Source: Takakia lepidozioides (Eukaryota; Plantae; Bryophyta). Taken from it: DNA of 64,000 bases. The notes below the pieces were generated by a model, which was given only the letters and a program-made list of their open reading frames with translations, made no database searches and was not told the DNA's origin. The DNA lies in assembly GCA_030704615.1 (NCBI GenBank), contig CM060731.1, positions 11,346,001-11,410,000 of the forward strand, given 5' to 3'. Each line of letters opens with the position of its first letter. Positions within the stretch are counted from its first letter, which is position 1. Both the position numbers and the translations under genes were made by a program. Below, piece after piece: positions 1 through 64,000 of this stretch.

Positions 1-1455
1 GAGGTGTCGACAGCCCTGATATGATACTGTGATGGCGTATAGAACCTTAGATACCCATAGGGCCATAGGTCCCACGTCCCCTTTCTCGCATCCGAAAGTT
101 ACTCTAGGAGTTAGCGCGATCGACCGGACCCAGGACTCAAAAACGAACAGTTGATACCTCCAGGCATAGGTTGGATTTTCTGTCAAGAATGAGCAAAAAC
201 TTTCAGCCTTTAAAAAGTTGCCTGAGGAGTAATGTACTACTCGACAATCTCCGAACAATTACCAAAAGGATGAAATAAGTGCCAGAGCTACAGAGTCTTC
301 CAACAGCAATCAACACTGCCTATGAGGATGAATGCATTATGCCAAAGCCAGAAATGCGGTGTCTTGTGTCTTCCTCTCCTCTCCCCTCAAGTTATAAAAG
401 CTTCAGTCCACTGATGATCTCGGACACAGCTCTTCTCATGTGAGTTACATGATTTGGATTGTATAAGTATCCTGAATCCTGATCATCACATTGCAGGCTG
501 ATCCTGCTCGGCTCACATGTATTGACCAGGGTCTACTCACTCACCTAATTCTGTGAACTTTGAAGTTAAGACTTAAATTTGTAGTTGCACCTGGAAGAGA
601 AGCTATTTGCGCGCTAAAAAGTTGACCACCTGTGTTCCGTTCACCAACTTGATTCTGCACCAGTCGGGACGTCTACAGAGCCACTTTTATTTAGGAAATA
701 CAAGCAGTAGGTTTTAGAGAGCACTCTAAAAATTCCGGTTCCCCCACAACACAGCATTCATTCCTTTCGACTGTTTTGAACTACCCTCCAACAAATACAC
801 CTATAATAATCAACCCTGGTTCCCTACATGTATCATAACTCCGATGCCCCGTCCCGGTGGCACCAACAACGTGATTATTTACTCAGCCTCTAGGGCTATA
901 GAGATCACCCTGCATTCATTCATTCCGCAACAAATGCTTACTCCATACTAGAGACGCATGGATATCGGTGGGACCCAGAGAATGATAACATGCCCCAGGC
1001 TGGTGAGCAAATAGAGTGCCCAAGCTCACGACCTTGAGTAGGGACTACCTAATAAGGGGCTGCCACCCAATATTCCAGGCCATTCAAGCTCCTGCCAAAG
1101 CTTTTAATGGCCAGCTTAACTCGTCCCCACTTTAGTCTGTATTTATCATAACGTGGATTGCCACCATCTTATAAGTAGGCAGCTCTCCCGCCCGCCCGCC
1201 CGCCCTCCCTCCCTCCCTCCCTCCTTGTCGTGCACCGCGCTGGCCTGACAGCCCGCGCTCCCGTCATCACCTTCTATTTATTATGTCGTGCGTCCCTGCT
1301 GGAGAAGACGACCTTCTCACCGCGCGGTCCTCCACCTATCACCGCACCTACCGATCCTGTCATCGCGCATTTGGATGATGAGGGTGACATCCTCGCTCTC
1401 ATCCACGGCAGGAGAACCTGATCCAACCTATGTCAGGTTCGATGATGATTGAGAA

Positions 1456-1680
1456 AGTACAAACCTTTTCACGCTCCTCGATCCTCGTTCCACCGCACGT
1501 GGATTTGAACCCAGCGCCACCCGCAGCGTGGAACAGATGAAATACATCCCCTTCTTAGCTAGTACACAACTTTTCACGCTCCTCGATCCTCGTTCCAGCG
1601 CACGTGGATTTGAACCCAGCACCACCCGATGCGTGGAACGGATGAAATACGTCCCCCTCTTAGCCAGCTCGGCCGAGGGA
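1456..1680 (-). repeat. Tandem duplication (two ~105-bp units) of a tRNA-like Pol III A/B-box element
   Basis: Units start at 1456 and 1561 (agtac...ttttcacgctcctcgatcctcgttcca). On the minus strand there is an A-box-like GGCCGAGCTGGCTAA, and each unit has a B-box-like GGGTTCAAATCC. Confidence 0.6.
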
Positions 1681-3083
1681 ATCATCCATCTACAGTTGTG
1701 TTCGAAACCCCTGGCCTGCAAATAAACAAAAATGTACCGTGTACTGGGAACAGTTTCTTTTTCTTAAAATATTTTTTGAAAAGGAGCGGCAGAATAGTTT
1801 GAGTCACATTGTTCCCATTAATTGTATCTATTTATACCATTTTTCAATTCACTGCTGGACGAGTCCGTTGAACAAGGATGTTTGGGAGTGGATGGCCATC
1901 CATCCCTCGACTTGCGAAGCCTAAAAACGATGAACAGTTTTGTGTGGATGAATACGGATCATCTAGGTAGTCGTATGTATGGACGGGAGTACGTATATGA
2001 TATAGTACAAGGCGTGCAATCACGTGCTGCTGTCGTCTCTCTCGCTCAGCGCGCTCCGCCCGAGCAGCGTTGTGGGAGTGAAGGACTGATAAGGGTGGTG
2101 TGGATGTCGACTGGAAATACTGTGGACTGTTTACGGCTAGTTTCCAGTTTTGGTGGTGTTTTCGATTGGATGTCTTCTTCCCTCGAGTCCACGCACCGAG
2201 CTGTTCAATGCTTTAACGGTTGTACTGTATTTTTACTCATCACCTCTACAGGTGGGTAGTAGGTAATGGTGGCAGTTAGTCTAATATTAGTTAGCCGAGC
2301 TCTCTCCGAGTCTCTCTCTCCACATTTTGAGCTGTGATGACTCGAGGGAGTCTGTAGTATGTAGCTTGTTGCCATGCCCACACAGACTGATTGGTGTGCT
2401 CTTCTTTGGAGCCTATCTTTAGTATCTTATGTAATATTTGCAAGCAGTCGAGTGCAAGCCTGGCTCGCGCCTGTTTCCGAGTCTTTGTCTGGAGGATTGG
2501 TGGGGGACCATAGCTGGTGAGCTTCTTCATTCTATCATGGCCTGTTTTTTCAGCTTCCTGGAGTTTTTGTAACTGCAACTCGGGTGTTGTTTTGAGTGAA
2601 GTCTTGGAAACTACGACAGCCATTTCGAGCTTCGTCCTAGTTTTGCCGTGCCCACCGCGCCGGAGCCACAATGCAGGTAGCTAGGCTTGTAGCACGCAGG
2701 CTTCCCGATTGTTAGGGAGGAGCAATGCGGACAGCTGGAGGGAGTGGTATGGAGGTGCGGTGGGAAGCAGCTGACAGACTGCAGGCTCGGGCTCGGGAAG
2801 ATGGCAGTCCCCCGGCGATGGGGTGTGCACCTCGATTATCGTTGCTGCTTGATCTGACCCAGCGATTTCAGAAGTCAAGGGGAAGAGGTTGTGGCGCGGC
2901 AACAAGTGTGCAAAGCCCCGGGACTCAGGAAGTCAGGTGTATAGCAGAGTCGAGTTGAATATGAGGGACGAGCTGAGGAGTGGGGCGTAATAGGTGTATG
3001 GAAAGCAGAGGAATACGAAGCTGGTGCAGCACAGGTGGAATGGACTGTAAATGCACGGTAAGAACAGATTGAGAGTGGGCACA

Positions 3084-6000
3084 ATGAGAGCTTGGGTGTG
3101 GTGGACAGCCGTCTTGGTGCAGTGCCTCGTAGCTAGCTGGACAGTAGAGTTGACACTTGCTCAGGGAGGTTCGGGGACGGGAATGCCGCTGGTGAGTGCA
3201 GAGACCGGGGCAATGCAGCAGCTGCAGCTGGCACTAGATGTCCCAGCGACTGCTTGGCCTGGGCAAGGCGACCCTTGCACTACATGGCAAGGTGTCGTGT
3301 GTATAAATGGGCATGTTGATACCCTCCAGTTGACAGGTCTGCCTCGAGGAGTGAGCGGAACACCGTTGTCTAAATTGGACGCCCTTCTGAGCCTTCCATT
3401 TCTGAGGAGCCTCAATGCTTCAGAGTGCGGGCTTTCAGGCTCGATTCCCGATTGGTTTGGCCGTCTCGGAACGCTGGAGAGCTTGGACTTGACTGCTTGC
3501 TCCCTAAATGGGTCCATTCCAGACTCGCTTGGAAGCTTGTCGAGTTTGACAAATCTATCCCTTTCTCAGAATACTCTGTCTGGCATTATCCCTCCTTCTT
3601 TTGGCAACTTCATAAATCTGACGAGTTTATCCCTGTCTTCCAATAGCTTAGTAGGTCCAATCCCTTCCTCTCTCTTCAATGCCACACATTTAACAGCGTT
3701 GGACCTTTCAAACAATAATTTGAGTGGACAAATTCCTGGAGATGTTGGTAAGCTTGCGGGCCTGCAGTACTTGAGTTTAGCTAACAATGTATTTAACGGT
3801 TCAGTGCCAGCTGACCTGGGGAAGCTGTCACTGCTAGTCAAACTGGATTTGTCTTCCAACATCCTTTCAGGATCAATTCCACCCGAATTTGGGAGTCTGG
3901 CTAAGCTGAGCAGTTTGAATTTGGCTGCTAATAATCTATCTGGGGTGATTCCCCCAAATATTACCCAGTGCACAGGTCTTCAGGTCTTGCTCTTGAATAG
4001 GAACTTTCTCTCTAATGAGGTTCCACAGTCCATTGGTACTCTTCAAAGGGTAGTGTCAATAGACCTTTCTGTTAATCGCCTGACAGGAACTTACCCTCCT
4101 GGACTCGCAAGTTTGCAATTGCTTCAGAGATTAGACCTATCTCATAACTATTTCTATGGACCGCTCCCACCTCAGCTGGCAAACCTTCAGAATCTACTGA
4201 TGCTGAATGCATCCAATAATTTTTTCAATAGCAGCCTGCCTCTTGGTCTCATACCTAGTGCGGTGGTGAAGAAAAACTGTCTTTCAGATGAGTGGAAACA
4301 GCATAGTCTACGCACTTGTACGAGGTTCTATGGGCGAAAAGGGATTGCATTTGACGGGTTCAATACACCAGGAGAGGCTCGCCCACCAACAGTGCTTCCA
4401 TATGGAACAACAACTCCTGCACAAAGTGAGGACAGGAAGAGCAAGCATATTGTGCCCATCCTTGGCGGAGTCTTGGGGGGGTTAGGGTTAATCTTGATGG
4501 TTGTCAGCCTGTTGTTCTGCCTTCATATGCATGAGAGGGACACAGAAACAGGGAAGGATTGTAGCATTGAGAGCGGAGTGGTTGCTCCTGCTGCGGGGGC
4601 AGCAGCTGTCACCGGAAGCCTATTGGGTGAACCTTTCACGTACGCCCAGCTCCAGCATGCGACCAAAAATTTTGCGCTGGCAAACTTGATAACAAATGGG
4701 CATTCGGGGGACCTGTACAGGGGTGTCCTCGACGGCAGAGCAGCAGTTGTAGTGAAGAGGATAGATTTAAACAAAGGCAAGAGGGATGCGTATTTGGGGG
4801 AGTTGGAGGTTTTCAGCAGAGCATCACACACTCGGTTGGTTTCACTGCTGGGCCATTGCCTGGATCGGGAGGATGACAAATTTCTAGTCTACAAGTACAC
4901 CCCGAATGGTGACTTAGCATCTGCATTACACAAAAAAGGCAGCCCGGGTCCCTGCCAGGATGTCTTGCAATCCTTGGATTGGATCACGCGCCTCAAGATT
5001 GCCATTGGCATTGCAGAGGGACTAGCCTACTTGCACTGTGAATGCTCTCCTCCCATTGTGCATAGGTACTTCCAATACTCATCTGTTGCACATCTTGTTT
5101 ACTCATCACTGAAAACTCGGACTAGCTGGGGTGCTGCTTTACTGGTTAGGAAATACAGAGCAAAGCATAATTTTCTGTGTTAAAAACTGACAGAATGCAT
5201 ACAGCAGGATATTTGCAGTCTGGGTCTACCTCTTCTTAGATGACAATGGGGTACTTCAAAAGGTTTGAAGCTCTAAGCCAGTACCAGTGAACCACATATG
5301 CAATTCAATAGTTGAATGTTGCTCTGGAAGTTCCGGTTTTTATTCTGGAAGGATGTGCCCAGCTGATCATGAGCTTGCTCCACACTGTTGTCTAACACAT
5401 CCTATCTTGAATAGCTCTGCCATGTGCAATGTAGGCAGTGGATGCCTGTAACATTGGGGTATATATGGAAGGGTATCCTGGTCGTAGCTTTCTGGGTGGT
5501 CACCAACTTAGCAAAACCTTTTTCATGTATGGAAACCAGACCACTATTACTGCTTTTTACCACTTTGTTTGGTCTCAAACTCCATCTGGGAAATGAAGAA
5601 CGTGATCCTGTATGTGCTGCCATTTATGTGTAGGTGGAGACAGATAGAGATAACTTTTACCTCATGTTTTGGTAACTAGTCACCAATAGAGATTTCAATT
5701 GGATAGTCAATGAATCACGGATGAAAATTGTTGCTACTGCAGTGATGTAAAGGCAAGTAGCATCCTACTCGATGATAAGTTTGAGGTTAGGCTTGGGAGC
5801 TTCAGTGAAGCACGCGTGCAGGATGGAGACTGGCATCCAAATATTATTACTCGGCTGCTTGGCCTCTCCCAGTAAGCACCTCCTCTTCCTTCCATAACTG
5901 GCTATTTAGTATAGTGGGAAATGATATTTGTGCTGTCATTTCAAGTTTCCCTTTCCAGATGAAAATTTGGGTGTGTTTCTTCTCTTGTTGAAAGCAATCA

Positions 6001-7205
6001 CAATATTTTAGTCTGTCTCATTTCAAGTGCATTGAGGAATTCGACATAGCCAATTTGGACTTTCGGTGGCCAGGGTTGTTGCACTGACTTTTCAATCGTG
6101 TGGTCCATGGTTGGAACAGATCATCAGATCAAGGGGATCCAGGTGATAACCCCACTCTTTGCTCTATGGGTATTTGCTTCTTTTGTGACCTAGCTGACTG
6201 CTTTGTGGAGGATTATGATATCTTTTCATATGCATCCCCAGCTTTCCAGGAGTAGATATTCTAGGAGTAAAATGTTGAACCTCCCATGGAGAGGGATGGC
6301 ATGTAGTTTGTAGGTTGGCGTCTTGTTTGACAGGAGTCTGTACAGAGTCCTTGACAAGACTTAGAGAAATTTATGCCTTCTGTAAGGTGGGTATTCGATA
6401 CTGTATCCATTAAAATATCTGCAAGAAGCAAGGCTATGGGAATCAGTGCAAGGGCAGAGCTTTCTATCCTGCAAGATGTAGTTACCTTGCATCTTCATAT
6501 TCTATGCCACCCTCCTGCCAATCTCTCATTGTAGAATTTCAAGTGAGTAGGTTGTTGACTGAAGTGGCTGGGTGTACAGGTTCTCCAATGGTGTCGTGCA
6601 CATATGATGTGTACACTTTTGGGAAAGTGCTTTTGGAGCTGGTCTCAGGAAAGCTAGGCATCAGCGGCACGACTGACCCAGGCGCAGACTCATGGTTGGA
6701 GTGGGCACTCCCACTCATCAATGTGCATGACAAGGAATCTCTGCCAAAGCTGGTCGATCCTTCCCTCATAGTTGATGAGGATTTACTAGAGGAGGTCTGG
6801 GCAATGGCCATCATAGCCAAGGCCTGTCTCCATGCAAAGCCATCCAAGCGGCCCAGCATGAGGCACATTCTGAGAGCACTAGAAAATCCGCATAAAGTCG
6901 TCAGAGAAGAAAGCTTTGGTGAATCACTGGCAGTGAGGACCTCTTCCCATAGCTCGTGGAATGAGGCCTTGTTTGGGAGCTGGCGTGCACACCACAATAA
7001 CTTACAAAATGTTTCTGTTCCTGGGATAGTCAGAGAGGAGTACAGCACTGGTTCTCTTCCCATAGCAAAGGCTACTGGAGTGGCATCAACAAGTACACAG
7101 AGTACACGTGGTGAGTCGCCTCAAGGACAAGATGCAAGGCATGGGTCCAGTGATATTGCTCCAAAACCCATAGATGAACCCACCCAAGGGCCAGCAACTA
7201 GATGA
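3084..7205 (+). CDS. LRR receptor-like kinase (At2g16250-like, LRR-XIV type), atypical kinase domain; 4 exons
   Basis: Signal peptide, WPxxxDPCxxWxGVxC LRRNT cap, >10 plant LRRs (LxLSxNxLSGxIP), TM helix (IVPILGGVLGGLGLILMVVSLLFCL) and kinase. GT-AG exons 3084-5065, 5743-5871, 6120-6142 and 6580-7205 join in frame (IVHSDVKASSILLDDKFEVRLGSFSEA...CTYDVYTFGKVLLELVSGKLGIS). Confidence 0.93.
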
Positions 7206-7609
7206 AAGGACCCAAGATAAGAGGAAGGTACTCTAACTTCCAAAGAAGGCATTCTTTCCATTCTTTCATAAGCAGGCTCCCTGTTAGGGAGGGGGGTTGT
7301 AAATTAAGTCTGGAGTCACAGTGCATTGATTTGAAGATATAGAAAAAAGCTCTTGATTCTTTAATTGGAAATGGTAAATCCCATCATGTTGGGATTTGGG
7401 ATGATTTTCAGGGCTTGCATGGTTGACATTTTTCCAGATTGTTTCCAAGTAAGGGACCTTTGACTTCTAGTGTGCTAAGAGTCTCGGTCTCTTCAATTGC
7501 CTTATCAACTCACTATTTCCCTTCGGTCTTATAGGACCCACCCCCAAAAGGAGGCAGTAGCCGGAAGGTGAAGTGGCTCTTAGTTACCCCACTTTGGCTG
7601 GCGTCTTTT

Positions 7610-7611
<2 letters not shown>

Positions 7612-7648
<37 letters not shown>
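7612..7648. repeat. (CT)n microsatellite
   Basis: Visible CT dinucleotide run. Confidence 0.9.
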
Positions 7649-7653
<5 letters not shown>

Positions 7654-8610
7654 TTGGATCTGTCTACCCTCATTGGAGTATTTGCTATTGGTGCAATCTG
7701 TTGTGTTGTGAAATGGTTGCATAAGGCCAGGCTGATGCTCCAGTTGCTTGGGCAGGCAAATTTCTCTTTAAACGTTTTTTGAGTTATTCACCCGAAGGGC
7801 TTGTTGCTCCACTCCAATTTCGGCATGTCCAAAGCCACCAGCTATGGTAATTGGTTCTCCCCACAAACTGAATGGTACTGAAATGGAAGGACACACTAAT
7901 GCGATTGCTCCTACCAGATCACAGATATGGTGCTAGTGGAGTTCCCAGGTTGAACGAGTTGCCTACCCTCTAAAAGACAGGGTTTGGAGAGACCCATTTA
8001 ACTATTGTTCTGGGACCTGAGAATACATTTGAAAGAAGCTGCCTCCTAGTAGATGTGGTCTCTGCCCCCAAGGTTGAAGAAGTTTAAGATTGGGTTATCA
8101 AGTGCAGCAGCACTTGCAGTGATTTCACTTATAGTAGATGCTCATTGTGCATGAGTTGAATAATTTTAAATCTCATCTTCAATCCAGGTGATACATTTGT
8201 TCTCCCCATGGATTGGATCTTTGAACTGCTCATTTAATTAAACGTGCAGTGTACTATTTTCACTATAGCTGATGCTGTCAGATACTATGCAGCAGCAGCA
8301 CATGCTAATACACAAAACAGATGAGTCATTGGGAAGAACTAAGGAGATTGACATTTATGTAGGCAGAATTTGTTATGTGAATTGGAAGTCACAAGCTGCC
8401 AATCTTTGTCCACACAGCAGGTACTCTACTGAAAGGAATTTCTCTGTCAGATCAACAGGCAAACAAATTCTACATCAATCGCATCCACAAAAAATATTCA
8501 ATGGGCTCATTTCCTGGATTTGCTAAAACATTGAGGCTGAATATATCACTAAGAATACCAGAGAAAAAGTGAGCCAAATTAATCAATGTCCAATCTTCAC
8601 AAATCGTTCT

Positions 8611-11600
8611 TCAGTTGAAAGTGGGGAAAAGCTCCATTCTGGATTTGAAAGCGACCAAATCATCAATAACTGTCAGTTCTCCTAAAGAATCTGTTCCTTG
8701 CTCTGTTACACTGACCTTGTAAGCTTGAGCATTACCCCCCCAGATGTGGACACTCAACTTCCGCCGGTGGATGGAGCTATTGGCGACATACTGATCAAAC
8801 CAATCAATGACCTCACTTTTCTCGATTGTTTGCACCGCAGCAGCTTCAAGCTTTTGCCCCTCAAACAAGTATCTGACACGAGAGAAAGGTCCAACTTTTA
8901 GTGACAGTTTTTGGTCCACTTGGTGCCAAGACCCTTCTCCTTCAATCACATCCCAAGACAGGTGCTTTTCTTGGCAGTTTCATGGTCATAATTAAGGGCA
9001 CTCCTTTTGTATAATGGTCTCGAAAAGAATGACCAGTGAGAAACCAATGAAGCTGACCTGGGAGGCCTCATGTACATGTTACAATGTGACTCACCCGCAC
9101 AAAAATCAAATATAGAACTATGTGGCTCTTGATTAATCTGCTGTTAGCAATTCTTGCTATCCCAAGCTTAGATGCCCGCCCCTCATGCACATACATTTTT
9201 GTCAACATTTAGATGATATATTTCTAGTACATACACACAGTTCGTGTATATATAAAATTACACAATCTATGGCAGGCCTCCAACATTCTTGCATAGCTCA
9301 CAATGTAGTCATATGAGCAGAGTTGATGATGCATGTGAATATAACACTTCCACAAATCAGCTTTATCGGCACCCATACCTTTGATCCCATATCTGCCCCC
9401 AGTGGCGGTCAGTCTCATCCAGTAAAGAATCATCCCTCTGCAGCTTAAGCGCCACCAGGGAGTCCTTGTAGCTTTTGAACTCTTTGTCTGGCACATCCTT
9501 CTGCGCAACACATCGAATCACTCAGGCAATTCTACATTTACACAAACATATCCTATTTTGGTACGTCAAGCCCAGAGGTGAAGAAAAAGTTTGTGCAACG
9601 TTTGGGGAAGAGCAGCCGATAGAGGAGAAAAGAGGAGAAAGGATGTTTACCAGAACTTGGGGTAGTGTATCTATGAAAGCATTGATGCGGCGCTCAAGAA
9701 AAGGAGGATCATATTTGGCTGACTGCACACGGAAGCAGAAGCCCAGCACCCGGTATGTGATTCGCACCCCACAGTCCACTCGATAGCCAAGTTGCTCCTT
9801 TGTCCTGCAGTTTGCAATCCGTTCCAATAGGTCTATACATGAATTCTTCGAACCACAATATATTGCTTGATCCTTATAAAGCAGGCAGGAAAACTCTTCA
9901 AAAGGAGAACCCAATAATTTTCAGGACACGCATGTAGTGCTGATTTTGATAGTGGCGCATCATTAAGGGGCAGTTGCATGTCCCTGGGAGCAGGGTATGA
10001 CCATACTGTCTAAAAGCTGACAATAACTAGGCTATCACTCTGCACTCTTAGGGAGACTCTACAAACATCTGATGAGTCTATTGGCATGCGAAAAGCCAGC
10101 ACATCGCCTGGGTATCTGTAGCATGGTAACTATCCACAGCACTTGGAGTTCCTTGATTTGGACCCCCAGTGACAAAGCCCATCCCAAACTTTCCAACTAC
10201 GTCCTTTTGATGGTTTCCAACTCAAATTTCATAACGCAGACCCAAACTATTTTTGGAAGTGATACATGCTGTACTTCGGCAAGAGCAGGTAAACAGAAAG
10301 AACACCTGAGCTGATTGAAACAGGGCTCATGAATCATTTGCTCAAATAGGTCCATTATCCCACGCAACCGGATTGACTCCCTTCCCAGGTCTCGCTCCAC
10401 TTGAAAATACATCTGCCATTCACAGCAAAGAGAACAAGACAATAAATATACACAAAATGAGAGACCAGAACAACCGGGCCTACAGGACACCAGAGCTAGC
10501 AAACCAACATATAGAAACCCCACACGTCACTAGAAGATGGAATGCCTTATGCAGGTGAGCTGCTAAGCACTGCAGATCCACATAGCTGTATTTAGAAGAA
10601 ATGATGCAATCCTAGACTTCTTGGGTGGTCCATGCTGGATACACCCTTAGACATACAAGGTGTGCAAGTCCATGGCCCATAGTCCAACGATGTTGTCTGC
10701 CACTTCTTGAGTTATACACATGGATAATCCTAGTCTCATAAGGTGTACCAGTCAATGGCCTGTACTGAACCTGTAGGATGTGATATCCAATGAGGAAGGT
10801 TCCCACAGCCCTCATTAGGGATATGCAGAATTTCAGAGTGAGGTACAAAGGCACAAGAGGAAGAGAGCTCCACCTTCATAGAAATCACCAGATCTACAAC
10901 TTTTCAATTGGCATAAAGTTGAAGTCCTGTTTGATATCAGTCAGTGAGAAATTGCTCTCTTTGTGTGTCTTCTCTCTGCCAAAGGCTCTTCACCTTCGAG
11001 AATCACCCGAAGTGGTTTTATGGGAGTGATATCTTAGATCTTCGCTGTATTCCTAGACTAAGAAAGAACTGAGCCTGGAAAAGTTGCCTAACATTGCCTT
11101 TGGTTGATCCCAACTAATCTGGGCTCACAGAAGGTACTGTCCAATTGAGTGTAAACTTTTCGAAGTGCAGTGCAGATGAGAGTTAATAACAGGAGCTGGT
11201 GAGGTTCAAGGGAATTAGGAAATCACGAGAGCAAGAAAGAAAGGAACTTAAACCAACCATAGGAAACAAGAGGAAGGATTACAAAAAACATGAGTTGTAG
11301 TGCACCAACCTCAACAACTGAGTTCTCTTCAGACTCATTCTTCACATTTGCACTGTGTAATAGAGAGCAGCCAGCTGGAAGTTTCACAATACGGTCTTGG
11401 GGCCTCAATTCTGGTGGCAAAACGTTCTTTACTGAAGACTCCTTGAAAATGCGGGCAATGCCAATCGCCTCCTCCTCCAAAAGATTCCCATGACAAAGTG
11501 CTTCAACATATGTCTGCAATTACCATGCAACCTTTAACTCAAACAACCATCATAATTGGAACGACTCCATACAGACATTAAAAGAGTGATGACCAGTCGA

Positions 11601-14600
11601 CGCTAAATCTACACTACCATTAAAATCTTGTTATCAATCACACCATCAACCTCCTTATGTGTGGTATTGGACAAGCTGCTACCACTCCCCAACTGACTTC
11701 ATCAGCTCCCAACAGTGGGTGAAGATCACATGTAGGACTATGCACCACTTCATGGGCATACTATTACACAAATCTTCATACTGAGTTTCCCGAAGTAACT
11801 AGAAAGCTCGGCCATTAACTTAAACAACCAAAAGCTATAGGTGATTCGTAGAATACACAACTAATATTAAGAAACATTGAGTGATAAAGCACCTTTGAAC
11901 CAAAAATCACAAGTGTGGTGACAAGGCAATTGTAAGTTCACATCTAATCTAGGAGGATGATGGATGAACGAAATATCACTCGAAGAGAGAAAGGAAGAGG
12001 AGGCCAACAAGGAGAGGACAAAGACTCCTTCCGAAGCAGGCATAACTTCTGGTGTCACTTCACCCCGAAGGGCTACTGCCTTCGGTTCGGAAGGTGGACA
12101 CCTACTAACGGCCGTAACCGGAGCAACGCAGTTTCCCAACCCTCTCCCAAGGTCTCTAAAATCCCGAGGCACCCACACAGTAAGTAACTGGTTGACGCAG
12201 TCACCCCCTTTTTATAGATGGGTTGGCCATCATAGGTGACATCCAACATACACCTATGAGGACTTAGACCCACAACCACTTGTAAGGCGGCCTTGTGCCC
12301 TAACTACTCGGCCATGTGTTGGATGCTGGAGGCCAACAATAGTCCTGTAACATTGGCTTTGAAGGAGATAGTTGCATCTACGACAGTTAAGTGTGCACCT
12401 GCTTGAAGAGGTGTGGAATGAAATCTGCCAAATCAGAGACAGAGAGGGAGAGGAGGCAAGCAAGCTTGTCGTCAACATGCCAAAATCTTTCTTTCAAGGC
12501 TCGTAATCTGAGATAGGCAGAGTGCTTGAGAGGCTTCATGTTGGTGTTCCGGTAAGCTCGTTCTATGTCCTCCTTTATCACCTGCATCATGCCACGGTCG
12601 ACTACTTTACTATCCAATGGACTTGATGCCAGAATGAAGGTGCAATGCTGCATAACAGAATCTAAGGTAACTGTTACCCAAAAAACTCCATGAGGTAGAA
12701 TAGAATCATCAACCTGAAAGCGGTCATCCCGAGGGACCAGAGTGGTAAGGCACTCAGCAATTTTACGGGCTAGAACTGGTAGCTTTTCGTTAAACCCAAA
12801 CAGTTTGAGGTCTATCTTATCTCCGGCCACTGTCATTGATGACGCCAGCTTAGCTACATTCGCCTGCAACAGAAACGATCTCAAGACATGTAAACATATT
12901 TCAATGGAGAGATTTTCCAGATGTAGATCAACTCAGTCTGGCTGAGATTCATCTGAAACGTCAGACTTTTATGTCTAGATTTCATAGGAGTTCGATTTCT
13001 AGCCTGCCTGCTGGATAATGCATTGAGTTCACTAAGTTTGACATCATCAGCCATTTGCAAGGCTCTCCAAAGCTGAGGCAAGCTGAGTCCAATCAATGCA
13101 CACCCAAAAAACGACTTGCAATCAATTACAGATGAAGGAAATCAAGGTAGTCCTGGCACCATTCCAACCAACTTACCAAGTAGATAGTCTCGTTTAGTTC
13201 ATGTTCCAGTAACTTCACATACATCTCTGTTAGCACTGCGGCCTTGATGCTCTCCCCCACCGCCCTACATGTGACTGAAAAGTAAGCGTTCGCTCTGGGA
13301 GTATTGAATGTCTGGTCAAGCTTATACCAAACCTTCATTGCAGGATCATCCAGCAGAACCCTTGGGACACCTGGATCCTGTGAAGAATCGCACTTTCCAG
13401 CACGAATTGTAAAATCGTGAGGAATGAACTCATTCACAACTGGCATATGCAAGGCAGGGTCCACCTGTGGGGGATCTGCCCACATCTGGAGGAGATCAGC
13501 TGGCAGGGTTTCAACGGTGTAAGGAACCTCAAACCATGGCTCCAACTTCACACCTGGCAGTCACAGCAGCAGCAATTCTCACATTAACAAGTACAAAAGC
13601 AGAACTAATTGTATGGAGGGGAGAACATCAACGTTACACTTTCTCCAGTAATTGGACCCAGGAGTAGCATAACACACAACTTCGTTTTGTTTTGAGTCCA
13701 TACAGACATTAGAAGGTAACCCACACAGATGTTGCACTAGTATAAGTTAAAATCTAAACTAGCACAACATAGACAGTGCAGTCTTAAAATTGTGCTGTCA
13801 ATCATAAAGTCTCAGATCATCAGCTTCAGCTACCCACTGACTTCATCAGCTCCCAATAGTCGATGGAATATTGTGCTCAAAGTCACGGGCATAGTTACAT
13901 ATCTGTGCACGAGTTTCTGCCACTTCTCTGCAAGTAACAGGAAAAGAAGTATGGAGAATACAGGGGTGTAAGCATGTGGGCTGTGTTTTCAGCTAAGACT
14001 TAAACTTCACACATAGATACGTAAAACAATTGTGGGGAACAGTAAGGGAAACTTACCAGGGAAGTTCTTGTTGAAAGGCTTTGTGACAATATCAAGGCGC
14101 ACATTGGATGGTGTAAGTTGATGTAGCAGATCAGCCACTAGCTGTGGATCCCAATGTTCAAATGCGTAGTCTCCATAGATGGCATGGTCTTCAGAGTACA
14201 TATGCATATTTGCTGCCAGCCAGCCACCTTCCCAAGTCAGTTGACAGCCCCTATCCCCTAGAATACAAACAAAACATATATGCATAGAAAGAGAGGCAAC
14301 CATCAACGAGTTCCCATAGACGTCGTTTACTTCCTAACCTGCAGGGCATACATCTCAGTGGGTACTATTCCCCCTAAATTGGGTTGCGGCTTTGCCCTCG
14401 CATACTTTGCTCACACCTGATGCTACCATTCCAGATGTCTTGATGCCAGCCAATAACAACGTGAGTACAGGGAGTTAAAAGTGTATTAAGGGATAGCAGA
14501 AATGTCTCCAGAGAGAATGTTGAGTCCAGCAAAGACACAGAAGGGGGGGGGGAGAGGGGAGGAAGTGCACACAGGCAAGACGAACGACATAGGTGTCAGC

Positions 14601-17600
14601 CGATTCTTCCTCAGCAAATCGAAACTCCATCATGCCCATGGATTGAAGTTCTTTAAACACCCAGTCTTGTGGCCCAATACACCGCAACATTTTCAGATAC
14701 TGAAAGAGGAGCCCAACCACCTCCAGCACCTGTGCACGTCAATAATGTTATATTGTGCATTCACAAAATGAAAGAAGGAAACTGGATACCTGACATAAAC
14801 CTAAAGTTTCCGGCATTTGAATCACTGTATATACGAGGGAATTAAAAAAAATCTGTACAACTCTCCAATCTTGCAACGTAAGAAGATTATGGTCCACAAA
14901 GGAAAGCATCTTACATGTTCAAGGCCAGAGTCAGTGAGATGTATGCTAACAGAAAACATGAAACCCGCGCTGCTGTGATCATAGCCCCCCTCTCCCACAC
15001 CAGCTGATAACCCCGTTGCCCACCCTTTCTCCTTCAGCAGCGATAATAAGCTGCCAGCACCCTCTGAGAAATGCCAATGTGTACGTTTTCAAGCAAGTGT
15101 CATTTCTTCAACTGAAGGGCGGAATCTCTACAGGGCTGACATTGTGTCCGTGTGGTTCTCAATTTCAACCACTGTAAATAACCATGCCCTGCGCCTTTGA
15201 AAGACAAAGAGAAACCCACTCCATGCACAAATGAAGGGATGCTATTGACTTACCGTGACCAACAAGGTGAGAGATGTAGTCCTGGGGTTTCTTCAGGTAG
15301 GCACTTTCCAGGCAGGGGAGGGGCCAAGTCATTGCAAGCAAGTGCTGGTCCTTCACAGATTCGATCCTGTACAGGAATCCTGGCTCCCAAACAAGACCCT
15401 CCCAGGGAAATTCTAAGCGGGCTTCACCACCTTCTCGCACTTCGCCAAATAGCTCCACCACCCACTCTTTCAGGGTTTCCAAGGGCTCTGGTGTTGCACA
15501 AAACAGGATTTCAGCTTAGAGATTCCATGAACTGATGATGTCAAAGTTGAATGTTAATCCAACAAAGGACAAGAGTTTGACTATGTCTTGTCTATGGCTG
15601 CCAAACATTGACCTGACAGGTGGCCATAGAATACAAGAGCTTAGAAATTAGCAAAAATTGCACAAAGAACTTAGTTGGACCTTTCACAACCAACATCAAC
15701 ACTCTCATTTAAGATGGGCAACCCCAGATCTGATATACAAGATGCTAGAATCTAGAACCTATGCTTTGGTCTTTCCACCTTGCTAAATACACTTCTTGCC
15801 CTTGTAACTTCTACAATGTTGTTTCAATCCTAAAACAGGCGAGATCTGTTGGTACTCTGATAACAATCTTGGACTGCCCTGCAGGCATGGCTTGGCTCAC
15901 ATACGACAGTTGGAGGGATGGGATGGACAAGTTAGAGCTTACCACCCACCTCCACCAAGAACAGTCAATTTCATACGTCCTGCCAGATAGTGATCTCTGT
16001 AAAGCTGTAGCAGCTTTCCTCTCATATCAATGCCTCTTTCCATGGGCTCCTTCAAACTTTTCCTGTTTCCTGCAATCACAGTAAAATATAAGTAGGGTAA
16101 ACAGTCTGATAAAAGATTGGATAGTTAATTGAAAGTAAACTGCACCTGTATGTCAGGTTTGACCCTTAACCTCTTCATTTGATTGCTCGACATGTGTCCC
16201 AGGGTCATCAGCATCAAACGGGATAAGCTGCTGTGACAGCCTGGTTGATAATCATAACCATAACTCGAAAGAGCAGGCTCAAATACAAGACAAACTCTAA
16301 AATGAAAAGACAAGAGGTTACCCCATGAGAAAGAGTGAAACGGGTGAGATGGATTGGCAGTGTGACACTGCAGTTGCAAAAGGCGGCAGGAGTCACTTTG
16401 CAACACTTGCTCAAACTCTGTTCAAATCACACAACACCCACAAAGATCATGTTACAGAAGCCACAGTAAATTTCTCCCTATCACAAGGTTCTGAGTCATA
16501 ATCATGAATACAGATCTGTGCGGAATCAGTTGCTGACGGAGACACAAATATGAGGGAACATCTTCGAAAGATACATTTTTATACCACGATCAGCAATATA
16601 CCTGAATCGATTGCCTGAACTTCCCGATCCATTGCATCAGCCTTTGCCAGAGGTGAGATGAAAAACTGTGAAAATCTGCGTTCCAGTTCAGTACAAATAG
16701 ACTTCCAGGTAAGCATAAGTCCAGAAGCAGATGATCATCTGCTTCAAGTAACACAGGGATTGAAAGCAGAGAGGAAGCTGACAGCACTACCTGCAGGCTG
16801 CAATATAGGGTGTATGCTATTACACAGTTTGCATTGAATTTTGGAAGACGAGAAAGAAACAAAAAGGAAACAAACAAACAAACAAAAATTACTGACATAC
16901 TCCAGAAATAAGTGACACATGGAGAAAACAGAAATATGAGGAATCGAGCTGGACAACTTGCACAATTGCCACTTCAAAAGGTATGTTGGAAATAATACAC
17001 TACTGAAAGCATCTGGGTCTCCATTTTTGCTACAAAATCAAGGGCACTTAGCACCACAAAAATCATGGGTGCTGAATTGGTGTGTGACCTGTCCAGGGCA
17101 GGTTTCAAAAACCTATGGCTGATGTCAAAGTGGTAGCAGGTGAGCTCTGTGTCGGTGAAGGCGTTGGACCCACCCCCATGTTTAGACAGGAAATCGTCGT
17201 ACTGCAGGATCAGACCAGCCCACACTATGAAATGCATCAGCCCTACTAGCAAAATCGCACACACACACACATTTCAACAGTAGCAGAAAAACCTTGACCC
17301 AAATTTGATATTAGAATAACTCTTACACTGAGGCAGTGGATGAAAGTGAATCACAAGGCACCAAAACCCCAAAGCACCAGACATTTCACCCACTTCCTAT
17401 GCACCATACTTCCTCCCTTCATTATCTCAGCTTGCTGGTGCCACCTCAATTCTAAGATAATCGTCCAGTGGTTTATTATAACTAGGCAGAAGGCCAAGCT
17501 ACTCCTGCTCTAGCCAGTAGACATATCTACATAAAGAACCCTCGTGGTTGAGGAGCTAAAGGAAGGCACCTCATTCTCGTCCGGAAACTTGGAACTACCC

Positions 17601-18059
17601 ATGAACAGCATGTGCTCTGCATTCACAGTCAAATTAACTCCTCAAGCAACATTGACATTGGCTCACTGCCTCAGAATCTGTCCTGACACAGTTGCTAACT
17701 CCTCAGTCCAACAACAAATCCCTTCCAAACACTGCACCTTGTCCCCATCTACCCTCCACCCCCCTGTCTGTCTGTCTGTCTGTCTGTCAGTCTGTCAGTC
17801 TCTGCACTTCCTCTTCAGTTGAGGTTCGGTTTATTTTGATATGGGTTTCTAGTTATTCTACTTTGCTCATTGAGCCTAGGGGCCGCTGACATTATGAAGA
17901 TTCTTTCCTTTTAGCTCTTAAGTATGAGACAGAACATTTCCTTCTCTTGTGCCCTAAAATTCCCATGAATGTAGTGTCTTCTCAGAGATTCCTGGTCATT
18001 GTAAAGACGCCTTCGCCAAATGGTGGCTTTGAAGTGCTTAGCAGCTTACCTGCATGAAG

Positions 18060-18101
<42 letters not shown>

Positions 18102-19736
18102 ATTTGGGGTTTCTTCTATAGGTTCTTTGGGTTCTCTTGTAATACTGTGTCCCAGTAGGCCTGGGCAGCCACCCAAATGATAGATTTCTTGTTCTTGGCT
18201 CACTTTAATGAGACACTGAACTTGAGCATTGACTTGAACCTAGTTTTGTGAATTTATGTATTATTGTCCAGTGGAATACTGACCAAGAAAATGTGCAAGA
18301 CCCTGTGCATCCTCCGGATCCGAGAAGCTTCCAACACCCACAGTCATGGCTGCGGCAGCCTGCATTCAGTTCAGGTCCGTTTCACCAGTCAAATTTTGAC
18401 AGCATCAAGGGATGAGTAATCAAACGGCATTCAGGGCTGTATAACCTCAACATAGAGGTCCCCCCAGCTCATTCCAAATCAAGATTCCTATTAATAGACC
18501 CAACACCAGACCACACCTTCTTAGTCGGTGCCATGCCAGGGCGGTGCATGGCATGTGTCAGACTCTCCTCTCCATCGGTCTCCTCAACATCTTCATCAGC
18601 ATCACCCTCTTCTTCACTGTCATCTCCACTCCCACCTACAACCCAAAACCCAACTCAGAACCAAATTGAAGTAGCAGCCTAAAGCTGGGAAGGAAACTAA
18701 ATCCTAAATGCCAACCACTTGGAAAATCACAGGACAGCTTTGACCTATTATGTAGCATTACAACTAGAGTATGGATGAAACTCAAATGCAATAATGAAAG
18801 CCCAACCCACCTTCGGGGCAGAGTAGCTTTGGTACAGTCAATAACCAATTCAGGCATACCAATTGAGTCCATACACATGTTGAAATTTGTTCATTAGCTT
18901 GTGCAACAAGGTTGGGACGTCAACTTCTTTTGGTGATTACGCTGACTCCACCAAATCAGCTACTGCTTCCATACCAGTCCATCAGCTCTGGAGTGATAAT
19001 TGAGTTCTTTAGTCTCAGATGGTAGGTCTGATCACCGGCGCCATACATGCATGGAAGCTGAGAGCGGGCATGTTCTTGCAAGCTTCCTCGCCACTGTTTT
19101 TAACTGTTCCTCTTCATTCTACCGGAAGAGGAAATGGTGATTCTGTATGCATATTTACGTCATAGTGTCATATCACTGTGCTCAGCAGCTTCCCTTTCTT
19201 GATTAACTTCCCGACAGCTGAAAATGAAAGGTGCGGAGTACTTTATACACGGGTGGTAATGTTCATCCATTCAACTACTGATGCCCAAAAAAATGCTCAA
19301 TCCTGATGCTACTCCACACATGCTCACCATGTCTGCAATTATCATCATGGACGTGGCCGTGAGCTCCATCGCACTCCATGCCATCCTCTTCCTCCTCCTC
19401 CTCCTCCTCTCCCTCGGAACCAGACCCATCCTCTTCATCTCCATCTTCCTCTTCATCTTCATCCGCATCCTCACCACCAGAAGTAGACAACTTGGGCAAA
19501 GACGACATGGCGGGATCATGAATCAACAGGGCAGAGAGGCCGTTTCTCAGCCGCAACACTTCATACAGTCGCTCATCAGAGGGCGCCTTCACCACGGGAG
19601 GCCCCTTCACCACCATCTGCTGCTGCACCCCCATCGTTCTCACAGCCCTGCGAGGCAGAAGCCGACCAGCTCGTTGCGGAATGCAAGCGATCTGCAGCAA
19701 CGGCGACTGTAGCCACAGCAGCCCTGCGCTGGGCAT
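8611..19736 (-). CDS. Nardilysin-like insulinase (peptidase M16A), multi-exon
   Basis: N-terminal VVKAPSDERLYEVLRLRNGLSALLIHDP, then a long acidic tract. Spliced exons give AAAAMTVGVGSFSDPEDAQGLAHFL|EHMLFMGSSKFPDENE (inverted HxxEH zinc motif). Later exons: YDDFLSKHGGGSNAFT, WYKLDQTFNTPRAN, LFGFNEKLPVL, VEALCHGNLLEEEA, FNQLR|TKEQLGYRVDC. Stop at 8611. Start is ATG 19736 or 19634. Confidence 0.93.
11865..12352 (-). mobile_element. Possible solo LTR or TE fragment in a nardilysin intron
   Basis: ~490-bp intronic block. The minus strand begins TGTT and carries a CTATAAAAAGGGGG TATA-like motif typical of LTR U3. No TSD identified. Confidence 0.3.
18062..18097. repeat. (CT)n microsatellite in intron
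   Basis: Visible CT run. Confidence 0.9.
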
Positions 19737-19792
19737 TCTCTCATCTCCTTCAAGCTTCAAACCTCTCTTGTCCCCCTCTTCACTCTATTTTT

Positions 19793-19810
19793 AGGGATGA
19801 CGTCAGCCCT
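19793..19810. promoter_or_regulatory. Palindromic TGACGTCA (C-box/CRE-like bZIP site) upstream of nardilysin
   Basis: agggaTGACGTCAgccct is a near-perfect 18-bp palindrome ~60 bp upstream of ATG 19736. A G-box CACGTG lies near 19913. Confidence 0.35.
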
Positions 19811-20838
19811 TGCATCATCGACGACCAACAATATTTCATCCATTCTACAATCGATGGATGGGCTTTGGGGATGAATAGCCCAATGAACGTGTCTCATCCA
19901 GGAAGATCGGGACACGTGCCGATTACCGGTTCGCCAGGTGGTCCGTGATTGGAGGAGGCCTGGAGTAACGACCTGTCTCTTTGGCCGCGGTTACCCTCCC
20001 GACCTTCTTGCTCTGCAATGCTTGCCCTCTCTCGCTCGGATCTACTGCCAAGCGAAGTGTTTGGGAGCTGGTTTTGGATCTGAAAACGGGAAATTTGTGG
20101 AGCTTAGGAGCATCATATCCAGATCTAGCTTACTTGACGGTCGACGACCTGCCAGATGAGGTGTTTGAGTGTGAGGGCCTGAGCAATATTGATATTCTAT
20201 GTACGAGTCGTGATCTAAGAAGAGGAGGACAAGATACATTGTAAGAGCTCTCTGATCTATCCGTGCTCAAGTTTCGTGATTTCTCCTCCATTTGTTTCTG
20301 GGTTTAGAGAAACTTCAGGTCGTGGCTGTGTGTGTTGCGCACTGGCTTAATATTGATCTGGAGAAAGACACTTCGACTGTCCTTCACTTTCACGTTGCTC
20401 CTCTGAGAGTAGCTGTTAGAAACGTTCTCAATCCCCCTCATTCTGCCTCTGTTCCAGGTTCTAGATATGGGGTATTAATTTCGATTGCACACCTAAACTG
20501 ACGGGCAGAGGCTTCGTCCGCTCTCCGTCGGTTTAGGTGACTACAGTCTCTTTGTGGGACTGCGTTCTCTCTTTTGAACATACAGGTTCTTGGAGAGAGT
20601 ACACTTTCTCTCTCCCTCTCACTAGCCCTCACTCTTTCGAGGCTCTTTCGTTAGGAAGTGGTTTGTCTGCTATCTCCTTATCATAATGTTTTGTTCAGGA
20701 CTTCTACCTGTCTCTTGCTGAAAGTTGTTCTCCTTGTTCCTCGCTTTATAAATTGCTTTCTTCTGGCCTGGCTCTCTCGCTGATCTCTAAGCTTAATCAT
20801 GGGTTAGAGCTGCTTAGGGACGTTCGGAGTGAGGTTCA

Positions 20839-21369
20839 ATGGAGGAAGGGACTGTGAAAATGGAGGAGGGAGGAGTGACAGAGATTTTTGAGGAGAATTT
20901 GTACAGCTACACATATAGCGAGCGTGCTTCTATGATTAAGGAGTTCCATGCGGCGCAGCAGCTTGCTAGGCCGCATAGCGGCGTTACTTGCATGATATGT
21001 AATTTAGTCCTCAATAACAAGCGGAAGTTGAACCGGCACAGGCTAGGAGTCCACGCCAACCTGTTACTAAAACCCTACCCAAGAGAAACTTGCGGACCGC
21101 GGATGAGAACAGTGAACGCAAAGCTAACTCCTGTTCGGAACAGGGCGCTCGGACGCTCCCCGAACCAGCTTTGTGGCTCCACCGTCAGGGATCCTGCTAA
21201 GATGGACTATCAGAGAGAGTGGCAGTCTGCGCATGATGCGCAATTAACTCAGGCTAGAGCTTTGGGGATGGTGGGTTGCAAAATGTTGGAGTACGTCCTG
21301 GAGTATATGAAGAAGTGGGAACTAGCACACTTCCAAGGCGGCACAGCGAGGTTACTGACTTGTGGTTGA
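20839..21369 (+). CDS. Intronless single C2H2 zinc-finger protein (176 aa)
   Basis: CMIC-x12-H-x4-H (CMICNLVLNNKRKLNRHRLGVH). ATG in good context (caATGG), with a TATA-like ctttataaat near 20744. Confidence 0.6.
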   Translation: MEEGTVKMEEGGVTEIFEENLYSYTYSERASMIKEFHAAQQLARPHSGVTCMICNLVLNNKRKLNRHRLGVHANLLLKPYPRETCGPRMRTVNAKLTPVRNRALGRSPNQLCGSTVRDPAKMDYQREWQSAHDAQLTQARALGMVGCKMLEYVLEYMKKWELAHFQGGTARLLTCG

Positions 21370-22512
21370 TCACATCCCAGTCCTCACTTGCTCCATGTCT
21401 TGATTATGAACAATCTTGTATTGTGTCATAGATTTCCCTGTTGCAGTACTATGCACAAATTAATTTTAGCTCTTTTGCCTCCCATTCCTTGCAAGATTAA
21501 AACTTAGTAGACTGTAGAATGTATCGAATGCGATCATGTTTCTGTAGTGTAAACTATCTATAAAATCTCTGTCAGGCCCACACAGTTTACAACTTCAAGC
21601 AGCTGCAAGAAAGGATTGTCTCGTCATCCGTGCCTTCGTTCACAAAGAGCAGTCTGCGAGTCTCTTTGGCTTCATTCACTCCTCATACTTCCGGAATCCC
21701 TACACAAGAATCGTCTGCTTTCAACGAATGAATGTAGCTTCATCTAGCAGTACTTCTTGTACATCCTCTCTGTTTAGGGTTTACCTGGACCAATACATTT
21801 TCGCCTCACAAAATTCAGAGGTTACGTGCTGAGGGTCCACGTCCATCACATGCCTACAAAGGTATATTTATATTAGGCTATATTTTTAAAATTTTACATT
21901 TTTTTTCACCCTATCTTTATCTTTAGGTAATATTATAAAACCCTACACCATATTTTTTTTATAAGTTTCTTTTACAAAAATTAATTAGACCCTATTTTAA
22001 ATTATCTTTTTAAATAATTACAAAATTTCAAAGCATGTACGCAAACAAGTACATTCCATATAGCATAAGTCAAATGCCACACCGAAAAAAAAGTTTAATT
22101 TTCATTAGCCACGAGCTCGCCGCAGCATCACTTGGATCTAAAGAGTACAAGTTTTGAGATGGTTCAAATGCCATAGTCAATGTTGAGATTATGGTATCAA
22201 CATATATCACTAGAATCATATTTGAACTTTAGGTGACCTCTACTTGATTTCATCTTGATGGATTGGAGCTGGATGGAATATGAGAAACTTCACAAGATGG
22301 ATACATTATACTATAGATAAAAACCCTTTATTACATTAACTTTTTAAGTAAAACTCTGGATTTTTTGTGACATTTTTTAATAAAAAACTGGGTGAAAAGA
22401 TATTGCCTTACCATATTTTCTAAGTAAAAATTTTCTAAAATTTATCCCAAAATCAAAATTGCACCCTATATTTTTTCTCACGTGGTTTTGAAAACACCGG
22501 GAGTGACCCCCC

Positions 22513-23345
22513 CAATGTTAGGTAGCGCGTGAGCATGTTCACGTGAGTACAAGGCATATTCTTCGAATTTCCACAAAATTTCCGCGAAATTTTCACAACG
22601 AAACGAACTTGGCGAAACTAAATATTATGCGAAACTAACACATAAAGAACAAGTAGCCCTTATACCTGATGAACATCTTACACTATAGGCGTGGCTTTTT
22701 CTCCATAACAGGCGCGAGAGCGGGGTGAGACTTCACTTCAAATTGCAGGTCCTCGTCCATAGCTAATTTCTCACAGCAAAACTCTATACCAAATAGCCTG
22801 AGAAGAAATCACACTTAAGGATAATTTCGCACTACGAAACTCTCTATCAACTAGCCTGAATTGGATATGGGATTGTTGGGTGATGGGATTTTGTATAGAA
22901 AGTTTTGACTCAAGATAAGGGTTTCTCCATGCGAAACCAACCGCTGCATAGATTTGTGCCCATATCACCAAGTCTTTTTCAAACACCAGTAAGGGTTTCT
23001 CAATGCGAAACCCACCGCTCCATAGGTTTGTGTCCATATCAAAGTCTTTCTCGAATAGTAGTAAGGGTTTCTCAATGCGAAAACCACCGCTGCATAGGTT
23101 TGTGCCCATATCACCAAGCATTTTTCAATGCGAAACTCATCTGTCGCTATAAATTTAGGGTTTCTGGCTGCATTACTGAAGTTTTCGCCTCGCCAAATTG
23201 GTGCAGACGTACCGTATATATGCACCAGTCCTCTATACCCGCTTATGATTTTTTCCGTTTTGAAAACATATAACTCCTATGACCGAGGTTAAGAAAATAT
23301 AAAACTCTCATGACCGTGGGTTGTGCTCACGCGATACCAACCCTG
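22513..23345. mobile_element. Non-autonomous TIR element (hAT-like termini) with an internal tandem repeat
   Basis: Left end caatgttaggtagcgcgtgagca; right end (reverse complement) cagggttggtatcgcgtgagca. No TSD found. Confidence 0.45.
22916..23135. repeat. ~73-bp tandem repeat, ~3 copies
   Basis: Units start at 22916, 22990 and 23062 (taagggtttctc(c/a)atgcgaaa...catag(a/g)tttgtg). Confidence 0.9.
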
Positions 23346-23494
23346 GCGCAAAACAATGAAACATGGGATGTGTGTATGTAACACCATGCGGATGACCCCG
23401 CCCTTGTGAACAATAAGCACGAGGTTTGGTGTTCAAATCTTGTCAGGTTGTACTGCGACAGTAATGTGTGTTATTAAATATATGTTTTGTCGAA

Positions 23495-23680
23495 GGGTCT
23501 GGCAGTTCGCTCGAAGGTTAGAGTCAGTCTAGAGGGTGTGCCTAGTCCGCTAGAAGGTTGGAATCAGTCTGCTCGGTCTATTGGAGGGTGTGCCCAGTCC
23601 GGTTGTCGGTGTGCTGGAGGGTTTGTCAGTCTGCTCGAAAGTTGGAGTCGGTCTCTTGGAGGGTCTAGTCCGCTAGGAGG
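23495..23680. repeat. Degenerate minisatellite
   Basis: Recurrent cagtc(c/t)gct(c/a)gaaggttggag and ggagggtgtgcc motifs. Confidence 0.6.
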
Positions 23681-24119
23681 TATGCCGTGGTAGATGAACA
23701 AGGACTTGGAAAAATTTCCGGATCTGGCCCGGGCGGTGGGCTTATGAGCTCACCCATGGGCCGGACTGGCGGGGCCCATAGGCGCATCAAAGACGCTAAT
23801 ATTAAAAAACGAGAGGCAATGCAGATATTGAAATTATTTTGACAAATCTAGAGAGAGATAACATCAAAATTTGCAAAAAAAACGCAAACTGAAGTGTCAG
23901 CAAAAAAAAAATAGGATAGTAAAGCAGACATGATTGAGAAAAGATGTGGTATTGTCCCAAGTTGGTGAAGCAGTACCCTGGTAATTCCATGGCGAGAAAG
24001 CTTTGTTTTAAAAAAAAATTGCTCTCTCGATAAATTAACTTTGGAAGAGCGAGGTCATGCATTGTATGGACACTCATGTGGCTTAGATCCTATGTTCCTC
24101 AAGTCTTGTTTGCGGGCAT

Positions 24120-24535
24120 GGTTTTTTGTCTACAATACAAAATAATGTCATAATCAATGATGTGTCTACAGTAGAAAGCTTATCTGTAGAATAAGCAAGT
24201 GCAACAACCAAGTATTGCAGAAAGCATGGGAAAATATCATGATCGTCAACATACATTCGTGACATTTCCCATGTCCTCCGTAATGTGTTATTGTCTACAA
24301 CACATAATACTGTCATGATTGTTAACGATTGTGACATTTTCAGTGCCTTTTGTAGCAATGTATGATTGTCTACAACAGAAAAAGCTGCCTATCCAGCAGC
24401 AACCAAGTCTTGTAGTTAATGTCACGATCGTTGACATGGGGATAAATCCTCTTGCTTGCTTTCTGTAGCAATGTGTTGTTGTCTACAGCAGAAAGATTGT
24501 CTATCAATAAGCAAGTGCAGCAACCAAGTCTTCTA
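24120..24535. repeat. Degenerate dispersed/tandem repeat array
   Basis: Recurrent ttgtctaca(a/g)ca, gcaaccaagt and tgtagcaatgt blocks. Confidence 0.6.
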
Positions 24536-26141
24536 GAGGGCCTCTATTTCACGCCTCAATTATCATTATCGCTATTATACTATCGCTATCCTTCGTTAGG
24601 AAGTGGTTGTGGGTTCAATCCACAGATTGGTGTCCACCTTTCCGTTGGATTTTTGTTTCGACGTCCTTTGCCTATGGAATGATTTTTTGGACTTGGAAAA
24701 AACATCTTGAAAAACCCCTGCAAGCATGTGGTTTCATTCTTCATATCGTTTCCTATAGAGCCACTGAAATTTCCATTAACACCCAACATGCAACTTTACT
24801 GCCAATTTGGGAAATACTACTTGTGAGGGCGCCACCGCGCTCAGAGGGAGGGGAGATTACAAACAGTTCGCTAATTCCAGGAAACAGTTTTGACTCTCGA
24901 AGTAACTGTGATTGAAATAGTTTGCTGTTCAATCTGCAGTACTGGAGCCAACGAATTTGGAGGTCACTAAAGATTACAGGTAGGTGATTGCGATGGAATC
25001 CGATCAGAGCCTCTTTCATCAGTCGATGCCAGTAAGGTTTCTGCATCTCTCTGGAAGTCTGTCTATAGGATTGTGTTGTGGCCCCCACCGCATCAATTGC
25101 GATGAAAGATTCGGGGTTATATGCTGATGGTTTCCTCAGGCCTTGCTTGTGAGCAAGACTTGCGAAACCAATTTCAAATCCCATTCAGCTTTGCCACTGC
25201 CGAGATTCCGGACCAACCGTAACGTTGAATCCCTTTTGTTACTCTCTTCCAAGGAGAGGTTGACTAGCAATGAGGGCGAAACTGGGGAAAAGCATTCGCA
25301 CCCACTTCGTCACAGCCAGCATTAGCTGAAGATTAGGACTTGGCGGTAAGCCAATTTCTAGGGAATGTCATCGTACAAAGATCTTAAATCCAGTTGGGCG
25401 CCAAGCACTACCTCCGCACTTAACACCGAACTTTGTAACTGATGTTGATGATGACTGACGATGACTGGATATCAGTGGGCATGGCCTAAGCCAATTCTCG
25501 ACATAGAACATATCCTTAGAGGCGGGTTATTCTTCCTGAAAGTCACCTATTTGATACAGATTTGACCATCTGTTAAAGATTACGAGCTCCTGAATCCTGA
25601 GCTGGAAATTCCATGTACGACTCAAATAGGATCATCTTGTGGAAGTGGAGACCTCCTTTAATTTGCTCACACACACACTTCAATTGTTGGTGTTCATGAG
25701 TATGTCTGCACCCTCGGTGGGGAACCATGAAATCAGTGTGGAGTTATAGCAGCTGTCACTGTTTGACAAGATTAGGTTGATCTGTCTCATACTCTTCTTT
25801 AACTCTTGAAGTTGTGAAACATGCCTTTTTAATTGTTTGTTCTTCAGTGTAACTTTCCTTGATGTTTTGTTCTGGCACCTTTTAAAAAAACTTTGAAAAC
25901 TCTTCTTTGCCTTGGATGTGCCTATGAACCTCTCAAATGTGACTACAGGCCCTCATAGCTGAAGGGTTCTTCCAGTGATAGAGAGAGCTGCCCAAGCCTT
26001 TTGCCATTTCCAAAATCGACAATGAACAAGAGGGGGTTCTTCATATTGATCATATCGTCCCCTGAACTAAACTCTTAAAGAGAAAAGGGAACAGAGAGTG
26101 AGAGAATGTTCAGTGCACTGTTGGTTTATCTGAAATGACAG

Positions 26142-29100
26142 TGCTGTTGTGGCTGTATGTAAGACCCTGAAAGTTGCTTCCAATCAAGTGGCCGGCCATC
26201 GATTTGAAGGTGAGTCTATGTACTGTATCTTGGTCAATAAGACATGTAGGTCTGACTTCAATTCAGTTCATCATGTACTCCATCATTTTCAGCAGGGATT
26301 TTACCCTGACAGTGATGCATGGCATGGAATCTACTACAAGCCTTCTGGTTAGGCTCAAGAAGAAATCCCAGTTGCATTTGGCATGAGCATTCCATGTGAT
26401 AGGAACAGGTTTCGATAGCCAGATTCCCCTGCAGGGGGGAAGACTTTCTTACAACTTCATCTTACTTCTTGACCAATGCAAGTCCAATCCTCCAGGGCCC
26501 CACTCTGATAATACTTCTCAGTATTTGCCTTCCCATTCTTACATACGGTAGATGTCTTAAACTTAAGACCAGCACCTTTGTATTTGTGGTGACGTCCATG
26601 GACTGTCAGAGCATATAAGTGCATGAGTTGGAAGATGAAACTCGTGAGTGTGGTTTTGTCTCAAAGCATTGATTTTTGCATTCAATTTGGAGGGGCTGCA
26701 GAGGGGCGCTTGGGCTCACTTGTGGATGATTCTGGCCACTTCTACAAGCCCTTGCAAGATGGTTCGCGAGGTGACAATGAGATTACATTTTACAAGGAGG
26801 TATGGGAAGACAAAGATGTCCCTCCCTCGGTCCAGGGATACTTCCCATACTTTTATGGTACTATCAACACTGACCATCCCAATCACGGTGGCCCAAACAA
26901 TATCCTTACAGCTTCCAATCTCTTGGAGTCCACTCAACAGTTCTTTGGCTAGGAAGGGGTTGTTTATGCTAAGTATATTGAAGGAGAACTGAGAATGTTA
27001 TAGAAAACACTCTATGGAGTTTCTCCTAATCCCTCTACAGTTGTGGATAACACCTGATATTTGACAGTAGTCTACTGCAGCCTGGGCATGCTTGTGTCAA
27101 CAGTCATGGATTTAAATTATGGGCTGACTTTATAGATAGGGTAAGAGGAGCAAGAGGCTTGAAGGGGCCTTGGTAATTCTCAGGAACTCCACGGAACTGA
27201 TCATCGGGAAGAGCAGAGGCCATTGAAGGTGGCCTCATAAACGTACACAAGCGAGAAAAGGGTAGCCCAATGAAACAGGGATGACCTTTCATGCCTCGTT
27301 GGTAGTACAAAAATGGGCCTCTTCCTCCTCTCAATTGCCACTGTACCATGGTAATTTCAATTATGTGAAATCCTCATGTGTCTTTTGTAGTTGTTGACTC
27401 TTAACATCTGTTGGTAACGATATGCGGTGATGGAGGATTTAACTCACAGCTTCCGCCACCCTTGTATTGTTGATATCAAAGTAGGTCCACTGGCCCCCTC
27501 TGTTTTCTATCTTTTTCTTTCCCTTCATTTCATTTCCCTTTTTCATCCGTTCCAAATTAGTCATTATTTCAATTTCAAAGTGGGAGATCTAAATGTCATA
27601 GTCTGCTTACCAATCAGTAAGCAGTAGTAGTGATGCATACACCTTCAGAGTATGCATAAGGAAAAGGAATCGGTTGCAGATGGGAGCTCGCACGTGGTAT
27701 GCTGAAGCGAATGAAAATTACATCGAAAAATGCATGTACTGCATCTCCACCTTTGTCTCCGTCTGCTGCAGAGCTGGTTTGGTGGCCATTGTTTTCCAGT
27801 AACTGAAGCAGTGTGGATAGTTTTGAGTAGCAGTGGCTGGAAAATTTTCAGGATTTGAAGTCTTGGGGTTCTGTCCCATTAGTCTATAACCAAACAACCT
27901 TGTTTGCAATTCTGACTAGGTTTTTAATTCTCTTCAGACCTTTGCTTTGGTGAAGAGTGGTGTAGGAGTTCACTTGTGTCCCATATGCCAGCTCTTTTCA
28001 TTTCATTTCCTACTCCAGGCGTTCTGTCACCCTCAATACATGGACCAGTTCAGATTTAACTATTATGTAGTGGGAGAAACATGGACAGACAAAGAGACCC
28101 AAGAAGATGAGATTACTGTCCTCCATGAGAACATACCTTGCGTAGTACTTTGAACACATGACAAGCATTCCTTATGCTCCTGCATTTGGCCTGCATGTCG
28201 ACAAGGGTACTCTCTAGAATGATATCTGGCACAATTCCACCTTTGATGATGCTAGCATGGACCCCTTTGGCTGGCTCATGCTTTGATAGGAGACTGTGTC
28301 AGCAGGCGTCACTGCTGCCTGTAGCATTTGCTCATAAATCTCAAAGGCCTCCCTGGCACACTCTTGGCATGTCCTGCCATCATTATATTCCAGGTAGACT
28401 GATGTTTTTCAGGCATGTTGTCAAATAGTAGGCATGCTCCCAGATTTGGTATCAATTGTGGCTCGTATAAGGTATGTTCAACTCAATTGACCATACTACT
28501 GTGAGTGTGAACTGTGAAATTGCTGAAATAGTGAAGGTTTTCTTGGTGGGGTTGACAACAGAATGAAAGACACGGTGACCACATCAGCAGAGCTCGGATT
28601 CCGATTATCTGGAATGCAGGTCCTTCGCTCCACCTGCTTTTGCAACTGTTGGAGTTTAGTTGCATATAATGGCTCTATCAAGACTCTTATCTATTGGAAA
28701 AGGGTGCATTAACTCCTTTAACATGCATCCTACATTAAAACTACTTGTATGCATTTATCCCTATATGAGTTGCTGATGTTAAATATAAAGAAAAAGATGA
28801 TCAGAAGCAGACTGCCTCAAAATTCAAGAAAGGGGTTGTTGGGTATGTGCCCTCAATCATCCACCTCCTCCCCCTCTCTTGTGCAACACTTGATGTACTA
28901 AGTAGTTCTTGTTTTCTTCTAACCTGTCCCATGGGTCTCTGTGGGTGTTTCTTCCGCTCCCTCTTCAAAATCAGGCTGAGTATTTTGCCAAGGCTACCAG
29001 AGAGCAGAGTTTGCTGCAGTCGATCACCATTTCATGTCATTCCATTTCATTCTCTTCAACTTGCAGAGACTTACAAAATGGGAAGGAGAAGAGAAGTGAT

Positions 29101-29895
29101 GTCTGTATTGTCGGGTTGGGACCTAAAAGCAGTCATGTATTTGCTTAGGTGTATGAGGCAGCTAGTGGAACAACATGGAAAGCTGATCGTGACTGGTATA
29201 GAGATCTAACCAATGACTCAACAGCTGTTGCAATGAAGCGTTTCGTCGCATCAAATTCATCCAATGAGACCAACTTTGATGCTGCACTGGCACCTGCTGT
29301 CTATGGTGGGCCTCAGGGGGCTCTTGCACAGCTTCAACTGCTCAAAGAATGGTAGAAATGTCTTCAATCTTCCTTACCGTAATTTCATTATTTTGGCTGC
29401 TTGACTAAGTTTGTTTCTTTTCAGTGTCTCACCTCTCGAACCAATTCGTGGCTCAGGCATCTTCCAACACAGTACTACCACACTTGAGGGACATGGACAA
29501 AGAGGGCCTCCCAGATTCACACCCGTTTTGATTGCCGGTTCACCATAGTAAGCTTATCCACCTTTAGCTCCTCATGGCAGGAAGAACAAAACAAAGTATT
29601 AATGGGTTGACTGCGGGTTGTGTTTGACAGGATTGAGAAGCAAACATTCTATCATTTCTACTCTGCCTCAATTCTGATAATCTATGAGGGGGAGCCTTCA
29701 ACTCCAGCTGCTGATGAAGGCAGCCCAGCCACTGGAGTGCATCCTATAAGACGTGTATCTGTCAAAATGGTGGATTTTGCCCATGTACTGCGCGAGCAAA
29801 ACTCAATTGATGAAAATCTGTTGGAAGGTCTGAACTCATTGGAACTTTACCTTTCGGACATTGTTAATGATGTTCCTGAGGCAGATGTGTGTTGA
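26142..29895 (+). CDS. IPK2: Inositol polyphosphate multikinase (IPK2/IPMK family); start codon unresolved
   Basis: Exons ~26142-26209, 26702-26899, 27419-27480, 27680-27735, 28562-28619, 29149-29351 and 29631-29895 join in frame. They give QVAGH, LVDDSGHFYKPLQ, PCIVDIKMGARTWY (PxxxDxKxG), LGFRLSGMQ, FYSASILIIYE and VKMVDFAH. Confidence 0.9.
26900..27418 (+). other. U12-type AT-AC intron
   Basis: Donor ATATCCTTAC at 26900, branch-like CTCTTAAC near 27398, AC acceptor at 27417-27418. Splicing restores the frame (GPN-R-YAVMEDL). Confidence 0.88.
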
Positions 29896-31299
29896 AGCCT
29901 CTTGTAGCTGATGAGGATACTTGTCTATCACCCGTGTAACTTTAGTTCATAGACTCCAGCCTTTCCTCAGCTTGCAGTCAGTACAGGACAGAGTTTGGCG
30001 AGAGATGACAATGAGACCTGCAGGACATGAGTGGCTTCCAACGTGTTAGCTCAATCTAGGATCCAAATCTATCTGACTCCACCTTCACAGTCTTCATTTT
30101 TGACCGTCCTGTTTGATCAAATTTGGCCAATGCAAGACTTCCTTTGACAATCAGTGGTTAGCTTAACTAGACCGGTTACAAAGACTCTGGATCTGACAAC
30201 CATTTTGAATAGATGGCTCTTAAACGGCTCTTCATATTGTTGGTGACATTGTGTTGTACTGGAGTGACGGTGGCCCACTTGAATGCCCAGTCCATTATCA
30301 ATATCTGGAACCCAGTTGCTTTTGATGCCTGTGATCTTGAAAGCAAATCTGCAGAAACTTCTCAAGTCATGGACAGCAGTGAGAAAATCAACCAGAACAT
30401 CCTTCTGTTACCAATTGTCCCCAAATTGACCATACAACAAACAATCTATGCTGTTCGAAGTCTTGATGAATCAGTTAAGAGTACTACAAACCGATCCATC
30501 TTTTAGAGTGGCTTACATCCATAAAAACTTCGGTCCATTCCAGCTTCTTGCTAGAATTCTTGAGGTTTGTGAAGATGTGCACCCTCCACTATCTAGATTT
30601 GTAGAATTCAGAGTATGACCGTGTTTGATCAGAAGTTGCACCCTAAACAATCGCTTTAGAAAGTGGGCTACCGGAGGACGACTCTCTCTCTCTCACAGAC
30701 GCGCAGTTTCTCTGGCTTCTTGGGCTTCCGTGGGCGTCGCAAAGTTCCTTTTTTCAACGACGGCCATGGCAAACGCAGACTTTCACATCTTTTTCTCGTT
30801 ATCATCTGTGTCTAAAATTTTCATAAGAACTCTGAGCGCGTTGCTTGGGGATTTAACTTTGCCAGGATGCACCGTCGGTCTGGTTACGGCACCGGAGTTT
30901 CGTCAGCTTTGTTCGATTGAGAGCCTTCCTAAATTGAGATTGTTATCGTACGTGGTAGCTGAGTTTTCTTTGCAAAGAATTTGTTGTGTATGTGATCGGT
31001 TTTGCTGGAAAGCTGGAGGAGTTCTATGGGTGAGAGAGATTCGGGATCCTATCGTTCCACTTTATCAGTAGTGTGGTGCAAGCATGTTCAAAAAAACTTG
31101 ACAGTGCCAGTGCGAATGCGCTCGGGGGTTTCGTTCCATCGACATCTGAATTGCCACGCGATGCGGGTGGTGATTCCCTAGAGCCTATGGCGAGTTTGAT
31201 GAAGACCATGGAGCTCTTGTATGCAATTCCATTACATTTAACAGTACATATAATACATAGGGAAACGGAACACTGTTGACTTGAGATTCCACTTAACTT

Positions 31300-31538
31300 A
31301 GCCAACAGTCAGCTGAGTTGGATATTGCACTGAGTGCCACCCAGATGATTCTGGGGTCAAATCCTGCTACCTTGACGGGTGTGGTCTGTTCTTCTCTCCC
31401 TTCCCATGGGCTGTGTCCCATGCTAAAGCCTTCGCGGCGAGGTTATTTTCCTCTCACTGTAACTAAGGGGCCTGATTTGTGAGTTGTCGCTCACCAGGTG
31501 TTTCCCTGGGAAAAACAAAATGAAAAAGAAATAAAAAA
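31300..31538 (+). mobile_element. Candidate tRNA-derived SINE
   Basis: A-box-like agctgagttgg (31311), B-box-like gggtcaaatcc (~31354), and an A-rich tail at 31511-31538. Confidence 0.45.
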
Positions 31539-31859
31539 CCGCTGAGTGTCTATTGGCAGACATATGGTTTGTTAGAAACAAATTAGGAATTTACAATTTA
31601 CGCCAAGTTACAATAGAGTCAATCATATTTGGAGAATTGCTGGCTTTTATGGGCAAAGATTATTTTAGGCTCAGAAGTTACTTTTTTCCTCTCTTTCAGA
31701 CAATTCACCAGACGTTAAAAAAAGAAACTTTATTTTTTATAAAAAGATACTCTTACCTCTTCTGTTTGGGTAAAGTTTAAAAAAAAAAACAAATTGTTTT
31801 GGACTAGTTTTCTGTTAGCTATTTTCATCTTATGCCTTTTTGAGACAATACTTTTTCAG

Positions 31860-33838
31860 CAGTATATAAGCTGGGTGAGGCTCATTGTACTTGACTCCCG
31901 TTTCTTCGGGTTTTATGGGTGTCCGCAACAATGCCAGTCTTTGATCAAATGGAGCCTGCCTTCGTATTTCTCTTCCGTGTTCCAGGTGTTCCACGTGGCG
32001 TAAAGGAGATGAATTTTTATGATCCGTCAAGGGGACTGTGACACACCATGGACCTCTCTTCCTTACACCTCATTTGCCTCGAAGAAGGTTTATGCAGCAT
32101 CATATATGTTCTGCAGACGGAGGTCTGTTCTGTATCAAATCACACTCTAATATGCACGATGAGGTGTACTATTACACCGTATTCAACCCTCTTAAACCCT
32201 AAAGGACTAACCCCAATTTTTGGGACCACCCCCTAAAAATTGACCCTTCCCCACTAAATAATTTATATCTTGAGATTTCCTCAGGCCCTGTAAAACTGAC
32301 CGTTGTAATATGTTTCTACCTACCCCAGCTATGACCACAAAACGTCTGGTCCAAATCGAACCCCGGATTGCTAGATTACAATGTTGAAAAATGGGTCAAA
32401 AACAAATTTCCTATTTACAATGGGGTTAAAAACACAGCTTTTCTTATCGAATTTCCCAGCTGTGAAATGTTTTGACAAGACACAAACCAGAATCTTGTAC
32501 CCTGCCAGGTAAGACACTTGCCCTAAAAATTTCAGCTTTTTCTGACATGTTCTCATGTGGGCTGCTTTGTACGGTCAATTTGGGGGGTCAAATTTTCCAA
32601 TTTCAAAGGGGCAAGCACAAAACCGTATTAAGAAATTCGGTGAAAAGATCTGAACCGTTGAATTGTAAATCGCTCCGGTTGTACTGTAGTGGGCAGGTTT
32701 GTGTAAGCAGAATAAAACTTTCGCCCCAATCGGAGCTTTCCTTCATATGATTTTTTCCCCTGCCCTTGACTTCTCCATGTGCACCTATGTTTGCCTATAC
32801 TTTTTGGCCAGTAGCCCTAAGATATGTGGGTTTTGGGGGGGTGCCTTTGCCTTAGCCTGCCGATGGGGGCCGCTTTAGGGCGCAATAAAGGGTGTTGGGA
32901 GGCGCGCCACCCTGCGCAAGTGGGGGGTGCGTGGAATTTCTCCCTAACCTGACCCTAGTTGACACGTAGGATGGAGGGCAGGTTAGCTCCCCAAAATGCG
33001 GCTGAAAACCACGAGTGTGGTAGACTCTAGGTGTTCCACGTGGCTGGGGCCAGGCCCAATGACGAATTGGGAAATGCCACCTCATAGCTGACGCGATTAC
33101 CTATCCAATGAGCCTAAACATGCCCAAATCAGGCTTAACCCCAATGATAACCAGACACTTTTCTAAACCTAACCGACCCAGTTTGGGTCGCTTCGTCCTT
33201 TAGGGGTTAAAGTGCTGGAGACAGCTGCCTATGGTGCCTGAAGTCTTTCGTGGAAAATATAGCAACCCCTGCATTTACACGAGCTTGATAGATAAATTGG
33301 TGGTAGATACGAGTACCGCGGGGGGGGGGGGAGGTTATAAACTTATTAAGGTAATGAGATCTAGGCAAACCTTGATGTACGACTCTATCTCCAACTCATG
33401 GACCGCGGCTGAACTCATGCCTGCACCTCGGGATTTTCCCCGGTTACTCAATGTGAATTGGAACTTTATGTACGTCATGATGCCAGATCGTATCCCCATT
33501 CCGTCCCAACCCCTACGATTATTCATATGGGCTTGGTGGAGGATCGGGGCTACATGATGTTGGTTGGGACTGTTGGCGATGAGGAGTGTTTTATGCCACG
33601 TTTGTTGGAGTTTGATGCATCCACTCGAGGGTGGAGGCGTTTGCCAGAAATTCCTGATAGCGTCCGGAATGAATTAGGCCGTAGGGAGGATTGGCGTTGG
33701 TGTCCGAAAAGGTGTGGCGATTTCGTAGTCTTCCACGACATATCACTGACGGGTTTGGTGTATGATTGTCTTGAAGGAACGTGGAGGCTACTTGAAAATC
33801 GTGCAACAAACGAATGGTCGAGGATTCTGTCTGCGTAG
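31860..33838 (+). pseudogene. F-box/kelch-like (F-box-associated beta-propeller) pseudogene interrupted by a TE
   Basis: Fragments FYDPSRGL*HTMDLSSL and ICSADGGLFCIK...VFNPL, then the insertion, then WRQLP...YKLIKV...MYDSISNSW, GLVEDRGYMMLVG, WRRLPEIP, LVYDCLEGTWRLL. Contains a premature stop and frameshifts. Confidence 0.7.
32196..33206. mobile_element. Non-autonomous TTAA-flanked DNA transposon (piggyBac-like)
   Basis: TTAA at 32192-32195 and 33207-33210. Terminal inverted repeats (A/C)CCCTAAAGGAC / GTCCTTTAGGGG. Sits exactly between the NPL and WRQLP motifs of the F-box pseudogene. Confidence 0.7.
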
Positions 33839-34495
33839 AGTTTAGATGTGGCAAGGTTTTGGTTTTTGTTTGAGAGACGGAAACAGTTTCGGGTGATAGT
33901 TTGCCGAGTCCCCAAATTGAGGGGGTATAGGGTAAAACATCCTATGACCGTTATAGTACCTATGACCGGTCACCTCATAACTGCTCGGGTCAGGCCGCAT
34001 GAGCTACCATTGCTGGGCCCAAGACTGCTCAGTTTTGCCACTTGGCAAACAGTTGTTTGATAGAACCCCCAAAAAATGTGATTGGTCATAGGGCCCAAGG
34101 TTCACACAAACTTTCTGATTGTTTCAACTTTGAAACCCCACAACTTTGTGTGGACTTCATGAAATCACTCACTTCCAAGTGTGTTGGGATGCCCTGGATG
34201 TGGGGCATCTTATCAATTTTATCCGGGGTAAAAACAAAAACAATTCACCGTTAGATCTTCCGCCATCGTTAGATGAACGGTCCCTTTTTGGAATCTCCTT
34301 CGTTGATGAGTTCTGTGCATAGCTGCAAGTGAAGGAAGGGAGAATGATTGGTGCATAGTACAACATGGCTGGCTGGTTGCTGGTGAGAGGGAACATGAGT
34401 GCAATTTTTTAAAGGATCATTGGCCATGAATTGCGAAACTGCAAAATTTATTGGCTTGTGTGCTGCACACTTGTTAATTGGATAGCTACCTACTA

Positions 34496-36282
34496 GATCT
34501 ACATAAGGAAGGACTTTATGATAAATGAAAAAGTGCATTTATGGACTTCCGAAATATTATTAAAATCTTAAAAGAAGTGTACGTATATACCTAGCTTTGT
34601 CATGTCAAGATCCCAAAAGCAGAGAATCTAGTTAGAAACTTCAGAGAGTATGATGTGGTCAAGAAAGTTCAAACCAACCACTCCCAAGTAATAAAATGTG
34701 CTTCACTATCAAGTTTGAATTTTCAACTAATCATCCTGCATAAGTGACCAACTAACTTAAGCTCGTGTACACCATATTGTGAAAGAAGTGTATTTAATGA
34801 ATTGTTGACATAATGGACACATGCTTGGAGATGGACTCTATTATAATGGCCATCAGAAGTATCTACAATTGTAGTTATTGCAACCACATATCCACTCTGA
34901 AAGACCCATTTATTTAAATAGACTCAGCTATCTTTCCTATTGCAACTTTCCACACTGACCACACTTGTGCTGGAAAACGGAGATTTGTCTTTGACACGCC
35001 TTTGTAGTAAACCCTCCAATCTGCAAGAGTTTGCCATGGCTATGACCACTCGTCAATCTAAACCACAAGATATCAGAAATCTGAAGACAGGGATTGATGT
35101 CCTAGTATACTCTATACCCCACAAAATTTGAGGACTGTGATACACGGAAAAGAACAATTGGCTTAGGCTGAGCCCGAACTTGTCCATTTCGATGTCACTA
35201 ATTTTGTAAAAAGTCGCGGCCTTTGAGTTGCTTTGTGTGGCCTATTAGCTTAAGCATATTCACATTCCTTTTAAAAACAGTTGAACCCATGAACAAATTA
35301 AAACTAATAGTTGATCAGCCACAATCACCGACCAAAGAAGCATTAATGGATGGGCATAAGCAGAAAAGATTGCACTTTGACCACTAAACCCAGTCTCTTG
35401 TTCCTGTACGTTGTCCTCACCAATGTTGCGCGGATATTCCATTCAGCCTCAAACCCCGTGGATTCCAACCTGGATATGTGTATGTGGATCTGCCGGAGGT
35501 CAAAAAATCAAATATCCGCCTCCGTTAAGAACCGCCGCCGCATATGAAGAGGTGGGACCACCGGATCTGGTTGAGAACCGGTGGTTTTTTTTTTTTTTAA
35601 ATTGATTTGAATCGGAGCTGGTGGTCCAAAAGAAGCAGGTTATGAACCCATATATCCGGCATTTAAAACCGGAAGTTATAATCCGGATAATAAACAACAC
35701 TTCTTTTTGTTGCACAATGATATGAAAACTGAGAGGAGGGGGTTTCAGGGGAGAAAACTGAGTGGAACATTCTTGCATTGAGAGTCTTAACCATTTAAAA
35801 ACTGATCAATATAAAAACATAACGGTTGCCGCCTCATACTGCCATGTGGGGAGAACAAATACACCTTGAAAGATGTGTAAACTCACTACTAAATATGAGC
35901 CCAAACTAAAGGGATTTCCCAATGTAGAGAGGCACTGGAATCAACATATCACAACTTAATCAGATGGAGAAGCTAACACTGATGAGTACTAGATTCCACA
36001 CTCAACAAATTTATCAACTAGAAAAGGCATGAAAGAGATCTGAATGCAATTGTTGGAATTCGTTTTGACCGCAATCGATGACGTCATGCAACTCGATGGG
36101 TGCAATGAATACAAGTTGCATGACCTCGTTGATTGCGGTCCAAACAAACTCTAGCAATGACATTTTCTCACCAAGATTAGGTACCCACATCTACATAAGT
36201 GAGGATTTATGATAAATAAAAACTACACTTATGGACTCCTGAAATATAACATCAGTGAAAGCTTAAAAGTAGTGTATCTATG
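34496..36282. repeat. Diverged ~90-bp direct repeat pair (34496-34590 and ~36189-36282)
   Basis: atctacataag..gga(c/t)ttatgataaat...ttatggact..gaaatat...cttaaaag.agtgta occurs at both sites. Confidence 0.65.
36049..36158. repeat. Imperfect inverted repeat (45-bp arms, 20-nt loop)
   Basis: attgttggaattcgttttgaccgcaatcgatgacgtcatgcaact pairs with agttgcatgacctcgttgattgcggtccaaacaaactctagcaat. Confidence 0.85.
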
Positions 36283-38269
36283 AGCTGCTATTAACCCCTA
36301 TCAACACAAATATTAAGCCAAACATATCAATATACATTGAAAGAATCACAACAAATTCTACTTTAGAAGCCCCCAACATGTACTCTCCAATTCCTAGTTT
36401 TGCAGCATTTACTCATCAAGGTTCTAAAGATTGCTGTGGTTTTGCAAATATGTTACCAATCCCGTTTTCAAAGAATGGCAAACAAGCTGACGGAATTGAA
36501 GAGCCAATTAGAAACAGTTCACCTAAACTCGTAGTCAAATGTGCAAGATGTGGGTGGAGATCTCCTTGGAGACACCGCCATCAAGTATGAGCCAAAATCA
36601 TAGTTGCTTATGATTGTGTGAATTAAATCTATTATGTTTGTTTTTCACTTCATTAACAAAATAAGTCGGGTGGCTTGTAGGTGGTCATTTCATTATTTTA
36701 TTCACAAAAAGTGTGAAGGAATTGAGGCATATAATGACCTTCAGAGCTCAAAGCACGCCCATGTGCATGGATGACTCTAGTGACAATGGCTTCAGTTGAG
36801 GGGTGTTGTGCTGCTCTCTTTGATATTTCTTTCGTATGTATTGTTTATGTTTCTTGCTCTCTTGTGGCTTCACTACTGTAGGGCATGATATTCATGTAAT
36901 TGTATGAGGGAATGGTTTATTTTTGCTATATGTCTTAGTGACAATCATCTTTTGTCACTGCACCGTAACTAACCTCCCATATTGACATTTGGCTGTGCCA
37001 CTCACAGATGATGTGCTTCATCGTGGTTAATACCAGCAACACCTTCACAATCTAGCTTTTAAGATCAAATGATAGTTGTCTATTGCAAGTTTGATAAGTC
37101 AAATGGGCTTTGGGCTGTTGTACTATAGTTGCAAGACATTAGACCAGCGCCAAACGGACGTAGATAAATCGTATGTATTTCTGGAGTAGTCGGGATGCCC
37201 GGACCAATTTTGTTACCAAAAAAGAAGACAACTGATGAAACCACAATCAATAATATTTGGTACAGAATCCTTGAATCAGTTCAAAATTTCTACTCATGAG
37301 GATGTTATCTAATTGCAGCCTTGGCCGTCCTTGTTCAGCTTTGATTGTCTTATCATTATGATTGCTTGTCAACAAAGGCCCGCATTGGAACCAATGCAGA
37401 TCAGAGTACAAGAATTAATTTGAGGCAAAGCTTTAGCTTTCCTAACTAACCAAGCCATTGACATCTGAGAATGTCTATTAAAGAATAAGTTGCCACATAT
37501 CACAGGCAATCAAATGGAAATTATTGAAACGATACCAAAGTTTGTTGTAAGTTCTTGGCCTCTTTTTGCTTTGGATAATTTCCTAAATCTGTGTAGATGT
37601 AGAAGTTAAGGCTTAACTCTGATGAATGTCTACCCAAAATCCATTTTTTTTCCCTCGGCCTCGTTAGCGAAAATGAGACTCCAGCTCAGAATATGGTGGA
37701 AACTCTTTCTTGACATGTGTTTGTCTTGCTTATATGTGCTACAAGCTTGGCCGCCCTACGTCATGGTGCTGGTCATATCCTCTTATTACACTCAAGCCAA
37801 GTCTATTGTTCCATGTCTGACTTCAACAAATAGGAGAAGCATTCCAATATGTATGTTATTCATGGTCTTTTCCTTGAGATGACTGGTTCCACAACATGAC
37901 AATCACTGTCGGTTTTGTGACATTTCTTAGACTGCAGAGTTAAAAGTACTTCCAGTCATCCAATCAGCTCTTCATTACTACAAATACTGAACCAGTTTCA
38001 AGAAAAAATTGATAACAACTGTTGACATGCATTTGTCTGATGACAACAATGGGGGTACCCAACCACAACTCTCTAAACAAAGTGATGAACAATCAAAATG
38101 TGGAATATCTCACTGTCTTTCAAAACAAAATATCCATGCCCACCATGTTGCTTTCTAGTCATCACTACCCATTCCCAAGCACACTTGACTTCACAAACTC
38201 ATCACAAGGTTGTAGGACTATCCCCTTGCTGCAAAGAGAAAAAAGAGTAAAAGAAGAGGGATATGGAAT

Positions 38270-38560
38270 ACAAGCATTTTCTACCAAAGCTGCATGAGGT
38301 TGGGCCAATTTGTGTGCCACTCAATGCTTACCCCATAATTGCATAAATGGACTTATTCTTACACTCATGCCTCTGTGACTTCCAAGAGTTCTATGCAGAG
38401 CTCAAATATCTGCTTCATTATATTGTAGCTTCACCATTATTTTTTCTAACCATTGGTTAGTATCTCTTATGCGATCACCATCATCACTAGAATAACTGCA
38501 AGGACTAAAAAGCTTAGTTGCGTTGAAAACCGAAAGATATGTGAAAACGCCATACAAGTG
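38270..38560 (-). mobile_element. Degraded hAT-like transposase fragment
   Basis: Minus-strand remnants FNATKLFSP...QWLEKI and WHTNWPNLMQLW*, resembling the region before the hAT C-terminal dimerisation domain. Many stops. Confidence 0.3.
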
Positions 38561-39869
38561 AAGGGGTGACAGGCTACTACGGGTCGAAATTTGTGGTTGC
38601 TGGAGAAATAACCATGTCCGAGGTGCTATGAAGCTTACTTAGCAAGCCTATGAGGGTTTGCCCATAGAATAATAGTCCTTTCCCAACTTTTTGGCCTCGT
38701 CCAACCTGCCAACACCCAAGTGGGGAGGCCACATGACAAACTTAAGCACATGACAATGACAAAACTAATCAAGTAGACGACAATGTCTACATACCGAAGT
38801 GGGGCATTGCGACAGCCATGGTTTTTGCTGCTTCCAGCATTTCTTGTCCTGGAGTAGGATTGGATCTGGGGGAGCCAACACCATTTCATTAAGTGGAGGT
38901 GTAAAATGATTGACATGAAATTTTTATTGTTTGTAATTTGCATAAAATCCGAATGTTCATGATTCAAAACGAAAATTTGTGTTACACTCAATTCGGTGCT
39001 TCAAATTGTTATGCTGAGTTATGTACATTTCATATTCTTCTACTTATGTACATTTGATTACTGGTTGAAAGTGTCCAACACAATTAGGTCCGTCTTAAAA
39101 AACAATTTGCGATGGCTCTTCTTGAAAGTGATTACACGTTCAATCATAACTTTGCAATTTTTTTAGACCACGTGTGAATTAGAGGTTTCAAAATAATCAA
39201 AAGTCCAAAACACTATATTGAAACAGCCCATATACCACTTTGTTCAGTACTGATAGACATTTGGTTTAAGTATTCTTCTTCTAAATGTACTCCGTGTAAT
39301 GAATGCAAGAATTCAGTAGCATGTTTTCTAATTGAGTAATCAGCTTTTTAGGTACACAATTGTGTCGAAAAAGTAATCGTCACTAGCAAATTTGTAATGA
39401 ACTGTACGCGGATCAAATTCAAAGAACTTAAAACAAAGTCCATGGCGTTAACTACGGAAACCATATCGTGTATGCATTATGTTCTAATAATTCTATGAAC
39501 ATGTGAAACAAACAAAAAAATTGTTAGACATAGAACAATGCAATCGTTCATAAGCTGATCATAAAGCTCTTGCTTTGTCACTTCGGTAAATACCAAGTGA
39601 CGCTTGCTAATAGCTGATTTGATTGCGCATTGTTATTTGTTCATAACTTATTGTTGATTGCGCATTGTTTATAGCTGATTGCTCTAGACTACTCACGATC
39701 AATACATGAACGTATAATCGTACAAGTTGTTGATCACCAAAACATCGAAATATTGCAAACATAAATCAATCCGGATATGAGCAATGGTATCTGAATATCA
39801 ATAACCTAGAAATATGAACTCGGATATGGTATTAAAAAATAATATAATAAAAATGGTACTAGTATTCAA

Positions 39870-42800
39870 ATTTATTTATTTTTATTTTTATTTTTATTTT
39901 TAGAATAGGGAACTGAGGTCCTGGAGAATTTATTCCAAAAAAGCGGAATACAAAGAAAGTGAGGAAAAAATAACCTCACTAGGGAAACCATGAGGAAGAT
40001 AAAGGAGCTTTGCCCCGTAACCAAAACTAGGAAGCCTGCAGAGGCTAAGGATAAGAGCGTTGCAGGTGGGGGATGTCTAGGGCCTGGAAGAGGCGAAGGA
40101 AAGATGCGCCTTGGGCTTGCCCTTCCGAAGGGTGGTGCGCCACTTGACGTCAGAGTCTTCTGGTTCAGCTGACTGCTGGGCGGTCTCGTCTCCATTTTGT
40201 GTGATGATTGTTGGATGGGGAATTGGGGATGATAGTAAGGGCACGGCGTATGGTATGATGGGTATTAAGGTGAGAGGTCCAGGCGCGTTTTTGTGAGCGG
40301 GTAAGGTATCCTCCATTTTGTTTGGATCGGGTAGTCTGGGGGAGGTCCTGACAGGTATGAGGGAGTGGGCTGGGCACATGGGGAACCAGGTCCGTGGGAT
40401 ATGTGGGCATAAAGGTGCATATCGAGTAAACATAGTGACGATGTGAGTAGACATAGTGATAATGCGCCGGGGGTGTGATGATGCTAAGATCTGGTTGTGC
40501 GTGGATTTTGGAGTATTGGTGGGCAGATGTGGGGTAACATATACTTGTGGCAGTTGGAGAAATAGGGGGAGGTGAAGGGATGGAACGGCAGGTATAGTGT
40601 CTAGACCAGAGCTGTGGATGTAGGACCATTCAAAGTATGGGGAAACCAATCAAGTATAGTGGTGTGGTGGGCACCAGCCTGACCAATAGTCTGATTGGCA
40701 TAACAAGCAAGCTGTAGAGTAGTGGGGGCCTCACAAAGTACTGAGTATGGCATGTACCCCACTTCTTCTAACTAGGTATTGGTGATGTAGATGGATGGTA
40801 GAGACACCATGAAGATGCGGGCAGACAAGTATACAGACGCCAATTGTAGCTTATCAGACTCGTAGCAAAGCTGGTGGGCAGCAGGGGTGATTTCCATTGT
40901 ATGTTGAGAGACACAGGAAAGGTAATGTGGCAGTTGCTTGTGATGACAAGTGCCCAGTATGGTGAGGGCAGCCTGTTGGTGCAGGGGCAGGTCGTAGGAG
41001 ACGTCTTGGCGGAGGGGGACCAGCCCCATGTCTGACTGTGAGCTTGGAGGGCAGTGGCCACGCTTGTACGGATGGGTGCTGTCAGGTCTTGGGAGGGAGA
41101 ACCACTATTAAAGGCCACCCTGGTTACTGTGTACTGTACGAGTAAAAAAGAATGTGTGAGTCTGGGTGAGTATGGATTGGATATACAAAAAGTAGTGGGG
41201 CAGTAGAGAAGATGGATTACCGGGTAGCAGGGGTGGTAGTGGACAAGCAGAGCTCTGGCAAGCTCTTACTCTAGTGGGTAGTAGCACGGGTGGGGGGGAG
41301 ATGAGATTGGGTGAGGAGTAATAGATCGGGGGGCAACAAACAGTGGCAAGCAGCAGTGCTGAGGGGGAGATACATGAGAAGTATAAGGATCAAGAGGGGT
41401 TGTGAGGACATAACTGGGGGAGGCATTCAGCAGAGGGTGAGATTTGGGTGTGGTAATCTTCAGCACAAGGGGTGTGGCACAGTCAGGCTGGGAATAAATC
41501 TGGTAGAGGGCCCTGAGGATAATGAACCGAGTGTTGTACAACAAAGAAGTATTGGGGGTTGAAATTGGGGTAGTACGCATATTGATATAGAGTATTGGTG
41601 TAGTGAACATGGGTGGACCAAGGGGGGTAGAGTACCTGTGTGGAGCTGGTGAAGCATTGGGTACCTGCGGAGTATAGAAGAGCCAGAGAAGGATGTTGGG
41701 TACAGAACGTGCTGAATTGAGTGTTGCGATAAGAAGGTAGGAGGGGGGGGGGGGAGGTAGAGGTCTATTGTGCACTTGGAGTTCACAAAGAGCAGCAGGG
41801 GTTGAGTGTGGGCTTGATAGCAGTGCGTTTGAGCTGGCAGAGATGTGGCTGTTGTGGCGCTGAAACCAAGCAGGAGTTGGGAGGCCGGAGAAGACATCTG
41901 AGTGGTGTGGGGCCAAATGCGTTGGGTACCTGCTGAATCTGCTGAACCCACCCCAGCAGGCAACATAGTTAGTGGTGTGGAAGAGATACGAATTGTGTAG
42001 TATTGGGGAAAACACCTTTGTATCAATTAAAAGAAATAAATTGAATTGAGTATGGAGTGCCAGCATGGGCGTAATGAGGGGGGTGGGGAGGCAGCTCCAC
42101 CTGTTGTTACTCTGATTCCAATACGTATTGATCCTGTCTAGAGTACGTTGGGTGGTTTGTGGGGGTAGAAACATATTATCATGGGATGAGGGATCTGTAG
42201 CGAGAGGATGGGTATACTTGGAGTTAGATAACCGATGACATAGATGGGGATCAGTCCTGGGGGCAGGTGACCATGCAGAACTGGGCCGACTATGGATTAT
42301 TGGTTTAGGGAGGAGTTGAACACAAACATCCATAACCGTGGTGCCTGCCGGTAGAGATAGGGGCGTTAAGGGTAATGCGGCTGTGGCAATAGTGGAGCTA
42401 AGCCTGCTAGAAGCAGAGATCGTGAGAGAGTACCAGAAGGTTAAGGCACTTATCTTGAGGGAGTTCGAGCCATTTCGTCCAGGGCCAGCCGCACTGGCTG
42501 TAGCATAACCATGCTCTGGCAGGACCCCATAAAGGAAGGAGACAGTGTGGGGCCAGTGCAAAATAAAAATTATAACACGGGTGGTGGGAAGATTCAAGGT
42601 AGAGATACTTACAATAGTGGGGGCAGAGTGATGAGTAGTGAGCAGCAAGGGAGAAAAGCGGATCGTGTCCACCTGGGGTTGCTTACAAGGGAGCCCATTT
42701 GAGGTGACGAGTTTGCGCCCTGACAAGGAAGTCCGCTTGTGCACTACAAACCTTGGAAAGGGCCCTGTTGCCTTGAGAGAGATATGGGTACTGGTAGAAA

Positions 42801-43690
42801 GGGGGGTACCTGTTCCATGTGGTACATGTGGGGTTGTACATAGGTCGAGGAGGTTAGGAACGCTCCGTGTAGAGCCATAATGTGGAAGATGGGTGTTGAT
42901 GTAACTGAATGAGAGCGTGGCGCCTCGAGGGAAAGAGATGCACCATGTACCACTGTCCCAGACCATCTCGGAGGAGTCCACACTTGGGTGAACCCGCATC
43001 TTTGAACGCTTGCTTCTGTTAGAGGGAGGGTGATATCTAGCCAGTGGAGTCGTAGAAAGAAATAACTGGGCCAATGTCGATAGGTTCGGACAGCAGAGTG
43101 ATGGAAACCATGCGTGAGAGAGCACCAGCATCATACGTGAATCGCTCACGCCACCTTGGACTTGTGCAACGTTGCAGCTAATCCAGTGAGGTGATGAGGT
43201 ACAGGTGCAGAGAAACCTGTAGCTTGTGCACAGAATCTTAGAGCTATGGCACACGTAGAGCGAGGCTGGCCGTCGTGCAAACAGCGTGTAGTGGTGGGGC
43301 GGTAGCTGGTCAGGCCCGCCTGCGTACTCCGTAAAATGGGCGCTGATGGGAAAAAGCTCAATCGTGGTCTCCGGGGCCCAACGCAGACGATAATCCTGCG
43401 AGAGGTAGTTTAAACTCTACGTACTAGAGTGGTGAGAAGAGTGGGGGTGTGATAAGACCCAGATGCAGTGGGACAAGGTGAGAAACGGGGGGAAGAGACG
43501 AGTTGGGGAGCTATGGCGGCTGACCTCGCCAACATTGTTAGTCGTAGCTAGGATAGCAGACCCGCTAGTGAGAGCGTGTGAGATAGTGGAAATAAGAAGA
43601 AGGTTTAGCAGGAGCGCTAAGTTGGCGGATAGCAGAGAGGTTAGCCGGGAGGCGTGGAGGAGGGCGGCGCTCCGCCCTCCCACCATAGCT
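39870..43690 (-). mobile_element. C-rich retroposed segment with a long unknown ORF and an A-rich (TAAAAA)n 3' tail
   Basis: 662-aa ORF 41266-43254(-), with further P/H/T-rich coding-like frames down to ~40080. Minus-strand tail AATAAAAATAAAAATAAAAATAAATAAA at 39871-39903. Abrupt composition change at 39870. Confidence 0.55.
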
Positions 43691-43732
43691 CAGGCACGTT
43701 TCACCTGCATTATCAACCCCGCCTGTAAAAAA

Positions 43733-46175
43733 CTTGAAGCCTTACATCTTGCTTGTGAATCGGATCAACCTCTAGCCCTACTTATTTGGACTTCGAAAAA
43801 ACGTTCGACAATATGGATTGGGACTTCCTCTTGGGTGCTATGCACAAGCTAGGATTTTCAGGGAGCTTTCTTCAATGGGTCAAGATCCTGCTCTCTTCAG
43901 CTTCCAGCAAAGTCTTGGTGAATGGTGTCCTCTCCTCCGCCTTTCAATTACATCGTTCTGTTCGGCAAGTTTGCCCGTTGGCCCCCTTTCTTTTCTTGTT
44001 TGCGGCAGATTGTCTTGGACATCTTCTTGACTCAAGTTCGCACATACAGGGCCTTCAGATCCCCCGTTCGCTGCCTGCTCCTGCAACGATCAAAACTTTG
44101 CTATGATATTGTCATGTTGTTGAACAACGCCATGACATCGAATATTACGGCCGCGTTGCAGGCTCTTCATCTTTTCTGTATGACGTCAGGTCTTAGGGTT
44201 AATTGGCCTAAGTCAGTAGGGATCCTCTCAAAACAGCGTGTAGACTCGATAAACAACCATGCAGATGCTTGGGGCCATGATCTTGGCTTGCGTTGGCTTC
44301 ATAATGGGCAAGCCCACAAGCTGCTCGGGCACCTCATTGGTCACGATTTGACAGACTCTCAACGTTGTGAAGCAGTTATGAAGAACATCATGAAGCATTT
44401 TACCTACTGGAGTTCTCTTGGACTCTCAATTACAGGGCGAGCCTTAGTGGCTAACCAAGTGATTCTCGCATCCTCGTGGTTCTCCGCGGTAATCTGGTCT
44501 CCAGGCTCCGAGATTATCTACCAAATTAAAGTATTGGTTAGAAACTTCCTCTGGGGTGGAACAGCCCTCTCTCCGAATCGCAAAGCTCTGGTTAGCTTGG
44601 CTCAAATCACCCAGAAGAAAAAGCTGGGAGGACTTGGTATCATAGACCCTCTTGCTCAGATTACCTCCCTACTCGCAAAGTGGGTTCCCAGGATTTTCAC
44701 AAATCTTTCAGCTCCGTGGAGTCTGCTAGTCCGCCATCATGTCATGGATGCAGCTCCCACATCTGGAGTCTGGCCTAATTCCCTTCGTTGGATCGTGCAA
44801 GGCAAAAGTTCATTCAGAACTTATCCCTTGGGCTCCAAACTTTGGCAATCTATATGGGCTGCATGGATTCAATTGCCATCCACATTGGAAGAGGCCTTGC
44901 GTCAACCTTTTTTTGCGAACTTCAACTCCGATTCAGAGGTGCTTTTATTGGGAGCTAAAAAATGGAGTCATTGGGAGATGGCTGGAATTTCGCATCCATA
45001 TATGGGATCCTCCCAGCTTCCTCCCCAAAGACCTGGTCACCTCCCACCTCACTTCCAGAAGGGCAGGAGCTTGGGATTCACTGATTAAAGAGATACCCAG
45101 CTTTGGACTTCATTTCCCTCGGTTCAGGATGCACCAAGGCTGCTTCCAGCCTGGCTTGGGAAAGGTGCCCCCGGGTTTGCGCAGGTGGCCCTCTACGCCA
45201 TATCACGCCATGGCAACACTCTGGCGGGCTGGCAGTTTCAGGCTGATAGGGTTGGGGGCTTGTACCATCCATCGTTCAAGTATCTTCAAGAAGAAGGTCT
45301 CTTTGCGATTAGAGTGTTCTGCAGGATCTTGGGAGCTTGCAATCCTTCGCCGCCACCCAATATCAAACACTACTCTAGGTTCTTTCTGTTGGTTCCTTAA
45401 TGCACCGGTCACACACCTTCAGTTTGACCCTGCAGAGTGGAACTGGATGTCAACCCCTCACAAACCCTTCTTTAGCTATTCGGTCAAGCTTGGTTACAAT
45501 CTGCTGAGACCCCCGGCTCTCTTCTCTCACAAATGAAATAGTAAATGGGAGCATCTTCCACTGCCCTCACTGAAATGGAACTTGGTTTGGAAGGATGTTT
45601 GGAGGAAAAAAAGGGCTGCAAAAATAGGTGGATTTCTATGGAAGATTGTCAATCGTATCTTGTCAGTTTTCGCTCACATTTCGGATCCCCAGCTCCCCTA
45701 CTCCATCTGTAACTCGAATGGTCCAGAGACCATTGAGCATTTCCTGGTCCAATGCCCCCTGGCCTCACTAGTTTGGGCTGCTGTTAAGAGATTTTATGCT
45801 GATTGGTCACTAGACTTCTCTTCCCAGATTTCCGTTTTGCTCTTGAACATGCACAATGGTGCTTACTGGAGTACATGCCCTCTCTGGATAGCACTGCGAG
45901 CCCACACCTTGTGGAATATCTGGAAATGTAGGTGTTCCTGTGTTTATGAGGTTAAGGTACCAAGTGCTAAGATGGTATTGTATCGAATTCACAACGACCT
46001 TATGACTGAAGCGAGAAAATCGTGGAGCGTTTTGTGTGCAGCTGCTGCCAGAAGCTCTCAGAACAAGAGGTTGCAACTATTCGCTAACTTTGATAAGTCC
46101 TGGGGAAAAGGAGGCATTCTGTGCACAAGAGTTTCCGACTCATCGGTTGTCTGGAACAACCAACTCCCATCATGT
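43733..46175 (+). mobile_element. L1/Tx1-type LINE, 3' half of ORF2 (RT core, zf-RVT), frameshifted
   Basis: LEALHLA...DFEKTFDNMDW, SVRQVCPLAPFLF, SGLRVNWPKS, LSITGRALVANQV, GGLGIIDP, ETIEHFLVQC, LWNIWKCRC. Confidence 0.9.
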
Positions 46176-49100
46176 CCAATTACGGTGAACAACACCATAT
46201 TCTGAGTGACCCCCAGGAGGGCTTCCGAGCCACACGTAGCACACAACTCGTCAAATACAATACGTCCTCTCAGCCCTCGAAGATGCCAAGCTCACTAAAC
46301 AAGATATCTATCTCTTGTATATAGACTTTAAAAATGCCTTTGGATCCTTAGACCACGCTAGACTACTTGCCATCATGACGGACCTCCGTTATCCCATCGA
46401 TGCCATCCAACTCATTGGCAACATCTATACCAACAACACTACGGAATACTCCGGTTCATACTATGGTACCACCCTCCCCTATTTCTATCCTACGTTGTAC
46501 CATCCAGGGTGATACCCTCAGTCCATACCTCTTTATTATCTTTTTAGAACCTCTACTAAGATGGTTAGCACGCGGGAATCTCGGCTATCACTATAGAACC
46601 TCCCTCAATGAAATCTCCGCTGTCGCATACGCTGACGACCTCGCTATTCTAGCTCACAAACCCCAACACCTCAACCGGCAAGTCAGCAAGTTATCCCGCT
46701 TTAACTTATGGTCCGGCATGGAACTTAGCCTCCACAAGTGCGCTGTTACCGCAGCAACCCACCGTAGTAAATTAACAAAAACTGCGATGGCTTCTCATTG
46801 TAAACTTTACTAAACAACTCCTTCCCCTTTTTGGGACCCGATGAGCCTTACACATACTTAGGTATCCAGCTAGTTCCATCACTCACCTGGCATGTGCAAA
46901 AGACCACCACACTTGCTAAGCTCTCTAACAAAAGCCTGGCTCTTCTTAAATCCGCTGTCTCCATTAGACCCAAACTATCAATCATCAGCTCTGTGCTTAA
47001 GCCACAAGTCCAATACTCTTTTCACGCCGCTCCTTTCTCCCTACCAGATCTCAAAGTACTAGACAAACACATCACTCAACTAACCAAGCGAATATGTGGC
47101 TTACCTACCAGTACTCCTAGTGCCCTCACCCAACTCCCGACAGACTATTATGGCGTCGGCTCCAGCCCCCTGATTATTTTATATGCTCGAACCCTTGGTA
47201 CCCAGCTACAAGAAGCACTCAATGACCCTGGACGCCTATGACTTATTTACCACAGACTTCTTAAATTCCTAGCCCACAAATTCAATGGACTACAAGCCCT
47301 CCCATCTCTTCATTCCCAATCTTGCCTACACTCCCCCACGACACGTACACTACTCATCCTACGACAAATGCGTATCAGCATCCAAACCGACATACCCCGC
47401 TATCATAACACGAAACCACAGCTGGAACACACCTAAAATACCAGCCCCTCCCTCTCCCATTTTGAACGCCTTCATCCCCGCCAAAAGCGCTCCCTCCTCA
47501 CCTATTTCAAAGAACGACATATCACTCATCTCACCCAACTTACCACCGCCACAGGGACTCAACTTATAACCCCGGGAGCATTCACACTTAAACATTCTCG
47601 TGCCACAGCCAAAACATGCAAGTTCCTCCAATACCTACGTACTCTACTTTGCCACCCATCCGCATCATGTACCCTTGAATGCGATCTCCCATGCTCACTC
47701 TTTCCTCATACCCAACGCGACTTACTACCTGCCTACAGATCAGGCCCATCCCCCTCTATCCTCCACACGCTTAGGGCCTCCCAAACCGCAGGGACACTTG
47801 AAACTAGAGACACCCCATCCACATCCACCTCCCATATACCCTATCCCCACTCGGATAGGGACTCGTCACAGACCCCCCCCCCCCGCCTGCATCCACACGC
47901 CATTCCTTACGCAAACTACTTCCACCCCAGCTCCCACCTCACTTGATACTCCTGCAACTCATCATGACCACACAGATAACCCCGAAGCATATGTTATATC
48001 CTAGGTATTAAAACCCAAACTTCCACAGACTCATATGGGGCCACTTGTATTGATACCTATTACCTATGCCAATGGGCCGGCTACACAGCTGATGATAACT
48101 CATGGCAAATCGAGGATGACCTCTTTGGCTCACATGACGACTGCGACCCCGCCCACAATCTCACACTCCTCACCGCATTCCACAAACGTACCGACACTAA
48201 CTACCTCGCGCATACCCACCAACAAAATATCTCCCAAACCCAACCCAAAGATGCTCGACACGTACATCAACCACTTACTGCCCCCAACGTACACATACAC
48301 ATTACTGAATGCAATCCAGATAAGGATATCCTGCACACCTCCCCCACAATCTGTCAAGGCCCTCGCATGTCAACTATATACACCTTCTACGGCCGTTTTC
48401 TTGGCCTCATTCCCAATGACAGACTAGCTTGGCTATGGGCTAAATACTCTACTTCCTCCCCCTGTGATGCTCAAATCCACCCACCCCGACAAGACTTCGC
48501 TACCGAACTCAGTTGGTTTGCTACCCGCTACCTCCAAGACACTCCTCCCAAAAAACCCCGTTCCCTGACAAAACTAACACAAGCATTTGCTCATACTACC
48601 ATCCCCCTGGATATCCTCTCTCTGCTCATTACCACTTTTAGACTCACTCATTCATATTATTCCAGTCTACTTACGTGCCCGATGGAAATCACAACTTTTG
48701 CCAGCCCCCACCCCTGGGACTCCATCTTCGGAGCCACCGGACATGCCACCCAACACGCATGGGCAGGGAGGGGATTTGCCAACCCCCCTTCAGGCGCCCT
48801 CACACATGTGGCCCTCCAATGGGTCCGTATGGCCACACAATCCTCCTCATCAAGCATCACGATCCTTTTACTCACTCACCAAAAGCTACCCAACAGTCCC
48901 CACCCCCTCCTACGATTCCCACCCGGTGTAACACTCCTTGCCACTATCGAACCTAACCAACTCCGGTACATCCACACCCCGCCCCTCCCCAAATACCTTC
49001 GTTACAAAGAACCCACCCTTACCCTTATTCTTCATGTCCAAAATACCACACATTTCACCATACCTCCCACCTTCCCTGCCCTACTGGATCAACTCCTTAA

Positions 49101-50760
49101 GCGCACTCACAAGCTAAAAACCACCATCTACCCCCAGCATCTCACACACCCAGTCCTCACAATTCCACCTGGCCCACTCCCTAGGATTAACTTAAACAAG
49201 GCATGGAATAAGACGTTACCGCGCCCGTCCCCTGCCCCTCCTACCCTCCCCCCGCTCCTCCCATCCTACTGCCAATCTATACCTCCCAAATATCCGCCAT
49301 CCCACTCCCACTACACCGACGGCTCCCTCAATGGCTCCCACGCAGGATATGGAGTATACCATGCCGCTACCGATCAGGGCTCTGCTCACAGACTTCCTGG
49401 TTCTGCCACTATACTTCGTGCAGAACTAATGGCAATATTTGAAGCGCTCACCCAACTATCCTCATTCCCTCCTCCACATTATATCTTCACAGACAGCCTC
49501 ACCTCGCTCTTTCTCATCCGTAACCACCTCTCTTGCCCATCTTCTCACCATTATCACTCTGACCGTAATCTCATCACAACCATCGCCAACCTAGCTATCT
49601 CCATCAACCAACCCATTCACTTTATCAAAGTGCATGCACACGCAGGTATCCGGGGGAATGAGGCTGCCGACCTTCTTGCCCAGGAAGGTGCCGACGAACC
49701 CCCTGTTGACCCTACCAATGATCCCATCCACATAGCACATACCCACCCATTCTGGCTAATACACCCCATACCTGACCCCCTTGAGCCCCGACCCATACGC
49801 AACCTTTTGAAATCCCTTACTCGAGAAGCCAATAAGCAAACCTCGGTATCTGCTAGCCACACTAAACTATACACACAAAAATAGACACAATCCGGTGTAC
49901 TCCATAACAAACTCTCGAACTACTTCTGGCACTCCAAAGCAGCTACTGACGCCCAAATCAAACAAACGCTTAAATTCCGATACGCACAATATATGGGACA
50001 TCAACGTAAACACATATTCTGGCCACGCCTCTTCCCATCCCCACACTGCCCCCTCTGTTCTCATACCCACCAGGAACGCGACACCTGGCCACACCTTCTT
50101 AGCCAATGTACACTTCCGGTCATCCATGGGTTTCGTATAACCCGCCATAATCAAGCAGTTTGGCACATCCATAAACTCCTCCTCCATCGCGCCGAGACAA
50201 GATGGTTCTCGCTAATCAATGCTGGTACTTACCAAGGACGACCCCCAGACCACACCGTCCCCCACTGGCTTCTCCCTTGTACTTGCTCCCACCCCCCGTG
50301 CACCTACCCCGCCAGACTATGCCCATACATCTTGCTTGTACATGGCCTACCCCTAAACTCCTCCCCACCCACCGCTCCAACCCCAAACCTCACCATCTAC
50401 TTTATTGAATTTACATACTGCCATGATCGATACCCCGCTGATTCAACGCTAGACAAACGGCTTAAATACGCGCCACTTATCCTTGCGCATCGACATAAGG
50501 GCTGGGTCACTCGCCCTTTGACGGTTATCACGGCTGGCACTCGAGGAGGCATTCATAATGCCAGTATCGATGCACTACACACTAACTTCAAACTCCCGAT
50601 CCTCTCCATTCATAAATGTTTCAAAGCAATACACCTCACAACCCTCCGCTCCCTCACAAGCATTATTACTAACAAACGTAAACTTGAATCTAACCCTTCT
50701 CTGGCTCCCGGGATACCTCGGGTACCCTAGGTACCCCACGGTACCGTTGCTCCTCTAGAC
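46176..50760 (+). mobile_element. 5'-truncated Dualen/RandI-like non-LTR retrotransposon: RT, chromodomain, N6A-MTase-like, RNase H, CCHC, restriction-like endonuclease
   Basis: RT: QEGFR, YIDFKNAFGSLDH, TIQGDTLSPYLF, AYADDL. RNase H: YTDGS, RAELMAI, IFTDSL, KVHAHAGIRGNEAADLLA. CCHC knuckle CPLC..HLLSQC, then RHNQAV, RLCPYILLV, IEFTYC, KRLKY. Mostly frame +1 with a few stops and frameshifts. Confidence 0.85.
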
Positions 50761-50794
50761 TCCTAGTGTCCTATGGACACCTTTTTTGAGAGGG

Positions 50795-53700
50795 CCCAAC
50801 CGGTCTGATCAGGTCGCACTAGCTTATGAAGGTAGGGCTGTAATCTCCGCGTGAGAGCCTTAGCAATAATTTTATAAGTTGAATTGAGCAAGGTGATGGG
50901 TCCATAGTTGGAAATAATATCTCTATCGCCCTTCTTGAAAATCAAGGTAATGACTCCTTGAGAAAGGTGGGAAGACATAATGCCCTTATGAATGATGTCG
51001 TTTGCCATGAGGAGAAAATCATCTCCCAAATTGCTCCAAAGGGCTTTGAAAAACTCCACAGGAAGTCCATCAAGGCCCGGCGATTTTAGAGAGGGCAGGG
51101 CTTCCATGGCATCACACAATTCATCAACCAAGAATGGAGCAGATAGAGATAAGGATTCTTCTTGGGATAAAATTTTGGGAACACAGTCCAGGACTCTATT
51201 TCTCGAGTCCACAATGTCCATAGAAATTGTGGGGCGAGCAAAAAGATTGGAGAAATAGGATGCAGCCACCGAAGCCATTGCCTTGGGGCTAGAGTGGGAT
51301 GTGTTCATACGATCTCTGAGAGAGCATATGGAAACAACCGACTGACGCTGTTTAGCCTTCTGAAAAAAATACGCCGACATTTTTTCACCCTTCAATGACC
51401 AGGACACCCCCGCTTTCCTTTTAATGTTGAGCTTTTTTAAGGCGCGGAGCTCAGCTAGTTCACGCCTGGCCTGGACTAGTGACTGGAAAGTGACAGGGCC
51501 CACCAGGGCAGAAGCATGCTACAGTGGCTCACTTTTGTCCAGTCTACTCTAATCTTACTCTTTTTTTCATCTTCAAAACAAAACAGCTTTGTTTGGAAAC
51601 CAATTTTTGGGTGATCTCAAATTGAGTTGACAACAAAAATAAATTGCAACACCTAATTTAAAGTTCTTATGAAAAAAGATATAAATGAAAGTAGACTAGT
51701 TTGGACTGGACAAAAATTTCGCAAAGTGAGCCACTGTAGCATGCTTCTGCCCACCAGGTTAGACTCAACCAACCATTGACAGTGGGCAATTGTTTTCAGA
51801 AGGACCTTCTCCTTTCTAGCCCTATCTTCCGCCATCTGTCTAGACAAGTATTGAGCTCTGGATCTGGTAGCAGCGAGCTTAGAAAGAAATTTGACTGAAG
51901 GAGAGGCGAAAGAATTGCCCGCCTCTTGCCATACCCTTCCTAGGTCCTACACCATAGGAATGGATTTAAGAAGAGAAGGGTTTAGCTCGAAGAAACCTCT
52001 ACCCCTGCGGTGGAGCCCAGGCACTTTTAACTGAACTGAGACCAGCGCATGATCGAAGTCAGGTAAGATAGGGGGAAGGGGGACTGGAGAGATCCAAGAG
52101 GAGGCTGTGGTAGAAGAATAAAACCTGTCCAGCCTGGCCATGCATAAATCAGGAGGGCGTCTATTATTAGACCAAGTGAATCTAAGAGAAGAACGCACAA
52201 AACGGAAGGAATCGGAGAGGCCAATTGAAAAGCAAAGACGATCCCAGGCTACTTGTTCCTCCGTAGATAAGGACTGAGAGGATGGCCCCAGCCTGTCAGA
52301 GAGACATTCTACCATATTGAAATCACCTCCTAGGATCCAGTTATCAACCTCCGGGTGCTTTAGAATTGATTCATGCATTGAGGCCCAGAAATCTATTCGC
52401 TCAGAAGTGGAGTTAGGAGCATATATGTTTATGAAAACTGAGGCCCCAAAAAAAGAGGAGCTAACAGTGAAAGCACATTGAGCCCTACCTGGCATCCAAA
52501 TGTCTTCTTTTGAAAAGCAATTACCTAACGAAGGCGAGACAAGGATGGCAGTACCGCCTCTAGAGTCTACTAAAGTCGGGTTCCACCATGCCAAGGTGGA
52601 GGGCCAAAATGACTGACCTAAGGAAAAAAAAATTCCTTGCGGAAAGCTTATGCTCTTGCAGGAACAAAATGCTATTAAGAGGTAAAAGAGAGGAGGCCCA
52701 ATTCCGGATTCTACTTCGTTTGGGCACAGAACCCTCGGAGCCGATTCCTCTAATGTTCCAAGAGTATAGATTCCAACTCATGTAGACTGAACTGCGAAGC
52801 CCGTGACTGATTCATGATTTGATGGTTGTAGGGGAGTAACCTCAAACGTCAGTCGAGGGTCGGTAGGAAGAAGAGAAGGCACCCATTTGTAACCCGATGG
52901 AGCCGAGACTTTCAAGGATCCCACAAACCAGATTGTAACACTGTTAGGGCACAAAGAAACGGAGATGGAGCAAGGCCGGACAATTCTCTTAAGGACTGAG
53001 CTAGATAGCAGAGAATGCATGGAGACGTTCAAAAATTTTGATATAAAAAACAATCCTTCATGCGAGGTCGCACTATCCGAGCATCTCAAGGCTGGCAGGG
53101 AAGCTGACCGAGTAACCGTATCAGCAACCAGAACGCAAGCAGAGGAGGGGGAATCTTTACAATAAATGAAAAGGGGGATGAGCAGAGGGGAGGGAATGAG
53201 CTCACCACCGAGGGGGAAGGGATGGCCATATCTAGGGGCGCCAAACAGAATGAAGTATTGTCCGAATCGGGGATCGGGACTCTGGTCAATTCGTTGGATC
53301 CTGAATTGTTATCCAAGTTGCGCGAATATTTCTGTGAGGAGCGCAGGGCCTCTACCAAGAGCTTCCCAGCTTCGTAAGTAGTAGATAAGTAGGGGCGGCT
53401 GGCCGCGTTTCCCAATTCGACTGGGACCGAACTACCAGAAATCCACTTTAGCGTTGAGTCGCCAGCCAATAGGGAAGAAACGTCAGATAGCTTGATGACT
53501 GGCAAAACTTGAACGAAGAATAGATTGCTGTTAGAGACAGATTGATGCACTCTGGAGCCAAAAAACACAACAGTTTCCGAAGTCAACTGAAAAGTGGGAA
53601 GAGAAGACGAGAAAATCTCCCTTATTTTGGCAAGAATGAGCTCCAACTCTTTTCCTTGAGAAAGGGTGAAAACGTCCTTCTTGGTGATCCAGGTAGAGGC

Positions 53701-54600
53701 GAACTTGTTGCCTCCCGAGAAGAGCACCGATGGGATCCCGTCCGGGAAGCCGTAGATAATGGGGGCTATAGTGATTGCCACCGAATGAGCCCCTGCCAGC
53801 TGAGAAGCATCAAGCACATCTGCAAAAGACTTCAAATGAAGGCAATACGTTGCCAAGCTCTGAGTCCCGTCCTTCGGGTTGAGCGGAAAGACAGCCGGAA
53901 TATCTTCCGCTGCATAAGGAGTTCCCTGGGACGGAGAAGAGAGCAGGTAAACACGAGGGCTGATAGCAGCCGGAGAAGCCACGATATCAGGCTGCGATCT
54001 TTTGGACGGAGGAGGCAGAGGTGGTGTGACATCCAATCTTTTCTTGGAAGGCCCTGCCATAGCATCCTGGGAAGCCAACTGTGCATCATTTGAGGGCTTG
54101 GGAGCCATCTGTCTGTCATGAAGCTTGGGGCAATCTGCCTTGATGTGCCCCTCTGCGTTGCAATGAAAGCAAATCACCGGAATATCGACCTCTTTGACTG
54201 CCATTGTGACGAAGGAGTTGTCCAATGTTGGCAACTTGAGTGTGGGGATGATGGAGGCCTCCACTGGCATCATGACCACAATTTGGGGAGTTCCTCCGTC
54301 TCTCTGAGCATCAAAGGATAACACTTCATTGTCAATACTTTGAGCGTCAAGATGAATCTGATCAATAACATTCATTGAGCCAATATACACCCCAAAATGA
54401 GCTCCTATCTCAGGCAGAGAATCTGAGGTAGTTTCCAGGGAGGTAAGGGAGTGCCAAGACTCTAGGTCTGCATGTGATACCACCTCTATGTCCCCAGTCG
54501 GCTGACCAAGGGAAGATGTGCACACGGCACTTGGAGAGACAAACGTTGAAGGCAAGTGCCCTGATAGCAAACTCGGGAGAGCTTCAAATTCAATATTGAA
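50795..54600 (-). mobile_element. L1/Tx1-type LINE, 5' half (ORF1 with CCHC knuckle; ORF2 APE endonuclease and RT N-terminus)
   Basis: ORF1 CFHCNAEGHIKADC. ORF2 starts at 52781: SWNIRG, LFLQEHK, NIYAPN, ILGGDFN, ARLDRFY, DHALV, KSPGLDGLPVEFF, NYGPITLLNSTYKIIAK, LVRPDQTG, where it is cut. Confidence 0.92.
51508..51750. mobile_element. 243-bp MITE inserted in L1 ORF2
   Basis: Perfect 28-bp TIR gcagaagcatgctacagtggctcacttt. Flanking direct repeat ccaccagg at 51500-51507 and 51751-51758. Removal restores the L1 frame (ESNLVGPVTF). Confidence 0.9.
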
Positions 54601-56070
54601 ATGACCATCTGAACAATTCAAATGGCCATTTCAATATTCCAGAAAACCACAAGGGAAACCTGCTCATCTCACATGATACCAACCCCAATACAATTATACA
54701 CTGAATCAGAATTGCATCCATAGTGTCTCATAAACGCTCATAAACACATGAAAACCTTGCATCCATAATGTCTATATGAGCATATTAAGATGATAACCGA
54801 ACAGACCTGCAACGACGAGTCGAGCTCTGGTAGGGGCCAGGGAAATGAGAACCCTAACCACCGTCTGTTAGGGTTTGGGGGGGCTGCCCGGGAACTCGAG
54901 AACCTTTTTGTAGGGTACTACAAATGTTTACAGGAACAGAGAACAATAGGTTAGGTTAGGAGAGACCCGGGTTGATGCCCGGGTTGATACCCGACAAAAC
55001 CCAAATACCAAACCAACACTGGATCAAACATAGTACCTCAATAAACACTTACTTCTCTTCAATAATGTCCGATCGTTGTGCAAGTCCTCCCTCAAAAAAC
55101 TTGGGTGACCACTCTGCAACAAAATAAATGGAATTGAGTACTTAGACATATTGAAGCATTATGATCCATACTTGGTCTTGAGAGTAGACGTGCTCATTGC
55201 TAGAACTTGTAACTACTCTCAACTGTTATTATATGATCGTAGGTTGAATACCACTAGACCACATCGGGCCATTTCGGCATCAAACACTCGTGTCAAAATG
55301 AAATCTGTAGACAACATTGCATACTTATCGAATGAAAAGTTCTTTGGAATCCCTCATGAGCACCCATAATCCTAACTATTGAAGTGCATGAATTGCCTTC
55401 GCAATGCGATGATCATGGAGCATTGGCCATCTTATGATCAGCTTGGCAAGCTAAGAATAGAGATTAGAGAAGAGTAGACAACCTTGGAGAGGCGGGAATT
55501 CAAATTTCCGTTGGGGGAAATTTTGAAAGAATAGCCAGATGGCTGATAGAGATAATCCAGATCATCTGGTGGGGACAACGAATTACATCTGTTCGTCATG
55601 CACTTTTGTGTTCAGGAGGATATCCCCTTTCTCAAGGGATGAGAGAGAAGTGGCCCCACCGTGAAGACGAAAGAGAGAGAGCGAGGTGCGTAGGGGTGAT
55701 GAGAGTGTGGAGTCATCCATCGGACGGATAGAGATTCACAAAATAGGCGTGGTGGCTGCAAGCATGGTGCAACGAGCAATCCTAGATGGATGCCTTTTTG
55801 TGAAGCAAAAATGGAGGGTTCTCTCAGGGACAGAAGCTGAAAATTGGGTTAATACACAGCCATCACATTCTTGGCCAAAGGCAACAGGGAGGATCGAAAT
55901 TTCCCTCATCTGTCTCCCTCATTTGAGAGACAGACAGACATTTAGGACCTGAAGTGCTTGCGCATTGAGAGGGAGGTGAAAGAAAATTGACAACTTGGGT
56001 CATCACAGGTTGAGTTGGGGCACTGATTGCTTGAGCTGGAGTGTGGTAGCCGTTCGCTGCACTACCGGAT

Positions 56071-59000
56071 ATGGCCTGCACAGTGAGCACCCACACCCTC
56101 GCATCCCGCTCTGCATCTTGTGGGCCCTCTCAAGCTTCTGTTGGGAAGGCGAAAAGGTCACCAACTGAACGGAGATTCATGCACTGCAATTCGAAGTCCT
56201 CCACCTTTTCCATCCCGTCTATACAGTATGTCATTGATTCGCTTGCCGAGGTCCCCACTTTCAGTGCGACGACATCAAGAAGTACTTGTACACCCTCAAT
56301 TCCATCCACCAGAATTTTGAACAGAGCTCGCAATTCTGCTCATGATACGAGGCGTTGCCAGAGCACATCAAACTCTGTGCGCGTGCAGTATGATGGTGTT
56401 CAATTTTATGCTTCTGATGTTTTAGCCAGGGATATGGGTCATCTAGCTTGGCTGGCTGCACCTACTAGGCCCTTTTCCAAGACAGGTGGAGCTAAAGGCG
56501 TTGGGGCAGTTCCCGGAGCTATGGCAGCTGTGGAGGGTGGAGGTGCAGGGCGATTCTACTTCAACATTACAGGATTTCCATTTCCGTTGGGTCCATTTCT
56601 GGAGCGGCGTACTGTAAGGAGAGAGGCAAGTTCATCGCAAGTTCATCATCCCCCCCCCCCCTCTCCACTATGTTCAGAACCACTTGTTCAGCCCCCACTA
56701 TACTGTGGTACTGATTGCAACGAGGCAGCTACATGTGTGACTAATTGCGGCATTGCTTGGTGTTTTTGTCCCATAGTACTACAAGAGTATGAGACTCAGA
56801 TGGGTTACGGGTGTCCACACCTTTATTTAGTGAATTGTCTTGTCTCCAAGGACAAGGATGGTGAGGTTAGCAGTGTGGGAAGGAGAGAGGATTTAAGTAC
56901 CAGAAGACTAGGGGTGCACAATTTCTAAGCAACTGCACAATTAAGTGACCCACTTTGCTCCCTTTGATTACATTGACCTTGTCTCCCTGCCAGCATGTAT
57001 TTTGATCAAATGCTTTGTGTTTACATTTTACTGTCGAATCTTGTAAGCAGACTAAGTTCATCCTGGTTCCAATTCAAGTTTCAACTCAATAGGCATGTCT
57101 TTTGCAGAGTGTAACTGTCTTTCCAATGACAATGTCTATACTTCCTTGGTGACCTTGATGTCTCCATAGTCAATTCTGGTATTCAAATGTATTACATCAC
57201 TGCAGGTGGAGAAGGGGAGGATTTGGATGCTGGAGCAAGAGCAAGCCTTGGGCTTCAGCAGTGTGACTACCAATATTCGCATGACAGTCATTAAGCTCAC
57301 GTCAGGGGGTTTATGGGTTCACGCACCTATTGCTCCTACAGATGAATGCATCCAGGTATTTCTCTGGAGTGTCCTAAATAAGCTAGAGTTGACCGTTATA
57401 GAAGAGATATGAAACTGATTTTGAGCATCTAAAGGAAATCTCAGCTGTGCAAAAGTCCACAGGATCAAGCTGCATGAAGTGTTTCATGAGCTAAGAAGCA
57501 AGATCCATAGCATGAGGACGACCTACTGACTGAAAAATGCTACTGTTGTATTAATGTCTTCAAAAACAGATTATGCTTGTGATATCGGAGCCAATCTGAG
57601 TAGCTTTTGGTTATTCCAGTCATTTTGTTGAGAGCTGAGGAAGTCAAAATTGGCGTTCTCTGACACGATTGCAAGTATCAACCACAAGATGTTTATAAAA
57701 TGATCGTCCATTGGAATTATATGGTGATGCGGAGGGTGACAGCTGCTAAATGAGTTGGAGGCCCCTGTGGAGTTCATTGTGTTGCCTACATTTGCATACG
57801 AACACAAAATATTTGTGGGACCCTTCTCACGAAAGTATCCGAGAGCCAAGGTCTGGGTTGCTCCACGCCAATGGAGCTGGCCTATAAATCTGCCGCTCCA
57901 GTTCTTTGGCATTTTCAAGGCTAAAGTACTGGAGGATGGAGGCACATCTGCCCCATGGGCTGATGAGATAGACCACAAAATTCTGACCTGTTCTGTTGGT
58001 AAGCAATTATCCTCTCTCTTTCTTTATTCTCTCCCTCTCACAGATCAGTGACGTGGGTATTTTTTCTGAAGAGAGGCAGCATCCAGTTGTTAGTGACTTC
58101 ACCAATTTCCACACAGTAGGAGAGGTTCAAGGCAATGTCAAAAGCTGCAACCCGCTTTGGGTTCTGGATTCCAACTTAAAATTGATGCCAAGATACTGAG
58201 CTGGGGGAGATCGGGAAGTTGGTAGTCTGCTTCATTAACATAGATTGGGACCATAACCGGAGCAAGCCTTCTGTGGTTGTAATGGCCAGGAATTGGACCA
58301 TATGTGGAGGTGGCTTTCTACCATAAGAAGTCCCAGACGCTGCTGGTGACAGATGCAGTGATTTATGTTCCTGAAAGGCCTCCTGAAGTGGTGGGCAAGG
58401 AGGCACTCCTATCAGCGGCAAGAAATGGGCTTGCGGTGAAACTCTTGAGTAAAGGGAAGGAGGTTCCAAATGATCCCGTTGTTGACAATGAAGCCAATCG
58501 CCAAAGAGGTGCCGTCTCATTCTGGCATCTACTTGGTGGAGTACTGATTCAGTCAAAGTTTGTCTGAAATACTTGGTGCTTCAACCATGTGTGATTGCGT
58601 GTTATGGCAATCTTGCATTTCCAATCTCTGTCCTGAACTCCATCCAAATCCTTTGTTAGTGCAATAGCATTTCCCTCATTGAGGAGTAGAGACGGCCCTG
58701 GCCTCTCTGTCTGACTGTTGGTTAGGGAGAGGGTACACACAAGCGGGTCGCACTTGGAGTCAAGGGGAGAGAGGAGTAAGGATCTGATGAAATCATCACA
58801 AGACTTTTTGAAGTAGGCTTGCATCAAGAGTTACTTTCATATTTGTGTAAGAGCAGACAATTGGAAGGTGAGTCGGCAATGGCTGCCTTTGAGCAGGTTG
58901 GTTTGTGGATTTGAAGAATGTTGCCTTGGAGGCTGTAGGGAAAATCCACTGAGAGCTGGCACCTTTCAACCAAAGAATGGTGCCGAGACCTCGCTATGTG

Positions 59001-59820
59001 AATATTATTAAGGACGTGCGCCCATTTTCACAAGAAGTAGGTTCTGTGTATAGGTAGTTTTGATAAGTGAGCGTCTCACTTGCGCATTTGCTTGTATGTC
59101 ATGGTGCAGGCTGGGAAAGAATGGTGTTACAGATTCTGTTTCTGGGCCCTTCAAACCTGCTGGAGCCCAAGAAAAGCTTTGCACAAATGTCCAAAAAACT
59201 CATTGTCTCACCTATCATTAAAACTCTTGTATTTACCAAAGTGCCTGCAGAGGTATGCTGTGGCTTTCCCCTGGAGACTTGTTTGTTGATTCCCCCACTT
59301 TCCCCCTTCTCTCTTCATGCAGCCTTTCCTTAATGTATTGCCCATCAATGTAGATTGAAGAGTCATGTTATCTAGCAGTGTTTCTACCAATTACCGTCCC
59401 CTAGCCATATCTGTTCAGGCCTTTGGCCACAAAGCTACAGCAAACTAAGTGTAGTTCACAATTCTTCTCCTCATGCTTGCGTGGTGTGTGTGAGACTGAG
59501 GGAGCACATGTGTATCACAGGTGAAGGGATGGGTGAATAGTATAGCAGCGGATTGGAGATTCAAATGCATCATTCCAGCACATTTTGCAGCACCTATTAC
59601 TGCCAATGGACGTGACTTGAAAATTGCTTTCAGTTTTCTGAATGATCTACTAAGTGAGGAGGAGAGCGAGCCCATCTTCCAATCCTCTATTGCGAGGTTT
59701 TTCAGCAAAGCATCTTCCGTGTTTCCAGCTGCTGACATGAAGACTCTTTCATCTTTGGACAACTTTCTTGTCTCTGTAGGTGCTGTAAGGAAGACTGTTT
59801 CAGGTAAAGCAAGAAGATAG
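56071..59820 (+). CDS. DUF4336-family protein with a Ser/Thr-rich putative plastid transit peptide; 6 exons
   Basis: RFYFNITGFPFPLGPFLERRTVRRE|VEKGRIWMLEQEQALGF..IRMTVIKL..GGLWVHAPIAPT, IVLPTFAYEHKIF, WSWPINLP, EVAFYHKKSQTLLVTDAV, GWERMVLQILFLGP, IIPAHFAAPI. First intron is GC-AG (GAG|GCAAGT at 56626). Confidence 0.88.
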
Positions 59821-61099
59821 GGTGCTCTCGTCAATTACATTACAGTGTAGCCTCCGTTTGCTCCTTTTATCTCTCAAAACCGCCTTACTAAGGCCCTGCA
59901 TCATTTGTAAAGTTGTGAAGGCAACCTTGCTGACAGTATTTAAGCAATGTCTGGGGTTGGCTTTAAAGGCTGTGGCTCTGTAACATGCTTCAAATTCAAT
60001 TCTTGTAGTGTATTTGAGGCCGATCCAATTTCAGGGTTGCAACCTTCTGAGAATTTCCTGTAGTTTGGTCAATCCAAATAAACTAGCTATTAGACTAGGG
60101 GAGCTAAATCTGGCTGGGCTCAACAAACTTAGAATACAGAGGCCACAGTCAGCAGAACGTGGTAGATCAAAGCTCGAGTTGCTTTTATGCCAATGTCTGA
60201 AGTGCATAGGAACATTAACAGGTGTACCCAAACCACTTACCGAGTGCACCTTTTACAGTGAAGTTGAGTGGGGGATTGGATCAACTTTTTTGGATAGGGT
60301 TCCCAGAAAAGAGGATAAGTTGTAGAACATAGATTGTGATGGAATAAACACAATAATCAGCATCAGTTGTTTTTGGAACAGGGTTTCACTTGCAACAACC
60401 AATGTGGTTCGAGAGTTCCCGATTAAGGCTTTTGTCGTCATGCAGCAGAAGAGGGCGTTAGTAAACATGCAAATAATGGGATCAGGCAATTCCTGAGTGC
60501 TGTTACCACCAACTTCGTCGAGAGAGAGACACATACGGCGGGGGTAACAATTTGTTGGACTAACCCCCACCCGACTCACATATGTACAAGAGAACCACCA
60601 TGTAAGTTGAATCGTTTTGGAAAGTGTTGAAAACTCACATAGTAATCAACGCTGCTGAGGGTGGATGCTTTCGGTCCAAGGGTTGGCGTCCCTTTCTACG
60701 TATCATACCGTTTTGGTCCAATTTTACATCTGTGTATTTGGGTGAGGATTTACTAATGACTTCAGAAGTCTGAAAATTTGATTTCTCATTGGCTCTGTGA
60801 CAAACTATTTCAATTTGTATCGTAGAATTAAACCGAGAAGAGGATGAATGAATGTGGCAGGCTTGGAGGGTGAGAGGGATATAAGCCTGGGCTGTGGATG
60901 CTGCCCACCATTTCCAATCTGGATTGTGTCCCTCAGACACACCAAAGGTTGCGCATGAAATTTGGGTAATTTGGGTTTGCGATAGAGAAAGGAAGGGAGA
61001 TTGAATCAGCCGGTTGTTGCCCACAGAAATAGAGAAAGAGAGGTCTGAGAGATAGAGAGAAGAAACGAAGTGAGAAACAGCCTTGTGGGTTGTTCTAGA

Positions 61100-63986
61100 A
61101 TGGAGTACTTGGCTGGGGAAGATTTGGGTTTCAAACAGCATGAGAAGAGCGTGCGAGGGATGGATATGCCCCCTCCAGAGCCGCATCAAACAGAGGCGGA
61201 ATTTAAGCCTATGCTCTTCATGTCGCTGCTATGGACCTCTATGAACTCGACTGCACTTATATGTACTGTGGTGGCGGCGACTCTAGCCCTTCTGCTTTCC
61301 AGTACGTCTATCTTTGTCCTATCTCTCTCATCCATATAAAGCGCAGTAAGTGCTCGAATTAGCATCATAGTATGGTAGCAAGGAATCCAGTCCTAAGATT
61401 ATTGTTCAATCAACCCTGTAAAACTCGGCTGTGCACGAGACTTGGGGCTTACGTTCAATTCCGGGTGGATGATAAAAGCAGCCGACATACTCATTAATCA
61501 AGTCCTTGCGAAATGCTGATACCCTCTTTGGATTTTGGCTGTCTCAAAGGTCTTCATAGGAACGGTAATGGAGTGGAGCTGCCAGAAGGAGTGTGCTTTT
61601 GGCAGCAAGGCAGTGTTATTCACAACATACCCGCCGGGCCCTCCACTCCCGACTGCAAATTTGAGGTAATTATATGTCGTTTGGATTGTACTTTGGGCAG
61701 GCATCACCATTCAGTGAAGGTGGTAAAGAGCCCCTGGAAAGAAAATGCGACCTGCAAGCATGCTCTGTAGATGAAACAACTGTTTTTTAATTTCTCAATT
61801 ATTTTGAGACTTTGCTTAGTCTTTACTCTTCATTGATTGGAAAGAATTAGTCAAGGAACAAGAATGTAGTCCCTCATTCTGTCTTCATTTTGTGACCACT
61901 AGCAGTATCATGCCTTTTGCCTTTCTGCAGAATCGATGTGGCAACTATTAATGGAATTCTAACACCTAATAAATGAAGACTGTTTGATTGGGAGCATCTC
62001 TATGAATGTTTGCACTGCTCTCTTCCATTTGATGTAGGTCCGGGATGCAGAATTTCTGGAGGTTCTGGGATCCTCACCAAAGCTAGAGCTGGCAGCGTCC
62101 ACTGAAGCACATGAAGGGGGTGTCTACTTCCCAGACCGTGATGAATTTTACTTTACAAGTTCCAGGGTCAGGAGGGGAGTCTTCTTCAGTGAGCAGAACA
62201 CAGAGGTAAAGACAATTTTGAATTTCACCTGTTTTTATGTGGTAATCTTGATTCAAAACTTTGTGGACGTAGGCTCATATTGTCCTGTAAACCCACCTGC
62301 AATTACAGGTAAAGAAACTGTCATTGAAAACTGGTGAGGTATCAACAGTATTCCCAGTGACTGATGTTGCCAGTGGAATGGTGCTGGACCATGAGGGAAA
62401 GCTTGTTATATGCCATCAAGGCCAGGGTGAAAAACCTGGGTCCATCCAGCGGGTTGATCTCAAGACTCTAAATTCTAGTGTTATTGCGGACAGTTGGTTT
62501 GGCATGCCTTTTAACAGCCCCAATGATGTTGTGGTTAAGAGCGACGGCTCCATTTGGTTTACTGATCCCAACTATGGTTGGTAAGGCTAACCTTCTGTTG
62601 AAGTTGAAGTTTAAAATTAGGTCGAGACTTGCTTGATGAGGACTTGATGTATGCATTTCAAATCTGCAGCATATCTTTTCCTCTGATTTTCATCTCTTCT
62701 TCGCTCACCCCCTTACCAAACCGCTGATCCTTCCAGCATTTGTTCATCTTCCCAGAGGATGTCACAACAGCCTTCTGTTTGTTGTGAGTGAATTTATAAT
62801 TATTTAGATGCCATGGTTTATGCTCTCATTGTTGTTCCACTGGTAGTCCGGATGGTTTTACTCATCAAACTTAATTTTATGTTTAGGGTGCGGGGATTTC
62901 GAGCTAAACTGAGAGTTCAGAATCAGGTTTATCGGATTAGCCCCTCAGGCAAAGTTGATGTAGTGGCAACCAGTTTCTCGCAACCAAATGGGCTTGCCTT
63001 CTCAGAGGATGAGAAGTGCCTCTTTGTTACCGACACAGGCTTCAAAACTGGGTTTGTAGGCAATATCCTTTCTTTCTTTGAAAAGTAGCAGATTTCCCCT
63101 GTTTTTTAAGCAAGGGGGGTTCAGCCAGTCATCTACTAGTTCTACAATACCTCACAACTGCACTACGGGTAAAGAACAAGCATACTGGGCAGGTGTGTGT
63201 TGTTTTCAGACATACCTTTGTATTACCAGAGCCTCTGTGACAAAGACAATCCCGGTAGGATGAGATGTAGGTCTATCCCATAGCATTTTTTGAGAGAGTT
63301 GGTTGTGAAAGTCAATCATGGCTTGGTTGTTCATACATTGACTCAGAAAGATACTGTTGTGGGAGCCGATTCAACACAGTTTTGATTCGAATTGCAGGGC
63401 TGGTGAGAAATATGATGAGACAAAGCCTCATCACATCTATGCCTTCGATGTGCTTCCGGATGGCAAGCTAGGTAGCAGGCGATTGTTTGCCTCCATTGGA
63501 TTGTATGATGGAAAATTGCCGGGTCTGGGTGTTCCGCGTGGCATTAAGGTTGACATGACAGGACGTGTTTACACTGGCTCTGGTGATGGGGTCCAAGGTA
63601 AGTTGCACTTTGCAGTTGGTTTTGGTGATTTCATTGTGCTCATGCCTGCTTGCAACTTTGTGTTTGAGTTGTGATAGCAGGAGGGGAGAGTTGTTTGAAT
63701 CTCTGTTCAGAAGGTCAAAGACAGCAAGCATGTGTCCATGGGTGGATCTTCTCTTAGATCGCGGTTTCAAAGATTTATTTCCATTGCTTGTATTGGGGCA
63801 GTGTTCAGCCGCACAGGCAAACCATTGGGATTGATACGGCTCTCAGGGGTTGTCAACATGGGCTTCGCTGGCAAGAGACTCAACAAACTCTATATGCTGA
63901 AAGATTCTGCCATTCATTTCATTGAGCTGCAGGTGAGTGGGGTTGAGGGGTTTTGCTTTTCGAAAAAATTTCTGTCGGTTTTCTGA
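61100..63986 (+). CDS. SMP-30/gluconolactonase (SGL) beta-propeller with an N-terminal hydrophobic anchor; may continue past the window
   Basis: Spliced exons give AHEGGVYFP, FNSPNDVVVKSDGSIWFTDPNYG, GFR..NQVYR, QPNGLAFSEDEKCLFVTDTG, IYAFDV, GVPRGIKVDMTGRVY, GDGVQVFS. A strong donor CAG|GTGAGT at 63933 suggests a last exon beyond 64000. Confidence 0.85.
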
Positions 63987-64000
63987 TAACCGTTCCGCCT

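Follow-up and report, generated by a model that had tools for sequence, protein, structure and literature searches.

A truncated Dualen/RandI-type LINE in Takakia lepidozioides with a predicted chromodomain and a PCIF1-like domain between reverse transcriptase and RNase H

The window, a 64,000-nucleotide stretch of the Takakia lepidozioides genome, contains a mutationally inactivated copy of a high-copy plant non-LTR retrotransposon. The copy is 4.6 kb long, has a sense strand of 37% C and 14% G, and reads in the order reverse transcriptase (RT), linker, chromodomain, PCIF1/CAPAM-like fold, RNase H, CCHC knuckle and R2-type restriction-like endonuclease. Its features and the evidence used to place them are as follows.

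46176–50790, + strand: whole copy of a 5′-truncated, inactivated Dualen/RandI-type LINE, with an approximate 3′ end (50787–50797); composition, frame path from relatives, contig breakpoints and depth
46176–47238, + strand: RT, starting shortly before motif A and including YADD and the thumb; Pfam RVT_1, tblastn with relatives
47239–47979, + strand: linker without a recognised domain, with in-frame stops at 47239 and 47434; Pfam, frame path from relatives
47980–48228, + strand: predicted chromodomain, three strands and a helix; Pfam Chromo, AlphaFold model, VIA-align, contig breakpoint
48337–49134, + strand: predicted PCIF1/CAPAM-like class I methyltransferase fold; profile against PDB, Foldseek, VIA-align
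48781–48792, + strand: motif IV position, NPPS in the window and NPPF in PCIF1
49309–49692, + strand: RNase H with D, E, D and D intact (YTDGS, AEL, TDS, NEAAD); Pfam RNase_H, E 1e-15
49882–49884, + strand: in-frame TAG separating RNase H from the endonuclease part; a different letter in other copies
50047–50109, + strand: CCHC zinc knuckle (C55, C58, H70 and C75 of the C-terminal piece); invariant across 19 relatives
50143–50727, + strand: R2-type restriction-like PD-(D/E)xK endonuclease, terminal TAG at 50728; profile of alignment A2 against PDB

In the contigs of the source organism, depth is several-fold that of the flanks from 46182 to 50643, and a breakpoint (a loose end) at 46175 marks the position upstream of which the other copies diverge from the window, their sequence there still being RT. 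The start at 46176 given in an earlier note on this DNA is therefore exact, whereas the 3′ end lies ~30 bases past the 50760 that it gave, at ~50787–50797. The stop-free frame +1 described in that note comprises 634 codons (47980–49881) closed by the TAG at 49882, a length with a chance probability of about 5e-10 given the base composition of the element. Beyond this TAG the same frame resumes as far as 50727, as had been claimed, but the damage to the copy is greater than the single stop then recorded. Reading through the RT takes frames 2/1/2/1; frameshifts occur near 46240 and 46475, positions at which the contigs show other copies to be shorter than the window by 2 letters and 1 letter, respectively. 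A further change of frame lies somewhere within 47757–47943, and frame 2 holds the end of the linker together with the first residues of the chromodomain. Searches were made with the individual pieces of the broken frame.

The RT claimed upstream of the open frame was readily recovered, with RVT_1 matches at 46240–46810 in two frames (Pfam E 3e-14 and 8e-5) and the YADD motif at 46628–46639. In tblastn, the RTs of the relatives P0024, P0111, P0128 and L001 match it at 34–46% identity, a separate frame-path comparison with P0111 and P0024 gave 28–34%, and the L001 RT reaches 65–70% within conserved blocks. The RNase H expected within the open frame is likewise present at the E-value listed above with its catalytic D/E/D/D. 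Downstream, where a knuckle and a PD-(D/E)xK endonuclease had been proposed, both were found. The A2 profile retrieved the R2 proteins 9nl3 (E 7e-15), 9dou (1.3e-14) and 8gh6 (9e-4) from the PDB, and the endonuclease motifs comprise RHN at 50143–50151, which is invariant in the alignment, and a conserved Glu in IEFTYC at 50404–50421. The PD position (50323–50328) reads P-Y in the window copy, indicating that the catalytic Asp has been lost.

The window is a nest of rearranged repeats, and inverted L1 pieces surround the element. Twin priming was rejected as the origin of these pieces, since their order does not match twin-priming topology; a later inversion, involving one of two breakpoint pairs, is more likely. 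A minus-strand APE and RT N-terminus at 50798–52785 was considered as an inverted 5′ part of the element and rejected on its ordinary composition; its RT has just 27–29% identity to the family RTs over about 100 residues, and the piece is complemented by an L1-like piece with zf-RVT at 43690–46175. A C-rich block on the minus strand (43689 to about 40050, containing a 716-codon ORF) is without support as the 5′ half of the element: it resembles the 5′ part of L001 weakly and in a scrambled order, and it gave no Pfam match, homologue or atlas neighbour. As to expression, no RNA run covered the stretch, and two runs presumed to be RNA yielded no contigs, a result that does not speak for silence of the element.

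The chromodomain claimed at the start of the open frame is indicated both by its sequence profile and by its predicted fold. The match to Pfam Chromo (PF00385; E 3e-5) scores 24.3 bits, slightly below the cut-off of 25.1; most relatives also fall below it, while P0001 exceeds it at 36.6 bits. The AlphaFold model of the domain has a pLDDT of about 90, and its neighbours in VIA-align are Rhino, MPP8, CBX1/3/7 and CDY1 (Z 8–9, rmsd 1.1–1.8), with Rhino at Z 9.1 and rmsd 1.8 over 64 residues and MPP8 at Z 8.5 with 32% identity. Strand 1 is interrupted at 47997/47998 by the absence of 7 letters that other copies have; restoring these letters brings the start of the strand into one frame and yields the canonical chromodomain pattern E-x-Y-x-I-E-x-I-L. 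The first putative cage aromatic, the Y of E-A-Y-V-I, thus lies in frame 2, separated from the rest of the domain by the 7-letter loss, and comparison of sequences places the putative cage residues W and Y in CQWAGY (48067–48084). The Tyr of the frame-1 reading C-Y-I-L-G was rejected as the first cage residue, being out of frame relative to the other copies. The residues preceding I-L-G are out of frame in the same sense, and residues 1–6 of the AlphaFold model are consequently not meaningful. Judged by profile and model together, the window chromodomain is genuine and of the canonical HP1/MPP8-like type, and by analogy a role as a reader of histone marks is plausible. A strong Chromo match in P0139 (8e-18) was set aside as evidence for the family, as P0139 is a chimeric gene model with Gypsy chromovirus parts.

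Downstream of the chromodomain, a stretch predicted by AlphaFold to be disordered leads into the PCIF1-like fold, which takes in the smaller segment (48595–48880) delimited earlier. That segment had been described as PCIF1/Dam-like, and the PCIF1 part of the description stands. Profile comparison with the PDB retrieved 6irx (E 1.5e-8) and 6irv (E 1.9e-7), Foldseek of the model gave 6irv at E 5.9e-10, and VIA-align superimposed residues 120–374 of the model on residues 417–668 of human PCIF1 (6irw; Z 19.1, rmsd 4.0, 229 residues), the next methyltransferases after PCIF1 scoring Z ≤ 8.6. A Dam-like feature distinct from PCIF1 was not found, Dam clusters appearing only as weaker fold neighbours. 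Sequence identity between the window domain and PCIF1 is ~20%, and in relatives Pfam PCIF1_WW is matched with E-values down to 1.6e-13. The SPL.C and FG motifs, which the family has in common with PCIF1, are strongly conserved throughout and are kept in the window as SSLLTC (48661–48678; FASPLNC in PCIF1) and FGATG (48727–48741; FGSRG in PCIF1).

The earlier note also took this domain for an adenine writer, a reading that the comparison does not support. With NPPS in place of NPPF at motif IV, the aromatic residue is missing from the window copy. The canonical [DN]PP[YFW] motif occurs in none of the 79 family domains compared, NPEY in 12 and HPPY in three, counts that mix living and dead sequences because many of the relatives are decayed copies. 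The close kin of the window have HPPx, so that the window clade mostly carries His for Asn/Asp and lacks the aromatic residue, and NPEY characterises one clade. Only PCIF1 residues 417–668 were matched: VIA-align of the model yielded no counterpart of the residues before 417, where the helical cap-binding domain of PCIF1 is presumably located, and Pfam found no WW domain in the window element. Both the definition of the [DN]PP[YFW] motif and the role assigned to the helical domain follow bioRxiv 10.64898/2026.10.22.757692. These findings together make methylation of RNA, cDNA or target DNA unlikely in the window clade, in which the domain is, on motif comparison and by analogy, most likely non-catalytic, as has been proposed for the corresponding domain of DIRS1. 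A residual or altered methyltransferase activity may nevertheless persist in the family, given the strong conservation of SPL.C and FG and the retention, in one clade, of N and P together with an aromatic residue (NPEY).

The principal rival explanation is that the domain is an active adenine-N6 methyltransferase acting on the capped RNA of the element, on cDNA or on target DNA, at least in the NPEY lineages and perhaps in those with NPPS or HPPY. PCIF1 is far nearer in fold than the next methyltransferases (Z 19 compared with ≤ 8.6), its SPL.C and FG motifs are kept across the family, N-P-x-Y is retained in 12 domains, and the long-term conservation of a domain of ~260 residues implies selection for some function. 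The absence of a canonical tetrad from the 79 domains, the His of the window clade with its lack of an aromatic residue, the missing WW domain and the unmatched PCIF1 sequence before residue 417 all argue in the other direction, as does the related DIRS1 domain, which has been judged inactive (PMC4738411). On balance we consider an active enzyme unlikely.

The recurrence of the chromodomain and the PCIF1-like domain in other members of the family bears on whether the pair could be a chimera formed by chance, or a piece of a host gene, carried by one copy or a small subfamily. A homology search returned 1337 matches, 164 of them below 1e-10 and many spanning the middle region. Chromo-like and PCIF1-like segments are contiguous in the fragments P0001, P0004, P0005, P0007, P0014 and P0016, and RT, PCIF1_WW and RNase H are united in single ORFs in P0024, P0128, P0037 and P0091, the endonuclease tail being aligned in the first three (alignment A2). 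In P0111 and P0128, which are long and probably algal, the chromo-like region is interrupted by an insert with a PHD-like cysteine cluster. A chimera drew no direct support beyond the nest of rearranged repeats in which the copy sits, whereas the same order of segments is found in dozens of relatives at 20–43% identity, some of them long single ORFs of other origin, and depth over 47928–49285 (the chromodomain and methyltransferase regions) in the source-organism contigs is as high as over RT and RNase H. A chance origin is accordingly very improbable, both segments recurring in order in many relatives. As far as comparison of these sequences goes, the chromodomain and the PCIF1-like domain form a module that is ancient and conserved in the lineage, not a capture by a single copy.

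The architecture also places the element. Dualen was reportedly described from Chlamydomonas by Kojima and Fujiwara in 2005. Its combination of APE and restriction-like endonucleases has been reported as confined to the Dualen clade (PMC9977147). In Dualen/RandI elements, as in the window family, a single large ORF encodes RT and RNase H and ends in a CCHC and restriction-like endonuclease. The window copy begins at 46176, short of any APE, but an N-terminal APE is seen in P0111 (residues 2–221) and P0128 (residues 1201–1413), where it lies in one ORF with the endonuclease tail, and in L001, where an APE gene precedes an RT closely related to that of the window. The Dualen/RandI layout previously assigned to the element is thereby upheld, and on the basis of this architecture the element is assigned to the Dualen/RandI-type non-LTR retrotransposons. 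In contrast to Chlamydomonas Dualen, the window copy comes from a plant genome, is extremely C-rich on its sense strand and is missing its 5′ part. The legend to a schematic of Chlamydomonas transposable elements (PMC9977147, Fig. 4B) has labels that include APE, RT, RNH, RLE, cysteine protease (JCP) and PHD; unlike the window element, no chromodomain or methyltransferase-like label appears in that legend. The novelty claimed for the architecture is consistent with the literature searched, which has the original Dualen and RandI classification outside it: it yielded no account of a chromodomain and PCIF1-like module, Dualen together with PCIF1 was not found in it, and the single paper in it that mentions both Dualen and chromodomains is a general review.

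Individual parts of the element have counterparts elsewhere. PCIF1/CAPAM, the cap-specific mRNA m6Am methyltransferase (PDB 6IRV–6IS0; Pfam PF12237), has the methyltransferase-domain fold and the motif IV position in common with the window domain; the family differs in having NPPS, HPPx or NPEY for NPPF, in lacking WW and in carrying the domain inside a retrotransposon polyprotein. The methyltransferase (MT) domain of DIRS1 has been placed in the PCIF1 clade, and was judged catalytically inactive on account of substituted catalytic and substrate-binding residues (PMC4738411). The contrast previously drawn with Dam-like methyltransferases of DIRS elements consequently falls away, and the window domain parallels that of DIRS instead of representing a different kind of methyltransferase. 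DIRS1-type elements resemble the window element in carrying such a domain in a polyprotein alongside RT and RNase H, but they rely on a tyrosine recombinase and place MT after RT and RNase H, whereas in the window family MT follows RT and the chromodomain and precedes RNase H, and the endonucleases are of the APE and restriction-like types. R2 elements likewise end in CCHC, RHN and a PD...E(x)K endonuclease and, unlike the window family, lack APE, RNase H, a chromodomain and any methyltransferase-like domain. Chromoviruses (Ty3/Gypsy) also carry a chromodomain, which likely tethers them to methylated histone tails; theirs is linked to the integrase, whereas that of the LINE lies between RT and the methyltransferase-like domain in an element that uses target-primed reverse transcription. 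No Pfam match to integrase, protease or tyrosine recombinase was obtained in the window element, and neither terminal repeats nor any repeats of at least 40 bases were present within 38000–53000. That the element is a fragment of a DIRS element or a chromovirus, as the PCIF1-clade MT of DIRS1, the chromodomains of chromoviruses and the resemblance to the one in the chimeric model P0139 might suggest, is hardly credible given its R2-type CCHC and endonuclease C-terminus (E 7e-15), the APE N-terminus of its relatives and an MT that precedes RNase H, the opposite of DIRS.

Overall, the locus is probably best explained as a dead, 5′-truncated Dualen/RandI-type LINE whose conserved module combines a chromodomain tether with a non-catalytic PCIF1-like domain. 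As in chromoviruses, the chromodomain would tether the RNP or integration complex of the element to methyl-lysine chromatin, with the proposed result that new copies land in repeat-rich heterochromatin. Enrichment of Dualen LINEs in the centromeric repeat clusters of Chlamydomonas (PMC9940879) fits such chromatin-guided insertion, and the family may thus prefer heterochromatin, a suggestion based on analogy and on this Chlamydomonas observation, neither of which comes from the Takakia genome. In the window clade, the PCIF1-like domain would have descended from a cap adenine methyltransferase and lost catalysis, perhaps while retaining the ability to bind SAM or nucleic acid, such as the element's own RNA; alternatively, it may have a structural role within the RNP. 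A bolder proposal is that Dualen-type LINEs of green algae and land plants alike possess a working epigenetic module, in which the chromodomain would steer integration to H3K9me/H3K27me chromatin and the NPEY lineages would still methylate adenine, either in the cap-adjacent base of their own RNA or in cDNA or target DNA. We regard this as unlikely; if true, it would represent the first LINE-encoded adenine methyltransferase, one that possibly shares its origin with the DIRS MT domain.

Accessory domains of this kind bear on how retrotransposons choose their landing sites and protect or mark their RNA. As the family is abundant and other copies differ at the breaks of the window copy, both domains are open to biochemistry and insertion-site mapping. 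A chromodomain in a LINE would bring the mark-reading strategy of chromoviruses to target-primed reverse transcription, and would explain mechanistically the reported build-up of Dualen LINEs at Chlamydomonas centromeres. That a conserved domain derived from PCIF1 occurs not only in DIRS but also in an unrelated class of retroelements suggests repeated recruitment or transfer between classes, and either origin would imply that the fold is useful to retrotransposition even without canonical catalysis, for example by binding RNA 5′ ends or SAM.

The middle region of the element lies in a stop-free run of 634 codons in frame 1 (47980–49881), which bears out the long open frame described in the earlier note; given the composition of the element, such a frame has a chance of about 5e-10. 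Base composition sets 46176 to ~50790 apart, the plus strand there containing 37% C and 14% G, with a GC skew near −0.5. Comparison with relatives by tblastn traced a reading path through frame 2 from 46163, frame 1 from 46243, frame 2 from 46469 and frame 1 from 46804 onwards, and an additional frame change must fall within 47757–47943 because the final part of the linker sits in frame 2. Stops occur in the real frame at 47239, 47434 and 49882, and past the last of these, a TAG, frame 1 resumes up to 50727. The element was searched as separate pieces rather than as a consensus or read-through translation, and the following features were located.

46240–46810, plus strand: RVT_1 (Pfam, two frames, E = 8e-5 and 3e-14)
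Residues 444–571 of the 634-residue frame, plus strand: RNase_H (Pfam, E = 1e-15)
48781–48792, plus strand: motif IV position of the methyltransferase-like domain, reading N-P-P-S
~50787–50797, plus strand: 3′ end of the element (approximate)

The 634-residue frame was searched against 1.84 billion representatives and gave 1337 matches, 164 of them below 1e-10; many covered residues 8–420, extending beyond RNase H alone. Pfam analysis of the matches revealed PCIF1_WW (PF12237) recurring at the homologous position in relatives, including P0024 (E = 1.6e-13), P0051 (E = 4.7e-15) and P0091 (E = 1.9e-14), as well as P0037, P0041, P0023 and P0128. This family is wrongly named, as it models a CAPAM-like methyltransferase and not a WW domain (PMC7641849). 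A profile built from the window segment and 39 relatives matched chains of known PCIF1/CAPAM structures (E = 1.5e-8 and 1.9e-7) and, weakly, chromodomains. The Pfam Chromo match at the start of the long frame was also weak, and an isolated 87-residue piece scored 24.3 bits (E = 3e-5) against a cut-off of 25.1; the relative P0001 clears Chromo clearly (E = 4e-9). The region recurs across many relatives and so is not the copy-specific chance chimera that the earlier note had considered. Its two domains form a module that the family has conserved, and the architecture is genuine.

An AlphaFold model of residues 1–430 (mean pLDDT 80) exhibited two confident domains, residues 1–83 and 120–385, with a disordered stretch between them. 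Six PCIF1 entries occupied the top Foldseek ranks (E = 5.9e-10 to 1e-7), and PCIF1 clusters likewise ranked first in an ESM Atlas search. VIA-align superimposed 229 residues of the model (120–374) on human PCIF1 (417–668) with a Z of 19.1, the next-best methyltransferases reaching at most 8.6. The N-terminal domain matched the chromodomains of Rhino, MPP8, CBX1/3/7, CDY1 and CDYL2 (Z 7.5–9.1, rmsd 1.1–1.8, identity at most 32%).

Among 19 aligned C-termini, the CCHC and R-H motifs are invariant, P-D is near-invariant and the Glu of I-E-x-x-Y-C is conserved. The corresponding profile matched R2 retrotransposon proteins (9nl3, 9dou and 9nl2, E = 7e-15 to 4e-13) and R2Bm (E = 9e-4). Motifs and profile matches thus uphold the proposed CCHC knuckle and PD-(D/E)xK-type nuclease, and the C-terminus is an R2-type endonuclease. 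The relative P0128, a single ORF of 3608 residues on an NCBI contig, carries APE, RT, PCIF1_WW, RNase H and the endonuclease tail; P0111 carries APE, RT, RNase H and the tail, and its chromo-like and PCIF1-like regions align. The metagenome contig L001 holds a near relative that has an APE gene and whose RT is 65–70% identical to that of the window in conserved blocks. According to one description, only the Dualen clade combines APE with a restriction-like endonuclease (PMC9977147); the presence of both in relatives therefore files the element, by architecture, as Dualen/RandI-type, in agreement with the layout first proposed. Domain labels in a schematic legend for active Chlamydomonas TEs include APE, RT, RNH, RLE, JCP and PHD. 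PCIF1_WW had already been flagged on such ORFs by automatic Pfam annotation of public metagenome records. In the literature searched, which did not cover the founding Dualen/RandI papers, no link of Dualen with PCIF1 was found, an earlier mention in those papers being possible, and only one general review mentions both Dualen and a chromodomain. For function, the nearest parallels are the MT domain of DIRS1 elements and the chromodomains of chromoviruses.

In L001 (3740–10706), a JGI contig, the relative is arranged tail to tail, with PCIF1-like, RNase H and endonuclease regions on the plus strand facing APE and RT on the minus strand; the junction lacks ~140 residues of the chromodomain region. 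This layout recurs in L002–L005, in contigs from several samples.

Hundreds of short contigs from source-organism DNA runs cover the stretch at 90–99% identity, and their summed depth is several-fold greater within 46182–50643 than in the flanks, indicating that the family is abundant. RNA evidence for the stretch was sought and none turned up, a negative that does not indicate silence. Most breaks of the window copy read otherwise in the other copies. Upstream of 46175 those copies carry on with sequence still reading as RT, so the window copy is 5′-truncated there and the start first given, 46176, is exact. Tyr replaces Asp in its endonuclease PD motif. The window copy is truncated and dead.

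No A-rich tail was found at the 3′ end (50787–50797), past which an L1-like family begins at 50798. On either side of the element lie oppositely oriented pieces of an L1-like plant LINE, at 43690–46175 (plus; RT from motif A to zf-RVT) and at 50798–52785 (minus; APE and the N-terminal part of RT). Both are broken at almost one point of the RT, suggesting a single L1 that an insertion split and that was later inverted in part; two breakpoint scenarios are compatible with this. A minus-strand block at about 40050–43689 shares with the element an unusual richness in C on its sense strand (35% C, 17% G). Its 716-codon open frame (41269–43416) has no Pfam match; a search of 5.8 billion clusters gave no homologue, and the atlas gave no neighbour. 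The block may belong to the same element as an N-terminal part so far unrecognised, or it may be a different element. At 39866–39902, ~150 bases past the end of this block, the minus strand has an A-rich, (TAAAAA)n-like run, which could be a 3′ tail, either that of the minus-strand L1 or that of the block.

The earlier note had further proposed that the element may methylate adenines; the PCIF1-like fold stands, and a catalytic role is not supported. N6-adenine methyltransferases including PCIF1 use [DN]-P-P-[YFW], and cap specificity is supplied by a separate helical domain (bioRxiv 10.64898/2026.10.22.757692). None of the 79 family domains covering the motif position has the canonical form; N-P-E-Y occurs in 12 and H-P-P-Y in three, and in most of the window copy's close kin a polar residue follows H-P-P or H-P-H. 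PCIF1 before residue 417 has no aligned counterpart in the model, and no WW domain was found. Among the best-conserved motifs of the family are those that it shares with PCIF1 near the presumed cofactor site (S-P-L-x-C, F-G). Iyer and colleagues, who assign the DIRS1 retrotransposon MT domain to the PCIF1 clade, judged that domain inactive for like reasons and suggested RNA binding or PCIF1 mimicry (PMC4738411). Given the non-canonical motif, the missing counterparts and the DIRS1 precedent, the domain is most likely a non-catalytic descendant kept for binding or structure. Adenine methylation appears unlikely in the window's clade, and residual activity is conceivable in the NPEY clade.

In the window copy the first chromodomain strand is broken, leaving model residues 1–6 out of frame. 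Other copies carry seven additional letters at 47997/47998, with which the frame-2 residues, the last of them E-A-Y-V-I, run on into I-L-G-I-K without a change of frame, a canonical chromodomain start. In two long, probably algal relatives (P0111, 1320–1560; P0128, 2560–2740), the chromo-like region is split by a ~60–100-residue insert with a PHD-like cysteine cluster; one or other of these segments gives Pfam PHD at E = 0.005. P0139, a public gene model of 3046 residues, fuses fragments of the LINE family with two Gypsy chromovirus polyproteins, and its chromoviral chromodomain resembles that of the window (local phmmer, E = 7e-5). This resemblance hints that the chromodomain of the plant LINE came from a chromovirus-like source.

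The chromodomain of the window copy has the predicted fold of H3K9me3 readers and, by sequence comparison, two of their three cage positions, the third being present in the family. A role for it in reading histone marks is plausible. That the copy sits among other nested repeats is at best weak evidence for chromatin-guided insertion. In Chlamydomonas, the centromeric repeat clusters have Dualen LINEs as their main secondary component (PMC9940879), a location that would fit such insertion.
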